Assembly: GCA_026004415.1 (NCBI GenBank) | Contig: BPJC01000003.1 | Coordinates: forward strand, 49,178-113,177 | DNA: 64,000 nucleotides | Source of the DNA: Patescibacteria group bacterium | GTDB taxonomy: Bacteria; Patescibacteriota; Microgenomatia; UBA1406; GWC2-37-13 | Reading direction: 5' to 3' | Shown: piece by piece, positions 1-64,000 of the stretch | Layout of the letters: each line of letters starts with the position of its first letter | Position numbering within the stretch: position 1 is the first letter of the stretch | Program-made: the position numbers and the translations under genes | The notes under the pieces: model-generated | The model's input: the letters and a program-made list of their open reading frames with translations, nothing else | Databases searched by the model: none | Told to the model about the DNA's origin: nothing

Positions 1-560
1 AGCAAGAGTACCAAGTTATCAATGGACATTCATAGATGTGAGGACAAGGATAAGATTTGTATTTTACTCATATAACCTATACAGTTACTATGGATTTTTG
101 TTTTTGTATTTTACACTTTCATATTTAAGAGCACATAATGTAAGAACACATAATGTAAGAACAAAGATAAACATAAGGATAGATAATGGGACAGAATTTA
201 CAGGAGGATCAAGGGACAAATTAAAAGAATGGGATGAATTTTTTAGGGATAAATTCAATGCAGGGATACATACAATACCCAACAGGAGAGAAAGCAGTAT
301 AATGCGATAGTGGAGAATTCACACAGGAAAGATGATGAAGAGTTTATAATACCATTTTAACAGATGATAAAAGACAAGAGAGATTTTTTGAATAAAGCGC
401 AGAAATGGTTGATATATTGGAATACAAAGAGGGTACACTATGCAAAAGAATTTAAAGAAGGAGGAGAGAAAGCAATCGAAGTATTAAAAAGAGAAGGAGA
501 TAATTTGACAGATGAGAAATTAGTCTATTTTCCAGTGATGTTGATAGAGGATATTTTAGA
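1..560 (+). pseudogene. Relic of a DDE (rve/integrase-core) transposase, broken by stops/frameshifts; runs off the 5' edge of the window
   Basis: Consecutive pieces of an rve-type core sit in different + frames: IRIDNGTEFTG...IHTIP (ORF 38..310), QYNAIVENSHRKDDEEF in another frame (~295-345), then KAQKWLIYWNTKRVHY (ORF 364..744). No intact ORF and no terminal inverted repeats identified. Confidence 0.5.
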
Positions 561-737
561 TCATCAAACAACAACGTTATTTGATTTAATTCCTAATAAC
601 TCTTCTGTTTATCCTAAGATCGAGAAGAAAGATACCTTAAAAGTTACTCAAAAAGGGGTCAATATCTCTGTCCCCAGTGCCTCTTTTTTTGCTTTTTCAC
701 GGTTTTTTGAACTTTTTTGGTTTGTTATACTTAATTT

Positions 738-1457
738 ATGTTGAGATTTAGTAAAGATAGCTTTTTTGCTTTTATAGGATATGTTTTAAAACCAGCAGGT
801 AAAGATACTTGTTTGTTTTTAAGTTTTTTGTTTTTACTTTTGTTCTTTTTATTTAGTTTTTTGACTTATATTGATTTATTTACAAGATTGGATTGGTGGT
901 TTTTACAAACATTTCAGGAGATTACTCCGGTTGAATATGATCTGTTTTTTTCTATGCTTAGCGTAATTGGCACTTTTGAGATTTATACAGCATTAGCAAT
1001 AATTTTTTTTATTCTGGGTAAAAAAACTATTGAGGCTGTTTATTTTTTTGCGGTTTATGGTTTAGGTCATATTATTGAGATTCTTGGTAAAACTTTTATT
1101 CATCATCCAGCGCCACCGAATGAATTTTTGAGGTTTAATTTGCCTTTTCATTTGCTAAGTTCAGGGTTTCATCCTGGTTTTGCTTATCCTTCAGGTCATT
1201 CTATGAGAACTGTTATCTTCGTTTTGCTAGGTTTTTGGTTGGTGAATCGGCATATTAAATCTTTGGGTCTGCGGTTAGTCTTGCTTTTTTTTGGTTTGTT
1301 ATATTTGTTGTTGGTTCTTTATAGTAGGGTTAGTTTGGCAGAGCATTGGTTTAGCGATGTTGTTGGCGGTAGTTTATTAGGTGTTTCAATAGCTTTGTTG
1401 ATGTTGTCAGTTTTTGATTTTTATGAAAAGTATCCAGGTTATAAAGTCAGACGGTAG
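738..1457 (+). CDS. PAP2-superfamily membrane phosphatase (undecaprenyl-diphosphatase / phosphatidic acid phosphatase type 2-like)
   Basis: Multi-TM protein with PAP2 signature blocks PSGHSMRT and SRVSLAEHWFSDVVGG (PSGH ... SRxxxxxHxxxD). Confidence 0.7.
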   Translation: MLRFSKDSFFAFIGYVLKPAGKDTCLFLSFLFLLLFFLFSFLTYIDLFTRLDWWFLQTFQEITPVEYDLFFSMLSVIGTFEIYTALAIIFFILGKKTIEAVYFFAVYGLGHIIEILGKTFIHHPAPPNEFLRFNLPFHLLSSGFHPGFAYPSGHSMRTVIFVLLGFWLVNRHIKSLGLRLVLLFFGLLYLLLVLYSRVSLAEHWFSDVVGGSLLGVSIALLMLSVFDFYEKYPGYKVRR

Positions 1458-2271
1458 TCTGCAAAAATTTAAACGAAGAAAACTTATTAAATCTTTAATC
1501 AACTCTGGTGTTAAAAGAAAGTTAGCAAATAGTATTGCCTATGATTTAGAGAAAAGATTACAAGGATCAGTCATTAAATCAAACGAGTTGTTTAGTCTGG
1601 CGTATGATTTGGTAAAAGAGAGGTCTTTTGGACTTCATTTAAATTATAGTTTGAAATCAGCTTTGTTTCGTCTGGGTCCTACTGGTTATCCGTTTGAAAA
1701 ATTTGTGGCTTCTGTTTTAAGAAGTTATGGTTATGTTGTTACTGTTGATGTTGTATTGTCAGGAAGTTGTGTTGATCATGAGATTGATGTTTTGGCAGAA
1801 AAAAAAGATAAAGTTTTTTTTGTTGAGTCTAAGTTCCACAACTCTGCAAGTGTTAAGACAAATGTTAAAACTACTTTGTATATTTATGCTCGTTATCTTG
1901 ATCTGATTGAAAATAAAGATAATCTGGATAAATGGCAGGGAAAAAATTTGCAACCGTGGATATTTACCAATACTAAGTTTACTCAAGATGCTATAAAGTA
2001 TGCCTTTTGCAAAGGGTTCAGATTAACCTCTTGGAATTATCCTGAACGAAACAGTCTGGCTAAAATTATTGAAAAAAAACTGCTTCACCCAATTACTATT
2101 TTTTCTGAGTTAGATGATGCCACTTTAAAGTCTGCTTTTGAGAAAGGTATCGTAACCTTAAAAGATTTTATGGAAAATTCAGAGTTATCTGAAAAAGTGT
2201 TTTCAGATAAATACCTAACAATTAAGCTACAGATTCAGTCTTTACTATCCTCTTTTAATCAGAGTTTTTAA
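1423..2271 (+). CDS. ATP-cone domain protein fused to a restriction-endonuclease-like (Mrr-type) fold
   Basis: N-terminus VIKSDGSLQKFKRRKLIKSL is an ATP-cone as in NrdR. The middle, GYPFEKFVASVLRSYGY...DHEIDVLAEKKDKVFFVESKFH, resembles the D...E-x-K nuclease core. The track ORF starts at TTG 1414; ATG 1423 preferred. Confidence 0.55.
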   Translation: MKSIQVIKSDGSLQKFKRRKLIKSLINSGVKRKLANSIAYDLEKRLQGSVIKSNELFSLAYDLVKERSFGLHLNYSLKSALFRLGPTGYPFEKFVASVLRSYGYVVTVDVVLSGSCVDHEIDVLAEKKDKVFFVESKFHNSASVKTNVKTTLYIYARYLDLIENKDNLDKWQGKNLQPWIFTNTKFTQDAIKYAFCKGFRLTSWNYPERNSLAKIIEKKLLHPITIFSELDDATLKSAFEKGIVTLKDFMENSELSEKVFSDKYLTIKLQIQSLLSSFNQSF

Positions 2272-3455
2272 AACCCCAAAGCAGAGATGCCTGGCAAATT
2301 GCCTTTTTCAATAAACTCCAGCATAGCTCCACCTCCGGTTGAGATATGATCAATTTTGTCAAGATACTCTTTTTTTGAGATTGCGGCTAAGGTATCGCCA
2401 CCTCCTACTATTGAAATTGCTGGAGTATTTTCGCAGATTGAGTAGTAAATAAAATCAGTTCCTTGTCTGTAGTTGGGGTTTTCTATATAACCTAAAGGTC
2501 CATTCCAAACAATTGTTTTTGACTGCATTATTATTGATCCAAATTTAGCTTTAGTCTCAGGTCCGATATCTAAAATTGATCTTTTTTCATCTTGAGGTAT
2601 TTGGTTTATTTTGACTACTTCACCTGCTGTTTTTTCATCGTCTGGGTAACCTAAAACAACATCTTCTGGCAGAATTATTGCTGTTCTGGTTTTAGCAGAT
2701 TTAAAAAGTATTTTTCTGGCTGTTTCAACAAAATCATATTCATAAAGGCTTTTTCCTATACCAAGACCTTGTGCAGAAAGAAAGGTATTGGCAATTCCTC
2801 CTCCTATAAGCAGATAGTCTGATATTTCCATAAGTTTATCTATAAGCATAATTTTAGTTGAGATTTTAGCGCCACCTAGTATTGCTGTAAATGGTTTGTG
2901 TCTTTCTGTAAAGATATACTTGTTTATTGTTTCTATTTCTTTTTTAAGCAGTAATCCACCGTATGATGGTAGATACTCTGTTATGCCTACTGTTGATGCA
3001 TTTACTCTGTGGCTTACTCCGAATGCGTCATTTACATAAACATCAGCCAACTCTGCCAGTTTCTTGCTAAATTCAGGGTCGTTGTTTGACTCTCCTTTGT
3101 AGAATCTAATATTTTCAAGTACATAGATTGTTGGTTCTTTCTGGTGTTTTATTTTATTGTTTTCAGTTAAAAAATCACTGATAAGCTCAATGTTGATGTC
3201 AGGTAGATACTCTTTTAATCTTTGTACTACTGGTTTTAGCGAGTATTTAGGGTCCCGTTTTTCTGGCCTGTCAAGGTGAGATACCAGTATAATGGTATTG
3301 TTTCTTTTTAATAGATACTCAATTGTTTCCAGACTTTGTTTGATCCTATAATCATCTGCGATTTTAAAGTCTTTGGTTAAGGTTACATTGAAATCTACTC
3401 TTAATAGTACTTTTTTATTTTGTATATCGGTATGATCAATATAAGTAATTGACAT
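2268..3455 (-). CDS. pgk: Phosphoglycerate kinase
   Basis: 395 aa; LLRVDFNV near the N-terminus, GGGDT and STGGGAMLEF C-terminal PGK motifs. Confidence 0.95.
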   Translation of the reverse strand: MSITYIDHTDIQNKKVLLRVDFNVTLTKDFKIADDYRIKQSLETIEYLLKRNNTIILVSHLDRPEKRDPKYSLKPVVQRLKEYLPDINIELISDFLTENNKIKHQKEPTIYVLENIRFYKGESNNDPEFSKKLAELADVYVNDAFGVSHRVNASTVGITEYLPSYGGLLLKKEIETINKYIFTERHKPFTAILGGAKISTKIMLIDKLMEISDYLLIGGGIANTFLSAQGLGIGKSLYEYDFVETARKILFKSAKTRTAIILPEDVVLGYPDDEKTAGEVVKINQIPQDEKRSILDIGPETKAKFGSIIMQSKTIVWNGPLGYIENPNYRQGTDFIYYSICENTPAISIVGGGDTLAAISKKEYLDKIDHISTGGGAMLEFIEKGNLPGISALGF

Positions 3456-3476
3456 AATAGGGTTTTAGGTTTTAAT

Positions 3477-4490
3477 TTATAAAGATTTGGCCAATCTGTC
3501 TACTAATTCAACTAATCTGTTAGAGTAGCCCCATTCATTATCGTACCAGCCACAGATAGTTACCTGAGTTTGATCAATTACTTTAGTGTAGTTTGCGTCA
3601 AAGATCGACGAGTAGGGAGAGCCTATGTAATCACTTGATACTAATGGTTTATCTTCATATTTTAGTATGCCTGTCAATGAGGTCTCCGCTAGCCTTTTAA
3701 AGGTTTGGTTTACCTCTTCAACTGTTGTGGGTTTTTCTACTTCTGCTGTGATTATGGTGAAAGAGACTGTTGGAACAGGAACTCTTACTGCCATACCATC
3801 TATTTTGCCTTTAAGGTGTGGTAGTGTTTTCACTACAGCCTCTGCGGCTCCTGTTGTTGTTGGAACAATGTTTAATCCTGCGGCTCGAGATCTAGTTGCG
3901 TCTTTGCCAGCGTCATCTAAAAGAGGTTGAGTTGAGGTATAAGCATGAGCTGTTACTAAAAACCCTTTTTTTACTTTAAAGTTTAGATCAAGTCCTAAGA
4001 AAAGAGGTGAGGCAGAGTTGGTTGTACAGGAAGCATTGGAGATGATCTGGTAATTATTTTCCAACTCTTTATCATTAACGCCTAAAACTATATGAGGAGT
4101 CTCGTTATCTTTTGCAGGAGCTGATAAAACTACTTTTTGCACAGTTCCGTGAAGATGTCCTTTAAGTGCCTCAGATGTGGTAAAGGCTCCAGTAGCATCT
4201 ACAACAATCTCCACATTCTGCTCCTGCCAAGGTATTTCTTTTGGATCAGAGTAATTATAGGCAGTTATGGTCTTGCCATCTACAATAATTTTGTTATCTT
4301 CAACAACAACCTCTTTGTCGTAGGTTCTATAGACTGAATCATACTTGAGTAGATAAGCAAGTTCTTTAGCTTGGCTTTTTCTTGTATTTACAGCTGTAAT
4401 TTGAAAATTATAGTCGCCAGAGAAAGCAATTCTTGCAAATGCTCTGCCGATTCTGCCGAATCCATTTAGACCAACATTTATTTTTTTCAT
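3477..4490 (-). CDS. gap: Glyceraldehyde-3-phosphate dehydrogenase (type I)
   Basis: 337 aa; NGFGRIGR Rossmann motif and active-site SNASCTTN. Confidence 0.95.
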   Translation of the reverse strand: MKKINVGLNGFGRIGRAFARIAFSGDYNFQITAVNTRKSQAKELAYLLKYDSVYRTYDKEVVVEDNKIIVDGKTITAYNYSDPKEIPWQEQNVEIVVDATGAFTTSEALKGHLHGTVQKVVLSAPAKDNETPHIVLGVNDKELENNYQIISNASCTTNSASPLFLGLDLNFKVKKGFLVTAHAYTSTQPLLDDAGKDATRSRAAGLNIVPTTTGAAEAVVKTLPHLKGKIDGMAVRVPVPTVSFTIITAEVEKPTTVEEVNQTFKRLAETSLTGILKYEDKPLVSSDYIGSPYSSIFDANYTKVIDQTQVTICGWYDNEWGYSNRLVELVDRLAKSL

Positions 4491-4508
4491 AGTTTTGATG
4501 ATTTATAA

Positions 4509-5444
4509 CTAATAATTTTTTAATTCTTCAATACTACCAGCAATAAAATCTGCTTTTTTATGAATTGTTTTGTTTGAAAAAATAATTTTATCAGCTGATG
4601 TTATAACTTTTCCTCCTAATCTTTTAATTATAAAACTAAACGGCAAGATCTCAAAGATGATTCTAAGTTTTCCTTCTTTATTGTTCTTTGTAAAAGGATA
4701 AAGAAAGACTCCTCCTTGCAAAATAGTTCTGTGCATATCAGCAACAAGTGTGCCTACATATCTTAAGCTATAGTTTTTGTCTTTTAGTAAATTTATAAAG
4801 TTTTTATCTTTGTCAAAGAATTCATTTATATATGCTTCATTGACACTATAATCTGAACCTTTATTTGGAAGTTTGAGATTCTTTTTAGTTAAAAAAAAGT
4901 TGCCTGTAGCAGAGTCTAGCAAAAATAGGGCAGATCTGAATCTGTCAACATATAAAAGCACTGTTGCAGAGCTGTAAAGGCAGTATCCAGCGCAGACGAT
5001 GTTTTTTATTGTTAGAAAGTTGTCTTTATGCTTTTTATATAAACAAAAGATTGTTCCTGAAGGTAGTTGGATTTGAGATTGTTTAGAGCCATCTAAAGGA
5101 TCTATTGATAAGATGTACTCAGAGTCTTTGTTTATTTTAAACAGACGCTTTTCCTCTTCTGAAGTAAAAGCATAAAGCAGTTTGTTATTTTTAAAAACTT
5201 TAGCAAAAACCGAGTTGGCAAATACATCAAGTTTGGCTATAAGATCGCCTGAGGCATTGGTCTTGCTTTCATAACCTAATAGATCTACTAGTCCAATATT
5301 TCTAACATAACCAGATATAGTTTTGCAACAGTCTTGGATGTTGTTAAGGATTAAGCTGTAATTGCCTTTGGTGGTATAGTTTAATTCATTTAATAATAAG
5401 AACTCATTAAAACTGGTTAGCCTATGTTTTGTTGTTAGTGTCAT
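4509..5444 (-). CDS. fbp: Fructose-1,6-bisphosphatase, class 1
   Basis: 311 aa; metal-site DPLDGS, GKLRIIFEILPFSFIIKRLGG matches the class I FBPase C-terminal block. Confidence 0.85.
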   Translation of the reverse strand: MTLTTKHRLTSFNEFLLLNELNYTTKGNYSLILNNIQDCCKTISGYVRNIGLVDLLGYESKTNASGDLIAKLDVFANSVFAKVFKNNKLLYAFTSEEEKRLFKINKDSEYILSIDPLDGSKQSQIQLPSGTIFCLYKKHKDNFLTIKNIVCAGYCLYSSATVLLYVDRFRSALFLLDSATGNFFLTKKNLKLPNKGSDYSVNEAYINEFFDKDKNFINLLKDKNYSLRYVGTLVADMHRTILQGGVFLYPFTKNNKEGKLRIIFEILPFSFIIKRLGGKVITSADKIIFSNKTIHKKADFIAGSIEELKNY

Positions 5445-5447
5445 TGG

Positions 5448-6512
5448 TTAGGCAATTGTAATTTTATCTTCAAGATACACATCCTGAATTGCATTCAGTA
5501 TTTTCACGCCTTCAGCTAAAGGTTTTTGAAATACTTTTCTGCCAGAGATTAAACCCATACCGCCTGCTCTTTTATTGATTACAGCTGTTCTTACTGCTTC
5601 ATTTAAATCGTTGTCTCCAGATGATGCTCCTCCTGAGTTTATTAACCCAATTTTGCCCATATAGCAGTTAGCTACTTGCCATCTTACTAGATCTATTGGG
5701 TGGTTGCTGGTTAGTTTTTTATATACCAAGTCATCGGTTTTGCCAAAGTTTAAAGCAGTATAGCCGTTGTTTTTATCTGCTTGTTTTTGTTTTATAATAT
5801 CAGCCTCTATTGTTGCAGAAAGATAATTTGCTTGTCCTGTTAGATCAGCTGATGTGTGATAGTCTTGGTCGCCTTTTACAAAGGCTTTGTTCCTTAAATA
5901 CGCCCAGAGTATTGTTGCCAAACCAAGCTCATGCGCGTATTCAAAGGCTTCTGACACCTCCATTATTTGTCTTCTGCTTTCAGCAGAACCAAAATATATT
6001 GTAGCTCCTATTGCGCTTGCTCCTAAGTTATAAGCCTGATCTACGCTGGCAAACAGCGTTTGATCATGAAAGTTTGGGTAAGACAGTAATTCGTTGTGGT
6101 TTATTTTTACGATAAATGGGATTTTGTGCGCGTATTTTCTGGAAACTAAACCCAAAACGCCAACAGTTGATGCCACCGCATTGCAACCACCTTCTATGGC
6201 TAGTTTAACTATGTTTTCAGGGTTAAAATAGTCTGGGTTTTTGGCAAAAGCAGATGCCGCTGAGTGTTCTACGCCTTGATCTACAGGCAGAATAGATAAA
6301 TAACCTGTATTTTTGAGTCTGCCATTGCCAAAGATTCTTTGCAGGTTTACTAAAACTCTAGGCGACCTGTCTGATAAAGAAAAAACTTCATCGACAAAGT
6401 TAGGGTTAGGAAGGGTAAGGTTTTCTTTGGGAATTGTTTTACAGGTGTGATTTAACAAACTTTCTGTTTCTTCACCTAAGTAAGATTCAATTTTAGAGTA
6501 TAGATCTGTCAT
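5448..6512 (-). CDS. fbaB: Class I fructose-bisphosphate aldolase (FbaB/DhnA type)
   Basis: 354 aa, alignable end to end with my recollection of E. coli FbaB ([55 protein letters not shown], ...KITIA terminus). Confidence 0.9.
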
Positions 6513-6664
6513 AGTTTTTTTTAATTTATAATGCTAATAATTAAATCTTAAACCCAATCGTTTTAAAATACAACTATCATACATTATCATACTTTTTGAT
6601 AATTTGTCAAGTTTTTTTTAAGCAATTGACAAAGCAATAGTTTTTACTTAGAATAACTTTTAAG

Positions 6665-6937
6665 ATGGATTTTGACAGTGCCTTTCTAGCCGGAGTTCTA
6701 GGAGGTCTGGTTAGAGGCGTTGTTGGTATTGTTAAGTATTTTGAAAAGAACCAGAAAAATAGTAAAATTAACTGGTGGTATCTGTTTTTCTCTCTTTTTA
6801 CTGCTGGATTGGTAGGTGGTTTTGCAGGTGTTTTTGCCAATCATGACTGGCAATTTTCTTTTTTGGCAGGTTATGCTGGTGCAGATTTTTTAGAGGGTTT
6901 ATATAAAATAAGGTTACAGCAAAAATTTGAGATTTAG
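6665..6937 (+). CDS. Small hypothetical membrane protein (Gly-rich TM segments)
   Basis: 90-aa ORF with two or three hydrophobic Gly-rich segments; no recognisable family. Confidence 0.4.
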   Translation: MDFDSAFLAGVLGGLVRGVVGIVKYFEKNQKNSKINWWYLFFSLFTAGLVGGFAGVFANHDWQFSFLAGYAGADFLEGLYKIRLQQKFEI

Positions 6938-6944
6938 TTTAGAT

Positions 6945-7703
6945 ATGCGTTTTACTGTAATATCGCTTTTTCCTGAAATAATCTCTAATTTTACAACTTT
7001 CAGTGTTTTAGGCAGAGCTGTTGAAACTGGCGTTATTAAAATAGATTATATTCAACTGCGCGACTATGCTAAAGATAAGCATAAAACAGTCGATGATACT
7101 GCATATGGAGGAGGAGCTGGTATGGTTATAAAACCTGATGTTGTATATAGTGCTTTACAGTCTGTTGTGGGTCAAGAAAAACAAGAGAAAAAAGTTATGT
7201 TGTCTCCAGCAGGGTATAAATTTGATCAAAATAAGGCTAAAGAGTGGTCTAGTTTAGACCACCTGATTTTGGTTTCAAGCAATTATGAGGGAGTTGACGC
7301 AAGGGTTGAGGATTATGTCGATGAGATAATCTCTATTGGTGATTATGTTCTCTCTAATGGAGAGATTGCCGCAAGTGTTGTTATAGATGCTGTAGCTCGA
7401 TTGGTTCCTGGTGTTTTAGGCAATAGAGATTCTGCTGAGTTTGATTCTTTTTTTGAGGTCAATCTTGATGAACTAATTAAAGTTGTAGGACAAGATAATA
7501 AAGTCTTGTTGAGTTTAAGACAAAAGGGTATTAAAAAAGTAAGACTGCTTGATTATCCCAGTTTTACAAGGCCTTATGAGTTTATGGGCGTTAAAGTTCC
7601 AGATGTGTTGTTGTCTGGCAATCATGCGGAAATAACAAAATGGAGATTGCAGAGCGCTTTTTCAAGGACGCTAAAGTATAGGCCAGATCTTTTAGGTCTG
7701 TAG
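6945..7703 (+). CDS. trmD: tRNA (guanine37-N1)-methyltransferase
   Basis: MRFTVISLFPE...VLGRA...DYAKDKHKTVDDTAYGGGAGMV... are canonical TrmD blocks. ATG 6945 preferred over the track TTG 6927. Carries a ~30-aa insertion before the YPSFTRP block. Confidence 0.9.
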   Translation: MRFTVISLFPEIISNFTTFSVLGRAVETGVIKIDYIQLRDYAKDKHKTVDDTAYGGGAGMVIKPDVVYSALQSVVGQEKQEKKVMLSPAGYKFDQNKAKEWSSLDHLILVSSNYEGVDARVEDYVDEIISIGDYVLSNGEIAASVVIDAVARLVPGVLGNRDSAEFDSFFEVNLDELIKVVGQDNKVLLSLRQKGIKKVRLLDYPSFTRPYEFMGVKVPDVLLSGNHAEITKWRLQSAFSRTLKYRPDLLGL

Positions 7704-8804
7704 GTTTTTTTCAATAATGTTTAAGATGCCTTTTTTAAAACTGTCAAAACTAAATTTTTCTGCTGTTTTTCGGGCATTTTGTCTCATTTGGTCAAGTTCT
7801 TTTTGTGTCAAGTTCTCAAAAATATTGATCTGGTTTATTACAGAATCAACCTCAAGTTTGTCAAAAAATAATCCGTTTAGTTTGTCAACTAGGTATTCTG
7901 TTACGCCTCCCGATTTATAAGCTATTACTGGTACAGATCTTCCTAGAGCCTCAACAGGTGCTATGCCAAATTCTTCATCTTGACTGGCAAATACGAAGCC
8001 TTTAGCTTTTGCATATAAAGATTCCAGTTCTTTGTCCGAGACATTTCCAGCAAAAACTATGGTTTTTCCTGCCAGCTTTTGCAAATACTCTTTGTCTTTG
8101 CCTGTTCCAACTATAATGAGTTTGAGATTAAGTTTGTTGAAAGCCTGAATTAAAATATCTATGTTTTTTGCTTTTGCTAATCTTGATACTGTAAGATAAT
8201 AGTTGTCTGATTTGTTTGTTTTGGCATGTTTGGGTATATTTACAGGAGGGTAAACGATCTCTGAGTTCCTTCTGTAGAATTTGGCTATGCGACGCTGAGT
8301 TTCACGCGAGTTGGCTATGAGTATATCTGGTCTTTGAGAGGCTATAAAGTCGTACTGTCTTAAAAATTGGTTTATTAAAAGTCCGTAGAGCTTGATAATT
8401 TTATATTTTTGCCAGTTGATTGCTGTTTGATAATAATATAGGTATCTAGGTGGGTGGTGAATATAAGATATGTGAAGTGTTTGAGGCTTTGTAATTATAC
8501 CCTTGCACATCCAGGAACCTGTCGTTGAGATAACTAAATCGTAATTTGAAAAATCAAAACTCTCCCAGATCATAGGTGTTAAAAACCTTAATGGAGAGTA
8601 ATAATATTTTAGAACAGGAATCTTTCCAAACCAAGACTCAATGATTTTTGAGTTCTTAAATAAATCTTTGTGATTGCCTAGTTTGTTAAGGTCAGCTGTA
8701 GATGTGTAGATCTCTGCATTTGGAAAAATTTTAGTTAGCGCATATAAAACCCTTTCGGCTCCGCCAAATTCAACAAGTTGGTCGTGGACTATTGCTGTTT
8801 TCAT
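7692..8804 (-). CDS. Glycosyltransferase family 4 (GT-B, group 1)
   Basis: 370 aa; C-terminal EEFGIAPVEALGRSVPVIAYKSGGVTEY is the GT4 E-x7-E region. Confidence 0.8.
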   Translation of the reverse strand: MKTAIVHDQLVEFGGAERVLYALTKIFPNAEIYTSTADLNKLGNHKDLFKNSKIIESWFGKIPVLKYYYSPLRFLTPMIWESFDFSNYDLVISTTGSWMCKGIITKPQTLHISYIHHPPRYLYYYQTAINWQKYKIIKLYGLLINQFLRQYDFIASQRPDILIANSRETQRRIAKFYRRNSEIVYPPVNIPKHAKTNKSDNYYLTVSRLAKAKNIDILIQAFNKLNLKLIIVGTGKDKEYLQKLAGKTIVFAGNVSDKELESLYAKAKGFVFASQDEEFGIAPVEALGRSVPVIAYKSGGVTEYLVDKLNGLFFDKLEVDSVINQINIFENLTQKELDQMRQNARKTAEKFSFDSFKKGILNIIEKNLQT

Positions 8805-8821
8805 AAAGTATAATTATATCT

Positions 8822-9653
8822 ATGTTTGATACGCATTGCCATCTTAACTTTAAAGCATTTGAGTCCCAGGTTGATGATATTATCAAAGAATCTAAAAACT
8901 ATGGGGTTTATTATTTTATGATACCAGGCACAGATTATGCAACAAGCAAAAGAGCGGTTGAGATATCTGAAAAGTATAAAAATGCATTTTGTTCTGTAGG
9001 TTTGCATCCGCATCATATATATGAGTTTGTTCAAAAAAACATAGATATAGATGATTATGATTTTATAGGTTTTATTAAGGTTTTAGTTGAGTCAGATTCT
9101 GTTAAGGCTATAGGTGAAGTTGGGTTTGACAGACATGTGTATACTAAGACAAAGTATCAGAATTATAAAGTTAATGAAGTTTTTTTGAGTTTACAAAAAA
9201 AGTTGTTTATTAAGCAGTATGATATGGCACTTAAATTAGACAAGAGTTTAATAATTCATTGCAGAGAGGCTGAATCTGATTTGTTGGCTGTACTTGGCGA
9301 TGTGTGGGATAGCAAGATGCAAGGTAGAGCAGTGTTTCATTGTTGTCCCTGCCAGCGGAGATTTGCTTAAGTTTGCTTTAGAGCAAAAAGTTTTTATTGG
9401 AGTTGATGGAGATGCAACCTATGATCCCAGAAAACAGGCTTTTATTAAAAAAGTTCCGTTAGACTTATTAGTTTTGGAGACAGACTCTCCTTTTTTAATG
9501 CCTGAACCTATAAGATCTGAAAGGAGATTTCCAAATACACCAGCAAATTTAAGGTATATTGCCGAGATATGCGCTTATCTAAAAGATTTAAGAGTAGATG
9601 AAATAGTAAGAATTACCACTGAAAATGCATTTAAATTATTTAGATTAAAATAA
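8822..9653 (+). pseudogene. tatD: TatD-family metal-dependent hydrolase/DNase, interrupted by a single frameshift
   Basis: ORF 8822..9370 starts MFDTHCHLNF and runs to AVFHCC. ORF 9294..9653, one frame over, continues PASGDLLKFALEQKVFIGVDGDATY...LVLETDSPFL. The switch is at ~9344-9350 (TGTCCCT). Confidence 0.75.
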
Positions 9654-9657
9654 AATT

Positions 9658-10164
9658 GCCTTTTAGTTCCTAACTTTCGATGCCGTTTTTTACTTATAGT
9701 TAGCCTTTTAGTTCCTAACTTTCGATGGATGTGGTTGCTATTCCTTGCCTTTTAGTTCCTAACTTTCGATGTATTTTTTTTCTTTTTTTGGCCTTTTAGT
9801 TCCTAACTTTCGATGGTGTGGTTGCTATTCCTTGCCTTTTAGTTCCTAACTTTCGATGTATTTTTTTTCTTTTTTTGGCCTTTTAGTTCCTAACTTTCGA
9901 TGTAAATTTGTCGTTTTTTTGCCTTTTAGTTCCTAACTTTCGATGGGCACAGGGACACTATTTGCCTTTTAGTTCCTAACTTTCGATGTCTTGCTGTCGT
10001 TTGATTGGCCTTTTAGTTCCTAACTTTCGATGAACAAGTCCAATAAAACTAGCCTTTTAGTTCCTAACTTTCGATGGGAGTTATTATTATGTTTCGCCTT
10101 TTAGTTCCTAACTTTCGATGAAAAGAAAGATTTTATCAAGCCTTTTAGTTCCTAACTTTCGATG
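9658..10164 (-). CRISPR. CRISPR array: 12 identical 25-nt repeats, 11 spacers of 18-20 nt
   Basis: Repeat on + strand is GCCTTTTAGTTCCTAACTTTCGATG, starting at 9658, 9703, 9747, 9791, 9834, 9878, 9921, 9964, 10008, 10052, 10096 and 10140. Minus-strand transcription is inferred: there is no leader room on the low side (tatD stop is 4 nt away), and a minus-strand promoter abuts the repeat at 10164. Confidence 0.97.
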
Positions 10165-10193
10165 AGTATAACAAATTTAGATTTTTGTGTCAA
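10165..10193 (-). promoter_or_regulatory. Candidate sigma70-type promoter driving the CRISPR array (minus strand)
   Basis: Minus strand reads TTGACA (10193-10188), a 17-nt spacer ending TGT, then TATACT (10170-10165), directly abutting the terminal repeat. The predicted start falls ~6-8 nt into that repeat. Confidence 0.55.
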
Positions 10194-10211
10194 GTTTTAC
10201 AAAATTTATAA

Positions 10212-10241
10212 TTGACATTTATCTATTAGAAATTCTATAAT
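10212..10241 (+). promoter_or_regulatory. Candidate sigma70-type promoter for cas1
   Basis: TTGACA (10212-10217), 18 nt, TATAAT (10236-10241), located 44 nt upstream of the cas1 GTG. Confidence 0.5.
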
Positions 10242-10284
10242 TTTAGATAGATTTTTAGTTTTCAATATTTATTTTTTTCAGTTA

Positions 10285-11316
10285 GTGAAAATATCAAAAT
10301 ATTTTATTTGGTTACCTTATTTGACCAAAATTAAGGTATATCCAAGTTCAGTTTATTTTGAGTTTAAGGGAGGAGATCTTAAAATTGAATGGTCTAGAAT
10401 TCACTCTATTATGATCTACGGTAGTTCTGTTGATCTTCCTCATGATTTTTTAGACAAATGTTCTTTTTACAAAATCCCGATAGTTTTGCATAGAAGAAAT
10501 GTTGTAAGAGCTGTTTTTATTGCTCCTTGTCTTTCTGGAGATTCTGAGGATATTTTAAGTAAACAGATTTGTTTTAGAGATAACTATAAAAAAAGAGCAT
10601 ATATTGCAAAAAGGTTGCTTTTGGCCAAATTCAAAAGTATGTCTTGGCTTGTGCCTTATCGAAAAGATTATTTATATGGTGTTTCTGATATTGATAAGAT
10701 GGTTTCTTTTGAGGCGCATCACTCTAGAAGGTATTGGAAAGAATATTTTGGTTTATTAGGCAGTAGTTCCAGCAGAAGAGATTCAGATTCAGATTATAAG
10801 AAGGTTTTAGATGCTATTTCTAAGTTTGTCTCTGGTGTTTTGTTAAGATGGGTTGTTTATCATAATTTGAGTCCTTATCATGGATTCATTCATAAGCCTA
10901 ATGACTATCCTTCTTTAGTTTATGATCTTATGGAACCATATAGAGGTTATTTTGATAGGGTAGCTTTTGGTGTCTTTAAAAAAGTTAGTGATGCTGGCAT
11001 TGATAAAAAAAGGTGCCTTGGCCTTGCGATAGAGGAGATAAAAGAGTTTTTAGATATTAAGGTTTATGTTTCTGCAACAAGGCAAGTTGTTAAGTTTAAA
11101 GAGTTGTTGCATGGTGTAGTTATTGCTTTAAGATCTTATCTGTTAGGCAATACAAGAAGGTTTGTTGTTCCTTTGCCCAGCAAGCCAAAAGGTGGAAGAC
11201 CTGTTAATGCAGGTTATAAGCTTTATGGAGGTAACGCTGGTATTACTAATTTTTGGCCTGATACTAAAGAGTTGGCCTATAATTTTGAAAAAATATTCTT
11301 TGTTTCAGATCTGTAG
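10285..11316 (+). CDS. cas1: CRISPR-associated endonuclease Cas1 (stand-alone; no cas2/cas4 partner)
   Basis: 343 aa; EAHHSRRYWKEYF and YHGFIHKPNDYPSLVYDLMEPYR match the Cas1 catalytic H / D-x-x-E-P-(F/Y)-R blocks. Adjacent to the array. GTG start. Confidence 0.9.
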   Translation: MKISKYFIWLPYLTKIKVYPSSVYFEFKGGDLKIEWSRIHSIMIYGSSVDLPHDFLDKCSFYKIPIVLHRRNVVRAVFIAPCLSGDSEDILSKQICFRDNYKKRAYIAKRLLLAKFKSMSWLVPYRKDYLYGVSDIDKMVSFEAHHSRRYWKEYFGLLGSSSSRRDSDSDYKKVLDAISKFVSGVLLRWVVYHNLSPYHGFIHKPNDYPSLVYDLMEPYRGYFDRVAFGVFKKVSDAGIDKKRCLGLAIEEIKEFLDIKVYVSATRQVVKFKELLHGVVIALRSYLLGNTRRFVVPLPSKPKGGRPVNAGYKLYGGNAGITNFWPDTKELAYNFEKIFFVSDL

Positions 11317-14300
11317 CCAACTTATATTTTTTATTGTTTTGTTTTTTAAGAATTCGATAGTTTCTTTGAATGTATCTTTTGATTCATCTTTAGTTTGATT
11401 TTGGTTTCTAAGAAGCATTGTATAACCTCTAACTGCCATAATAAAAGATGCTTGTTTGTCTGCGTCAGCTATGAAGTTGCAGTCTGAGTTTGGACAGATA
11501 AATAAAAAGCTGTTTCCTCTTTTGTTTTTTAAATCATATATTTTTTGTAGGTTATTGTTGTCTTTGTTTGTTTGGATCAGACTTGAACTGCTTTTGTTAA
11601 GAGGAGGTCTTGCAAAGTCCTTGACTATTTTTTGAAACTCTTTCAATGCATTTTTGTTATTGCCAATCTTTGGTATATTTTGGCTGTATGCTTTTAAGGT
11701 TTTGTTCCCTATTGTGATTTTTAGTAAATGTTTGTTTTCTGGGTTTGATTCTATTTTAATGTCTTTTAGGTCGTCTTTACTTATTTCATATAAACTAGTT
11801 TTACATTTGGCGCAGGTATAGCTTGAGGCATATGCGCTGACATGTTTGCCTGGGTATTTACTTCTTTTTCCCCAGATGTGTTCGTGAAGGTTATTGTTTT
11901 CTTGATATACGTCAGATTTTTTTACTGTATTATAGATTTTTGTTGTTCTGCCACTGCCAGTTTCAAAATTACTTATTGAGTATTCGTAGATAATATAGCT
12001 TGGTTTATATTTTAAAATAAGATTGTGAATTTTGTTTCTTAATGAACCAGCGGCATTTTCTCTTACTTGAGCAACTTTGTCACTTTTGTTTTTAAATAGT
12101 CCTTTTCTAGCTTGTTGTTGAATTAGTTGGAAGTTGTCTTTAATTTTGCCTATGTTGGGCTCTATTATAAAGTCTGATTCAAGAATTTCAACCTCTTGGT
12201 CGTTTACTTTAATTACTGAGTAAGCCAATCCATACTCTCCAACATCTATGCCTATTATGGGTCTGTTTAGAGATTCTGGCGCTTTTTGAATTTGTAATAA
12301 ACTTCTGTCGGGATTCTGTAATGGTTCTATATTAAAAGGTATGCTAATGTAAAGTCTGTTTTTATCTCTATTAGTTGGTGTGAATGTTGGTACTTTTTTA
12401 TTTAGATCCCAGATTATTTTGTATTCTTTCTCAAGTATCAAGCTCCACTCACCTAATTTAATTTTATGACTTTGCCAGCTTTTAGGTTTATATAGAAATC
12501 TATCTAAAAATTGGATTTGATAGTATGATGAGTTTATTTTTAATGCATTTGACAGTTGTTCTTCAGATATTTTGCTGTCTGTTATTTGGTTTTTTATGAG
12601 GTTGAGCGCTTTTGTTGATTTGTTTCCTGAATTTTTGGTAAATGTTATTACATAGTTATGCTTATTTGCAACTATGTCTTTTAGGTTTGGCTTGTCTTGG
12701 TTAAGGAGGTCGGAAATTAAAAATAGTTTGTATTTTTTGTCTATAGCTATAAATTGACAGGTGTATTTTGCTGTGTATAGTTCTTGGGTATAGATTGTTG
12801 CAAAGCCTTTTATTTCAGATAGAATAAGAGACTGGAGCAGGTAGTTGTACTCATTTTTGGTTATTTGCTGGCTTTTTATAAGTTTAAGATATGTGTTTGC
12901 TTTTGTGAATGAGTCTGGTATTTTTAGGTCGTTTTTATTGATTATTTCTATTTTTGAGAGCTTGATAAGTTTTGATATTAGATGTCTAGATAAGTCTAAA
13001 AAGTCAAGCAACTGTTCTTTGTTTTTTAATATTTCTGTTGGGTCCTGTTTTATTAAGGATAATAGTTCGTCTATTAGTTGTTTAAAGATTTTGTTTGGTT
13101 GACCGTTTATGTTTATTGTTTTTTGTGTGCCTTTGGCATATTCGCTTTTGTAAAAACAAATATGATTTAATCTATTATTTTTAATAATATCTTTAATCAC
13201 TGGTGCAGTTTTTATTAGTATTCTTGTATAACTTTCTTTGTAATACTGGCTGTTTACAGAGTTTGTTTTTAATTTATTTAATATAAAATTGAGTGTTTTT
13301 CTTAATTCTATTTCATCGTTGAGTTTTTCTATGTCAATTGAGTCAAAGATTAGTTTAAGGTGCTTTAATATAAATTCAGTTCCGGTTTCAATAGTTTCAA
13401 TGGTGTTTTTAAAGATTTTTTCATTGTTTTTTAGAATTACAGTACCGTAAAAACTTGCTGGTCTATATATATTGTTGAAGTATCTTTTTATAAGATGCTC
13501 TGATTCTTCGTTGTTGTCTGATATTTTTTGAAAGTAAAAGTTTGCTTTTTTCTTTAGTTCTGAAATTAGATTTTGAATAACTTCATTTTGTTCTGGGTGT
13601 TGAAGAGTATTCGGGTTGTTTTCTATTATTTCAAGTATTTGTTTCGCTTGTCTACTCACTTCTGTTTTTTGATCTGTTTGATCATCTTGATTGTTGTCTA
13701 TCTCTTTTATAAGTTCTTTAAGGTTGTTTTTGAATTGAGTTGTTTGTTCTATTATGTCTTTTTGTCTTTTTAACATATTACTTATCCAGCTTTTTATTTT
13801 GCCAAAGTTTATTCTATACTCAGACCAGCTATTTATTTCAGGCATAGTAGGTTTCTCTAATTTTTTTGATTGATTAGATAAGTACTCCAGCGCCTTTAGT
13901 ACTTGTTCTTGTTCTTCTTGTTGATATTTATAGATTTTGTTGATTGCTTCAAAGATTTCTGTTGTTCTGTTTTTTTGTAAACTAGTTAAAACTTTGCCGT
14001 AATAGTTTGCCATGCCATTAAAGTTGTCATCTGTTAGAACAATGCTGATTAGTACTTTTTCTATATCGTTAGTTTTTATGTTAATTTTTTCTTTTAACCA
14101 CAACTTTCTTATCTCAATTAGCTGTTCTATAGTTATGTCTTTTTCTTGGGTTATAAGTTCTGGGATTATAATAAATGTCAGTTTATCATATGGTTTGTCT
14201 GGTCTGAGATCATCTAATAATGATTTTTTAAGATCAAATTGTTGTTCCCAGAATTTTATTTGTTCTAAATTGTTCAGCTTAAGTTTTCCTTTTTCGTTAA

Positions 14301-14877
14301 AAAAGGATTCTACTATGAATTCTATAATTTCATTAGCTTGTGGTTGAATAGTTTTGTTTTTTTCATCAGTTATTTGATCTTTTTTTAGTATTTTTAAAAG
14401 CCTATTTTTGAATGATTTTTTAGTTGTTGTTGGTCTCACAGATTCAGACATTAGAATTTCATTAAATATTCCTTCATATGTAAATGTTTGTAGTAATTTA
14501 GAAGATGATTTAGTTATTATTTTTTCAATCAGAGAGTTTTCTTTTAGTATATATTGTTGTGTAAATCCGATAATGGCATTGCCTGATGATTGCCAGATAA
14601 CACCTGCTTTTAAAGAGTCTATCCAGAAGTCAATTATTGTATAAAAATTATGGTTATTGTTATAGTATTGGTAATAGTCATTTAAATTTACGCAACCTCG
14701 GATTTTTAAATCGTCTTTTACAATCGCTGTGGATATTTTTTCTATAAGTTCTTGATTGGTTAAGTTCTTTGAGTATGTTTCAAGTGGATATTTTATGCTT
14801 CTTATAACTGGTTTTTGAGATAATTGTAGTCTTTTCTGATGTAGTTTATAACCTGTGTTTATAAACTTCCTGCTCAC
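11305..14877 (-). CDS. cas12d: Type V single-effector nuclease, Cas12d/CasY-like (1190 aa)
   Basis: - RuvC-I: PIIGIDVGEYGLAY (D878, nt 12244-12246).
- RuvC-II: YIIYEYSISNFE (E965, nt 11983-11985).
- RuvC-III: ADADKQASFIMA (D1140, nt 11458-11460).
- Cys4 insertion: CAKC (1022/1025) ... CPNSDC (1128/1133).
- No HNH. The first ~870 aa have no motif I recognise.
- N-terminal GYKLHQKRLQ...SIKYPL and C-terminal RGNSFLFICP...ADADKQAS resemble CasY proteins as I remember them.
- GTG start immediately after an in-frame TAA. Confidence 0.9.
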   Translation of the reverse strand: MSRKFINTGYKLHQKRLQLSQKPVIRSIKYPLETYSKNLTNQELIEKISTAIVKDDLKIRGCVNLNDYYQYYNNNHNFYTIIDFWIDSLKAGVIWQSSGNAIIGFTQQYILKENSLIEKIITKSSSKLLQTFTYEGIFNEILMSESVRPTTTKKSFKNRLLKILKKDQITDEKNKTIQPQANEIIEFIVESFFNEKGKLKLNNLEQIKFWEQQFDLKKSLLDDLRPDKPYDKLTFIIIPELITQEKDITIEQLIEIRKLWLKEKINIKTNDIEKVLISIVLTDDNFNGMANYYGKVLTSLQKNRTTEIFEAINKIYKYQQEEQEQVLKALEYLSNQSKKLEKPTMPEINSWSEYRINFGKIKSWISNMLKRQKDIIEQTTQFKNNLKELIKEIDNNQDDQTDQKTEVSRQAKQILEIIENNPNTLQHPEQNEVIQNLISELKKKANFYFQKISDNNEESEHLIKRYFNNIYRPASFYGTVILKNNEKIFKNTIETIETGTEFILKHLKLIFDSIDIEKLNDEIELRKTLNFILNKLKTNSVNSQYYKESYTRILIKTAPVIKDIIKNNRLNHICFYKSEYAKGTQKTININGQPNKIFKQLIDELLSLIKQDPTEILKNKEQLLDFLDLSRHLISKLIKLSKIEIINKNDLKIPDSFTKANTYLKLIKSQQITKNEYNYLLQSLILSEIKGFATIYTQELYTAKYTCQFIAIDKKYKLFLISDLLNQDKPNLKDIVANKHNYVITFTKNSGNKSTKALNLIKNQITDSKISEEQLSNALKINSSYYQIQFLDRFLYKPKSWQSHKIKLGEWSLILEKEYKIIWDLNKKVPTFTPTNRDKNRLYISIPFNIEPLQNPDRSLLQIQKAPESLNRPIIGIDVGEYGLAYSVIKVNDQEVEILESDFIIEPNIGKIKDNFQLIQQQARKGLFKNKSDKVAQVRENAAGSLRNKIHNLILKYKPSYIIYEYSISNFETGSGRTTKIYNTVKKSDVYQENNNLHEHIWGKRSKYPGKHVSAYASSYTCAKCKTSLYEISKDDLKDIKIESNPENKHLLKITIGNKTLKAYSQNIPKIGNNKNALKEFQKIVKDFARPPLNKSSSSLIQTNKDNNNLQKIYDLKNKRGNSFLFICPNSDCNFIADADKQASFIMAVRGYTMLLRNQNQTKDESKDTFKETIEFLKNKTIKNISWLQI

Positions 14878-14897
14878 TTAATTAAAAAAATTTTTGT

Positions 14898-14971
14898 GAG
14901 CCTTTGCAGTAAAAGGCAACGATTTACAAAAATGTAAATCGGGAAACCGCAAAGGCTCTGAGTTAGGAACT
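14898..14971 (-). ncRNA. Candidate scoutRNA/tracr-like RNA with repeat-complementary segments
   Basis: - Perfect 10-bp long-range stem: GAGCCTTTGC (14898-14907) / GCAAAGGCTC (14949-14958).
- Inner 8-bp hairpin: GATTTACA-AAAA-TGTAAATC (14921-14940).
- AGTTAGGAACT (14961-14971) is the exact reverse complement of repeat positions 8-18.
- TAAAAGGC (14910-14917) is the reverse complement of repeat positions 1-8.
- Minus strand chosen because of the promoter at 14980-15007 and a downstream U-tract. Strand is not proven. Confidence 0.6.
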
Positions 14972-14979
14972 CAATTAAT

Positions 14980-15007
14980 TTTATATCATATTATTTTAAA
15001 TTGTCAA
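14980..15007 (-). promoter_or_regulatory. Candidate promoter for the anti-repeat RNA / cas12d transcript
   Basis: Minus strand reads TTGACA (15007-15002), a 16-nt spacer ending TGA, then TATAAA (14985-14980). The predicted start is ~14971-14974, at the first anti-repeat segment. Confidence 0.5.
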
Positions 15008-15030
15008 TATTGTATAATGTATACAGGTGT

Positions 15031-15969
15031 ATGAAAGATAAAAATTTTTTAGTTAGTGTTGTGATCCCTGTTTACAATGAAGAACAGGCTTTGCCTAAAT
15101 TGTTTCCTCGTCTTTTGCCTATATTGGAAAAATACAATTATGAGTTGATATTTGTTGATGATGGATCTAAAGATGCTTCTGTTGAGATTATCAAGGAAAA
15201 GGCAAGGTCTAATCCAAGAATAAAGTTAATCTCTTTTCAGAGAAATTTTGGACATCAGATGGCTTTAACCTGTGGCTATGATAATTGTAGAGGTGATTGT
15301 GTTATAACTTTAGATGCTGATTTGCAAGATCCTCCTGAACTTATAGATAAAATGATTGTTAAATGGCAGGAAGGTTACGATATTGTTTATGGTCAACGGT
15401 TGGATCGTCAGACTGATTCTTTTTTCAAAAGAACTACCGCAGATTATTTTTATAAGTTTATGAATTATTTATCTGATGTAAAAATCCCTGAACATGTTGC
15501 TGATTTTAGACTTTTGGATAAAAAGGTTGTTGTTTTTTTGAAAACTTTAAAAGAACGATCAAGGTTTTTGAGAGGTTTAGTCGTTTGGCCTGGTTTCAGA
15601 TCTACTGTAGTGCGTTATAAAAGAGAAAAGAGATCTGCAGGTACTACACATTATAGTTTGAGGAAAATGTTTGCTTTTGCTTTTGAAGGTATTATCTCTT
15701 TTTCTACGCGACCTTTGCAGTTGGCTACTTATTTGGGCTTTATAAGCGCTTTTCTAGGTTTTATTGGCATAGTGTATGCTGTTATTGGTAAGTTTGTTTT
15801 TTCTCATTACTGGGTTACCGGCTGGACTGCTTTGTTTGTGAGCATTATGTTTATGGGCGGTGTTCAGCTTATTGCAATAGGTATAATAGGAGAGTATGTT
15901 GGAAAGATTTATAAAGAAGTTCAGCAAAGACCTTTGTATTTAATAAAAGAAAAGGTAAATTTTGATTAA
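15031..15969 (+). CDS. GT2 polyprenyl-phosphate glycosyltransferase (GtrB/ArnC/DPM1-like)
   Basis: VSVVIPVYNEE, FVDDGSKD and LDADLQDPPE are GT2 motifs, plus two C-terminal TM helices typical of lipid-carrier-charging GT2 enzymes. ATG 15031 preferred to the track TTG 15001. An extended -10 TGTATAAT lies at 15011-15018. Confidence 0.85.
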   Translation: MKDKNFLVSVVIPVYNEEQALPKLFPRLLPILEKYNYELIFVDDGSKDASVEIIKEKARSNPRIKLISFQRNFGHQMALTCGYDNCRGDCVITLDADLQDPPELIDKMIVKWQEGYDIVYGQRLDRQTDSFFKRTTADYFYKFMNYLSDVKIPEHVADFRLLDKKVVVFLKTLKERSRFLRGLVVWPGFRSTVVRYKREKRSAGTTHYSLRKMFAFAFEGIISFSTRPLQLATYLGFISAFLGFIGIVYAVIGKFVFSHYWVTGWTALFVSIMFMGGVQLIAIGIIGEYVGKIYKEVQQRPLYLIKEKVNFD

Positions 15970-15971
15970 AT

Positions 15972-16136
15972 ATGTCTGTTTTTAGGGTTATTGCAAAGTT
16001 TAGATGGCTATTTTTGGTTGTTGGTTTAATCCTGTTTGCTTATTTTGTTTTTAAGTATATAAATCAGGATAAACAGTTTCTGTCTCCTGTGCCTATTGAG
16101 AATGATATTAAGGTTATTCAATTGAAGGGGTCTTAA
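15972..16136 (+). CDS. Possible small single-pass membrane protein (54 aa)
   Basis: ATG ORF MSVFRVIAKFRWLFLVVGLILFAYFVFKY... lies 2 nt after the GT2 stop, below the track length cut-off. Only the ORF, TM segment and tight spacing support it. Confidence 0.3.
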   Translation: MSVFRVIAKFRWLFLVVGLILFAYFVFKYINQDKQFLSPVPIENDIKVIQLKGS

Positions 16137-16146
16137 TTTTTTTGTT

Positions 16147-17811
16147 ATGAAGAAAATTACATGGAGAAAAGATCTTTCTATTATTGATAATCTAACTGAA
16201 GATTTAGTAGTTAAGGAGTTGATCAGACTTAGAGATCTTCAGGATTTGACTGATGAGGAGTTCTATGATACTGATTTGAATACTTTGGGTTTTTCAAATG
16301 AGCTTGCTATTCTTCTTGATTTGTTGTCTTTTGTCAAAAAAAAGAAAAAAAAGATTGTTGTGTATACAGATTATGATGCTGATGGTATTACAGGAGGCGC
16401 TATAATGTGGGAGAGTTTGTATCTTTTAGGGTTTGATGTTATGCCGTATGTGCCAGATCGTAAAACAGAGGGTTATGGTTTTTCTGTTGGAGGCCTTGAT
16501 TATGTTAAAAAGACTTATGATCCTGGTTTGATAATCAGCGTTGATCATGGCATCTCTGCTAGGGAAAAGATAGAGTATGCTAAGACTAAACTTGGAATTC
16601 CTATTGTTGTTACTGATCATCATTTAAAACCAAAGCTGTTGCCAGAATCTGCAGAGGCTATTATTCATATGGATTTTTTATCCGGATCAGGAGTTAGTTT
16701 TTTTACTGCAAAGTCTATTGTAAGGAAATTAGCTAAAAATAATGATAATGAGATAAATAAAAATTTTCAGGTAGATTATACAGTTTTGGCAAGCATTGGC
16801 ACAGTTGCTGATTTGGTTCCTCTTATAGGGTTGTCAAGGCAGTTAGTTAAAAAAGGGTTAGTTAATTTTTCAAAGTCAAATAGAGTGGGTTTGAGACAGT
16901 TGTTGAAAAACGCTGGTATTGATAATAAAAAGATCTCTCCGTATGATATTGGTTTTATTATTGCTCCAAGAATAAATGCCGCTGGAAGGCTTGAGTCTGC
17001 TTTGACTGCTTTGCAATTATTGTGTACAAAAAGTCCGGAAAGAGCATCTGTTTTAGCTTCAAAACTGAGTCAGTTGAACAGTGATCGTCAAGATTTAGTA
17101 GAGGAGTTTTTTAAACAGATAGAGCAAAAATATAGCAGTTTGCCAAAACTGCCAAAGATAATTCTTGAGTACAGCCCTGATTTGCAGGAAGGTATTATTG
17201 GCTTGATAGCTTCAAGGTTAGTTGAAAGATTCAACAGACCTAGTATTGTGTTTACAGATTCTGATGGGTTTATTAAAGCGTCAGCAAGATCTGTTGAAGA
17301 TCTTCATATTACTAATTTTTTGAGAAAGTCTGGAGATTTGCTTGTTGAGGTTGGTGGCCATAAACAAGCCGCAGGACTAAAGGTCTCCAAAGAGAACTTT
17401 GCTGATCTTAAGTTGTTTTTAAATAATTTGGCAGATAAAGAGGTTACTGATAATATGTTAGTAAAAAAGATAACGGCTGATTTTAAAGTCAGGCTAGACC
17501 AGCTTTCTGAAGATCTATATTTTAAACTTTTAAGTCTGGAGCCTTTTGGTGTTGGTAATCCTAAACCTAGTTTTTATTCTAAGGTTAGAGTTGTTTCAGC
17601 TAGACTGTTTGGAAAGAATAATGAGCATACAAAGCTGACTGTTTCCGATGGTTTTGGTCAGATTGATCTGCTGGCTTTTAGAAATGAAAGACTATTTTTT
17701 AAAGTTCATAGAGATGAACAGATACATGTTGTTTTTAATCTTGCTGTAGATAGGTGGAACAATAGAACTTGTCTGAATGGAATGTTGATTGATTACAGTT
17801 TAGCTGGTTAA
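16147..17811 (+). CDS. recJ: Single-stranded-DNA-specific exonuclease RecJ
   Basis: DHH-family motifs YTDYDADGITG, SVDHG and VTDHH, followed by the DHHA1 region; 554 aa. Confidence 0.9.
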   Translation: MKKITWRKDLSIIDNLTEDLVVKELIRLRDLQDLTDEEFYDTDLNTLGFSNELAILLDLLSFVKKKKKKIVVYTDYDADGITGGAIMWESLYLLGFDVMPYVPDRKTEGYGFSVGGLDYVKKTYDPGLIISVDHGISAREKIEYAKTKLGIPIVVTDHHLKPKLLPESAEAIIHMDFLSGSGVSFFTAKSIVRKLAKNNDNEINKNFQVDYTVLASIGTVADLVPLIGLSRQLVKKGLVNFSKSNRVGLRQLLKNAGIDNKKISPYDIGFIIAPRINAAGRLESALTALQLLCTKSPERASVLASKLSQLNSDRQDLVEEFFKQIEQKYSSLPKLPKIILEYSPDLQEGIIGLIASRLVERFNRPSIVFTDSDGFIKASARSVEDLHITNFLRKSGDLLVEVGGHKQAAGLKVSKENFADLKLFLNNLADKEVTDNMLVKKITADFKVRLDQLSEDLYFKLLSLEPFGVGNPKPSFYSKVRVVSARLFGKNNEHTKLTVSDGFGQIDLLAFRNERLFFKVHRDEQIHVVFNLAVDRWNNRTCLNGMLIDYSLAG

Positions 17812-17866
17812 TTTTTTCAAGCTTAATCTTCTTTATTTACACAATCTTTTTGTATATAATTTTTTT

Positions 17867-19858
17867 ATGTCAATAAAATATAATAAGAGTTTTCTTCAGT
17901 TTTTAGTATTGCCTGCTTTATTGGTTTCTATAATTTTTAGTTACTTTGTTGTTGCCAATAATGATTTGTTGTTTCTTTTACCTAAAGCAGAAGGGGATGT
18001 GACCTTTTATAAAGACTCTTCTAACCCTCCTTTCTTGTTTTTTTTCAACTCTTATGACAACAAGGAGTTTATGTGTTTTCAAAGAGAAAACAGGGAAGCA
18101 GGAGAGGTAGATAAGTCTGTTCCTTGGGATGCCTGGTTGATAAATAAAACTGAAAACTGTACTGATACATGGAATTGGTATTTTAATAGGGTTGGTACTA
18201 CTCCTAATCTGCCTGCAGATAAATCCGGTTATGTTAACTTATGTCGAACGCCACAGTATGATCAAACTGTTTGTTTGTCTAAAGTAAGGCCGCAACAGCC
18301 TACTCCTACTCCACAACCTGATACAGATTTAGAGCCTTCACCAACCTTGACTCCAACACCTGTTCCAGCTGATAATCAGGGTTCAAACTCAACTTCAGAC
18401 AATACTTCATCTAATCCAACACCAACTTCTGCGTCGGTAACAAATACTGCTCAGCTTTGTTTTTACAATACAGCAGAGATTTATATTAATTGTTTAAAAA
18501 CTAAAAATAACTGTGTTTTTTCTACTCATATTAAGTTTAACAATGACGATTCAAGTCTAAAAAATACTGGAGATATAAAACTAGAAAGAAGCAATGATGG
18601 AAAATCTTTTAAACATATTGCTGGCCCTAACAAATGGGAGAAAGATTCTTTAAAGTTTAATTATTCTCCTGAATGGACAGGAGGAGATGTTATGCTGAAT
18701 TTAGATAAAGATAATTCAGCAACAATTTATTGGAAAGGCAAATTCAATGGGTGTGTTGGTTCTGAAAATAAAGAAATTGAAGATATGTTAGAATGTGAGT
18801 TTTCTGTTAATGGTGGATTGCCATCTGTTAAGGGCTCTGGTTGTTATGTAAAAGATATCATAGTTGAGCATGAGACTCAAAAGAGTTCTGATTCTAACTC
18901 TGGTACTTCATCTAATTCCAACTCTGGTACTTCATCTAATTCCAACTCTGGTACTTCATCTAATTCCAGCTCTGGTACTGTATCTAATTCTAACTCTGGT
19001 TCTTCATCTGGCTCCAATTCTGGTACTTCATCTAATTCCAGCTCTGGTACTGCATCTAATTCCAACTCTGGTTCTTCACAAGTTGATGATTCAGGGACCT
19101 CTACGAGTAATGACAGTGGTTCAAGTCAAACTGTAAGCTGTCTTGCAAATTGTTTTTCTACAGCTACAGTTGAGACTGCAGTAAGAAGATGTGTAGTTGA
19201 TAATAATAATAATAATTATAGATGTATACCACAAGTAAATTTGTGTTCTAATGTTTCTTGTAGAGGCGAAGATGAAGGCGTTTTGGTGTCTACAAAATAC
19301 TATAAAAACGAGGATTCTTCTGAGGAGTATCTGTTATATAATTCAAGCAATTGTTCTGGTCAGCCTCAAATGTATAGAGATCAAAGAACTTTAGAGGCTA
19401 TCTGTGGAAAAACAAAGAGAAATATAAGAGTTAGCTATGAAGATTACAGACTGGATCTAAACCATGAACCTGGGTTTTCCAAAGATTTAAAATTGGTTTC
19501 AGCTTATATCTTAGTAATACAAGAAAAAAACGGAATTTATTTCCCGATCTCTGATAATATTTATTTATATAAAGATCAGCAAGACTCTAATATATTTGGT
19601 TATCATTTAAAAAATAACTTTAAAACTATTAGTATAGAGATATCAAAATTTTCTTTTTTATTAACGGATAAGTATAGGATAAATCCTGAAAACAACAAAC
19701 TAAACAGTAATAATTTTGTTATTTTAAATCTAGAATTTGATAGAAATATATCAAATGATATGCCCCATACGATATTTATATTAATAGGTCGTTTTGGTTA
19801 TAAAACAAGTTATGTTTTTTCAAATTTATCAGTTGTTGATTTACAAAATTCTAAATAG
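17867..19858 (+). CDS. Hypothetical secreted/cell-surface protein with PT-rich linker and Ser/Asn-rich tandem repeats
   Basis: N-terminal hydrophobic anchor, a PT-rich stretch (QQPTPTPQPDT...) and (SGTSSNSN)n low complexity. Many Cys. No family recognised. Confidence 0.6.
   Translation: MSIKYNKSFLQFLVLPALLVSIIFSYFVVANNDLLFLLPKAEGDVTFYKDSSNPPFLFFFNSYDNKEFMCFQRENREAGEVDKSVPWDAWLINKTENCTDTWNWYFNRVGTTPNLPADKSGYVNLCRTPQYDQTVCLSKVRPQQPTPTPQPDTDLEPSPTLTPTPVPADNQGSNSTSDNTSSNPTPTSASVTNTAQLCFYNTAEIYINCLKTKNNCVFSTHIKFNNDDSSLKNTGDIKLERSNDGKSFKHIAGPNKWEKDSLKFNYSPEWTGGDVMLNLDKDNSATIYWKGKFNGCVGSENKEIEDMLECEFSVNGGLPSVKGSGCYVKDIIVEHETQKSSDSNSGTSSNSNSGTSSNSNSGTSSNSSSGTVSNSNSGSSSGSNSGTSSNSSSGTASNSNSGSSQVDDSGTSTSNDSGSSQTVSCLANCFSTATVETAVRRCVVDNNNNNYRCIPQVNLCSNVSCRGEDEGVLVSTKYYKNEDSSEEYLLYNSSNCSGQPQMYRDQRTLEAICGKTKRNIRVSYEDYRLDLNHEPGFSKDLKLVSAYILVIQEKNGIYFPISDNIYLYKDQQDSNIFGYHLKNNFKTISIEISKFSFLLTDKYRINPENNKLNSNNFVILNLEFDRNISNDMPHTIFILIGRFGYKTSYVFSNLSVVDLQNSK
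18887..19078 (+). repeat. 24-nt (8-codon) in-frame tandem repeat, ~8 copies
   Basis: TCTGGTACTTCATCTAATTCCAAC and close variants are repeated head to tail from 18899. They encode SGTSSNSN units inside ORF 17867..19858. Confidence 0.9.
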
Positions 19859-19871
19859 AATAAAATAAATA

Positions 19872-20240
19872 ATGTTAGGTTTTTCAAATATAATCTCAAA
19901 AAAAACAGGGGTTTTGATTTTAGGTTTAGTTTTAGCTTTAATTATTACTATTTTGTTGACAAACTTTGTTTTTACTCCTTATAGTGGTTCTTTTACACCT
20001 TTAGTTCAGTCATATATAAATAAAGTTTTGAATAAAGATAACTTAAAACCTAAATTAATTAATATTGGTAATGAAGCTAATGCTATTAAAGATGGAGATC
20101 AGATTACTATAGTTGATTATAATTTAGATAAGAGTATTATACATGAGGTTGAGGTGAATGGTAAAAAAATAATTTTAATTGCTCCAAATGATTTTAGTAA
20201 AAATATTGATGGCAATTTGCTTAAAAATTTGATTAAATAA
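19872..20240 (+). CDS. Hypothetical membrane-anchored protein
   Basis: 122-aa ORF with one N-terminal TM helix; no family recognised. Confidence 0.45.
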   Translation: MLGFSNIISKKTGVLILGLVLALIITILLTNFVFTPYSGSFTPLVQSYINKVLNKDNLKPKLINIGNEANAIKDGDQITIVDYNLDKSIIHEVEVNGKKIILIAPNDFSKNIDGNLLKNLIK

Positions 20241-20244
20241 AAAT

Positions 20245-20541
20245 ATGTATATTGGTCCGTTTTATTTTGATACAAAAGAGTTGTTTTTAATTTTGGCGGC
20301 AATTTTTGTGTTTGCCGCTAATTATTTTAGCTGGGATCTTTGGTGGTTTGATTCTTCTGCTTTATTGACAATTTTAATTCTTATTTTGTTGACAAAAGGT
20401 TTATTACCTGCTCTGCATAATGAAAACTTTTTAATTCTTTCTTTGTCAGCGGTCTTTTTAACGATTTATCTAACTGTTTTTCAGGTAATTTTGTTTTATA
20501 TTATAGGGTTTGCTTTATTTAGAATATTTAGAATAATTTAA
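20245..20541 (+). CDS. Hypothetical small multi-pass membrane protein
   Basis: 98-aa ORF with three hydrophobic segments, tightly spaced with its neighbours. Confidence 0.4.
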   Translation: MYIGPFYFDTKELFLILAAIFVFAANYFSWDLWWFDSSALLTILILILLTKGLLPALHNENFLILSLSAVFLTIYLTVFQVILFYIIGFALFRIFRII

Positions 20542-20545
20542 TTAA

Positions 20546-21388
20546 ATGGAATATAATAATACAACATCGGCTCAGGTAAATAACAATCCGTCTAGTAAAA
20601 CTGGTTTTGCAGGTCATATAGTAGAGGAGGTAAGAGTCTTTTCAGGAAAAAAGATAGTAAGAATAGTTATTGGTATTATTGCTGTCTTAATTGCTTTAGG
20701 TGTTGTGTTTTTTGTTTATACAGGAGGTTTTACTCAGGCTGGTGACCAAAAACCAACAGATGTTGTGATTGCCAATATAACAGAAGGATCTGCGCAGATA
20801 ACATGGAAAACCGCAGTTGCTGTACAGGCTGTTGTTGAGTATGGCACTACACCAACAGCTTTAAATTTTTTCGCTCCTGAGACTGAAAAAACTACTGATC
20901 ATAAAGTAGATCTGACTTTATTATCTCCCGAAACAACTTATTATTTCCAGATCCGCGTTGGTGACACGATCTATGATAACGCTGGTGTTCCATGGAGTTT
21001 TACTACAAGATCAAAAACTCAGAACAATAATTCTCAAGCTGTGCCAACACCTACATCTGCAAATTCTAATCAGAATACTAATCAATCCGAAAACACACAG
21101 TCTTCACCTACTGCTACTCCAACTCCTTATCAGAGTTTTAAACTGAACTCAAATGGAAATAAGGTTAATGAGTGTAATTATACAAACTGTGACGATATCA
21201 AAGCTAATTTGGGTAAAGGTTGTAGTTTAAAACAGTATCTTGATTGTAGAAACAAAGAGGTTACGCCTACCAATACTCCTGCTTCAGAGCCAACTCCAAC
21301 TGAAACTCCGACTCCAAGTCCAACTCCCACATCAGCTGAGCCTACTGCAACGCCAAGCCCGAGTTTAACACCAACGCCAACTAGTTAA
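20546..21388 (+). CDS. Hypothetical membrane-anchored protein with fibronectin-III-like domain and PT-rich tail
   Basis: TM anchor, then ITWKTAVAVQAVVEYGTTPTAL...TDHKVDLTLLSPETTYYFQIRVG (FN3-like pattern), then a PTPT-rich C-terminus. Confidence 0.5.
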   Translation: MEYNNTTSAQVNNNPSSKTGFAGHIVEEVRVFSGKKIVRIVIGIIAVLIALGVVFFVYTGGFTQAGDQKPTDVVIANITEGSAQITWKTAVAVQAVVEYGTTPTALNFFAPETEKTTDHKVDLTLLSPETTYYFQIRVGDTIYDNAGVPWSFTTRSKTQNNNSQAVPTPTSANSNQNTNQSENTQSSPTATPTPYQSFKLNSNGNKVNECNYTNCDDIKANLGKGCSLKQYLDCRNKEVTPTNTPASEPTPTETPTPSPTPTSAEPTATPSPSLTPTPTS

Positions 21389-21406
21389 AAGTTAAGTATT
21401 AAATAA

Positions 21407-22027
21407 ATGGTAATAGAAGAAATTAGATCTTTAGCAATACCAGAAGTTAAGATTATAAGATATAAAAGGTTCTCTGACGACCGTGGGTATTTTACAGAGA
21501 CATATCGTCAGTATCAATTTAAAGAAGAGTTTTTAAGAGATTTTCAGATTTATCAAATAAATGAGAGCAAATCAAGAGCAAATGTTGTTAGAGGTTTGCA
21601 TATTCAGTGGAACCCATATATGGGTAAACTGGTTCGGACTCTGTATGGTCATATGGTTGATTTGGTAGTAGATGTTAGAGTTGGTTCACCAACATTTGGG
21701 AAGGGTTTAATGTATGATATGCCAGCTAGATTAGATGAGAATTATGGAGAATGGATCTGGGTTCCAGTTGGTTTTGTTCATGGAAACTATTATTTGCAGG
21801 ATTCTGCCATAGAGTATTTTTGTACTGGCTGGTGGAGTCCAGAGACTGAGGCTGGTGTTAATCCATATGATAAAAATATCGATTGGAGTCTTTCGGACAA
21901 ATCTTTAGTCAAACAATTTTTAAGTTTAAAGAACAAAGCTATAATGTCTGAAAAAGATAGAAATGCAATGAGTTTAACTGATTGGAAAAAATCTTCTGCT
22001 TCAAAACAATTTATTTATCCTCAATAG
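21407..22027 (+). CDS. rfbC: dTDP-4-dehydrorhamnose 3,5-epimerase family (RmlC-like cupin)
   Basis: RFSDDRGYFTETY, RGLHIQ and VPVGFVHG blocks typical of RmlC. Confidence 0.8.
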   Translation: MVIEEIRSLAIPEVKIIRYKRFSDDRGYFTETYRQYQFKEEFLRDFQIYQINESKSRANVVRGLHIQWNPYMGKLVRTLYGHMVDLVVDVRVGSPTFGKGLMYDMPARLDENYGEWIWVPVGFVHGNYYLQDSAIEYFCTGWWSPETEAGVNPYDKNIDWSLSDKSLVKQFLSLKNKAIMSEKDRNAMSLTDWKKSSASKQFIYPQ

Positions 22028-22127
22028 TTTTTGTTTTTAAAAAGTATTAAAATTGGTTAAAAATTTTTAAAGTAAGTTCTACTTTCTAACTTTTCTTGTT
22101 TTTTAATTTATTTTAGTTTTAAATTTG

Positions 22128-22198
22128 CTGCCGGGCTAGGATTCGAACCTAGACTAAACGGTCCAGAGCCGTTTGTGCTACCTTTACACCACCCGGCA
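22128..22198 (-). tRNA. tRNA-Gln (anticodon CUG)
   Basis: Hand-folded cloverleaf. Acceptor UGCCGGG/CCCGGCA with U1:A72, anticodon stem AACGG/CCGTT, loop CTCTGGA, T-arm CTAGG-TTCGAAT-CCTAG. No encoded CCA. Confidence 0.85.
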
Positions 22199-22367
22199 TA
22201 TTTTAGATGATAGTTTCTAAAATAAATCTTTTAAGATTTTCATTATAGCATATACTGTTTATATTTATATAATAAGAATATGAGATGTTTTTTTAAATAT
22301 AAATCTTTGAATTATATATTTCTAAGAAATTATGTTTTCTTATTTTAAAGAAATCAAGAAATAAGAT

Positions 22368-23984
22368 TTATCTATAACAGCTATATCTTGGATCATTGCT
22401 GATTATATCTTTCAACTTAAGTTCATCTGCTTTTTTTAAATCTAGTTCTTTTGGTTTTGGTAATAAAACTCGTTTTTGTACTATAGTTTCACCAAATTTT
22501 TTCTCCTCTATTAATTTTGATCTATGGTCTTCTAAAAACAGCGTTGCTTTAATTGCATAGTCTGGTATGCCTACCTCTGGTTCTAATATTAGAAACTTTA
22601 GTTCTGGTCTTTTGGTATCATAGGGTAAGTAAGATGTGTTGAGGTGTTGGTCTGGTCCAGACCAAAAGGGTAAATAGCCATATCTTTTTTCTCCATAAAA
22701 CTTGTATAAAAACGACCAAGTTGTGTTAATAAACAAAGGATTTGTTACAGCACAGATTGAAAATTCTTTATTATTTGCTTCTTTATATGTATAATCAATT
22801 AGATCTTTTTCATCTTTAAGGGTTATTCTTTGAACCTCTATCACTTTGATATTCTTAAATTCATCATTTTTTATATTTATAAAATTGCTGATCAATATAA
22901 ATATAATCAATGCATATCCTAGAAGTTTGTTTATTTGTATTATAAAGTAAATACCGCCAGCGATAGTTAAAGTCAATACAGGATATATAGGATTATTTAT
23001 AAAATCAAAAGAAACTATTCCTGTTTTGAACATAAATAGTGGAAATGTAGAGAAGAGCCAGAGAATTATAAGTTTATATCTATTTTTATCATTAATTGAT
23101 TTATAGCAAAGTATAAGAAGTATCAAGAAAAAGGCTAGCGCGAGTTTTGGATTTATAAAAAAGAAAGAATTAACTATCGCATTTTCTAATTTGCCTAAAT
23201 AATTAATTACAAAGCTATAAAATTGATTATTTAAATGATTTGATCCACTTGTTAAATAGTTTAATAAAGATTTTATTCCTATAAAGTTCCATTTAATCTC
23301 TGCAATAATAAAATTGCTTGTTAATATAAGAAATAGAAACAATGATTTTTTTAAATCTGATAAATATTTATTTTTATCAAGTTTGAACAAAATATAAATT
23401 AAGGGATAAAATATAATAAGGTATACAAGCATAAAATTAAAGTTTATAGATAAAACTAAACCTAATACGCTAATAAATAGATATTTTGTTTTTTGTTTAT
23501 TAAATAAATAGTATATGAGCCCCAAGAAGAAGATTGTTGCACCTAAAGACATTGGTGCAGCATTTGAAATGAATCTAGCATAATTAAGTTGCGCAAATGA
23601 TATTGACCATAAAAATGATGTTAGTAATGCCGGAAAATCTTTTCTAAAAATAAGCTTTGCAATTAAGTACAATGGTATAATAACAGTCATATTTAACAGA
23701 ACAAATAAAAAAACAGTTATATTAGGGTCAAATTTCGACAAAAAATAAAAGGGTAGTGTCAAATAATAATGTAATGGACCATGGTGTATTCCTATAATAT
23801 CAGTTTCGGGTCCTACTATCTTAATATCTTTATTAGTTATGATTTCAAATACTCTTTGTGCGTCTCTAGCCTGATCATAACTAAAAAAGAAGTTGTCTTT
23901 TAAATTATATAACCTAATTAGCAACCCTAAAAAAAATATTGCTATTAAAAACATTTTGCTTTTTTTGGTAGCAAAGATCCTCAT
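22368..23984 (-). CDS. GT-C fold membrane glycosyltransferase paralog (ArnT/PMT-like)
   Basis: 538 aa, >10 predicted TM segments. The first periplasmic loop has the motif FFSYDQARDAQRVFEI, shared with its neighbours. Confidence 0.6.
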   Translation of the reverse strand: MRIFATKKSKMFLIAIFFLGLLIRLYNLKDNFFFSYDQARDAQRVFEIITNKDIKIVGPETDIIGIHHGPLHYYLTLPFYFLSKFDPNITVFLFVLLNMTVIIPLYLIAKLIFRKDFPALLTSFLWSISFAQLNYARFISNAAPMSLGATIFFLGLIYYLFNKQKTKYLFISVLGLVLSINFNFMLVYLIIFYPLIYILFKLDKNKYLSDLKKSLFLFLILTSNFIIAEIKWNFIGIKSLLNYLTSGSNHLNNQFYSFVINYLGKLENAIVNSFFFINPKLALAFFLILLILCYKSINDKNRYKLIILWLFSTFPLFMFKTGIVSFDFINNPIYPVLTLTIAGGIYFIIQINKLLGYALIIFILISNFINIKNDEFKNIKVIEVQRITLKDEKDLIDYTYKEANNKEFSICAVTNPLFINTTWSFLYKFYGEKRYGYLPFWSGPDQHLNTSYLPYDTKRPELKFLILEPEVGIPDYAIKATLFLEDHRSKLIEEKKFGETIVQKRVLLPKPKELDLKKADELKLKDIISNDPRYSCYR

Positions 23985-23987
23985 AAT

Positions 23988-25481
23988 TTAGTTTTTATTT
24001 TCTATAAACTCAATTGTAACTCCATATTGGTATTCTTTGTTAATTACTTTAGAATTTTTAGGAATATTGTTTTGTCGCCATTCAGTTATTCTGAATTCAT
24101 ATCCTTTAGCCTCGTCTTCAATAATAAAATAACAAGTATTGTTAACAAAGTTTGATTTGGGTTCTGGAGTGTTTAGTTTACGACTGTAATATTTGAATAG
24201 ATAATCCCAAGTATAAGGTATTACTGGTGGAGTATAGATTTTAACACAGAATTCTTTACCTTTGTTTTCATTATATATTTTATTTACAATTGTATCTTGA
24301 ACAAAGAAACCTTGTGGTTTAGATGGATTTTTAATTACATTATAAGATGAAATAAGTCCTGTCGTAAGTATTAATATTAAGCCTGTTTTTATTATTATAT
24401 AACCTGTTTTAGTCTTGGTTTTGCCGATTATATTAATTGCCAATATTATGGAGATAATAAAAAAAAGTTGTATACCTTCATAATAATTAGCCCAGAAGTT
24501 GTCTCTGTAAAAGACAGATAAGGCAAAAAGTAAAAATATTATTAAGTTATTTGCGTAAAATATCTTTGTTTCTATATTCTTGCTTTTTTTTCTTAGTGTT
24601 ATTATAAAGGCACTGGTTATGATCGTTAAAAAAAATATGCTTGTTATAGAATTTAGAAAATCAGGAAATATTGATGTGTAGTAATTTGAAAACTGTGTTA
24701 TTCTTTCTATTGCTGAGTCTAATAATGGCCGTGGATTATGTAACTTTGGATTGATGATAAAATTGATAAATGTTTTCGTCTGAATAAAATTGTTTTTAAT
24801 TTCAAAAGCCAATCTTAAAGATAGTGGAATTATAAGTCCTAATGCTGATAAAATTAGATTCTTTTTATTTAAGAAAACATCTTTTAATCTACCAAACAAA
24901 ATTAGCATTATAATTGTTGCGGGTAGTAAGAAAATTCCAAAAGCAAACTCTGCTTCCCAGACGAATCCAACCGACAAAAAGATAAGAAAATAGAACTTTG
25001 ATTTGTTGGTTGCAAAGAGATTATAAATACTATAGACAAATAATAATATAAAAGGGAATGTTAAAACGCTATTTATAACGAATGTGCTCATAGATATGAA
25101 GTATGGCGAAAAAGCAATGAACGACAAAAAAATTATTGATTCGACTGAACTAAAATTTTTATTTAAAAAATAAAAGAATAACAAAAAAGATAATAACTGT
25201 GATAAAAATAACCAATATGGGAAAGCGATAGGGTTTCCATTAGTTAAAATATAGGGGATTGCTAAAAAATAATACCACCAAGCTCCATGATAAACTCCAG
25301 GAAGGCCTGTTGTGGGACCTATGAATGTTGGGTTTTTATACCTTACCACCTCTTCCACTTTTAAGAAGTCTCGTCCTTGATCATAAGTATAGGGAAAGGT
25401 TTTCTCTTTTATTGTTTTGATTCTGATAATTGAAAATAAAACAATTAAAAAAATTAAGATAATGTGTATTTTTTTAATCAT
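23988..25481 (-). CDS. GT-C fold membrane glycosyltransferase paralog (ArnT/PMT-like)
   Basis: 497 aa, polytopic. Motif PYTYDQGRDFLKVEEV in the same position as the neighbouring paralogs. Confidence 0.6.
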   Translation of the reverse strand: MIKKIHIILIFLIVLFSIIRIKTIKEKTFPYTYDQGRDFLKVEEVVRYKNPTFIGPTTGLPGVYHGAWWYYFLAIPYILTNGNPIAFPYWLFLSQLLSFLLFFYFLNKNFSSVESIIFLSFIAFSPYFISMSTFVINSVLTFPFILLFVYSIYNLFATNKSKFYFLIFLSVGFVWEAEFAFGIFLLPATIIMLILFGRLKDVFLNKKNLILSALGLIIPLSLRLAFEIKNNFIQTKTFINFIINPKLHNPRPLLDSAIERITQFSNYYTSIFPDFLNSITSIFFLTIITSAFIITLRKKSKNIETKIFYANNLIIFLLFALSVFYRDNFWANYYEGIQLFFIISIILAINIIGKTKTKTGYIIIKTGLILILTTGLISSYNVIKNPSKPQGFFVQDTIVNKIYNENKGKEFCVKIYTPPVIPYTWDYLFKYYSRKLNTPEPKSNFVNNTCYFIIEDEAKGYEFRITEWRQNNIPKNSKVINKEYQYGVTIEFIENKN

Positions 25482-25501
25482 ACTTTAATTTTAACTTATT
25501 G

Positions 25502-27073
25502 TTATCTATAATGTATCCAATCGTTTATATTAGGATCAGTTGGAATTTCTAAATCTTTCTTATCTAACTTGTATTTTTCTATTGTATATCCAACCGGGGG
25601 AATTTGTTTTTTCCAAATAGGTTCTTTGGTCAGATTTACCTTAGATTCTTTCCATGAAGAATAGTTTAGCCATGGTTTGTCTGAAGGAGGCGGCGCAATG
25701 ATTAGGTAGGTAACTGGTCTTTTTTCATATATAAAGACCTTTGTGTTTGGGTATCTTTTTATATAGTAATTCATGCTTGCCTTTGTTTGATAAGCTAAAA
25801 TGTCTGGAGAAAATATAAAAAAACCAAATTCTCTGTCGTTTTGTTCAAAAACTGTTTGGGCTATTTTGCTTTGATATGTCCAGCTGTTTTCATCTTGTCC
25901 TATTGAGTTTTTTAGATTTTTCCACTCTTGAATATTATGTATTGTCCAGGTAAAGATTATTATTGATGTTAATATTATGTATATCCTTTTTAATTTTTTT
26001 TCTACTAATGTTGTTCCAACTGATAAAAGAAAAATAGGTAGCGACATAGTGGGAAGGAAGTAATGGTATAAGAGCCAGCCTTTGTGTAATATGGAAAAGA
26101 AGTAAAAAGTAATATAAAAATAAAAAGTTAATAGAAAAACTTGTTCTTGTGTTTTTAGTTTGTTTTTGTTTTTTAATTTTAAAATTAAAATTATTGCAGT
26201 CAATAAAAACAGAATCAAAATGATAAAATTCAAATAGTAACTATTAAAAAAATCAATTCCTTCATTGCTCATAATATTTAATCTGTTTAAGATAACGGTC
26301 TGCGTATCTAAAGGTATTGCATTTGTTGTTCCTTTGATATAAGTTAGCAGAGATTTGCTAAGTTGGAAATTATGTCTTAAGTCGAACAAAAGATATGTTA
26401 TTGTAGTCAATGGAATTGCTAAAAGACTTTTTAAATGAGAAAAAGATCTGTTTTTTATTATTTTAAATATGATTATAAATAAACTTGAAATTAGAAAAGG
26501 ACCAGCAGTAGCAATTTGCAGATGAATCATTAATCCTAGAATAATTAAAGATATAAATAAAAATTTTTCTTTATTTGTCTCTAAATAGTAATATAAAACT
26601 AGTATAAATGGTATAGTTAAAAATAAGGCTCCGTAGGGGTTGTAAAGTCCATTTAAATGTAACGCAAAGATAGTTAAAAATAAAGTTATAAATAAAAGAG
26701 CTGAATATTTTTGTTTAATTATTTTCCCAATTAGATTTTTTGTTATAAAGAGAATAGAAATTGTCATTATTATCCATCCCCACCCGATAATTATTGGGTT
26801 TCCTTTTCCTATAATATAAAAAGGTATATTTAGGTAAAGCCATAATGGTCCATGAAAAAAACCATCTAATCCGCTTGCTCGTGGACCTATAAGAACAATC
26901 TTTTTTTTGACAATTTCATCAAAGAGTAGAAAATCTCTTGCAATATCAGTATGAAATTTTATTTCTCCGATAAATAAAGGGCTAATTGCTATTATCAGGT
27001 TAATTAAAAAAATTATTCGCAGTAATGTTGTTATCTTTGTCTTTTTTATAAAATTATGAATAGAAGTTGTCAT
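25502..27073 (-). CDS. GT-C fold membrane glycosyltransferase paralog (ArnT/PMT-like)
   Basis: 523 aa, polytopic. N-terminal loop HTDIARDFLLFDEIV and overall architecture as in the two upstream paralogs. Confidence 0.55.
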   Translation of the reverse strand: MTTSIHNFIKKTKITTLLRIIFLINLIIAISPLFIGEIKFHTDIARDFLLFDEIVKKKIVLIGPRASGLDGFFHGPLWLYLNIPFYIIGKGNPIIIGWGWIIMTISILFITKNLIGKIIKQKYSALLFITLFLTIFALHLNGLYNPYGALFLTIPFILVLYYYLETNKEKFLFISLIILGLMIHLQIATAGPFLISSLFIIIFKIIKNRSFSHLKSLLAIPLTTITYLLFDLRHNFQLSKSLLTYIKGTTNAIPLDTQTVILNRLNIMSNEGIDFFNSYYLNFIILILFLLTAIILILKLKNKNKLKTQEQVFLLTFYFYITFYFFSILHKGWLLYHYFLPTMSLPIFLLSVGTTLVEKKLKRIYIILTSIIIFTWTIHNIQEWKNLKNSIGQDENSWTYQSKIAQTVFEQNDREFGFFIFSPDILAYQTKASMNYYIKRYPNTKVFIYEKRPVTYLIIAPPPSDKPWLNYSSWKESKVNLTKEPIWKKQIPPVGYTIEKYKLDKKDLEIPTDPNINDWIHYR

Positions 27074-27103
27074 TTTAATTTATTTTTTTGGTTAAAAATA
27101 ATG

Positions 27104-27176
27104 TGAATCGCCGGGGAGTCGAACCCCGAACCTACCGGTTAAGAGCCGGTTGCTCTGCCAATTGAGCTAGCGATCC
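27104..27176 (-). tRNA. tRNA-Lys (anticodon CUU)
   Basis: Cloverleaf: GGATCGC acceptor, GCTC-AATTGGCA-GAGC D-arm, ACCGG-CTCTTAA-CCGGT anticodon arm, CGGGG-TTCGACT-CCCCG T-arm. Confidence 0.9.
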
Positions 27177-27266
27177 AATAATTACAAAGTATAGTATATC
27201 AAAATATTAGGTTTAATGAGTTGTTTTTGCTTGTTTTATTTATGTGTTTTAAGATTTGAGAGAATG

Positions 27267-27338
27267 AGCGGCGGACCGGATTCGAACCGGCGACCTTCTC
27301 CTTGGCAAGGAGACATTCTACCACTGAACTACCGCCGC
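27267..27338 (-). tRNA. tRNA-Gly (anticodon GCC)
   Basis: Cloverleaf: GCGGCGG acceptor, TCTCC-TTGCCAA-GGAGA anticodon arm, GCCGG-TTCGAAT-CCGGT T-arm. Confidence 0.9.
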
Positions 27339-27392
27339 TTAAATTAAAAAAATTTTACCACTATTTTAAAAAATTGCAAAATAAGCAAATTC

Positions 27393-28571
27393 TTATTCCT
27401 CCTTTTCTTTTCCAATGATATTTTTCATATATATTAGCAAAACCATGTAAACAAAAGGAAAATATAATATTAGGTATCTTGGATAGATTGGTATCTTTAT
27501 TAAATATAGCATATATAACCAAATCCAGATAAGAAATAAAAACATAAACCTGGTTTGTTTATTAAAAACTTTTCTTTTTAACTTTATGGCTTTATTTAAA
27601 TAAATTATTGTTAAAAGAATCATAGATATAATTGAGAATGGATAAATTAAGTTCCAGTATTCAAAGTTTATATATCCTTTGTTATCCCACCAGATTTTCC
27701 ATTTATTAAACAACAATAAAGGCAAAACATTACCTTTGGCTTCTATGTAATTTAAATGATTATACCTCCAGAAGTTAAAGATCCATTTTTGGGCTTTAAT
27801 AAATTCTGTAATAGTTGTTCCTTGAGTAAATGATGGTATGTAAGTTAATAAAAAAGCTAAAGTAAAAGACAAGCTAGATATAAGTATAAAGAATATTATT
27901 TTTGAAAGTTTAAGTTTAGATAGCAACATATGAATTAACAATGTTATAGCAACTATGACTACTATTAAATAAAACTTTACTGTTGCTAAGAATCCAAGTG
28001 ATAATCCTGTTAATATATTAAACATAATTTGTTGTTTATTTACCCATTTTATATAAAAATAGAAAGTTAGTAATAAAAACAATAGTTGGTATATATCTAA
28101 CAAAGTTGGTTCTTTTAAAAACATTTTTATAGTGCTGTCGTTGGTAAATAAGAAAAAACCGATTGAACTTAACAAAAAAGAATTTGTCACCTGTTTTAGT
28201 ATTAGATAGAATAAAATAGCTGTTAAAACTACAGATATTAATCCAGAAATATTTTCATTTTTAAATAACAAGATTGAGACACCAATAAAATATTTGCCTA
28301 GAGTCATATGTTCAGCATTGAGTAGAATAGGGTTTGTTCCTGTAAGGTATTTATACCCAGCATATGCATATAATTGGCCATCTGATATTCCTTTTTTTGA
28401 GTTGGGTATTACATATTGTGATTGATTAAACTCTTGTTCTGCTAAATCAGGATCAAACTTTTTAATATAGATTTCTTTATTATTGTATATTTGAACTACC
28501 AGGCTAATAAAACCTAATAAAATCATTAAAATGCTTATATATTTGGTTAATTGTTTGTTTTTTATATACAT
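27393..28571 (-). CDS. GT39/PMT-like membrane glycosyltransferase
   Basis: 392 aa, polytopic. The loop NAEHMTLGKYFIG resembles the HPPLGK motif of protein-O-mannosyltransferase-type GT-C enzymes. Confidence 0.55.
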   Translation of the reverse strand: MYIKNKQLTKYISILMILLGFISLVVQIYNNKEIYIKKFDPDLAEQEFNQSQYVIPNSKKGISDGQLYAYAGYKYLTGTNPILLNAEHMTLGKYFIGVSILLFKNENISGLISVVLTAILFYLILKQVTNSFLLSSIGFFLFTNDSTIKMFLKEPTLLDIYQLLFLLLTFYFYIKWVNKQQIMFNILTGLSLGFLATVKFYLIVVIVAITLLIHMLLSKLKLSKIIFFILISSLSFTLAFLLTYIPSFTQGTTITEFIKAQKWIFNFWRYNHLNYIEAKGNVLPLLLFNKWKIWWDNKGYINFEYWNLIYPFSIISMILLTIIYLNKAIKLKRKVFNKQTRFMFLFLIWIWLYMLYLIKIPIYPRYLILYFPFVYMVLLIYMKNIIGKEKEE

Positions 28572-28640
28572 TAATGTAGTTTTTATATTTTAGAACAATT
28601 TAATAGATTTAACAAATTTTTGTTAATTGTAGGTTTGGTG

Positions 28641-28723
28641 TGCCGGGGAGAGGACTTGAACCTCCACTCCCAAAGGGAACAGCCTCCTCAAGACTGCGCG
28701 TCTACCAATTCCGCCACCCCGGC
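28641..28723 (-). tRNA. tRNA-Leu (anticodon GAG)
   Basis: Class II tRNA with a long variable arm: GCCGGGG acceptor, CAGTC-TTGAGGA-GGCTG anticodon arm, TTCAAGT T-loop. Confidence 0.9.
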
Positions 28724-28780
28724 ATTAACTATTTAAAAAAAAGATTATTAATCAATATGATTAAATATACTATACTTTTG

Positions 28781-28853
28781 TGAGCCCGCAGGGACTCGAA
28801 CCCTGAACCAACGGCTTAAAAGGCCGTTGCTCTGCCAGTTGAGCTACGGGCCC
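28781..28853 (-). tRNA. tRNA-Lys (anticodon UUU)
   Basis: Cloverleaf: GGGCCCG acceptor, ACGGC-CTTTTAA-GCCGT anticodon arm, CAGGG-TTCGAGT-CCCTG T-arm. Confidence 0.9.
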
Positions 28854-28923
28854 AAAATATTGAACCAACAACTAACTATTATAGCATAGATGAAAGCAAA
28901 TTTGATTTTATTGTTAATTTGTT

Positions 28924-30435
28924 TTATTTTTTTACAAATACTAACCATTTTTTATGATCAAGTTGGTTGTTGGTTTCACATTTTAATTCATAATCATTGG
29001 TGTCAATGCCCAAGTTTAGATAATCTACTTTTTGTATTATCACGATAGGATAGTTTCTATAGTTTTTTACAAATTTTTTTTCTTCGTAGTAAAAGTCTGG
29101 TTTTTTGTTTGAGTAGTAAACAAAAGAAGGAGATCCGCCGTATATAAATGTTGTTGCTGTGTCAAGATCATTTTCTTTTAAAAATCTATAATTTAGGCGC
29201 TCTGATTCTTTCATAAGGTAAGCTAATTTTTCTGCAGACTCTTCTTTAACACATTCAGCTAAAACATATCTTTCATTAGTACTAACTTTATGATTGTAAA
29301 AAATAGTTTGTTGTAAAAATGATGTTAAAGAAAATAAAAATACAGTTATAAAAATTAACCAATAAATTATTTTTTTCTTTATTTTTAGCAATATGCTAAC
29401 TGCTGTTATAGACAAAAGGGGAAGTATAAATGTTATATACCAATAAATTTTGCTTTTACTAATTGTTAATAGTAATAAAAAAGGTAAATAAAATACTACT
29501 AGCAACTCTAGTTGATTTAAATTGTAGAAAAGTTTTATAAAGTTAAATCTAATTTTTTTAAGTTTATGTATTAAGTTATAAAGTATTGTTACAATACTTG
29601 TAACAGATAATAAGGTTAAAATTTTTGAGTCGTTCCAAAACAGATATGGATAGTAGAGTAATCCTAAATTATTGCCAAAATGAGACTCAATCGGTTTGAT
29701 GACTCTTTTGAAAATCTGATCGTAAAAATGTGCCTTTAAAAAATAATCTCCAAAGTTAAGATAAGCATAAAAGTACCACAGGCTAGCAATACCTACTTGG
29801 ATAAAGACAGTTGCCAAAAAAATCCTTATTTTGCTTATTGTTACTTTCTTATTCTTGTGGACAAAGTTTATAATTTCATAAACTAAAGGAAAAAAACCTA
29901 CTAAAGATTTTGACCAAACACCAAGCACTAAAAAAAAAGTTTTTATCCAAAATTTGTCTATAAAATAAACATATCCTATCCAAGAAAGTCCAATAATAAT
30001 ATCTGTATTTAATATGCTTGATCGTTCAATATAGGTTTTTGAACTTAATAATAATGCTGTCGATAAAAGGCTTAATAATTTATTGTTTGTTAGCTTAAGG
30101 GTTAGTTTATATGTTAATAAAATTACTAAAAATGAAAACACTGTTATTACTAATCTTGCATTTGTTTCTTCGTAAGTTTTGCTAAGTTTTAGTGCAAACG
30201 CTGTTATTAAATGTAATAGTGGAGGTTTGTTCAACCATACTGTACCATTAAAAGTTGTTTTTATATTTTTGTTTTGGATTATTTCTTTGCCTACTTGAGC
30301 ATAAATTCCTTCATCCCAATCATAAAAAGGCTGTTTTGATAATTTAATAGTTCTTAATGTTAAACCTAAACCAAAGAGTATGAAAATAAATATGATTAAA
30401 ATTTTTGATTTGTTTCTTTTATGTTTTATCTTCAT
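28924..30435 (-). CDS. GT-C fold membrane glycosyltransferase (ArnT/PMT family, GT39/GT83-like)
   Basis: 503 aa, polytopic. The first-loop motif FYDWDEGIYAQVGKEI is the acidic D-E-x-x-Y loop typical of ArnT/PMT enzymes. Confidence 0.65.
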   Translation of the reverse strand: MKIKHKRNKSKILIIFIFILFGLGLTLRTIKLSKQPFYDWDEGIYAQVGKEIIQNKNIKTTFNGTVWLNKPPLLHLITAFALKLSKTYEETNARLVITVFSFLVILLTYKLTLKLTNNKLLSLLSTALLLSSKTYIERSSILNTDIIIGLSWIGYVYFIDKFWIKTFFLVLGVWSKSLVGFFPLVYEIINFVHKNKKVTISKIRIFLATVFIQVGIASLWYFYAYLNFGDYFLKAHFYDQIFKRVIKPIESHFGNNLGLLYYPYLFWNDSKILTLLSVTSIVTILYNLIHKLKKIRFNFIKLFYNLNQLELLVVFYLPFLLLLTISKSKIYWYITFILPLLSITAVSILLKIKKKIIYWLIFITVFLFSLTSFLQQTIFYNHKVSTNERYVLAECVKEESAEKLAYLMKESERLNYRFLKENDLDTATTFIYGGSPSFVYYSNKKPDFYYEEKKFVKNYRNYPIVIIQKVDYLNLGIDTNDYELKCETNNQLDHKKWLVFVKK

Positions 30436-32004
30436 TTAATCCAATTTATCATTTGTCTTTTGTAACTCTAAAAGCGTAATTTTTTGGCCTGATATAGGTT
30501 TGGGGTATTCTTTAATTAGTTTTACTGGCCAATCTTGGGGAATGTCTTGAGTATGAGCAAGTACTATAAGTATATAGTTGTCTTTTAAATTCTCTTGGTT
30601 TGCTATTAGAGCTTCTTTATTTAAAGGCCAGTAACCTTTAATATGAATTTTCCGGTCCTTAACTGTTTTTAATGCTTCTAGTTGATCTCCAACTACACCA
30701 AAATCTCCTTCTGCCAAAATGATCACATTTTTCTCTTGAGATTTCTGTCTGGCGTATTCGAGTATTTCCTTCAATCCCCAGCCTGCGGTTGTGCCCTGAA
30801 TATATTGGCCTTTATCAACTTTAGGAAAAGGTATGTTAATTTGGTCATATATAATTGCATAATCAAATTTTATTGTTTGGAACATAAAGATTAATACAAC
30901 CGTTAATTTGAAATATAGCCTGAGTTTTGATTTATTTTTAGCAAATAAATCGTTTAGATAAAAACTTGTTGGAATTAGCAATAAACCTCCAGTAAATAAA
31001 AGATACCTTGGAAATAAAACCTTAGCAAAAAATGCAATTGCAGATAAAGGTATTATTATCCAAAAGATAGTATACAAAGCAATGTTTTCTTTATTATTTA
31101 AAAACATTTTCAAAAAACCTAGTATAGCTATGATTCCAAAGAAAATGGTAGTTTCAGAAAATATATAGTTGGGTATCAGCTTAATATTTGAAAAAAAATA
31201 AGCAAATGGTTGTGTTTTGAATTCTTCAAAGCTCATTACAAAGGTTAGGTTTTTTTGTGAGACAAAATGAAAAAAAGGAGAGAGTCTTTGGATATTGTAG
31301 ATTATTAAAGCTAAAATAGAGCTTATAACAATAAGAATGTAATAATTGATGATTTTATTAAAGTATTTAGATTTGTTTTTTTTAAATAAAGCCAGGCTTA
31401 ATACCGGAGCTGTAATTGAGTTGATTATTGCTAGTCTCATTGAAGATTTTGCTAACATAAAAAAACCTGCAGTCAATCCAAACAGCAAGCTAGTATCAAT
31501 TCTTAGTGTTTTCCAGATTAATATTGAGCAAAAAAACAACCATATAAAACCTGCATTTACCATAGAATCTGCTAATGCCATACGGTCGTAAAATAAAAAA
31601 TAAGGGGTGATTATATATAGCAGTGTGCCAAGATAGGCAGTTCTTTTATTAAATATATAAAACAAACATAAAAAAATACCAATTAGAGCTATTAGTCCTG
31701 AAAGAACACCAAAAAGTCTTCCAGCTAAAAGCGGGTTTTCTGGAAATAATTTTAAAAATGGTATCGTTAGCCAAGTTTGTAATGGTTGTCTGCCGTCTGT
31801 GAGGGAGATAAATCTCCAGTTGGCGTCTTGCCAAGCTGTTTTTGCCCAACGAATATAAATGCCCTCGTCTCCAAAGATTGGTAGAGCAGTAATGTTGGTC
31901 AATCGGGTAAAGAAAAACAGCGTCAGTATTGCTGTTACGATCAATAGATCTTTTAGGTCAAACTGTTTTTTTATAAAGTTTATTATTTTGAAAACATCAA
32001 ACAT
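30436..32004 (-). CDS. GT-C fold membrane glycosyltransferase (ArnT/PMT family)
   Basis: 522 aa, polytopic. The first-loop motif PIFGDEGIYIRWAK; its stop codon directly abuts the start codon of the downstream paralog. Confidence 0.65.
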   Translation of the reverse strand: MFDVFKIINFIKKQFDLKDLLIVTAILTLFFFTRLTNITALPIFGDEGIYIRWAKTAWQDANWRFISLTDGRQPLQTWLTIPFLKLFPENPLLAGRLFGVLSGLIALIGIFLCLFYIFNKRTAYLGTLLYIITPYFLFYDRMALADSMVNAGFIWLFFCSILIWKTLRIDTSLLFGLTAGFFMLAKSSMRLAIINSITAPVLSLALFKKNKSKYFNKIINYYILIVISSILALIIYNIQRLSPFFHFVSQKNLTFVMSFEEFKTQPFAYFFSNIKLIPNYIFSETTIFFGIIAILGFLKMFLNNKENIALYTIFWIIIPLSAIAFFAKVLFPRYLLFTGGLLLIPTSFYLNDLFAKNKSKLRLYFKLTVVLIFMFQTIKFDYAIIYDQINIPFPKVDKGQYIQGTTAGWGLKEILEYARQKSQEKNVIILAEGDFGVVGDQLEALKTVKDRKIHIKGYWPLNKEALIANQENLKDNYILIVLAHTQDIPQDWPVKLIKEYPKPISGQKITLLELQKTNDKLD

Positions 32005-32079
32005 AACTTAAATTTTACAAAATTTTTATAAATAAAGAATTGAAAAATAGAGTATCTTTTGTTAATTTATAGGATAAAA

Positions 32080-33222
32080 ATGCCCGAAGTTTCTTATCTT
32101 AAAGACTTTAGGAATAAATTTAACGCTCGTATTAAAGAGATTCTTTTATTATTGTTAATATCTTTATCTCAGTCTTCTTGTGTTGCATTCGATAGTAGAA
32201 AGGATTATGAAGCATGCCAACCTGGAGCTTTAGTTGTTGATACATTCCGCAGTCTTCCTAATAATAATATAAAAGAAATTTACACAAAAGTTTTGGCTGG
32301 TGTCTGGCTAACTAGGAATAGTTATCTTTTAAAAGTCAATAAGGATATGTTTGTTAGCAGATTGATGAGTTTGTTTGATCAAGATCCAGATATGGCCTAC
32401 AGGGTTTTAGAAGACTTGTTGATTTTAATCTACGCAGATCATGGCAGTATGGTTTCAACTCTTTTTAGCAAAATCAGTAGTTCTAATTGTTTATTTACTG
32501 AAGATTTAAAACAAGCAGTGAGTAGCCTTTCTTATTCTTACAGAGTAGATGGCAATAAAAGGGAGCTTTTTATTAGCTTAGATTTGGATCCTCAAGTTAT
32601 AATTGATATCTTAAATAAGGAAATTTATGCTAATGTTAAGGTTGTTAATTTTAGTTTTCAGGTTGGTCATCTACAGTTTAAGGTAGTTGAAAGTATTGAT
32701 GATAAAGGAGAATCAAGAGTTGTGTTTAGTCCTGTTCCTCCTTATGATGAGAATAATTTAAAAGGAAAAGAGAACCTATTATCATTGGTAAAAATAGCTC
32801 ATTCTGTTCCAGAAAAATTAATTATTGCCGCAAGCGGTAATCTTGGAGACAATTTTTATAATATAAAAAGAGATTTGCAAGAAAGTAATCAATGGCCAGA
32901 TAACCTGTTAATAGTTACTGATCTGCCTGATTTTGTAAATCCTGAAATTGAGGCTGGCGCCGATATTGCAGTAGCAGTATCAAGTTTTGGAGCTCCTTCT
33001 TCTAGTTCTTTTGCCACTGTTATTGTCTCGGCTATCGTTGATGTTTTGTTTGCTAATAATCCTGATTTATCTTTTGAAGAAATTATTAAGTTGTTAAAGC
33101 AAGATCTATCCAGTGGTTATCTTTTAGTAAGTTATGGAAATGGATCATTTCATAATCCATTATATGTTTTGCCTATAATTTCTCACACAGACAAGATATC
33201 AGATTTATTGAATAATTATTAG
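32080..33222 (+). CDS. Hypothetical secreted protein (weak, possibly degenerate subtilase-like motifs)
   Basis: N-terminal hydrophobic segment. IIAASGNLGDN and SSFGAPSSSSFATVIVSAIV faintly recall S8 peptidase blocks, but the catalytic residues are not convincing. ATG 32080 is preceded by AGGA. Confidence 0.4.
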   Translation: MPEVSYLKDFRNKFNARIKEILLLLLISLSQSSCVAFDSRKDYEACQPGALVVDTFRSLPNNNIKEIYTKVLAGVWLTRNSYLLKVNKDMFVSRLMSLFDQDPDMAYRVLEDLLILIYADHGSMVSTLFSKISSSNCLFTEDLKQAVSSLSYSYRVDGNKRELFISLDLDPQVIIDILNKEIYANVKVVNFSFQVGHLQFKVVESIDDKGESRVVFSPVPPYDENNLKGKENLLSLVKIAHSVPEKLIIAASGNLGDNFYNIKRDLQESNQWPDNLLIVTDLPDFVNPEIEAGADIAVAVSSFGAPSSSSFATVIVSAIVDVLFANNPDLSFEEIIKLLKQDLSSGYLLVSYGNGSFHNPLYVLPIISHTDKISDLLNNY

Positions 33223-33247
33223 TATCTTGTTATACTCATAGTAGTCT

Positions 33248-33640
33248 ATGGATAACTGTGTATTTTGCAAGATAGTGAAAGGAGAGATACCTTGTTATAA
33301 GGTTTATGAGGATAATAAGTTTTTGGGGTTTTTGGATATTAATCCTCGTGTTGAGGGTCATACGCTTCTTATTCCTAAAAAACACTATCGTTGGGTCTAT
33401 GATGTGCCTGAGTTTGGTCAGTACTGGGAAACCGCAAAAAAAATTGCCTTAGCTACTAAAACAGCTTTGTCTGCAGAGTTTGTAAGTTTTGCCACTCATG
33501 GACTCGATGTTGCTCATGCTCATATTCATATTATGCCAAGACAAAAAGGTGAGTATGAGTTCTTGCCTAACACAAAACAACTGTCAAATCTTCAGTTGGC
33601 TAAAATAGCAGAGACTATAAGGCAGAATCTAAATGATTAA
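33248..33640 (+). CDS. HIT-family (histidine triad) nucleotide hydrolase
   Basis: 130 aa; CVFCKI near the N-terminus and the histidine triad HAHIHIMP. Confidence 0.9.
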   Translation: MDNCVFCKIVKGEIPCYKVYEDNKFLGFLDINPRVEGHTLLIPKKHYRWVYDVPEFGQYWETAKKIALATKTALSAEFVSFATHGLDVAHAHIHIMPRQKGEYEFLPNTKQLSNLQLAKIAETIRQNLND

Positions 33641-33684
33641 ATTTTGCTCTGGTTATATTGCCTTAAAGTCATAGTGAAAATTTT

Positions 33685-34884
33685 TTGAAAACCTTTTATT
33701 ATAAAAAAATGAAGTTTATTCTTTGGCATTCTACAGATTTTAGGGAAAAAAACAAGGTTTTTCTTACTATTTTTTTGAGAAGTTTTGCTTTTTTTTATTT
33801 GTTAAGTTTTATGACGCCTTTAATCTATGAGTCTAATTTATATAAGGGGCAAAGTTTTGCTTTGATGATTACTTTGGCAGTTGTTTTAATTTATGCACTT
33901 ATAGCTTTTTTGGCTGTGCCTTTTTTGTTTTTGACTTACAAATATTTTGGTTTAAGAGGAGGGTTGGTTTTTGGAGTTCTGACAAGTATTGTTTTGTTTG
34001 TTTTGCTTGAGTTTAAACAGTTCTTGCTTTTGGCTGTTGTTTATTCAGTTGAGAGTTTGTTCTGGTGGTCAAGTTACTATGCTTTATTTATTGCTGTTGA
34101 GGGAAGAAGACATTTGGGACAGTTAATCGGCAAGGATATGTTTTTGCGCACAGTTGGTATTTCTTTTTCTCCTTTACTTGCTGGCTTAATACTAAATAAT
34201 ATTCCAGATCTGTATTATCTGATTGGCATTATTTTGCTGTTGTTGGTTTTGTTCATGGTTTTTAGTTTTAAGCCCCATAGAGTTTCTAATGACATTCAGA
34301 TTAATGATCTTGTGTTAACCTTTCACAGCAATAAAAAAGATTTTTTTATCTATCTGATCTTTGGTTTTGAAAACGGTTTGTTTATTTTTATTTGGCCTTT
34401 GCTTTTATATACTTCACTAAAAAACTTTTCGTCTGTTGGTTTCTTATTGTTTATAGTTTCTTTGTTTTCTGGGTTTATTGTTTATTTATTAGGCAAATAC
34501 CTTGATAAGTATAAACATTTAAGTGCTAAGTTAGAGTCTTTGGGGCTATTAGCTTTTGCTGTTAGTTGGTTGGGAAAGTTTTTTTGGTTGGAGCCTATTG
34601 CTTTTGGAATTTTTGATATTGTCAGAAGGTTTTTTGATGGATTTGTAAATCTACCTCTACTGCGTTTGGCTTTTAGCAAGGCTTATTCTAAAGATATAAA
34701 TCAAACAGTTGTTTATGTTGTTTTTAGGGAGTTGGCTTTAAACTCTGGAATCATAGTAATGTGTATTGTTGGTTTAATCTTTGTTTATTTAGGCATTAGT
34801 CTTTGGTGGCTTTTAGCTTTAGCTGGTTTGTTGATCTTGTTAAGTAATAATTTTATTCAGAACTTTTTTATTACTCAGGGATAA
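33685..34884 (+). CDS. Polytopic membrane protein, possibly MFS-type transporter
   Basis: 399 aa with ~10-12 hydrophobic segments. No diagnostic motif read with confidence. Confidence 0.4.
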   Translation: MKTFYYKKMKFILWHSTDFREKNKVFLTIFLRSFAFFYLLSFMTPLIYESNLYKGQSFALMITLAVVLIYALIAFLAVPFLFLTYKYFGLRGGLVFGVLTSIVLFVLLEFKQFLLLAVVYSVESLFWWSSYYALFIAVEGRRHLGQLIGKDMFLRTVGISFSPLLAGLILNNIPDLYYLIGIILLLLVLFMVFSFKPHRVSNDIQINDLVLTFHSNKKDFFIYLIFGFENGLFIFIWPLLLYTSLKNFSSVGFLLFIVSLFSGFIVYLLGKYLDKYKHLSAKLESLGLLAFAVSWLGKFFWLEPIAFGIFDIVRRFFDGFVNLPLLRLAFSKAYSKDINQTVVYVVFRELALNSGIIVMCIVGLIFVYLGISLWWLLALAGLLILLSNNFIQNFFITQG

Positions 34885-35108
34885 TCAATGCCTCCGGGTT
34901 TAAAAGGATGACACTTTAGCAGTCTTTTGAGGCTTTTTTTTACGCCTTGTCTTACTCCGTATTTTTCAATTGCCAGGTAGGCGTACTCAGAACAGCTTGG
35001 ACTAAATCTGCAAAGACCAGACGGAAAAAAAATTTTTATAATAGGATAAAACAGCCTTATAACAAACTGATAGCTTTTTATGGCTATCAATAAAAATTCT
35101 TTAAGCAT
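34875..35108 (-). CDS. yidD: Membrane protein insertion efficiency factor YidD
   Basis: 77 aa; CRFSPSCSEYAYLAIEKYG...KRLLKCHPFKPGGIDYP is the YidD signature. Confidence 0.9.
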   Translation of the reverse strand: MLKEFLLIAIKSYQFVIRLFYPIIKIFFPSGLCRFSPSCSEYAYLAIEKYGVRQGVKKSLKRLLKCHPFKPGGIDYP

Positions 35109-35113
35109 CTTTT

Positions 35114-36397
35114 TTAGCCTTTGTTTAGAGTTTCTAAAAACTCTGCATTGGTTTTTGTTTTGGCCAATTTCTCTATTAGCACTTTAAGTCTTTCTTCAGG
35201 GTCAAGCAAAGACAGCATTCTTCTAAGAGTTGCTATCTTTGTCAATTCTTCTGGTGTTTGCAAAAGTTCTTCTTTTCGTGTGCCTGATTTTTCAATATCT
35301 ATAGCTGGAAACACTCTTTTTTCAGCAAATTTTCTTTCAAGGTGAATTTCCATATTTCCAGTACCTTTAAACTCTTCATAGATTAAGTCATCCATTCTTG
35401 ATTCAGTACCAATAAGGGCAGTTCCTATAATTGTTAGACTACCTCCTTCTTCACAGTTTCTGGCTGCTCCTAAAAACTTTTTAGCAGGGTAGAGGGCGGC
35501 AGGATCTAACCCTCCTGATAATGATCTTCCAGTATTGCCTGTGGTGACATTGTAAGCTCTGGCAAGTCTAGTTATTGAGTCAAGCAGTATTATTACATCT
35601 TTACCCATCTCAACTAATCTTTTTGCTCTTTCTAAGGCAAGGTTGGCAACTCTTATTTGATATTTTGGTGGTTCATCAAAGTGTGATGCCGCAACTTCAC
35701 CTTTAATTACTCTAGATAATTCTGTAACTTCTTCAGGTCTTTCTCCTATGAGAATTGCAATAATATGAGCCGAAGGGTGATTTTCAGCAATTGCTCCTGC
35801 AATTTCTTTTAATAAGGTTGTTTTTCCTGCTTTAGGTTGTGAGACTATCAGACCTCTTTGCCCAAAACCAATTGGTGATAACAGATCAATAATTCTGGTT
35901 GAGATTATATCAGGTTTAGTTTCTAACTTGATTTTTCTGTTTGGATGAATTGATGTTAAGTTTTCAAAATACGGTCTTTGTCTGCTTTCTTCTTCGTTCA
36001 TTTCTACATTGTTTATTTTTTTAATTAAAAGAAGGCTATTAAACCGTTCACCTTCTTTTGGCGGACGAGCTAAACCTTCTATTTCATCTCCTTTTCGCAA
36101 CCAAAATCTTCTTATCTGTGAATTTGACAGGTAAACATCTTTATCTGGGTTGATGCCATAATTAGCTCTTAAAAATCCATATTTGTTGAAGGTAATATCA
36201 AGTATTCCTTTGGTTGGGTAGCTTAGTTTCAAGTCTTCCTCGAGTCTTTTTTGTTTTTCATCCGCGTCTAATCTATTGTTTTCTGTTTTGTTATTAGTTT
36301 TTGGTTCTTCTTGTTGGGGATCAATTGTTTCATCTAAAAGTGTAGAGGTTATTAACTCAACCTCATCTTGATTGTGGTCAGTGTTGTTGTTTGACAT
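35114..36397 (-). CDS. rho: Transcription termination factor Rho
   Basis: 427 aa; N-terminal RNA-binding region, Walker A PKAGKTTLLKEIA, and the RecA-type core through ...RKEELL. Confidence 0.95.
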   Translation of the reverse strand: MSNNNTDHNQDEVELITSTLLDETIDPQQEEPKTNNKTENNRLDADEKQKRLEEDLKLSYPTKGILDITFNKYGFLRANYGINPDKDVYLSNSQIRRFWLRKGDEIEGLARPPKEGERFNSLLLIKKINNVEMNEEESRQRPYFENLTSIHPNRKIKLETKPDIISTRIIDLLSPIGFGQRGLIVSQPKAGKTTLLKEIAGAIAENHPSAHIIAILIGERPEEVTELSRVIKGEVAASHFDEPPKYQIRVANLALERAKRLVEMGKDVIILLDSITRLARAYNVTTGNTGRSLSGGLDPAALYPAKKFLGAARNCEEGGSLTIIGTALIGTESRMDDLIYEEFKGTGNMEIHLERKFAEKRVFPAIDIEKSGTRKEELLQTPEELTKIATLRRMLSLLDPEERLKVLIEKLAKTKTNAEFLETLNKG

Positions 36398-36572
36398 ATG
36401 AATAATTAATTTATAAATAAAAACAGGCTATTTTTTTTACTTAGTCCTTCCATTTATTTGTTTATTTAAGCATAAACTAAAGATTTCTTATTTTGAGAAG
36501 TTTTCAACTTAAATCTACATTAATTATATTATAGATTTTATTAAATGCAAATCTTTTTTCGTTTTAAATAGT

Positions 36573-36747
36573 CCCTTCCGATGGGTGAGTTTAAGGCTTT
36601 TCTCCAATGCTCAACGGGAAAGGGTTTTTCAAAAGTACTGCTTTTGAAACAGACCCTTCTTTCTCCAATTCTAATATTAGAATCGGAGTTACCCTAAGCT
36701 TGGATTTCGTCAAGAAAAGCCCTTTAAAGTGTCGCCCATCAGAAGGG
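36573..36747 (-). ncRNA. Unclassified highly structured RNA candidate (~175 nt) upstream of rho
   Basis: - 13-bp closing helix (36735-36747 with 36573-36585), then further nested helices: TTTAAAGGGCTTTTC/GAAAAGCCTTAAA and TCCAAGC/GCATTGGA.
- Two internal hairpins: CTCCGATTCTA-ATAT-TAGAATTGGAG and AAGGGT..TTTCAAAAG-CAGTA-CTTTTGAAA..ACCCTT.
- Two positions are G:U on the minus strand but C:A mismatches on the plus strand, so minus is favoured. Confidence 0.45.
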
Positions 36748-36819
36748 TTAAAAATAGTATATCATATTTTGTTTTTTTATAAGTTTTGATTTGTTTATTG
36801 TTATAATAAAAACAACCTT

Positions 36820-37311
36820 ATGTTAAAAAAACTGTTTTTAATTTTTTTTAGTTTTCTTATAATTGTAGTTGCTTTTGTTTCAGGTGTAAGATATGGAAGA
36901 AGTCTTGAGGTTGATGAAAAATATATAAATACTTTAGCTAAGATTGAGTCTGAGTCAGAGCAGTCTGCTGATCTTGGTTATGTCGGCTTCAAAAGTTTTA
37001 AAATGGTAGAGTTAGAAAATTGTAGCCTTAAAATATTAGTTCCGGATTCTGCTGAAGTCTCTAGAAAGGACTCCAGTTTAAATGTATCTTATAAAGATCT
37101 ACAGTTGTTTGAAATATCTTGTTTGGAGAAACAACCTGATTTAAAGATTAAGACTAACACTAACCTTATTTTTAAAGGCAATTTTATAACAGCAGGTGAT
37201 TTTGGAGATTTTGTAGTTTTTGATTTCAAGCATCCTAAAAAAAACATTTGGTATCAGTTTAAAGCAGAGAAATCAGTTTATCCATTGTTAAATGCTGTTG
37301 AGTTTCTATGA
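36820..37311 (+). CDS. Hypothetical membrane-anchored protein
   Basis: 163-aa ORF with an N-terminal TM helix, overlapping the fmt start by 4 nt (operon-like). Confidence 0.5.
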   Translation: MLKKLFLIFFSFLIIVVAFVSGVRYGRSLEVDEKYINTLAKIESESEQSADLGYVGFKSFKMVELENCSLKILVPDSAEVSRKDSSLNVSYKDLQLFEISCLEKQPDLKIKTNTNLIFKGNFITAGDFGDFVVFDFKHPKKNIWYQFKAEKSVYPLLNAVEFL

Positions 37312-38243
37312 AGATAGTATACTTTGGGTCTCCAAGATTTTCAGCAAAATTATTAAAAACCATATCTGAAGACTTTGAGATTTTAGCTGTTGTAACCCAA
37401 AGAAAAAAACCTGTTGGTAGAGGTTTGAAGTTGAGATCAACTGCTGTGGCGCAGTTGGCTCAGTCTTTAAAGTTTAAAACATTTGAGGTTGGTTCTAAAA
37501 ACGACTTGTTAAACAAAGATTTGTTGTCTTTTTTGGAAAAATCAGATTTCGCTTTAGTTTATGCCTTTGGCTTTATTATTCCAGAAGATTTGCTTGTCCT
37601 GCCTAAGTTTGGTTTTTTAAATGTTCATCCTTCTTTGCTTCCAAAATTTAGAGGTCCTTCACCTGTAGTTTATCCTTTGGCATTGGGAGAGAGTTCAACA
37701 GGTGTTTCAATTATTAAGATGGATAGTTTAATGGATCATGGTCCCTTGATATTTCAAGAAAGAGTATCTATATCAGAAGATGATTTTGTTGAAGAACTTG
37801 TCATCAAATTGACAAGGATTTCTGCTCAATTTTTGGTTATGTTGCCATATAAAGGTCTAGATAATCTTAAATTTATTGAACAAAATCATGCTTTTGCGAC
37901 ATATACAAGGTTGTTGAATAGAGAAGACGGATATCTCCCACAATCAGTTTTTGAGGCTTTAGAAAAGTTAGATAATATTAAGTTTTGTTCGATATTTGTA
38001 CCAGATTTTTTGCGTGATTATATGAAAAATTATAACCAAAGTTTAGGAGACAACTATAGTTTGTTTTCGTTGTTTAGGGCATTATACCCATGGCCTGGTC
38101 TTTATACTTATGTTGGTAGGCAAAAAAAAAGACTTAAAATTATTGAGGTAACGAAAGAGAATCAAATAACAAAAGTTCAACTTGAGGGTAAACCAGTTGT
38201 TGCGGTTGAGAACATCGGAAAATATTTATCTAATTTTCAGTAA
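37308..38243 (+). CDS. fmt: Methionyl-tRNA formyltransferase
   Basis: MKIVYFGSP...VVTQRKKPVGRG...LNVHPSLLPKFRGPSPV are canonical Fmt blocks. Confidence 0.9.
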   Translation: MKIVYFGSPRFSAKLLKTISEDFEILAVVTQRKKPVGRGLKLRSTAVAQLAQSLKFKTFEVGSKNDLLNKDLLSFLEKSDFALVYAFGFIIPEDLLVLPKFGFLNVHPSLLPKFRGPSPVVYPLALGESSTGVSIIKMDSLMDHGPLIFQERVSISEDDFVEELVIKLTRISAQFLVMLPYKGLDNLKFIEQNHAFATYTRLLNREDGYLPQSVFEALEKLDNIKFCSIFVPDFLRDYMKNYNQSLGDNYSLFSLFRALYPWPGLYTYVGRQKKRLKIIEVTKENQITKVQLEGKPVVAVENIGKYLSNFQ

Positions 38244-38295
38244 GTTTTAGCAAATACTTGACAAATCTGCTAATAGTTTGTATACTTGATTTAGT

Positions 38296-40431
38296 ATGAG
38301 AGCATATTATCAGCCACCAACAGAACAAAAAAATTCTTTAGAGGAGTTTACCATCAATCTGACTGATTTGGCAAAAAAAGGTAAACTTGATCCTGTGATT
38401 GGTCGAGATCAGGAAATTAGAAGAGTAATGCAGATTTTATCAAGAAGAACAAAAAATAATCCTGTATTATTGGGTGATCCTGGCGTTGGTAAAACTGCTA
38501 TTGTTGAGGGTTTGGCGCAAAGAATTGTTAATGGAGATGTGCCTTATACTTTGAAAGACAAGCAGGTTTTAAGTCTTGATCTTACAGCTTTAATTGCTGG
38601 ATCTGCTTATAGAGGCGAGTTTGAAAAAAGAATTAAATCTTTATTGAAAGAAATTGAAAAGTCTGATGGTAAATATATTTTGTTTATTGATGAACTTCAT
38701 ACCATAGTTGGAGCTGGTTCAGCTGAGGGTGCTAGTGATGCGGCAAATATTTTAAAGCCTTCATTAGCTCGCGGTTTGTTAAGAGCTATTGGCGCTACAA
38801 CTGTCAATGAATATCGTAAATATATAGAGAAAGATCCTGCTTTAGAGCGAAGGTTCCAGCCAGTTTTGGTAGATGAACCATCTGCTGAAGACACATTGTC
38901 TATATTACGAGGGATTAAAGAAAAGTATGAGGTTCATCATGGTATTAAGATCTCAGACTCTGCTTTAATAGCCGCTGTTAATTTGTCTATTAGATATATT
39001 ACTGACAGGTTTTTGCCAGATAAAGCAATTGATTTAGTTGATGAGGCCGCTTCTGCAGTAAAGATTGAGGTTGAGTCGATGCCGACTGTTTTAGATGAGA
39101 TGAAAAGAAAAATAACTCAGTTAGAGATTGAAATAGCGGCTTTGAAAAAAGATAAGGATTCAAACTCAAAACTAATACAGTTAGAAGAAGAAAAGAAACA
39201 ACTACAAACTAAGTTTGATAAGATGTTTGAAAAATGGGAAAAACAAAAAAAGATTATTTCAGAACTTCAGAGGGTCAGAGTAGAGTTGGATGGTTTGCAA
39301 TCAGAATTAGAAAAAGCAGAGCGTGAGGCTTTGCTTGATAAGGCCGCTGAGATTAAGTATGGCAAAATGCCTGAACTGCAGAAAAAACTTTCAGATCTAG
39401 AGAAAGAATGGTCTAAAATTCCAGTTGAGGAAAGGCTTATTAAAGAACAAGTAACTGAGGAAGATATTGCCCAGATTGTGTCCAGATGGACAGGTATCCC
39501 TGTTACAAGGTTATTAAGATCTGAGGCTGAAAAACTTACTCATTTAGAAGATGAGTTAAGGACTCGTGTTGTAGGCCAAGATCATGCTTTACATAAAATA
39601 GCCAGAGCCATAAGAAGATCTAGAGCTGGTTTGTCAGAGGAGAATAGGCCTATTGGTTCTTTTATCTTCTTAGGTCCCACAGGTGTTGGTAAGACAGAAA
39701 CAGCAAAGGCATTGGCTTGGTCGCTGTTTAATGATGATAAGGCTTTAATTAGGATTGATATGAGTGAGTATCAGGAAGCTCATACTGTCGCTAGACTTGT
39801 AGGCGCTCCACCAGGTTATATTGGTTACGACGAGGGTGGTCAACTTACAGAGGCTGTCAGAAGAAAACCTTATTCTGTGGTTTTGTTTGATGAAATAGAA
39901 AAGGCGCATCCAAGAGTTTTTAATATTTTTCTTCAAATCTTAGATGATGGCAGATTGACAGATGGGCAAGGAAGAACTGTAAATTTTCAAAACACCATCA
40001 TCATAATGACTTCAAATCTTGGTAGTGAGTATTACAAAGACGGACGAGACTTTAAAGAAATAGAAAAAAAAGTTTTAGAGAGGGTATATTCATTTTTTAG
40101 ACCAGAATTTATAAACAGAATTGATTCTTTGATTGTCTTTAATGCTTTACAGAAATCAATGATTGATGAAATATTAAAGATTCAGTTTGAGAGGGTTAAA
40201 CAAAGGTTAAAGAAACAAAACATAGAGGTTGAGTTAACTCCTGCTGTAGAAACATATCTTAAAACTGCTGGTTTTGATCCTGTTTTTGGAGCAAGACCTT
40301 TAAGAAGGTTGTTAGAGGAGGTTATAGTTGACGAGATTGCTTACCAAATTATAGAAGGCAAAATAAAACCTGGAGATAAGATTGTAGTAGATTACAAAGA
40401 AAACAAAACAGTTATTGTCAAAAACAACTAG
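38296..40431 (+). CDS. clpB: ClpB-type AAA+ disaggregase lacking the N-terminal domain
   Basis: 711 aa; two Walker A sites ([15 protein letters not shown] and [15 protein letters not shown]) and a long coiled-coil middle domain. The protein begins ~14 aa before the [16 protein letters not shown] block. Only 52 nt separate it from fmt, so there is no room for an N-domain. Confidence 0.9.
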
Positions 40432-40534
40432 TTTTTTTAAGTAACAAAATCTTTGTTAAACTCATTAGTTTGTTTTTTTAATTATTAAATAAACTAATCT
40501 TTGCCTATTTAAAACCTTTATGCCTTAGATCTGC

Positions 40535-40576
40535 TTGACAAAAAACTTCTTTATACCTTATACTGGTATAAGGTAT
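40535..40576 (+). promoter_or_regulatory. Promoter with overlapping 10-4-10 palindromic operator upstream of the CsoR-family gene
   Basis: TTGACA (40535-40540), 18 nt, TATACT (40559-40564). A perfect inverted repeat ATACCTTATA-CTGG-TATAAGGTAT (40553-40576) covers the -10. Confidence 0.55.
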
Positions 40577-40595
40577 ATAAGTAAATCAATAAAAT

Positions 40596-40835
40596 ATGGA
40601 TAACAAAGTTTTTACCAAAAGAATAAATAGAATTGTCGGGCAACTTAGGGGAATAGAGAAGATGATTCAGCAGGATAGAAGTTGTGATGAAATTATCATT
40701 CAAATAAATGCAGTAAAGCGTGCTATAAACGGCTTTACTAAAGAATTTTTGGTTTCGGGTTTTTGTAATAGGTTAAATAATTTTAAAGATCAACAAGAGT
40801 TGAAGAGAGCGATAGAAAAAGCTGTTGATCTTTAG
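40596..40835 (+). CDS. CsoR/RcnR/FrmR-family (DUF156) transcriptional repressor
   Basis: 79 aa; RINRIVGQLRGIEKMIQQDRSCDEIIIQINAVKRAI is the family hallmark. Cys30 and Cys57 are present, but no His is seen at the usual metal-ligand position. Confidence 0.85.
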   Translation: MDNKVFTKRINRIVGQLRGIEKMIQQDRSCDEIIIQINAVKRAINGFTKEFLVSGFCNRLNNFKDQQELKRAIEKAVDL

Positions 40836-40866
40836 TTATAATTTTGTGTACAATTTGTGGATAACT

Positions 40867-41898
40867 ATGAAAAACAAAAGCGTAGGTATTATTGGAGGTG
40901 GTCCAGCGGGTTTAACAGCTGGGTTATACGTAGTTAGAGCTGGTTTTAAAACAACTATATTTGCTGGCTCGCCTTCTGGTGGTCAATTGATGTTAACATC
41001 AGAGGTTGAAAACTTTCCTGGATTTAAATCTATTCTGGGTCCAGAGTTGATTGCCAAAATTAGAGATCAGGCTAATCATTTTGGAGCTGATATTAAAGAC
41101 AAAAATATTGTTCAAGTTTTTTTTGATCAAAAACCATTTGTTTTGATAGATAATGATAGTGTTAAGTATTATTTTGATGCAGTTATTGTAGCTGTTGGAG
41201 CAAAAGCTATGTGGCTAAATCTTGAATCTGAACAAAGGCTTATAGGTAAAGGAGTTTCTGCTTGCGCTGTTTGTGATGGCTTCTTTTTTAAAAACAAAAC
41301 AGTAGCAGTTGTGGGTGGAGGAGATACAGCTATGGAAGAGGCTTTAACATTGACTAAGTTTGCTAAAAAGGTGTTTATAATACACCGTCGTGACAAATTC
41401 AGAGCCTCTCAAATTATGCAGGATAGGGTTTTTGGCAACGATAAAATTGAGATTATTTGGAATTCAGAAGTTAAAGAGGTTTTAGGCAAAGATAGAGTTG
41501 AAGGTGTAGTTTTGTCGCAGAATAAATTAGATGGCAAAATCTCTGAACATCAATTAAGTGTTGATGGTTTATTTATAGCTATTGGCCATAAACCAGATAC
41601 TGAGATTTTCAAAGATCAGATCGAACTTGACTCTAAAGGTTATATTATAAATACAGATAGACTCTCGTATGAGATATTGCTGTCTCAACAAGGCAATGCA
41701 ATGATAGAGGAGCCTCGTCTTAAAAGGTTGATTTCTATTTGGAGCGCTGGTCAATTTAATTATAAAACAGCAACATCTGTCAAAGGTGTTTTTAGCGCAG
41801 GAGACTGCGTTGATTTTATTTATAGACAGGCTAGCACTGCTGTTGGTTTGGGAGCAATGAGCGCTTTGGATGCTGAAAAGTTCTTAGAGAATAATTAA
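40867..41898 (+). CDS. trxB: Thioredoxin-disulfide reductase
   Basis: GIIGGGPAGLTAG (FAD), redox-active CAVCDG, GGGDTAMEEA (NADPH). ATG 40867 preferred to the track start 40825. Carries a ~35-aa insertion before the C-terminal GVFSAGDC block. Confidence 0.9.
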   Translation: MKNKSVGIIGGGPAGLTAGLYVVRAGFKTTIFAGSPSGGQLMLTSEVENFPGFKSILGPELIAKIRDQANHFGADIKDKNIVQVFFDQKPFVLIDNDSVKYYFDAVIVAVGAKAMWLNLESEQRLIGKGVSACAVCDGFFFKNKTVAVVGGGDTAMEEALTLTKFAKKVFIIHRRDKFRASQIMQDRVFGNDKIEIIWNSEVKEVLGKDRVEGVVLSQNKLDGKISEHQLSVDGLFIAIGHKPDTEIFKDQIELDSKGYIINTDRLSYEILLSQQGNAMIEEPRLKRLISIWSAGQFNYKTATSVKGVFSAGDCVDFIYRQASTAVGLGAMSALDAEKFLENN

Positions 41899-41929
41899 TA
41901 TTATTATTAAGTTTCTTTTTTTAATTAAT

Positions 41930-43186
41930 ATGTGGCAGGAAATTCAAAACTTAATTAAAGCCAGTGGTGAGAGAATAAAGGCAGATTCTAATTTAATTAC
42001 TCAATTGTTGGAACATGATTTTGTTTATGAGTTTGCAATTCCTGTTAATATGGATGATGGAAGTGTTAAGGTTTTTAAAGGTTATAGAGCTCAACATAAC
42101 AACTGGAGAGGCCCTTATAAAGGAGGGATTAGATTTCATCAGAGTGTAAATTTAGATGAGGTTAAGATGTTGTCTGCTCTTATGACTTTAAAAAACGCAT
42201 TGGTCGAGCTTCCATTTGGAGGAGGCAAAGGTGGTGTAGTGGTTAATCCAGCTGAGTTGTCTGAAAGAGAACTAGAGCTCTTATCAAGAGGTTATGTAAA
42301 AAAAATATATCAGCACATAGGATCGGACAAAGACATTCCAGCTCCAGATGTGAATACTAATCCTAAAATTTTGTCTTGGATGCAAGAAGAATATGAAAGT
42401 CTCACTCAGTCAAAAATTTTTTCAGCATTTACTGGAAAAACCATTGAGTCCGGCGGTAGTTATGGTAGAGAAGAAGCTACGGGTTTTGGAGGTGTTGTTG
42501 TATTAAAAAGGCTTGTTGAAAAATTGGGTTTGTTTAAAAACAATAAGGATATTACTATTGCCGTGCAGGGTTTTGGTAATGTAGGATATTATTTTGCCAA
42601 GTTTGCTTTTGATGCGGGTTTTAAGGTCATCGCCGTTTCAGATAGTAAAGGAGCTGTTTATGTAAAGGATGGATTAGATCCTGTAGCTACTTTGAAATGC
42701 AAGTATGAAAAAGGTACTGTAGCTGGTTGTTACTGCGTAGGTTCTGTTTGTGATGTTAAATTTGGTCAGAGTATTAATAACAATGATTTGCTGGCGATGG
42801 ATGTCGATGTTTTGGTGCCAGCGGCTTTAGAAAATGCCATAAATAAAGCAAATATGAAAGATGTAAAAGCAAAGGTTATTGTTGAAATGGCTAACTCTGC
42901 CATATCAGAGTCTGCTTTGAGTTATTTAAATCAAAAAGGAGTAATAGTTGTTCCTGGTATTCTAGCAAATAGTGGTGGTGTAATTGGTTCTTATTTTGAG
43001 TGGGTTCAAGGTAGAACAGGTTTGTGGTGGGATAAAGATAAAGTATTGCGCAGTATTGATAAAAAATTATCTTTAGCTGTAGATAAGGTTGTAACATCTT
43101 TTAAAGACTCAGAGCTTGATTTTAGTCAGGTTTGTTATGACCTGTCTGTTAAAAATTTAATTAAAGTCAGAACTTATAATCTCTAA
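41930..43186 (+). CDS. gdhA: Glutamate dehydrogenase (Glu/Leu/Phe/Val dehydrogenase family)
   Basis: GPYKGGIRFH, LPFGGGKGGV and GFGNVG Rossmann motifs; 418 aa. Confidence 0.9.
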   Translation: MWQEIQNLIKASGERIKADSNLITQLLEHDFVYEFAIPVNMDDGSVKVFKGYRAQHNNWRGPYKGGIRFHQSVNLDEVKMLSALMTLKNALVELPFGGGKGGVVVNPAELSERELELLSRGYVKKIYQHIGSDKDIPAPDVNTNPKILSWMQEEYESLTQSKIFSAFTGKTIESGGSYGREEATGFGGVVVLKRLVEKLGLFKNNKDITIAVQGFGNVGYYFAKFAFDAGFKVIAVSDSKGAVYVKDGLDPVATLKCKYEKGTVAGCYCVGSVCDVKFGQSINNNDLLAMDVDVLVPAALENAINKANMKDVKAKVIVEMANSAISESALSYLNQKGVIVVPGILANSGGVIGSYFEWVQGRTGLWWDKDKVLRSIDKKLSLAVDKVVTSFKDSELDFSQVCYDLSVKNLIKVRTYNL

Positions 43187-43270
43187 TTTATATAAAGATC
43201 TAATCTCAATTTGTTATTATTTTTATAATTAAGACTTGAAAAAATTCTAAAAGGATTTATTATTAGTAGT

Positions 43271-45331
43271 ATGAATAATTTAGAGATAGATAATTTTAAT
43301 AAGATAATCTTTACTGCAAAAAGGTATCTAGTTTGGTTAATTTTCTTCTTATATCCGCTGTTTTTTTTACCTTTTTTTAGAGATGTATACTCGATTCCTA
43401 AAAATTTATTCATAATTTATTCAGCTTTATTGCTTTTAATCTTTGATTTTTTTTATATTCTTATAAACAAAAAAATAGTTTGGAGAAAATCAAGATTAGA
43501 TTTACCTTTATATCTGTTTTTATTGATCTATGGATTAAGTATATACATAATGTCTCCTAATAAATGGCAGGCACTGTTTTTGTCATCAGAGGCCTATGCT
43601 GTTTGGATTGGTTGGGCAATAATCTTGTTTTCTGCTGTATCTGTTAATTTGGATGTCATAAAACCTTTAATTATCTCTGGTTTTTTGTCTGCTTTAAATA
43701 TTTTTTTATCGTTTATCAATATTTTTTCTTTGTTTAATCTGCCAGATAGTTTTGGTTTTGTAAAAAATAATTATTTTGTAACTACTGGTTCTTATCTGGA
43801 GTCATTGGTTTTTGTTGGGTTTGTTTTATTATATTTGATCTTTAGTTTTGTATTTAAATCAGATCAAAAATCTGAGTCAAATGGTTTTTGGCAGTTGTTT
43901 GAAAACATTGTTTTAGTTACTTCTATAATAGCTATAATATTAGGTGTCTACAACATAATTAATCCTGTTGAGGTTAATGGTCAGTTGTTTAGTCTTGTTT
44001 TGCCTCCTTTTAGAACATCATGGTATGCGGCAGTAGAGATTTTAAAGTCTCCATTGACAGCGTTATTTGGCGTAGGGCCAAATAATTTTTCTTCTATATT
44101 TACACGAGTTAAGACAATTGATTATAATATGTCAGATCTTTGGACTATCTCTAGTTTTAATCTGTCTGCCAGTTTCTTTTTGCACATTTTAACAGTCAGC
44201 GGCATTTTAGGGATTGCTAGTTTTGTATATTATCTATCGGTAGTTTATCGTCAGTTATATAATAACTCGGACGCGAAGCTAGTTTATATATTCTATATAT
44301 TGATACTATTGTTTTTGCTTTTGCCATTGTTGCCTATACTGACTTATCTGTTGTTTGCTTTATCTGTAAAAGCAGGTGGAACAACCGAGGATTATGAGAT
44401 TAATATTGGTTCTATTCCTTTGGTTTATATATCTAGTCTTGGCGTAAGTTTAGCTCTAATTGTTGGAGGTTTTTATTATAGTATTAAATACACTAAAGCA
44501 GAGTTGTTTTTTTATCGAGGCATACAAGCATTAAATAAAAACTCAGCAGTTGATGTTTTTGAAAATCATCGTAAAGCAATAATTGAGTTTCCCTACCTTG
44601 AAGCTTTACGAAGGAACTTTAGTCAGATAAATATGGCTTTGGCTGAGAATTATCTAAACCAATTGGTTGAGGAAAACAAAAAGGAAAAGGCAGATCAAGA
44701 AAAAATAACCAATTTAAGAAATTCCTTAAATCAGGCTATCCAAGCAAGCATAGATGAAGCTAAAGCTGTAACTGCATTAAATTCCCAGAAAGCAGAGAAC
44801 TGGGCCTTTTTAGGCAGTATCTATAGAAATATTTTAAACCTTGCTCAAAACGCTGATGCCTGGGCAATATCATCTTACCAACGAGCTGTCCAGCTTGATC
44901 CATTGAACCCCAACTATAAAATAGAATTAGGAGGATTGTTTTATGCTTTACAGCAATATAATGATGCTGAAAGGTTGTTTGAGTCTGCGATTGCCTCAAA
45001 ACCAGATTGGGCTAATGCGTATTACAATTTAGCTTGGACAGCTTATCAGAAGAAAGATATAAATAAAGCAGTTAATGCTATGCAGAGTGTTGTTTCTTTG
45101 ATGGAAAGCAATGATAAAGCAGATAAAGATTCTTTAGAGAAGGCAAAAAAAGAGCTTGAAGAGTTTAAAAAACAACTGCCATCAAATGAAGGCTCAGCTA
45201 CTTCAGGAGCTGATCTGAAAGATCAGGGTCAAGATCAGTTGCAGATACCAACGCCTCCTCAGCAAGAAATAGATCAAAAAATCAATTTACCAGAGTCCGC
45301 TTCTCCAGACACTACTCAAGAAGGTCAATAA
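43271..45331 (+). CDS. Polytopic membrane protein (O-antigen-ligase/Wzy-like region) with C-terminal TPR repeats
   Basis: ~400 aa of TM segments, followed by TPR-like repeats (SYQRAVQLDPLNPNYKIELGGLFYALQQYNDAERLFESAIASKPDWANAYYNLAW...). Confidence 0.55.
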   Translation: MNNLEIDNFNKIIFTAKRYLVWLIFFLYPLFFLPFFRDVYSIPKNLFIIYSALLLLIFDFFYILINKKIVWRKSRLDLPLYLFLLIYGLSIYIMSPNKWQALFLSSEAYAVWIGWAIILFSAVSVNLDVIKPLIISGFLSALNIFLSFINIFSLFNLPDSFGFVKNNYFVTTGSYLESLVFVGFVLLYLIFSFVFKSDQKSESNGFWQLFENIVLVTSIIAIILGVYNIINPVEVNGQLFSLVLPPFRTSWYAAVEILKSPLTALFGVGPNNFSSIFTRVKTIDYNMSDLWTISSFNLSASFFLHILTVSGILGIASFVYYLSVVYRQLYNNSDAKLVYIFYILILLFLLLPLLPILTYLLFALSVKAGGTTEDYEINIGSIPLVYISSLGVSLALIVGGFYYSIKYTKAELFFYRGIQALNKNSAVDVFENHRKAIIEFPYLEALRRNFSQINMALAENYLNQLVEENKKEKADQEKITNLRNSLNQAIQASIDEAKAVTALNSQKAENWAFLGSIYRNILNLAQNADAWAISSYQRAVQLDPLNPNYKIELGGLFYALQQYNDAERLFESAIASKPDWANAYYNLAWTAYQKKDINKAVNAMQSVVSLMESNDKADKDSLEKAKKELEEFKKQLPSNEGSATSGADLKDQGQDQLQIPTPPQQEIDQKINLPESASPDTTQEGQ

Positions 45332-45367
45332 GTTAGGTTTATTCAAGTTTGTTATAATAAAAAAACA

Positions 45368-46456
45368 GTGATAACCCAATTTCTTAATTTTATTGCTCAA
45401 GTAAGAGAATTTGTTAAATTTTTTCTATCTTATCTTTTAACCCGATTATACCAATTCGGACTTTTTTTTGAAGAAATAAAAAATATTCTTATTGCAATAT
45501 TGGTAGTAAAAAGGGGAAAGTACTCCATAACTTTTTTGAATACAGTGTTTTTTATGATTGTTTTAACTGTATATTTTTTGTCGCCTGTTATTGCAGAGAA
45601 TAATCCATTTAAACAAACTGATGAGACTATAAGTAGAGACTTATTAAGTTTTGAGTATAATCCACAGGAAAACTCAGTTATAACCGATATATCTGTTAAG
45701 CCAAGACCATCGGTCGTAAAGTATGTAGTTAGAGAAGGTGATACGCTGTCTAGTATTGCTAAAAAATTTAACATTGATGTGAATAGCATTAAGTGGGCAA
45801 ATGATTTAAAGACTGATAGCATCAAAGTTGGACAGGAGTTGGATATACCCCCTGGTATTGGTATTGTGCACACGGTTAAAAAAGGTGAGACTATTTATAC
45901 AATAGCTAAAAAATATAAAGTTGATGCTCAGAACATTGTTAATTTTCCTTTTAATGAGTATTTAGATGATGATAGTTTTACTTTAGCTGTCGGACAGACA
46001 ATCTTTGTACCCGGAGGAGTTATTGAAACAGCTCCACAACCTATATATATTGCAGGGAGCAATAATCAAACAGAGATTCAGGGAGGTCAACCTGGTTCTG
46101 GAAGTTTTATCTGGCCTACTTCTGGTCGAATTACACAATACCCAGTTGCTTATCATATGGCTTTAGATATAGCTAATAGATCAGCTCCAGCTATTTTTTC
46201 AGCTGATTCTGGAGTTGTAATCTATGCTGGTTGTGTTGGCTATGGTTATGGTTGTCACATAATTATTGATCATCAAAATGGTTATAGAACTTTATATGCT
46301 CATCTTTCAAGAATTTATGTGAATGTTGGAAACTCTGTAAACAAGGGTGCTACAATAGGGCAGATGGGTTCTACAGGAAGATCTACAGGTACGCACCTTC
46401 ATTTTGAGATTATCAGAGGCGGAGTTAGAATAAATCCGTTAAGTGTTTTAAGGTAA
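45368..46456 (+). CDS. LysM-domain M23 family peptidoglycan metalloendopeptidase
   Basis: Two LysM repeats (YVVREGDTLSSIAKKFNIDVNSIKWANDL and HTVKKGETIYTIAKKYKVDAQNIV) and an M23 core (GSTGRSTGTHLHFEI). Confidence 0.9.
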   Translation: MITQFLNFIAQVREFVKFFLSYLLTRLYQFGLFFEEIKNILIAILVVKRGKYSITFLNTVFFMIVLTVYFLSPVIAENNPFKQTDETISRDLLSFEYNPQENSVITDISVKPRPSVVKYVVREGDTLSSIAKKFNIDVNSIKWANDLKTDSIKVGQELDIPPGIGIVHTVKKGETIYTIAKKYKVDAQNIVNFPFNEYLDDDSFTLAVGQTIFVPGGVIETAPQPIYIAGSNNQTEIQGGQPGSGSFIWPTSGRITQYPVAYHMALDIANRSAPAIFSADSGVVIYAGCVGYGYGCHIIIDHQNGYRTLYAHLSRIYVNVGNSVNKGATIGQMGSTGRSTGTHLHFEIIRGGVRINPLSVLR

Positions 46457-46535
46457 ACCTTATCTTTGTTTTTAAGTCTTGCAACTTGTTTAAGATTTCT
46501 GTTATGATTAAACTAAGTTGTTTCTTTTATTTAGT

Positions 46536-47594
46536 ATGAGTTTTTCAATAAATGATTTATTTAAACAAGCAATTAAGGAAGATGCATCTGATCTGCATAT
46601 AGTAACTGGTTATCGACCTTATATAAGAAAAAATAGTCTGCTTATAGAGCTTAAAGATTTTCCAGAGCTTAACAAGGATGTTGTTCTGCAGTTGTTAGTT
46701 GGTATCTTAAATCAAAAACAAAGACAGGAATTAATAGACAACCATGAGATAGATTTTTCTTACGAGGCAGAAGGTGTCAGATTTAGAGTTAATTATTATT
46801 TTACCAAAGGTTCTTTAGCTGGCGCTTTTAGGTTGATACCAGTTGAGATTAAATCTTTGACAGAGTTATCTTTGCCTTCACAGTTGGAAAGGTTAACTAA
46901 TTATACGCAGGGTTTGGTTTTGGTAACTGGTAGGACTGGCCAGGGAAAATCAACAACATTAGCTTCTTTAATAAATCTTATAAATATGCGCGAACGCAAA
47001 CATATTATTACAATTGAGGATCCTATTGAGTACATATATCCTAAAAGTTTGTCAGTTATAACTCAAAGAGAGGTTTTTTCAGATACATTAAGTTGGAAAA
47101 GAGCTTTGCGTGCGGCCTTAAGAGAGGATCCTGATATTGTATTAGTTGGAGAGATGAGAGATTATGAAACTATTAGTCTAGTTTTGACAATTGCAGAAAC
47201 AGGACATTTGGTTTTTTCAACTTTACATACTTCTACAGCTCCAGAAACTATTAATCGTATCATCGATGTGTTTCCTCCAAGTCAGCAAAATCAGATTAGA
47301 ACGCAGTTAGCTGAAAATTTAAAGGCAGTTATTAGTCAGGTTTTGGTTCCTACAGTTGATCTTAAAAGCAGACTTCCTGCTCTTGAGATCATGTATAACA
47401 CACCTGCAGTAGCTAATACAATAAGAGAAGGCAAAATACATTATCTGCAAAACATTATAGAAACATCAGAAAATGATGGTTTTATGTTGTTGGAGAAATA
47501 TTTGGCTGGATTGTATTCAGAAGGAAAAATAAGTAGAGATACAGCCTTGCAACATTCTGCCAGAGACTCTGTTATTAGAAATTATGTTAAATAA
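46536..47594 (+). CDS. pilT: Type IV pilus retraction ATPase PilT
   Basis: ASDLHI, Walker A GRTGQGKSTT, PDIVLVGEMRD, GHLVFSTLHT, and a size of ~350 aa typical of PilT. ATG 46536 preferred to TTG 46518. Confidence 0.8.
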   Translation: MSFSINDLFKQAIKEDASDLHIVTGYRPYIRKNSLLIELKDFPELNKDVVLQLLVGILNQKQRQELIDNHEIDFSYEAEGVRFRVNYYFTKGSLAGAFRLIPVEIKSLTELSLPSQLERLTNYTQGLVLVTGRTGQGKSTTLASLINLINMRERKHIITIEDPIEYIYPKSLSVITQREVFSDTLSWKRALRAALREDPDIVLVGEMRDYETISLVLTIAETGHLVFSTLHTSTAPETINRIIDVFPPSQQNQIRTQLAENLKAVISQVLVPTVDLKSRLPALEIMYNTPAVANTIREGKIHYLQNIIETSENDGFMLLEKYLAGLYSEGKISRDTALQHSARDSVIRNYVK

Positions 47595-47597
47595 GTT

Positions 47598-48791
47598 ATG
47601 TTGTATGAAGTAGAAGGAATTCAAGATGATAAAAGAGTAAAAAAGCGCTTTGAAGCAGAAAACGAATCTGATTTAAATAGAATACTTCTAGAGTATGATT
47701 TTGTTCCAATAAAAGTTAAGTCTATGACTAAGAAAGGGTCATTTTTAGGTTTGTTTAATAAAATGAGCTTTGATGATGTTGTTAACTTCACTAGGCAGTT
47801 GGCTATGATGTTAAATGCTGGTTTGAGTTTAGTTGATTCTTTCAATATTCTAAAAAAACAGTCTTATAAAGAAAGCATGTTGAAGTTTTATGATGATATA
47901 GATAAAGATATTAAGTCTGGGCTTAGTTTGTCTGCCGCTTTGCAAAAATATAAGGGAGTTTTTTCAAGCGTATATATATCGCTTGTTAAGGCTGGTGAGG
48001 CTTCAGGTAAAATGTCTGATATTTTGCTTAGATTAGCTGAAAACTTGGAGGAAAGTCAGGAGTTTAGAGGTATGCTTAAGTCAGCTTTAATTTATCCTGT
48101 TTTGGTTGTTATAGTTATGGTGGTTGTTATTTTTATTATGATTACCTTTGTTATTCCACGACTGTTAGATATTTATAAAAACTTTCAAATGGATCTCCCT
48201 ATAACAACAAAGATCTTAATGGTAATCTCAGATTTTAGTAGTAAGAATTGGTATGTGGTATTAATAGTTGTTGGAGTCATTGTTTACTTATTTAGGTATT
48301 ATATCAATACTGAACAAGGAAAAATGGTTTATGACAGATTTTTACTGCGTCTGCCATATATGGGAGATGTTATTGCCAAAGGAATTTTAGTTGAAACAAC
48401 TAGAACTTTGGCAATTTTGACTAGATCCGGCGTTTCGATTTTAGAGTCTTTAGAGATAGTAACAGAAACAACAGATAATCTTATATATAAGAATGCATTT
48501 AAAAGAATCTATGATCAGGTAAAAAAAGGCGTTTCTGTTGGAGATGCTATGCAGATGGAGGAATTATTTCCGCCAATGCTTGTCCAGATGGTTAAAGTAG
48601 GCGAGAATACAGGACATTTGGATGAGACTTTAGAGCGTGTGGCTAAGTATTTTGAGATGGAGTCCAGAATTGCGATTAAGGCAATGACTTCATTGATTGA
48701 GCCTGCAATTTTGATTGTTTTGGCATTAGGCGTTGGTTTTTTGGTTATTTCGGTGATAACGCCTATTTATAATCTAACCTCTGCTTTTTAA
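47598..48791 (+). CDS. pilC: Type IV pilus/T2SS platform protein (PilC/GspF family)
   Basis: 397 aa with two GspF-type repeats and three TM segments; sits between two secretion ATPases. Confidence 0.85.
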   Translation: MLYEVEGIQDDKRVKKRFEAENESDLNRILLEYDFVPIKVKSMTKKGSFLGLFNKMSFDDVVNFTRQLAMMLNAGLSLVDSFNILKKQSYKESMLKFYDDIDKDIKSGLSLSAALQKYKGVFSSVYISLVKAGEASGKMSDILLRLAENLEESQEFRGMLKSALIYPVLVVIVMVVVIFIMITFVIPRLLDIYKNFQMDLPITTKILMVISDFSSKNWYVVLIVVGVIVYLFRYYINTEQGKMVYDRFLLRLPYMGDVIAKGILVETTRTLAILTRSGVSILESLEIVTETTDNLIYKNAFKRIYDQVKKGVSVGDAMQMEELFPPMLVQMVKVGENTGHLDETLERVAKYFEMESRIAIKAMTSLIEPAILIVLALGVGFLVISVITPIYNLTSAF

Positions 48792-48906
48792 TTTTAAATA
48801 AGATTTACTAATAAGCTAAATTTATCAATTTAATATAACCTTAGTTTTGTAATATAAAAATTTTTCTGTTTGAAAACCTTTAATTTTTTTCGTAATATAA
48901 ATTATT

Positions 48907-50625
48907 ATGTATGCTATAAATCAAACTGATTTAATAAACAATCTTCTTCAAGAAGGTCTTGACGCAAGGCTTTTGGAAAATGCTAGATTAGAGTCATTAA
49001 AAAAGGATATACCTTTTGACGATTATTTGTTAACTAATACAGATATTGATAAGAAAAAGATTTATAGCGCAATTGCAAAAACAATGGGCACTACCTATGT
49101 TGATTTAGATGAAATGGCAAGTGATCCACAGGCATTGGCTTTTGTTCCAGAAATTATTGCAAGAAAGTATGATTTATTGCCAGTAAAGTATAATCAGAGC
49201 CTTGATGAGATCGTAACTGCAGTAGTTGATCCATTAAATTTATCGTTAAAAGACTTTTTGGAAAAAAAGACAGGAAAAAAAATTAGGTTCGTTCTGGCAG
49301 AAAAAGATAAAATAAAATCTAAAATTGATATGTCTTACAGCCAAAGAATCTCTCCAGAGGTCTTGGCGGCTTTAAAAGAGGTTGAGGGAGAGAGTGTGGA
49401 CTCAACTGTTCAAAAGAAAATTGAAACAGTCAATCGTGAAGCTCCTATTGCGCGTATAGTCAACACAATTTTAGAGTTTGCTGTAAAAAGTAGAGCGTCT
49501 GATGTGCATATTGAGCCATTGGAAGACAGAACTCGCGTTCGTTATAGAATAGATGGTATTTTGACTGAGAAATTAGTTTTGCCTAGAAGTATTCATTCTG
49601 CTTTGGTTTCTCGTATCAAGATTCTTTCAGATATGAAGATCGATGAGAAAAGAGTTCCTCAAGATGGCAGGTTTGCTTTTTCTTTAGGTTCTGAAGAAGT
49701 AGATTTGCGTGTGTCAACTTTGCCGTCAGTTCACGGTGAAAAAGTAGTTATGAGACTTTTGAAAAAAACAGGAGGTATACCAGATTTGCCTGCATTAGGT
49801 TGGAGAGGACCACAGTTAAAATTAGTTGAGGAAGCAATTAGAAAACCTTATGGCATAATTTTGGTTACAGGTCCTACAGGTTCAGGTAAGACAACAACAT
49901 TGTATTCTGTGTTAAACAGGCTGAATAAACCAACAGTTAATATTGTTACATTGGAAGATCCAGTTGAGTATCAGATTCCAGGCATTACACAAGTTCAGGT
50001 CAATCCTCAGGCTGGTTTAACATTCGCCAATGGATTACGGGCATTTTTGCGACAAGATCCAGATATCATTTTGGTAGGAGAGATTAGAGACAAAGAAACA
50101 ACGCAATTAGCTATACAAGCCGCTTTAACAGGCCATTTAGTTTTTTCAACTTTACACACCAATGATTCAGCAACAGCAATTCCTCGTTTGTTGGATTTAG
50201 GAGCTGAGCCTTTTCTAGTCGCGTCTGTGTTGGAAATATCGATTGCTCAAAGAATTGTTCGTAGAGTTTGCGAGGATTGTAAAGAAGAGTATGAGCCTAA
50301 ACAAGAGATCATAGATAACATAAAAACAGTTTTAGGAGATCTGTTACCAAAAAAATATCAAGATGGAACTGAAAAAATAAAACTAACTAGAGGAAAAGGT
50401 TGTAAAGAGTGTGGGGATACTGGTTATAGAGGTAGAATTGGTATTTTTGAAGTTTTAAAGGTAACTCCTGAGGTTACGAATTTAATACTAAATCACTCTG
50501 CTTCTGAAGATATTATGAAGGTTGCTAAATCCCAAGGAATGATGGAGATGATACAAGATGGTTACTTAAAGGCTCTTGATGGATTAACCACTATTGAGGA
50601 GGTTTTAAGAGTTTCAGAAGCTTAA
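48907..50625 (+). CDS. pilB: Type IV pilus assembly ATPase (PilB/GspE family)
   Basis: Walker A GPTGSGKTTT, DPDIILVGEIRD, GHLVFSTLHTN, and tetracysteine CEDC...CKEC zinc motif; 572 aa. Confidence 0.9.
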   Translation: MYAINQTDLINNLLQEGLDARLLENARLESLKKDIPFDDYLLTNTDIDKKKIYSAIAKTMGTTYVDLDEMASDPQALAFVPEIIARKYDLLPVKYNQSLDEIVTAVVDPLNLSLKDFLEKKTGKKIRFVLAEKDKIKSKIDMSYSQRISPEVLAALKEVEGESVDSTVQKKIETVNREAPIARIVNTILEFAVKSRASDVHIEPLEDRTRVRYRIDGILTEKLVLPRSIHSALVSRIKILSDMKIDEKRVPQDGRFAFSLGSEEVDLRVSTLPSVHGEKVVMRLLKKTGGIPDLPALGWRGPQLKLVEEAIRKPYGIILVTGPTGSGKTTTLYSVLNRLNKPTVNIVTLEDPVEYQIPGITQVQVNPQAGLTFANGLRAFLRQDPDIILVGEIRDKETTQLAIQAALTGHLVFSTLHTNDSATAIPRLLDLGAEPFLVASVLEISIAQRIVRRVCEDCKEEYEPKQEIIDNIKTVLGDLLPKKYQDGTEKIKLTRGKGCKECGDTGYRGRIGIFEVLKVTPEVTNLILNHSASEDIMKVAKSQGMMEMIQDGYLKALDGLTTIEEVLRVSEA

Positions 50626-50788
50626 ATTGGAGATTTAATTATTAATTTTTAGTTCTTAATTCTTAGTTCTTAATCAAATTATAACTATTAATTCTTAATT
50701 ACTAAACAGTTTAGAAATTAAAAATTAAACATTAGCAATTGAATATGAACTAGAAATTTAGAAATTAGAAATTAGAAACAAATCATTT

Positions 50789-52558
50789 TTAATTGATAAT
50801 TAACCAATTGAATTTAACTTCTTTATTATTCTTTTCAGTTATATAAACCTCAAAGTAGCCTTCTTCTTGTTTTGATACTGTCAGTTGTCCTTTAAGCTCT
50901 GCTGAGTTAGGAGTTAGGTAAATCAATGAATTGCTGTTGGCTTTATTAGAGTAGATTCTTACTGTTTGGCTGTTTTCAGGTATTATGCCAATACCAGCTG
51001 TTTGGTTTTCTGTAAGTATCTGCGCTGATTCTGTTGATAAAGGATCTATAGTGTCTGCCAAAATAAAGTTTGCAGAGTCACTGGCTGGGATATATTTTTC
51101 TAATCTAATCTCATTAAATTTGGCACTGCCTTGATTGTCAATGCTGGCTACTTCTTGATCTTGGCTATTTTTAATACTTAATTTATTCTCATTTCCATTT
51201 AGCTTAATTGTTAAGTTTTGGTCTGGTTTTGACTCCAAAGATTCAGTTTTGATGCCTTTGGCTATTATAACACCTGTTGTTGTAATATCACCGTTTTTGC
51301 TTATTGCTACTTGATTGTCAAAAAAGACAATTCTTTTTTCAGCTGTTAGGTTAAGTTCTTCGTTTATCGTCATTATTTTGTTTTGTTCAATGTAGATGTT
51401 ATTTACAGCCAAAGAGTTTAAAGCTATAAGGTTGGTGGTAGTTATAGTGTTTTTGGCATTTAGATAATTTGTGTTTATGAAATCAGCTTTTAGCTCTGGA
51501 TTTAATTTTTGGTAATACCCAACATCAGGTAGGCTAGAGTTGTTGACATCAGCTAGTAGTTGTTGAATCTCATTTATTCTTTCATAGAGTGGTTTGTCGT
51601 CTTCGTTAGTGCTTTGGTTATTGTTGTCATTGCTTATGATCTGGTTTAATCTTTGTTCTATCTGATTGATCTGTGTTTGAATGTTTTCTGCTTCGATTTT
51701 TTTAGCTTTTAAAGTGTCTGTTTGCACTTCTTTGGCAGTTATCGTTCCGCTAAAACTTGCGTTGCCATTGCCATCTATTACGACTGTGTTTTTACCATCA
51801 AAGTTGTTTAATATCAGTTGGGATAATTTGCCTTTGTTAGTATCTGATTTTAATTTCAGATCACCAGTTATCGTTGTCTTTTTCTCGTCTGTATTAAACT
51901 CTGCCACCGTTTGATTATTTGTGTCTGTTATTTGTATTTTGGAGTTTTCTGTTGTTGTTCTTATTTTAGAGTCTTTATTAGTTAGATTAAGTTGACCAGT
52001 CTCTACTACTGGTGATATAAAATTATCAGAGGTGTTTATAACTCTTTGGTTGGCCAAGTAATTACTTATTCTTTCATCTATGTAATCTGATAATTTCTTG
52101 CCAGCTATAGTTAAGTTGTCTGTAGTTAAATGAAGATTTTCAGCTACAATAGATTTTGTCAGCAGGGCATTGTTTACGATCAAATTTTCTGTTTCTATAA
52201 GTCCAGCTTTTATATTGGCAGTAATTACTTTAGCAAATCCACTGATTCTTGTGATTGTGTCTCCTGTTATTGTTTTCAGATTATATAGCTTGGATTTTAA
52301 GTTAGAGACTTGGTTTTGATAATTTAAACTGGAGTTGTAAGTATATTGATCAACAGGTTTTTCAAGTATAACATCACCTTCTGAGTTTAGACTAATTAAG
52401 TTTTTCAGATTTTCAATTTGGTCTTGTTGTTCTTGGATTGCTTTTATGGAAAAAGGTATTACTTCGGTATATGACAATGTTTTATATCCTTCTCCTGTTT
52501 TATGAACTATTGATGGCAAAACTTCTTCAATATTTTGAGCAATAAAGCCAAAATGCAT
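50789..52558 (-). CDS. C-terminal fragment of a giant surface-fibre gene: second half of an S74-type intramolecular-chaperone domain plus a ~500-aa extension
   Basis: Begins MHFGFIAQNIEEVLPSIVHKTGEGYKTLSYTEVIPFSIKAIQEQQDQIENLK, the conserved core of the endosialidase-chaperone (Peptidase_S74) domain. The frame is open upstream to LKPVSYYWDLENYPNNGFDEK, and joins the previous fragment if one A is removed from the A8 tract at 52621-52628. Confidence 0.7.
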   Translation of the reverse strand: MHFGFIAQNIEEVLPSIVHKTGEGYKTLSYTEVIPFSIKAIQEQQDQIENLKNLISLNSEGDVILEKPVDQYTYNSSLNYQNQVSNLKSKLYNLKTITGDTITRISGFAKVITANIKAGLIETENLIVNNALLTKSIVAENLHLTTDNLTIAGKKLSDYIDERISNYLANQRVINTSDNFISPVVETGQLNLTNKDSKIRTTTENSKIQITDTNNQTVAEFNTDEKKTTITGDLKLKSDTNKGKLSQLILNNFDGKNTVVIDGNGNASFSGTITAKEVQTDTLKAKKIEAENIQTQINQIEQRLNQIISNDNNNQSTNEDDKPLYERINEIQQLLADVNNSSLPDVGYYQKLNPELKADFINTNYLNAKNTITTTNLIALNSLAVNNIYIEQNKIMTINEELNLTAEKRIVFFDNQVAISKNGDITTTGVIIAKGIKTESLESKPDQNLTIKLNGNENKLSIKNSQDQEVASIDNQGSAKFNEIRLEKYIPASDSANFILADTIDPLSTESAQILTENQTAGIGIIPENSQTVRIYSNKANSNSLIYLTPNSAELKGQLTVSKQEEGYFEVYITEKNNKEVKFNWLIIN

Positions 52559-52574
52559 TTTTTCATCAAAGCCA

Positions 52575-54209
52575 TTATTTGGGTAATTTTCTAGATCCCA
52601 GTAATAGCTTACTGGTTTTAATTTTTTTTATTAAATCTATTGAGTTTTCAATAGGAGTTATATTTTTTTTCCATCTTTTATCAGAAGGTAAATAACTTCC
52701 AGTTGTGTAAACATTTCCTGTGAAATAACCAGCATAGCAGGTGTAACCTGAAGGGCAGGTGCTATTTACAGATCCTACAATTCCGGCGGCATAGTTCGAT
52801 AAATCATTTTGGTAGCCTATGCCACCGGCAGTAAGCCAGTTATTTCCTGCAGAGTTTAATAAGGTTCCATGAATTGCAACTCTGTAATTAGAACTAGTAC
52901 TTGTTCCTAATTCTTTAGCTATTGCTTCTATGGTGTGGTAACTTCCTGATGAAACAGATGGATCATAAGCATAAATCGATGTAAGTGCGTTATTTGTAGT
53001 ATAAGGAAGGTTTGTTGTTGATGATTTAGCTACATGTAAAATACTATCTGGGTTTGTAAGACCTATTCCAACATTTCCTCCACTTGGGTTGATTATAAAT
53101 TTGGTAGGAGAGTTAGAACTATTATACGCTTGTAGGCCGGTTACACTTGAAACATTTCCAAACAATATATAATCTCCGCTTCCAATAGTTGATCTTATTG
53201 AACCTTGTACATCAAGTTTATACTGCGGATTCGTCGTCCCGATGCCGACATTGCCAGTGTCAACAGTAATTGAACCATCTCTAAAAGATATTTGAGGATC
53301 TGTTGTGCCAGTGTTGTAAGTCCAGGTGAAGACAGAGCCGGAACCCCAAGTTACAGAGGCAAGTTCAGTTGGATCAAAGGCAACAGTTGGAGACCATCCT
53401 TCACCTGCAGTTCCTGTAACATCAATATAATTTCCCGCAGTGATTCCAGCAACATAATTGCCGGTAGTTTCTGATCCTAAGGCAATACAATTTGTACATG
53501 TTATTCCTCCATCTGCATTTATATCTCCTGAGAAATAAGCCGTACCTGCAACATATAGTTTATATGATCCCGGACTCGTCGTTCCGATGCCGACATTGCC
53601 AGTGTCAACAGTAATTGAACCATCTCTAAAAGATATTTGAGGATCTGTTGTGCCAGTGTTGTAAGTCCAGGTGAAGACAGAGCCGGAACCCCAAGTTACA
53701 GAGGCAAGTTCAGTTGGATCAAAGGCAACAGTTGGAGACCATCCTTCACCTGCAGTTCCTGTAACATCAATATAATTTCCCGCAGTGATTCCAGCAACAT
53801 AATTGCCGGTAGTTTCTGATCCTAAGGCAATACAATTTGTACATGTTATTCCTCCATCTGCATTTATATCTCCTGAGAAATAAGCCGTACCTGCAACATA
53901 TAGTTTATATGATCCCGGACTCGTCGTCCCGATGCCGACATTGCCAGTGTCAACAGTAATTGAACCATCTCTAAAAGATATTTGAGGATCTGTTGTGCCA
54001 GTGTTGTAAGTCCAGGTGAAGACAGAGCCGGAACCCCAAGTTACAGAGGCAAGTTCAGTTGGATCAAAGGCAACAGTTGGAGACCATCCTTCACCTGCAG
54101 TTCCTGTAACATCAATATAATTTCCCGCAGTGATTCCAGCAACATAATTGCCGGTAGTTTCTGATCCTAAGGCAATACAATTTGTACATGTTATTCCTCC
54201 ATCTGCATG
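52575..54209 (-). pseudogene. Middle fragment of the giant surface-fibre gene (contains the 3 x 115-aa repeats; no start codon of its own until TTG 53165)
   Basis: The minus-strand frame is open from 54209 to 52575. It encodes three identical 115-aa units (...GNVGIGTTSPGSYKLYVAGTAYFSGDINADGGITCTNC...), then ...GNVGIGTTNPQYKLDVQG..., and ends PSDKRWKKNITPIENSIDLIKK, the start of the S74 domain. The track only reports 52575..53165. Confidence 0.7.
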
Positions 54210-54256
54210 TTATATCTCCTGAGAATATAAGCCGTACCTGCAACATATAGTTTATA
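53222..54256 (-). repeat. Three head-to-tail 345-bp (115-codon) near-perfect tandem repeats inside the giant gene
   Basis: Positions p and p+345 are identical over ~53240-53911 except one mismatch (53238 C vs 53583 T). This is reflected by three identical antisense ORFs at 53292, 53637 and 53982. The top copy carries two extra bases (G 54209 and T 54226). Confidence 0.95.
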
Positions 54257-57200
54257 TGATCCCGGACTCGTCGTCCCGATGCCGACGTTGCCTGTCGCAA
54301 AATAACTATTTCCTCCTGAACCATCTAACCAAATATTGGTAATAATTGAAGGATAGGAACCAAGCGTGACCGTCATTGGTCCTATTCCTATCGCTTTGTT
54401 TACTCTTAAATTGGCGTCATCCCCTGAAGTTTGTAAAAACATTGTTGGTACGGTATTTCCAGTTGCGGTATTGGTATGAATCCAGGCCGGGCCATAGCCC
54501 GTTCCATCATCAGTATAATGAAGGTAAGTTTCAAATGGATAAGTTCCAGATTTAATAATTCCACCATAACCGGTCATACCTATTCCACCAATCCAGATGT
54601 TACCTGCTACTGATAATTTTTCACTAGGATTCGTCGTTCCGATGCCGACGTTGCCCGCTACTGTTAAACCTGCCCAGGGTGACTGTGTTCCGTAGTTGTA
54701 TCCTACACTTAGCGCTCCTGTATATACTTGTGCACCAGAGCTGCCGTAACCAAATCCTATTGCTGTTCCAGAATCATATTCTCTAAGCCAAATATTATTA
54801 ATCCTTATATCTCCTCCTTGAACATCCAACTTCGCCCCCGGATTCGTCGTCCCGATGCCGACGTTGCCTGTTGTTTGTGCAAGTATTGCTCCGCCAGAGA
54901 TTCTTAGAGAGTATCCGTTCATACCAGTACCTGCAGGATCTAATCCAAAGTTTTGGTCAGATTTGTCTAAGAATTTTTCTGCTATTACTGAATTGTTTAC
55001 AGTCAATGACTCTGTGGTTAAATTGGTTGAATATAAAGATCCATTAACATATAGTTTATAAGAACCCGGATTCGTCGTCCCGATGCCGACATTGCCCGAA
55101 GCTGTTATTCTCATGACTTCATTACCTGTATCCGCTCTATTACCATTCCAAGTAACACCAGATCTAAATGTTAGTGGTACATTTCCTCCGACTCCTTCCC
55201 AGCTAATAATAGCTCTTCTTTCTCCTGTAGTATCAGAAACGTCCAAACCTATTGTAGCATCGCCAGTATTACCAACAATTGCAGAAACGACTTGTCCATC
55301 ACCTTGAACCTGTAATTTTTGAGCAGGCCCCGTAGTCCCGATGCCGACGTTTTCTGATTTTATTACCATCTCCGGATCAGACACTCCATCCCCCTGGTTA
55401 AAAACCAGAGGATTTCCTGCACCAAGCCCTTGATCATCCATCCCTATTGTCCAACGGACTGAACTTCCATCTCTAAATTTTATTACTGGATCAGACAAAC
55501 CCGCACCATTCATAAGTATATTCCCGTTGTATACTGTAAGCTTTTCTCCTGGACCCGCCGTCCCAATTCCCACATAACCTGTTGCCCCTTCAATAAACAT
55601 TCGGGTACTAAAACTAAATGTATTTCCACTAGTTAATCCTGTATTTGCCCTAAATTGTATATTTCCATTTGCAAGGAATACTGCAGAGGCTGCATCACTC
55701 CTTGCTGTAAATGACCCCATGTCATGGGTTGCTCCTGCAGTAATGTGCCCCCAGTCAGCATCTGAAGTATATCCGCCTCCTCCTAAAAACAAACCACCTG
55801 AGGTTGTGCCTCCCATGGTGCTTGTTTGCAGGTATAACCCTCCGCCTTGACCATGTTGGACTAGTGCAGCCTCGTTAAGTCCTGTTTTAATATGAAGTCT
55901 CGCCCCTGGACTCGTTGTTCCGATGCCTACATTGCCGGAGGTGTCTATTCTGACAGCTTCAGTCCAATTATCAGTCATAAATCTTAATTGCCCTCCAGTT
56001 TCATCAGAACCGAGACTTAACAGATTTGAATTAGTGTCATAAACTACGTTGGCTACCTGGGTTCCATTTTCTGCCATACTAAATGCAGCTTGATATCCAG
56101 TTGTAGTGTCTGCTTGGATATAAGAGTGAGCTGTTGAATCATATTTAATGCCTATAGTTGATGATCCGGCTATATGCAATTTGTACACTGGACTTGTCGT
56201 TCCGATGCCGACATTGCCATTCATAATTTCAATATCTCCGTCTGTTTGAATTTTTAATCCTTCTACCCAAGTAATATTTGTGTCAGCTGTGCCTGATACT
56301 GCATATCTAAGGCTTATGTCTCCTGTAGATGGCATCGCAATATTTTGTGCTGTTCCAGTATTAGTGTATTTCCAGTTTGATCCATCCCAATAAGCGTTTC
56401 TAGTAAAGAAAGATCCGTTTGCCGCTTGAAGCAAATGAGTTAAGTTCTCAATTTGTAATTTAGATTTTGGATTAGTTGTTCCTATACCAACATTGCCACT
56501 GGCATCTATGACAAATGGAGTTGTGTCTGAGTCTCCTGTTTCATCGTTAACTCTAAAAGAAAATCCTGATCCTAAATTGGTAATCATTAAAGGAACTGCG
56601 CTAGAGTTACTGTTTGTTGCTAGTTTTAAAAGATTTCCTGTTCCTCCTGATGTTGTGGGTGAGTGGTTTATTTCTAAAATTGAGCCAGAAAGTCCTGATG
56701 AGGTAGAGGAGAGGTAAAGAGATCTGCCTGATGTTAGAGAGTTAGCGTTTATAGTAAAAAAATTCTGAGTGCTTGCAGATGTGTTAAAGGTCGTGGTATA
56801 GGTGGAGTGATTGAGTGTTAGGTTGTCTGTTGGGTCAAGCAAGTCGTCCCAGTATAGCGAGTTTGCAGTTATGTTAGTAGTCCAAGATAAAATTCCTGTT
56901 GCATCTGTTTTAAGGTATCCGTTAGCATTTATTGAAGTAGGTAGGGTGTAGGTAATATCCGCTGTTTGGGTTCCAGTTACAAAAGTTGTTGAGTATGCAT
57001 TGTCTCCGGCGCTGATTAAATCGATTTTGCCTGCAGTGTTGTTTGTGCCTGTTGAGGCATCTAATCCTACAGTTATGCCAGAAGAACCTGATATGTGAAG
57101 ATGCGTTGCTGGAGCTGTAGTGCCGATGCCAACATTTCCTGATGTGTCTATTATTACTTGAGGTGTAGTAGCCGCATTTGTTCCAAGACCTAAATACCTT

Positions 57201-59248
57201 GAAGCTGTAGCTTGGATATAAAAAGTGCTGTTTCCTCCTAAATCTACTCCCATTATATTGCCTAAGTTCGTGTTTGTGTTATATCTAAAGTTGATTAGCT
57301 GAATTGGTGTTGGTGATAATGTATCTGTTATAGCTATTCTTGAGAACTGTGTAGCAGAGGATAATATATGGAGTTTACCTGCAGGTGAAGCTGTTCCAAT
57401 TCCTACATAATTATTTGTAGTATCAAAATTTAATAAACCTGATTCTATATTCAATGCAGTTGTTGAGTTTGCTAAATCCCAGCTTATAGCTGATGTAGAT
57501 GTCCAGTTAGAATCTGAAAAAGTAGTTGTTTGATCTGTTAAGATATTTCCAGTTATTATGCCAGATGAGGTTGTGATATTGCCTGAGGTTATAATAGAGC
57601 CATTGTTGGTTAGTCTGAAGATATTAGAGGCAGTTGAGGCTCCATTTGATGCAACTAAAATATCTTGGTCACCTTTTTCCCATAAAGAAACTAAAGCTTT
57701 TCCAGTAATAGCTCCTTCAACCTCTAGTTTGTGTACTGCTGTTGTATCTCCGATTGAGACTTTATTGGAGGTAGTATATAGATAAACATTACCTGATGTC
57801 TCAGTCCATGGAGAGATTGATGAAGCAGTTGCAAACTCTAATCCTGTTTCTCCTGAGTTTACTTTTACAAAATAACCAGCTGACCCTGTATAACTGGAAG
57901 GAGTGTCTGTAAGGTCCAAAAAAGATAAGTCATTATCAAAAGCTAAATCTCCGAGCGTTCGTTTTACTAAATTGTTTGAAGAATTTATCATTATGGCTGT
58001 TTGATCTGTCGTAGATGTTGTTAGTCCAGAAAAATTTACTGTGTTTGTAGCGCGCAATGTTCCATTTATATCTAAAGTATAACTTGGATTTATAATGCCT
58101 CCAAGTCCGACATTTCCAGTTCTGTCTATTACAAATACTTGTTGAGTTGTTATTAAGTTACTAGTAGTTATTCTGAAAAGATCATTGCTATCTGATACTC
58201 CAAGACTCCAGTCTTTATTTTCACCATTGTCTCTAAAATGAATATATGTGTCTGCACCGGTTCCTCCTGCAATTGATAGTTTAATTACTGCATCAGAGTC
58301 TTGAATTTCTTGATATATGTCTAAAAGTTGAGCAGGTGTTGAGGTTCCAATACCTACATTGTTGGCAATATAAGCTCCATAGTTATTATCTGCGCCTGAG
58401 ACTGTGTCTACATATAATCCCCAGTTATTTGTTTCAGTTCCTGTAGATCCTGTAAAATCTCCAGTTGAAGTAATGTAAACTCCATATTTGTTGATTCCGT
58501 TTGTGGTAGTATTTGTAGTTGAGTTATTTATAATATTTGCATAATTAGATGAGGTAACTGCTCCTGATGAGAGAATATACAGTTTTGCAGTTGGATTAGT
58601 TGTTCCAATACCGACATTGCCTGTTGTTTGGGCTAGAATTGCTCCTGCCAATGTTCTTAGAGAGTAGCCTCCCATATCAGTACCTGCTGGGTCAAGACCA
58701 AATGTATTATTTGTATAGTCTAAAAATCTTTCTCCAATTATATCTCCAGTAGAGGTTATGCTTCCTGTTGCCATACTGGTAGCATAGAGTGAGCCATTGA
58801 CTTCTAATTTGTAATTAGGATTGGTTGTGCCAATACCTACATTGCCTAGGTTGTCAATAATCATTCTTGTTTCTGTATCTGTTGCTCCTTGCGTGCGGAA
58901 TTTTATTGTACCGCTCTCTGTTGCCTGCAAAACAATATCTCCTGTGCCAGCTGAGGCAATAGTAACTATATTTGCGCTTGATATCTCAAAGTTAGCACTT
59001 TCATAGGTTGATCTGATAGCAGGGTTAGCTAAAGCCAGCATCATATCTCCAGCTGAGTTAATGTATGGAATAAAAGGCACAGCAATAGAGCCATCGTCTG
59101 GAGGCAGGCCTTGAAGAGTTTCTGCATTAATTGCATAACCAACATTAGCTATTGGCTGTCTTGGCGTCATCTCAGGATCTGATCCAACCGTGACTCCTAA
59201 ATAAACCTCTGTATTTTCTGTAAAGACAGAGTTGTCAATTTCAGACAT
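54191..59248 (-). CDS. Giant secreted fibre/adhesin-like protein fragment (1685 aa) with ~15 GNVGIGTT(N/S)P-x-x-KL-x-V motifs
   Basis: Very Gly/Thr/Ser/Asn-rich. The motif GNVGIGTTNP..KL.V recurs at irregular spacing, as in tail-fibre-domain proteins that end in S74 chaperone domains. The frame stays open ~330 nt upstream of the first ATG and encodes a TM helix there (KAFALYLGGLFLIIAGSIIAYGVY). Confidence 0.8.
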   Translation of the reverse strand: MSEIDNSVFTENTEVYLGVTVGSDPEMTPRQPIANVGYAINAETLQGLPPDDGSIAVPFIPYINSAGDMMLALANPAIRSTYESANFEISSANIVTIASAGTGDIVLQATESGTIKFRTQGATDTETRMIIDNLGNVGIGTTNPNYKLEVNGSLYATSMATGSITSTGDIIGERFLDYTNNTFGLDPAGTDMGGYSLRTLAGAILAQTTGNVGIGTTNPTAKLYILSSGAVTSSNYANIINNSTTNTTTNGINKYGVYITSTGDFTGSTGTETNNWGLYVDTVSGADNNYGAYIANNVGIGTSTPAQLLDIYQEIQDSDAVIKLSIAGGTGADTYIHFRDNGENKDWSLGVSDSNDLFRITTSNLITTQQVFVIDRTGNVGLGGIINPSYTLDINGTLRATNTVNFSGLTTSTTDQTAIMINSSNNLVKRTLGDLAFDNDLSFLDLTDTPSSYTGSAGYFVKVNSGETGLEFATASSISPWTETSGNVYLYTTSNKVSIGDTTAVHKLEVEGAITGKALVSLWEKGDQDILVASNGASTASNIFRLTNNGSIITSGNITTSSGIITGNILTDQTTTFSDSNWTSTSAISWDLANSTTALNIESGLLNFDTTNNYVGIGTASPAGKLHILSSATQFSRIAITDTLSPTPIQLINFRYNTNTNLGNIMGVDLGGNSTFYIQATASRYLGLGTNAATTPQVIIDTSGNVGIGTTAPATHLHISGSSGITVGLDASTGTNNTAGKIDLISAGDNAYSTTFVTGTQTADITYTLPTSINANGYLKTDATGILSWTTNITANSLYWDDLLDPTDNLTLNHSTYTTTFNTSASTQNFFTINANSLTSGRSLYLSSTSSGLSGSILEINHSPTTSGGTGNLLKLATNSNSSAVPLMITNLGSGFSFRVNDETGDSDTTPFVIDASGNVGIGTTNPKSKLQIENLTHLLQAANGSFFTRNAYWDGSNWKYTNTGTAQNIAMPSTGDISLRYAVSGTADTNITWVEGLKIQTDGDIEIMNGNVGIGTTSPVYKLHIAGSSTIGIKYDSTAHSYIQADTTTGYQAAFSMAENGTQVANVVYDTNSNLLSLGSDETGGQLRFMTDNWTEAVRIDTSGNVGIGTTSPGARLHIKTGLNEAALVQHGQGGGLYLQTSTMGGTTSGGLFLGGGGYTSDADWGHITAGATHDMGSFTARSDAASAVFLANGNIQFRANTGLTSGNTFSFSTRMFIEGATGYVGIGTAGPGEKLTVYNGNILMNGAGLSDPVIKFRDGSSVRWTIGMDDQGLGAGNPLVFNQGDGVSDPEMVIKSENVGIGTTGPAQKLQVQGDGQVVSAIVGNTGDATIGLDVSDTTGERRAIISWEGVGGNVPLTFRSGVTWNGNRADTGNEVMRITASGNVGIGTTNPGSYKLYVNGSLYSTNLTTESLTVNNSVIAEKFLDKSDQNFGLDPAGTGMNGYSLRISGGAILAQTTGNVGIGTTNPGAKLDVQGGDIRINNIWLREYDSGTAIGFGYGSSGAQVYTGALSVGYNYGTQSPWAGLTVAGNVGIGTTNPSEKLSVAGNIWIGGIGMTGYGGIIKSGTYPFETYLHYTDDGTGYGPAWIHTNTATGNTVPTMFLQTSGDDANLRVNKAIGIGPMTVTLGSYPSIITNIWLDGSGGNSYFATGNVGIGTTSPGSYKLYVAGTAYILRRYNMQMEE

Positions 59249-59528
59249 TCCGCAGTCAGAGCCAATAATAACATTTATTACTCCGTCTTGGTCAGGTACA
59301 ACTCCATTAGCTCCAGTACAAGAACCTGTGTATAAAACATTTCCTCCAGTTGAACTATCGTAAAGTTTAAAGACAATATCTGTAGCAGTGGTTATTGGGT
59401 TGCCTAAAGAGTCAGTTAGTCTACCCTGAAAAGAAATTGTTCTGCCAGCTCTCTTAAGGTCTGTAGGATAAGCTAATGTTGGCTGGTTGTTGTTTGATAA
59501 TTTGTTATAAACTCCATAAGCAATTATA

Positions 59529-59837
59529 CTACCTGCTATTATTAAGAATAACCCACCAAGATATAAGGCAAAAGCTTTGTTTGCAATATACTGTTTTGTA
59601 CCTTGTTCTTAAATCAATTAAAAATCTTTGAAAAGAAATATATTTTAACTCATATACTGTTTTGCTTATTGTCTGTCTTAATTTCTTATACTCAGAATCA
59701 GAAATGTTTTTTTGGTCAAGTAAAAACTCTAGATAATAATTTAATGAGGTTAATTTCTTAATCTTTTCTTTTTTTGACAGCTTAAAATTGTTCAAGCCGT
59801 TAATGTATCTAAGAAATAAGTTTTCATAGTTTCTCAT
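59529..59837 (-). CDS. Small ORF, probably the displaced N-terminus of the giant gene
   Basis: This 102-aa ORF overlaps the startless upstream extension of the giant ORF. Removing one A from the AAAA run at ~59590 fuses ...LIDLRTRYK to QYIANKAFALYLGG... (cytoplasmic domain, then TM, then the giant ectodomain). Confidence 0.45.
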   Translation of the reverse strand: MRNYENLFLRYINGLNNFKLSKKEKIKKLTSLNYYLEFLLDQKNISDSEYKKLRQTISKTVYELKYISFQRFLIDLRTRYKTVYCKQSFCLISWWVILNNSR

Positions 59838-60026
59838 ATGGATTACCTTCTACTGCTGGATTAAAATAATCATTTATAATCCTAAGAGAAAAAGTTATGT
59901 AATACTTTATTGCTTTATAATCAAAATTGATTTTTTTTAGGCTTTGTTACAGTTAAACTTTCGTTTGGTCTGTCAAATAGATTGATTGATTTTTTTAATT
60001 GCAAACTACTAGTTTTTAACATATTG

Positions 60027-60533
60027 TCAATTAGAAGTTGAAACTGCTAACATTTCATTAATATCATCTAGGATTGTTCTAATAGTATCTTCGCTCAAAT
60101 TGTGTTTTTCTTTTAGAAATCTTGAAAACATTAGTTGTTGTTTTTTAATCTGAAGGTCTGTCGATAGGTTAGTAATTTGTCCTATGTTTTTATCATTAAT
60201 ATAATTTTTGAAGATACAAAACTGAAAAAATCTTCTTATGCTTGAGATTCTTCTGTCAATTGTACTTACAGGAACTTTTTTGGCAAACAAGTCTGTTTTA
60301 TATGATTCTAATAGGTCTTTGTTAAGCCATTTAAAAATAGAGATAGAATCTTGCGCAGTAGTGCTGTTGTGTTCTATAGCTTGTTTTAAAGCCCAATATA
60401 AAAAATGTTTAGTGTCAGAAATATAGTTTCTAATACTTGACTTTGCTATGGGATTATCTGCTAATTTATTTTGGTTAATTAGATAACTCTTAAATAAACC
60501 AAGTATATTAGATATATTAGATGTTTTTTTCAT
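60027..60533 (-). CDS. Stand-alone phage-integrase N-terminal SAM-like (core-binding) domain protein
   Basis: 168 aa; KSSIRNYISDTKHFLYWA ... VPVSTIDRRISSIRRFFQFCIFKNYINDKN matches the core-binding domain pattern of tyrosine recombinases. No catalytic domain follows. Confidence 0.5.
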   Translation of the reverse strand: MKKTSNISNILGLFKSYLINQNKLADNPIAKSSIRNYISDTKHFLYWALKQAIEHNSTTAQDSISIFKWLNKDLLESYKTDLFAKKVPVSTIDRRISSIRRFFQFCIFKNYINDKNIGQITNLSTDLQIKKQQLMFSRFLKEKHNLSEDTIRTILDDINEMLAVSTSN

Positions 60534-60980
60534 ATACTCAAATCATAATACAATAATAATAGAGTTGTCAAGAGTTATTTTGATATATTTTGAGATATAT
60601 AAAGTTTAACGACTGTGTGCTGTTTTAAAAGTAGAGAAGAGCTTGTAGTATTATATAATTATATTTAAATTATTTCCCGCATTATGTTTATGTGTCACTA
60701 TGGAGGTTTATAATGTATATATTTACTTATAGTAATTATATCCTGGTATAAATATTAATCTGATTTGTGTTTGTACAATTTAATTTAATTTAATTAAAAT
60801 TTAAGGTGGCTTTTGAGGTGTTCTTGTTATTAATTTGTTATCTTAGTATAAAGGCTTAATTTATAATTTTATTTATATTTAATTCATAATTTAATTTGAG
60901 GCTTAAGGTTAGTTTGACTGTTTTGTATTTTTCTATACTCTTTTAAGCATTCGTAAATAAAATATTCTAAAATATTAAGA

Positions 60981-61973
60981 ATGAAGAAATTTTTTTCTAT
61001 TTTCTCAGGTGTATTATTTTTCATTTTTTTTGCAGAAAGTGTTTATGCTCAAAGATTAAGTTTATCTATTTCACCACCTTTGGTTGAGTTAATTATTAAG
61101 CCATCAAAATCTGTTTTAGTTGCTTTTACTATTACTAATAACTCTGATCCTGTTTTATTAAAAATTAATCTAAAAAGTTTTAAGCCATTATCTGATACTG
61201 GCACTATTCTAGTTAAGGAAGGGTTAGAGGGTCCAATTAATTTTAATTTGGAAAACTCTGTTATAGATTTCTCTAAACCTTTTATGCTTGATAAAAATCG
61301 AAAAGAACAAGCATTGCTTAAAATCTCTGTTCCGCCTAATGCTCCTGAAGGAGACTATTATTATACTTTGCTTGTAGAGTCTATTCCAGAACAGGGTTTA
61401 AACTCGACCTCGGTTGTTAATAAAGCAAGTATTGGAGCTAATATAATAATAACTGTAACAGACGATGGTTCTATTGAAATAAAGCCTAAAATAGCCTTTT
61501 TTGGTGTGTTGCCAGAGTATAAAGTTAATCTTTTCGGCCGTAACATATATATATTTGATTCTTTTTCTGAGATTCCGGTTATCCTAAAGGTTGCTAATAC
61601 TGGAAAAAACTTTTTTCAGCCTAATGGTTTGATAACTGTTGAAGGTCTATTTGGTCTGACAAGCAGTTATTCTCTTTTGCCCCAAAATGTATTGGCTTAT
61701 TCTGATCGCATAATCTATGCTTCAGACTCTGCAGGAGTAATTAAAAAAGATTATAAAGACAAAACAGTATCTTATGTGTTATCAGATCTTATTTTTGGCA
61801 GGTATAAATTAAGAGCTGAGTTAAGTTTTGGTCAAAATAATGATAGTAAATTATTTGCAGACTCTGAGTTCTATGTTTTTCCAATAAAGATAGCTTTGGC
61901 TGTTGCAATAGTCTTTTTTGTTTTTTTTATCTTAAAAGCTTTTTTTATTAATAAAAAAAGTAAAGATGCCTGA
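60981..61973 (+). CDS. Hypothetical cell-surface protein (signal peptide + C-terminal TM anchor)
   Basis: MKKFFSIFSGVLFFIFFAESVYA signal, a beta-rich body, and a C-terminal hydrophobic helix followed by KKSKD. Architecture is like Gram-positive DUF916-type surface proteins (weak). Confidence 0.5.
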   Translation: MKKFFSIFSGVLFFIFFAESVYAQRLSLSISPPLVELIIKPSKSVLVAFTITNNSDPVLLKINLKSFKPLSDTGTILVKEGLEGPINFNLENSVIDFSKPFMLDKNRKEQALLKISVPPNAPEGDYYYTLLVESIPEQGLNSTSVVNKASIGANIIITVTDDGSIEIKPKIAFFGVLPEYKVNLFGRNIYIFDSFSEIPVILKVANTGKNFFQPNGLITVEGLFGLTSSYSLLPQNVLAYSDRIIYASDSAGVIKKDYKDKTVSYVLSDLIFGRYKLRAELSFGQNNDSKLFADSEFYVFPIKIALAVAIVFFVFFILKAFFINKKSKDA

Positions 61974-62730
61974 TGTTAATTATTTTGCTAATATTAATAC
62001 ACTATATTTGCATCAACCTTATGCAAGTTTGTTAAACGGGATAATCTTTGGCATAGAGCTTAAAACTTTAGAAGAATTTTTTTTACAACTTAAAAAGGTT
62101 GGTTTACTGCATATTGTTGTTTTGTCAGGAATGAATATAAGTCTTTTATCTGCTTTTGTTTCAAGACTAACTATTAGATTTGGCAGATATATCTCGAGTC
62201 TGTTTAGTATAATAGCTATCATTTGTTTTGTTTTATTTGTAGGACCTGAAGCCCCAATTGTAAGAGCTGGAATTATGGCGATTATTGCTCACGTAGCAAT
62301 TATATATGGATTTAAAACTTATTCTTTATATCTTTTATTTTTATCTGCAGTTATTTCTTTATTAGTAAAACCAGATTGGTTAATGAGTATCTCTTTTCAG
62401 CTTTCATACTTTGCTGTTTTAGGTATTGTGCTTTTCTCTAAGAGTTATAAGAGGGTAGATGGTTTTATTAATAATTTAATCCGTGACCTTAAGATTGAGT
62501 TGCGCACTTCTTTATCAGCCCAAGTCTTTACTTCTCCTTTGATATTTTTATACTTTAAAGAATTCTCATTGATCTCGCCTATATCAAACCTTCTTACTGC
62601 AGGTTTAATTGCTCCTATTATGATTTTAGGTTTTTTATCTGCTTTTTTAGGAAGTATTAATTATTATCTTGGTCTGCCATTTGCTTGGTTAGCTTATCGG
62701 TTTGTTGCGTTACTTAGTTTTTGTAATTGA
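61966..62730 (+). CDS. comEC: ComEC/Rec2 competence channel domain
   Basis: ASLLNGIIFGIE...GLLHIVVLSGMNISLL and multiple TM segments are typical of the ComEC competence domain. The end of the ORF looks frameshifted: an alternative frame continues ...RYLVFVIEVLANIPFGFFDFK. Confidence 0.75.
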   Translation: MPDVNYFANINTLYLHQPYASLLNGIIFGIELKTLEEFFLQLKKVGLLHIVVLSGMNISLLSAFVSRLTIRFGRYISSLFSIIAIICFVLFVGPEAPIVRAGIMAIIAHVAIIYGFKTYSLYLLFLSAVISLLVKPDWLMSISFQLSYFAVLGIVLFSKSYKRVDGFINNLIRDLKIELRTSLSAQVFTSPLIFLYFKEFSLISPISNLLTAGLIAPIMILGFLSAFLGSINYYLGLPFAWLAYRFVALLSFCN

Positions 62731-62807
62731 GGTTCTTGCAAATATTCCATTTGGATTTTTTGATTTTAAATAAGCTATGTTAGATCAGGGAGTTAATAGT
62801 AAATCCT

Positions 62808-63684
62808 TTGTTATTGTCGGTCTTGTTTTCTTTATTTATTTTATGTTTTTATATAGTTAAGTATTCTTTTTTTACAAACGATTTTTTTGTTGTCTGTGAT
62901 GTTGGCCAGGGTGATGGTCTCTACTTTAGAGTTAATAATAATGATATTATTATTGATTCAGGTTCTGGAAGAGATATGTTGTATTGTTTGGGAAAGTATA
63001 TGCCGTTTTGGGATAAAAAAATTGAGTTGGCTTTGTTAACACATCCTCAAAAAGATCATTATGGAGGATTTTTATTTATTTTAGATGAGTACAACATTGA
63101 CAGATTTATTTTGCCGTCTGTTTATAATTCTAAGGCTGAAAGTTATAAACAGTTTCTATCAAAGTTGTACAGTAAAGCTGTTATTAAAAAAGAAGTCTTG
63201 TTTTCTGGTGATTATATTAATATTGGAGACTCTGCTGTACTTTTGCTGTTCTGGCCAAGCAAAGGTTTTGTTAATGAAAACATTGTTAAGAGTAATGCTT
63301 TAGCCTTTGATAATAAATACTTTTATGATACAAGCCTTGATCTGAATCTATTTTCCTACACAGGGCTATTTTATACAACTAAGGGGGATAAAAGAGGTTT
63401 TACTAACAGGAGATATTAACAAAGAAATACTAGTTTCACTGCTGAAACAATATAACTCACTTGTACAACAGGTTGATTACTTAAAACAACCTCATCATGG
63501 CTCAAAAACAGGTTTTGATGATAAGATTTTTAACTTAGCAAAGATAGATAATGTTTTGATAAGTGTTGGAACAAGCAATCCTTATGATCATCCTAGTGAT
63601 GATCTGATTGATTATTTAAACTTAAATAAAATCAATTTCTTAAGAACAGATATCCAAGGAGATATTGTTATCAACTTAAATTAA
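62808..63684 (+). pseudogene. ComEC C-terminal metallo-beta-lactamase-fold domain, split by a frameshift at a G5 run
   Basis: FVVCDVGQGDGLYF...IIDSGSG...LTHPQKDHYGG sits in ORF 62808..63419. The next frame continues (K)GIKEVLLTGDINKE...QPHHGSKTG...NPYDHP... to the TAA at 63682-63684. The junction is at GGGGG 63383-63387. Confidence 0.7.
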
Positions 63685-64000
63685 TATATTGTATTCGTGA
63701 TATTAACTTAATTTGTAAATAACTTAACGGATAAATATCTGATATAAATTATATTGATATATTAATTACTTTATATCCGTTTTTAAATATAACTTGACAA
63801 TTAATAAATCGTTTGTTAACTTTAATTTATGGGTGTTAGAGATAATCAGACTAAAATTCTTTTAGGAATCTTCTTGTTAGGATCAGAAAAATTTGAACCT
63901 GTTAAACTTAGATGAGACTTTTTGCTAGTTTAACTGATCTTAACAATAAATGAAAGGACTAAGGGATTTTTGTCTTCTTTAGTTAAAGAATCTTATTTGG

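Follow-up and report, generated by a model that had tools for sequence, protein, structure and literature searches.

The window, i.e., the whole stretch of 64,000 nucleotides analyzed here, carries on its minus strand a giant chromosomal gene encoding a predicted surface fiber, located between type IV pilus genes (pilT/pilC/pilB-like) and comEC, with a gene for a SAM-like protein among its neighbors and no phage genes nearby (Table 1). As deposited, the gene is spread over four minus-strand frames, which become a single open reading frame of 3,014 codons (3,014 aa) once four single bases are skipped. This is how an earlier note on this DNA had joined the segments, and its junction positions proved right within a few bases. 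The same note had reported that the middle segments have no starts of their own, and early start codons are indeed absent in both: the first ATG of segment 2 lies 120 codons in, with no start codon ahead of the transmembrane (TM) helix, and the first start of segment 3 is a TTG located 348 codons in.

Table 1. Coordinates of the features of the fiber locus, in positions of the window
Feature	Position	Strand	Remarks
Whole giant fiber gene	50789..59837	-	Four frames as deposited; intact ortholog in same-genus genome G001
Stop-to-stop frames	59849-59529; 59608-54191; 54209-52575; 52627-50789	-	
Bases skipped for read-through	59587; 54226; 54209; one T of the T8 run 52622-52629		
Cytoplasmic head, 85 aa	59588-59837	-	Ahead of the TM helix
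Junction 1	59587	-	Extra A, GTAT[A]TTGC, between cytoplasmic head and TM helix
Single TM helix	59507..59575	-	Translation AFALYLGGLFLIIAGSIIAYGVY
Ig-like domain	59141..59458	-	Sequence SFQGRLTDSLGNPI...; most conserved ectodomain of the family; beta-sandwich in AF2 model
Modular fiber region	53226..58846	-	19 GNVGIGTT(N/S)PxxKL motifs
Eight blocks GGCAAYGTCGGCATCGGRACGAC	53233..56218	-	Minus-strand starts 56218, 55096, 54868, 54655, 54292, 53945, 53600, 53255
Tandem repeat	53226..54292	-	Period 345 nt (115 aa), 3.1 copies, 99% matches
Junction 2	54209..54226	-	Extra A at 54226 and extra C at 54209, 17 nt apart, both 1-nt insertions private to repeat copy 1
Peptidase_S74 (PF13884) intramolecular chaperone domain	52505..52685	-	Motif SDKRWK
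Junction 3	52622..52629	-	Coding-strand A8 run; one A less restores the S74 domain
Post-S74 tail, 534 aa	50789..52504	-	Conserved; ends ...FNWLIIN
SAM-like protein, 168 aa	60027..60533	-	Upstream of the fiber gene; tyrosine-recombinase N-terminal SAM-like (core-binding) domain only
comEC-like gene	61966..63684	+	Three 1-nt insertions (~62698, 62813, 63395) relative to G001
G001-like island, 14.4 kb	49468..63830		99.7-100% identical except swapped cassettes within the fiber gene

The layout drawn in the earlier note (head, TM helix, motif-rich ectodomain, three 115-aa repeats, S74 domain, and a tail of ~530 aa) was recovered in the read-through product. The cytoplasmic head has no match in Pfam even at E<=10, nor did BLAST align it significantly with the heads of relatives, and its assignment to a SAM-like domain was rejected on these grounds. 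The AF2 model of the Ig-like domain is confident (pLDDT >90 for model residues ~20-120), and a fold search returned weak generic Ig-like matches only (E>=0.017), with no close PDB match. This domain matches NF053851 (Bdello_MAT_N) with 27.3 bits and E=2.7e-6, below the NCBI cut-off of 60 bits, and the same model matches 22 of 24 N-domains of the family (best E=1.4e-9), which suggests that it may be remotely homologous to the N-domain of the Bdellovibrio MAT fibers. The modular fiber region is rich in T (14%), G (14%), S (10%), and N (8%), and is matched by the PHROG tail-fiber families 9942, 18345, and 5668 (E=1.6e-38, 1.8e-33, and 6.4e-13, respectively). Within its tandem repeat, comparison of copy 1 with copy 2 shows the two insertions of junction 2 and a single T/C change in the motif block, which is synonymous; copies 2 and 3 lack both insertions and stay in frame. 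Junction 3 splits the Pfam Peptidase_S74 match, of which profile positions 1-24 close segment 3 and positions 22-57 open segment 4; the halves as deposited score 18.8 and 30.8 bits, and read-through yields one full match of 64.5 bits against a gathering cut-off of 22. The domain opens with SDKRWK, an instance of the catalytic S-D-x-x-x-K motif defined in PMC10769870, and its PDB relatives are 6F45, 8JOV, and MYRF 7DC3. The domain is internal and not C-terminal, with ~534 conserved residues downstream, for which the AF2 monomer model is poor (pLDDT 48.7).

The protein belongs to a large family, with 620 relatives at E<=1e-3, of which the best 120 listed are mostly 2,000 to 3,100 aa long; relatives in this size range number in the hundreds in Patescibacteria. 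The N-domain motif SFQ[GA]RL was found in 65 of 121 scanned relatives and the C-terminal end FNWLIIN in 55 of the 121; S74 is present in many relatives, and in many the giant protein includes a fused SAM-like domain. Here, that domain belongs to the separate 168-aa protein (PF02899, E=8e-9), to which XerC/D models align at positions ~10-100 and in which the C-terminal catalytic domain of tyrosine recombinases is absent. An exact-protein lookup with the tail retrieved no other contig, and a metagenome scan retrieved one distant locus at 35% identity. By tblastn, the genome contains no paralog of the fiber gene, the only other match being an unrelated 674-aa gene with the N-domain in common, and the assembly contains no duplicate contigs.

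The most informative relative lies in G001, where the gene is one uninterrupted frame of 2,148 codons, encoding a 2,144-aa protein from the first ATG, among the same neighbors. This intact ortholog supports the proposal that the four segments descend from one ancestral giant surface-fiber gene. The two genomes share the 14.4-kb island, the flanks of which show only 74-86% identity to G001, as does the rest of the genome; its edges fall within pilB and past comEC, where gene order is colinear. Inside the island, positions 58600-62100 of the window differ from G001 by two insertions and zero substitutions, and the tail DNA from 52394 downstream is 99.8% identical. Since the G001 gene contains neither the interior cassettes nor the three repeats nor this S74 variant, a distinct fiber allele exists.

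The four frameshifts belong to a set of ten indels, a lower bound given that the genome-wide frameshift screen is crude and misses tatD-type cases. All ten are +1 insertions, with zero deletions: four in the fiber gene, three in comEC, one in tatD, one in an intergenic T-run, and one in a gene of another contig (C1), the product of which presumably has a LytR_C-like C-terminal end. Besides the positions given in Table 1, extra bases of the window lie at 59931 and ~9350. At eight of the ten, the inserted base is unlike both neighbors and is thus not a slippage product; the extra A of junction 1 extends no homopolymer and is the sole difference from G001 over a stretch of ~510 nt. The occurrence of the same lesion type in comEC, tatD, the intergenic T-run, and the other contig, several times in G001-identical DNA, points to sequence error and not to decay. 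Because most insertions are not homopolymer slips and several fall in DNA 99.7-100% identical to G001, we favor assembly or consensus error, which we hold to be the probable cause, over a real and very recent pseudogene, in which the fiber gene, comEC, and tatD would have been lost by frameshifts and their fragments would be non-functional. Such a loss, which we consider rather unlikely, would account for the four frameshifts of the deposited sequence, for a segment 2 without a start codon ahead of its TM helix, and for the restriction of the lesions to a few genes, several of them functionally related, the ~45 other genes of the window looking intact as under purifying selection on those. Pseudogene decay in bacteria is, however, deletion-biased, and ten mostly non-slippage insertions against zero deletions, indels on a par with substitutions (5 versus ~12) over ~8 kb otherwise 99.7-100% identical to G001, an insertion in intergenic DNA, and two insertions in a single repeat copy, the other two copies being free of both, all fit it poorly. 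Conversely, the insertions are strongly clustered, with 8 at 52.6-63.4 kb of the window and just 1 detected over its first 50 kb, which is unlike the prediction of a uniform error process and counts against an error origin, and the genes hit (fiber, comEC, tatD, and the C1 gene) could form a coherent "attachment/DNA-uptake" set under relaxed selection, which would count against it as well. Of the earlier description of the gene as broken, the four frames in the deposited sequence stand, but true breakage is doubtful, all four lesions being 1-nt insertions of a type seen elsewhere; the organism itself probably carries an intact gene.

The contig could also mix two strains living side by side, as a chimera or a consensus, the module order and the G001-identical island then being products of assembly and the indels coming from merged variant reads. 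Near-identity to G001 over 14.4 kb in a genome otherwise so divergent speaks for such a merger, junction 2 lies only 16-33 nt beyond the end of a G001-shared module, and perfect 345-nt repeats and shared 23-nt blocks are difficult to assemble. We nevertheless judge it improbable, as the cassettes, repeats, and S74 variant foreign to G001 indicate a distinct allele, the colinear edges of the island in pilB and after comEC look like those of a homologous replacement, and the assembly holds neither paralogs nor duplicate contigs. Misassembly from several paralogs within the genome, a concern of the earlier note, is likewise unlikely because tblastn finds no paralog. Finally, expression might be rescued by recoding or phase variation, with the polymerase or the ribosome slipping at the A8 run and the remaining sites passed by +1 frameshifting or four-base decoding. 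Runs such as the A8 of junction 3 can slip in transcription in AT-rich reduced genomes; yet no slippery sequence or common four-base word exists at junction 1 or at either site of junction 2 (2a and 2b), all shifts are absent from G001, and four independent events would be required per molecule, which makes this rescue very improbable. On the same evidence, a programmed frameshift or phase-variable contingency gene (homopolymer at junction 3 only) and four-base or +1 recoding (no consistent word common to the junctions) were rejected.

At the DNA level, the recurring block noticed at the motif is an exact GC-rich 23-mer, present in eight copies and confined to the fiber gene within the 1.0-Mb genome. 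The blocks are GC-rich and the surrounding modules AT-rich, with a GC3 of 0.5-0.9 for the motif (0.7-0.9 in seven of the eight blocks) versus ~0.2 for the flanks. A foreign high-GC origin of the modules was rejected, flank GC3 being ~0.2 throughout and the motif codons alone GC-rich. The 23-mer is also present across many phyla and in viruses. As a universal coding of the motif it was rejected, since it is the coding sequence of only 6 among 244 motifs from an unbiased sample of viruses, which is still ~25 times the 0.1% expected. The suggestion that the block could drive recombination receives direct support from the modules shared with G001, which start and stop at blocks: each of the shared segments, 55096-54242 and 54868-54632 of the window, reaches from one block to another, and upon the motif at 58621 the 100% identity to G001 falls to 85%. 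A bolder and still doubtful proposal is that the block, in the form GGCAAYGTCGGCATCGGRACGAC(GARTCC) and coding for GNVGIGTT, acts as a DNA-level recombination linker, the synonymous sites of which would be held identical by gene conversion or cassette-level selection, and that fiber modules would be moved around inside a genome and from one genome to another, among bacteria of the candidate phyla radiation (CPR), DPANN archaea, other phyla, and phages, via DNA uptake followed by homologous recombination. The SAM-like domains of recombinase type that accompany the giant genes, as fusions or as neighbors, might take part in this module exchange. The fiber gene is flanked by type IV pilus genes and comEC, DNA uptake being the route envisaged for a linker of this kind.

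A life attached to host cells is assumed for CPR bacteria, the attachment machinery of which has hardly been characterized. We propose a model, which we find somewhat likely, in which the locus encodes a single membrane-anchored surface fiber of ~3,014 aa in a member of the Patescibacteria (CPR, Microgenomates-like), the gene being probably intact and the insertions assembly errors. The protein is anchored by its short cytoplasmic head and one TM helix, followed by the Ig-like base domain and by a long stalk of tail-fiber-like modules, each opened by the GNVGIGTT(S/N)PxxKL motif, and then by the S74 chaperone/protease domain and the conserved 534-aa tail. The S74 domain would control the trimerization of three chains and may then cleave at S|D of SDKRWK, giving a TM-anchored trimeric fiber that could touch the surface of a host or prey cell and would diversify by exchanging modules, with the conserved GC-rich block as the site of homologous recombination. 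The earlier suggestion of a candidate host-cell attachment protein is reasonable because the relatives are phage tail-fiber families (PHROGs) and, remotely, the N-domain of MAT adhesins; judged by these sequence relationships, a role as adhesin is a reasonable expectation. TM-anchored, MAT-like/tail-fiber-like giants are widespread in Microgenomates-type genomes and represent a concrete candidate for host recognition, and the block-delimited mosaicism between two genomes of the same genus offers a testable mechanism for fast host-range change. In practice, a giant repeat gene that is frameshifted in a metagenome-assembled genome should be called a pseudogene only where reads back this up.

The proposed fiber has counterparts in several known systems. 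With S74 phage fibers and spikes (K1F endosialidase, T5 pb1, and S16 gp37; PF13884), it shares an S74 domain well above the cut-off, equal spacing of the catalytic Ser and Lys, and matches to PHROG tail-fiber modules, but the gene is chromosomal, with pilus genes and comEC on either side, the protein is membrane-anchored, and S74 is non-terminal here whereas it is terminal there. In T-even phages, the specificity of adhesin genes is reportedly swapped by recombination between conserved motifs, in work ascribed to Tetart et al. from 1998; in both cases, short conserved motifs flank variable modules and serve as crossover points, whereas the element described here is an exact GC-rich 23-mer at the level of synonymous sites in an AT-rich genome and extends to many phyla and viruses. 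The mosaic adhesive trimer (MAT) fiber superfamily of Bdellovibrio bacteriovorus (Caulton et al. 2024, PMC10769870; NCBIfam NF053851), whose members are intertwined homotrimeric fibers of beta-helix/prism type, resembles the present protein in its conserved beta-rich N-terminal base domain of ~130 aa adjoining the cell envelope, to which the Ig-like domain may correspond, its tail-fiber-like stalk with a repeated V-G-...-P-...-L loop motif, its S74 chaperone with SDxxxK, its mosaic, swappable tips, and its owner, a bacterium living on other bacteria. Unlike MAT fibers, the protein described here is about three times longer, has a TM helix and an 85-aa cytoplasmic head instead of a signal peptide directly ahead of the N-domain, carries S74 internally with the conserved 534-aa tail after it, matches the N-domain model below the family cut-off (27.3 versus 60 bits), and is associated with recombinase SAM-like domains. 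Finally, it resembles the giant surface proteins of CPR/DPANN epibionts, exemplified by Vampirococcus lugosii (PMC8080830), at the level of very large predicted size, a reduced genome, and a proposed role in host contact.

The four reading-frame segments that the earlier note had assigned to one giant minus-strand gene were borne out, as skipping four single bases yields a single ORF of 3,014 aa, and each frame junction could be located exactly. In G001, a genome of another species of the same genus, the ortholog has an uninterrupted frame of 2,148 codons, encodes a 2,144-aa protein and is flanked by the same two neighbours, a pilB-like gene and a SAM-like gene (171 aa in G001). The source genome comprises 14 contigs (1.0 Mb, 32% GC), with the window at C3:49178-113177, and the best matches of the fibre search were named Woesebacteria, Roizmanbacteria and Pacebacteria; these protein names put the genome among Microgenomates-type Patescibacteria.

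Coordinates of the fibre gene, its junctions and other features (window positions unless a contig is named)
Feature	Position	Strand	Remarks
Fibre gene, stop-to-stop frames	59849-59529, 59608-54191, 54209-52575, 52627-50789	-	
Junction 1	59587	-	one extra A, GTAT[A]TTGC; surrounding 510 nt otherwise as in G001
Junction 2	54226 (A), 54209 (C)	-	two extra bases, within copy 1 of tandem repeat
Junction 3	52622-52629	-	A8 run (window T8); one A fewer reads ...IDLIKKLKPVSYYWD...
Intergenic run	59931		T8, T7 in G001; surrounding 2.2 kb without any substitution
Stand-alone recombinase SAM-like (core-binding) domain protein	60027-60533	-	no catalytic domain; adjoins fibre gene, kept there in G001
comEC-like gene	61966-63684	+	Pfam Competence domain, apparent metallo-beta-lactamase part
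comEC insertions	about 62698, 62813, 63395		three 1-nt insertions relative to G001
tatD (TatD DNase)	8822-9653	+	split in two by one inserted T at about 9350 (CCC[T]GCC)
Split gene, contig C1	C1:187256-188795 (L014 957-2496)	-	1-nt insertion GTA[G]AAAC
MAT_N-like gene and M23 protein	C3:155020-159998 (L016 5021-9999)		
Island shared with G001	49468-63830		mid-pilB to just beyond comEC

All four breaks of the fibre gene are +1 insertions, and six further 1-nt insertions beyond it, in comEC, the intergenic run, tatD and a C1 gene, bring the total to ten. The tatD halves correspond to Pfam profile positions 1-154 and 161-253 of what is one 281-aa ORF in G001; the split C1 gene has a single 509-aa ORF as its ortholog there, in a region only 78% identical. 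We consider sequence error the likely source of the deposited frameshifts. Since no deletion was found among the ten indels and the inserted base differs from both neighbours in eight of them, often breaking up a short run (T[A]TT, AA[C]A, G[A]GG), the spectrum matches neither replication slippage nor deletion-biased pseudogene decay. The paired insertions of junction 2, 17 nt apart, lie in a 345-nt, 3.1-copy tandem repeat whose copies 2 and 3 are free of both, which fits a locally poor consensus. Thus, of the gene described earlier as broken, the four frame breaks stand in the deposited sequence, but its broken state is probably an artefact, given these +1-only, mostly non-slippage insertions.

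A real, recent pseudogene would better accommodate the clustering of the insertions (eight in 52.6-63.4 kb versus one found in the first 50 kb), which is not expected of a simple error model, and the genes hit could represent a dispensable attachment and DNA-uptake set. We nevertheless regard it as unlikely, because the ten insertions come without deletions and mostly do not resemble slippage, and because indels are about as numerous as substitutions in DNA otherwise 99.7-100% identical to G001; the 1.8 kb holding the comEC insertions has only about four substitutions. That level of identity covers the 14.4-kb island, with flanks at 74-86%, and implies either that recombination or transfer took place recently or that the contig is chimeric. 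A chimeric assembly, which overlaps with sequence error, seems improbable as the origin of the breaks, and recoding very improbable.

Only some fibre modules are common to G001 (aa 1-433, 477-572, 1581-1856, 1657-1735 and 2481-3014). The shared DNA pieces run from block to block of the GC-rich DNA encoding GNVGIGTT (55096-54242 and 54868-54632), and the motif at 58621 marks the exact point where identity drops from 100% to 85%; the earlier suggestion that the block could drive recombination is therefore favoured. The exact 23-mer GGCAAYGTCGGCATCGGRACGAC makes up 8 of the 19 motif copies and uses rare codons (GTC 9%, ATC 14%, ACG 4%), with a motif GC3 of 0.7-0.9 in seven copies and 0.5 in the remaining one, compared with about 0.2 for flanking DNA. 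Across 61 genomes of the family it is present 39 times, in 8 genomes from 7 genera, whereas the reversed 23-mer used as a control is absent, and its flanks are unrelated from case to case. Wider matches to the 23-mer comprise at least 120 stretches spread over many phyla of bacteria and archaea and at least 120 viral contigs, often multicopy per locus, its holders including many CPR classes, DPANN archaea, Elusimicrobia, Planctomycetes, Proteobacteria, Acidobacteria, and phage and giant-virus contigs (L043-L122, L164-L243). In an unbiased viral sample, the block accounts for 2.5% of GNVGIGTT-coding instances versus 0.1% expected; as an allele the block is over-represented without being the universal coding of the motif. 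Concerted evolution and recombination at short GC-rich homology is the simplest reading, a dedicated signal being speculative, and block-delimited module exchange is the part of the locus worth pursuing.

A search of 5.8 billion proteins returned 620 relatives at E<=1e-3. Among the best 120, lengths are mostly 2,000-3,100 aa, and the common plan runs from a helical cytoplasmic head through a TM helix, a conserved domain (AYP...SFQGRLTDSLGNPI...) and variable modules with many GNVGIGTT motifs to S74 or an alternative domain and a tail, ending in FNWLIIN in 55 of 121 scanned relatives. In 27 of 119 listed relatives, the recombinase SAM-like Pfam domain forms part of the giant protein itself, in its head. 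In many, S74 is replaced by a domain reading '...DPPYTINGKKYATY...SYRLTAPRFD'; among P0006, P0025 and P0030, one 3,038-aa fibre holds an intein with an NYN-domain insert, and in others, collagen-like GPTGxTG repeats take up about 1,000 residues.

Junction 3 cuts Pfam S74 in two, and the read-through sequence restores a full match (64.5 bits, motif SDKRWK) with PDB relatives in phage S16 gp37 (6F45), a tail fibre (8JOV) and the MYRF ICA domain (7DC3); the fibre also strongly matches PHROG tail-fibre families. In 22 of the 24 family members compared, NCBIfam NF053851 (Bdello_MAT_N) hits the conserved N-terminal ectodomain; the best E-value is 1.4e-9, and all scores stay under the curated cut-off. 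AF2 predicts a beta-sandwich for this domain with high confidence, and the model has no close relative in the PDB. This agrees with the MAT paper (PMC10769870), according to which the PDB holds no structural homologue of the MAT N-domain. Elsewhere in the source genome, a second gene with a MAT_N-like domain (674 aa) precedes one whose product, at least 984 aa long, has an M23 peptidoglycan endopeptidase domain, and the two may together form a host-wall attack module. The MAT paper also describes an S74 motif SDxxxK and a repeated capping-loop motif V-G-...-P-...-L (PMC10769870), the latter resembled by NVGIGTT(S/N)PxxKL of this fibre. The PHROG, MAT_N, S74 and motif evidence leads us to interpret the product as a trimeric, MAT-like adhesin fibre anchored by a TM helix, with trimerisation, cleavage and binding inferred; among tail-fibre/MAT adhesins, the gene represents a new variant, giant in size and TM-anchored.
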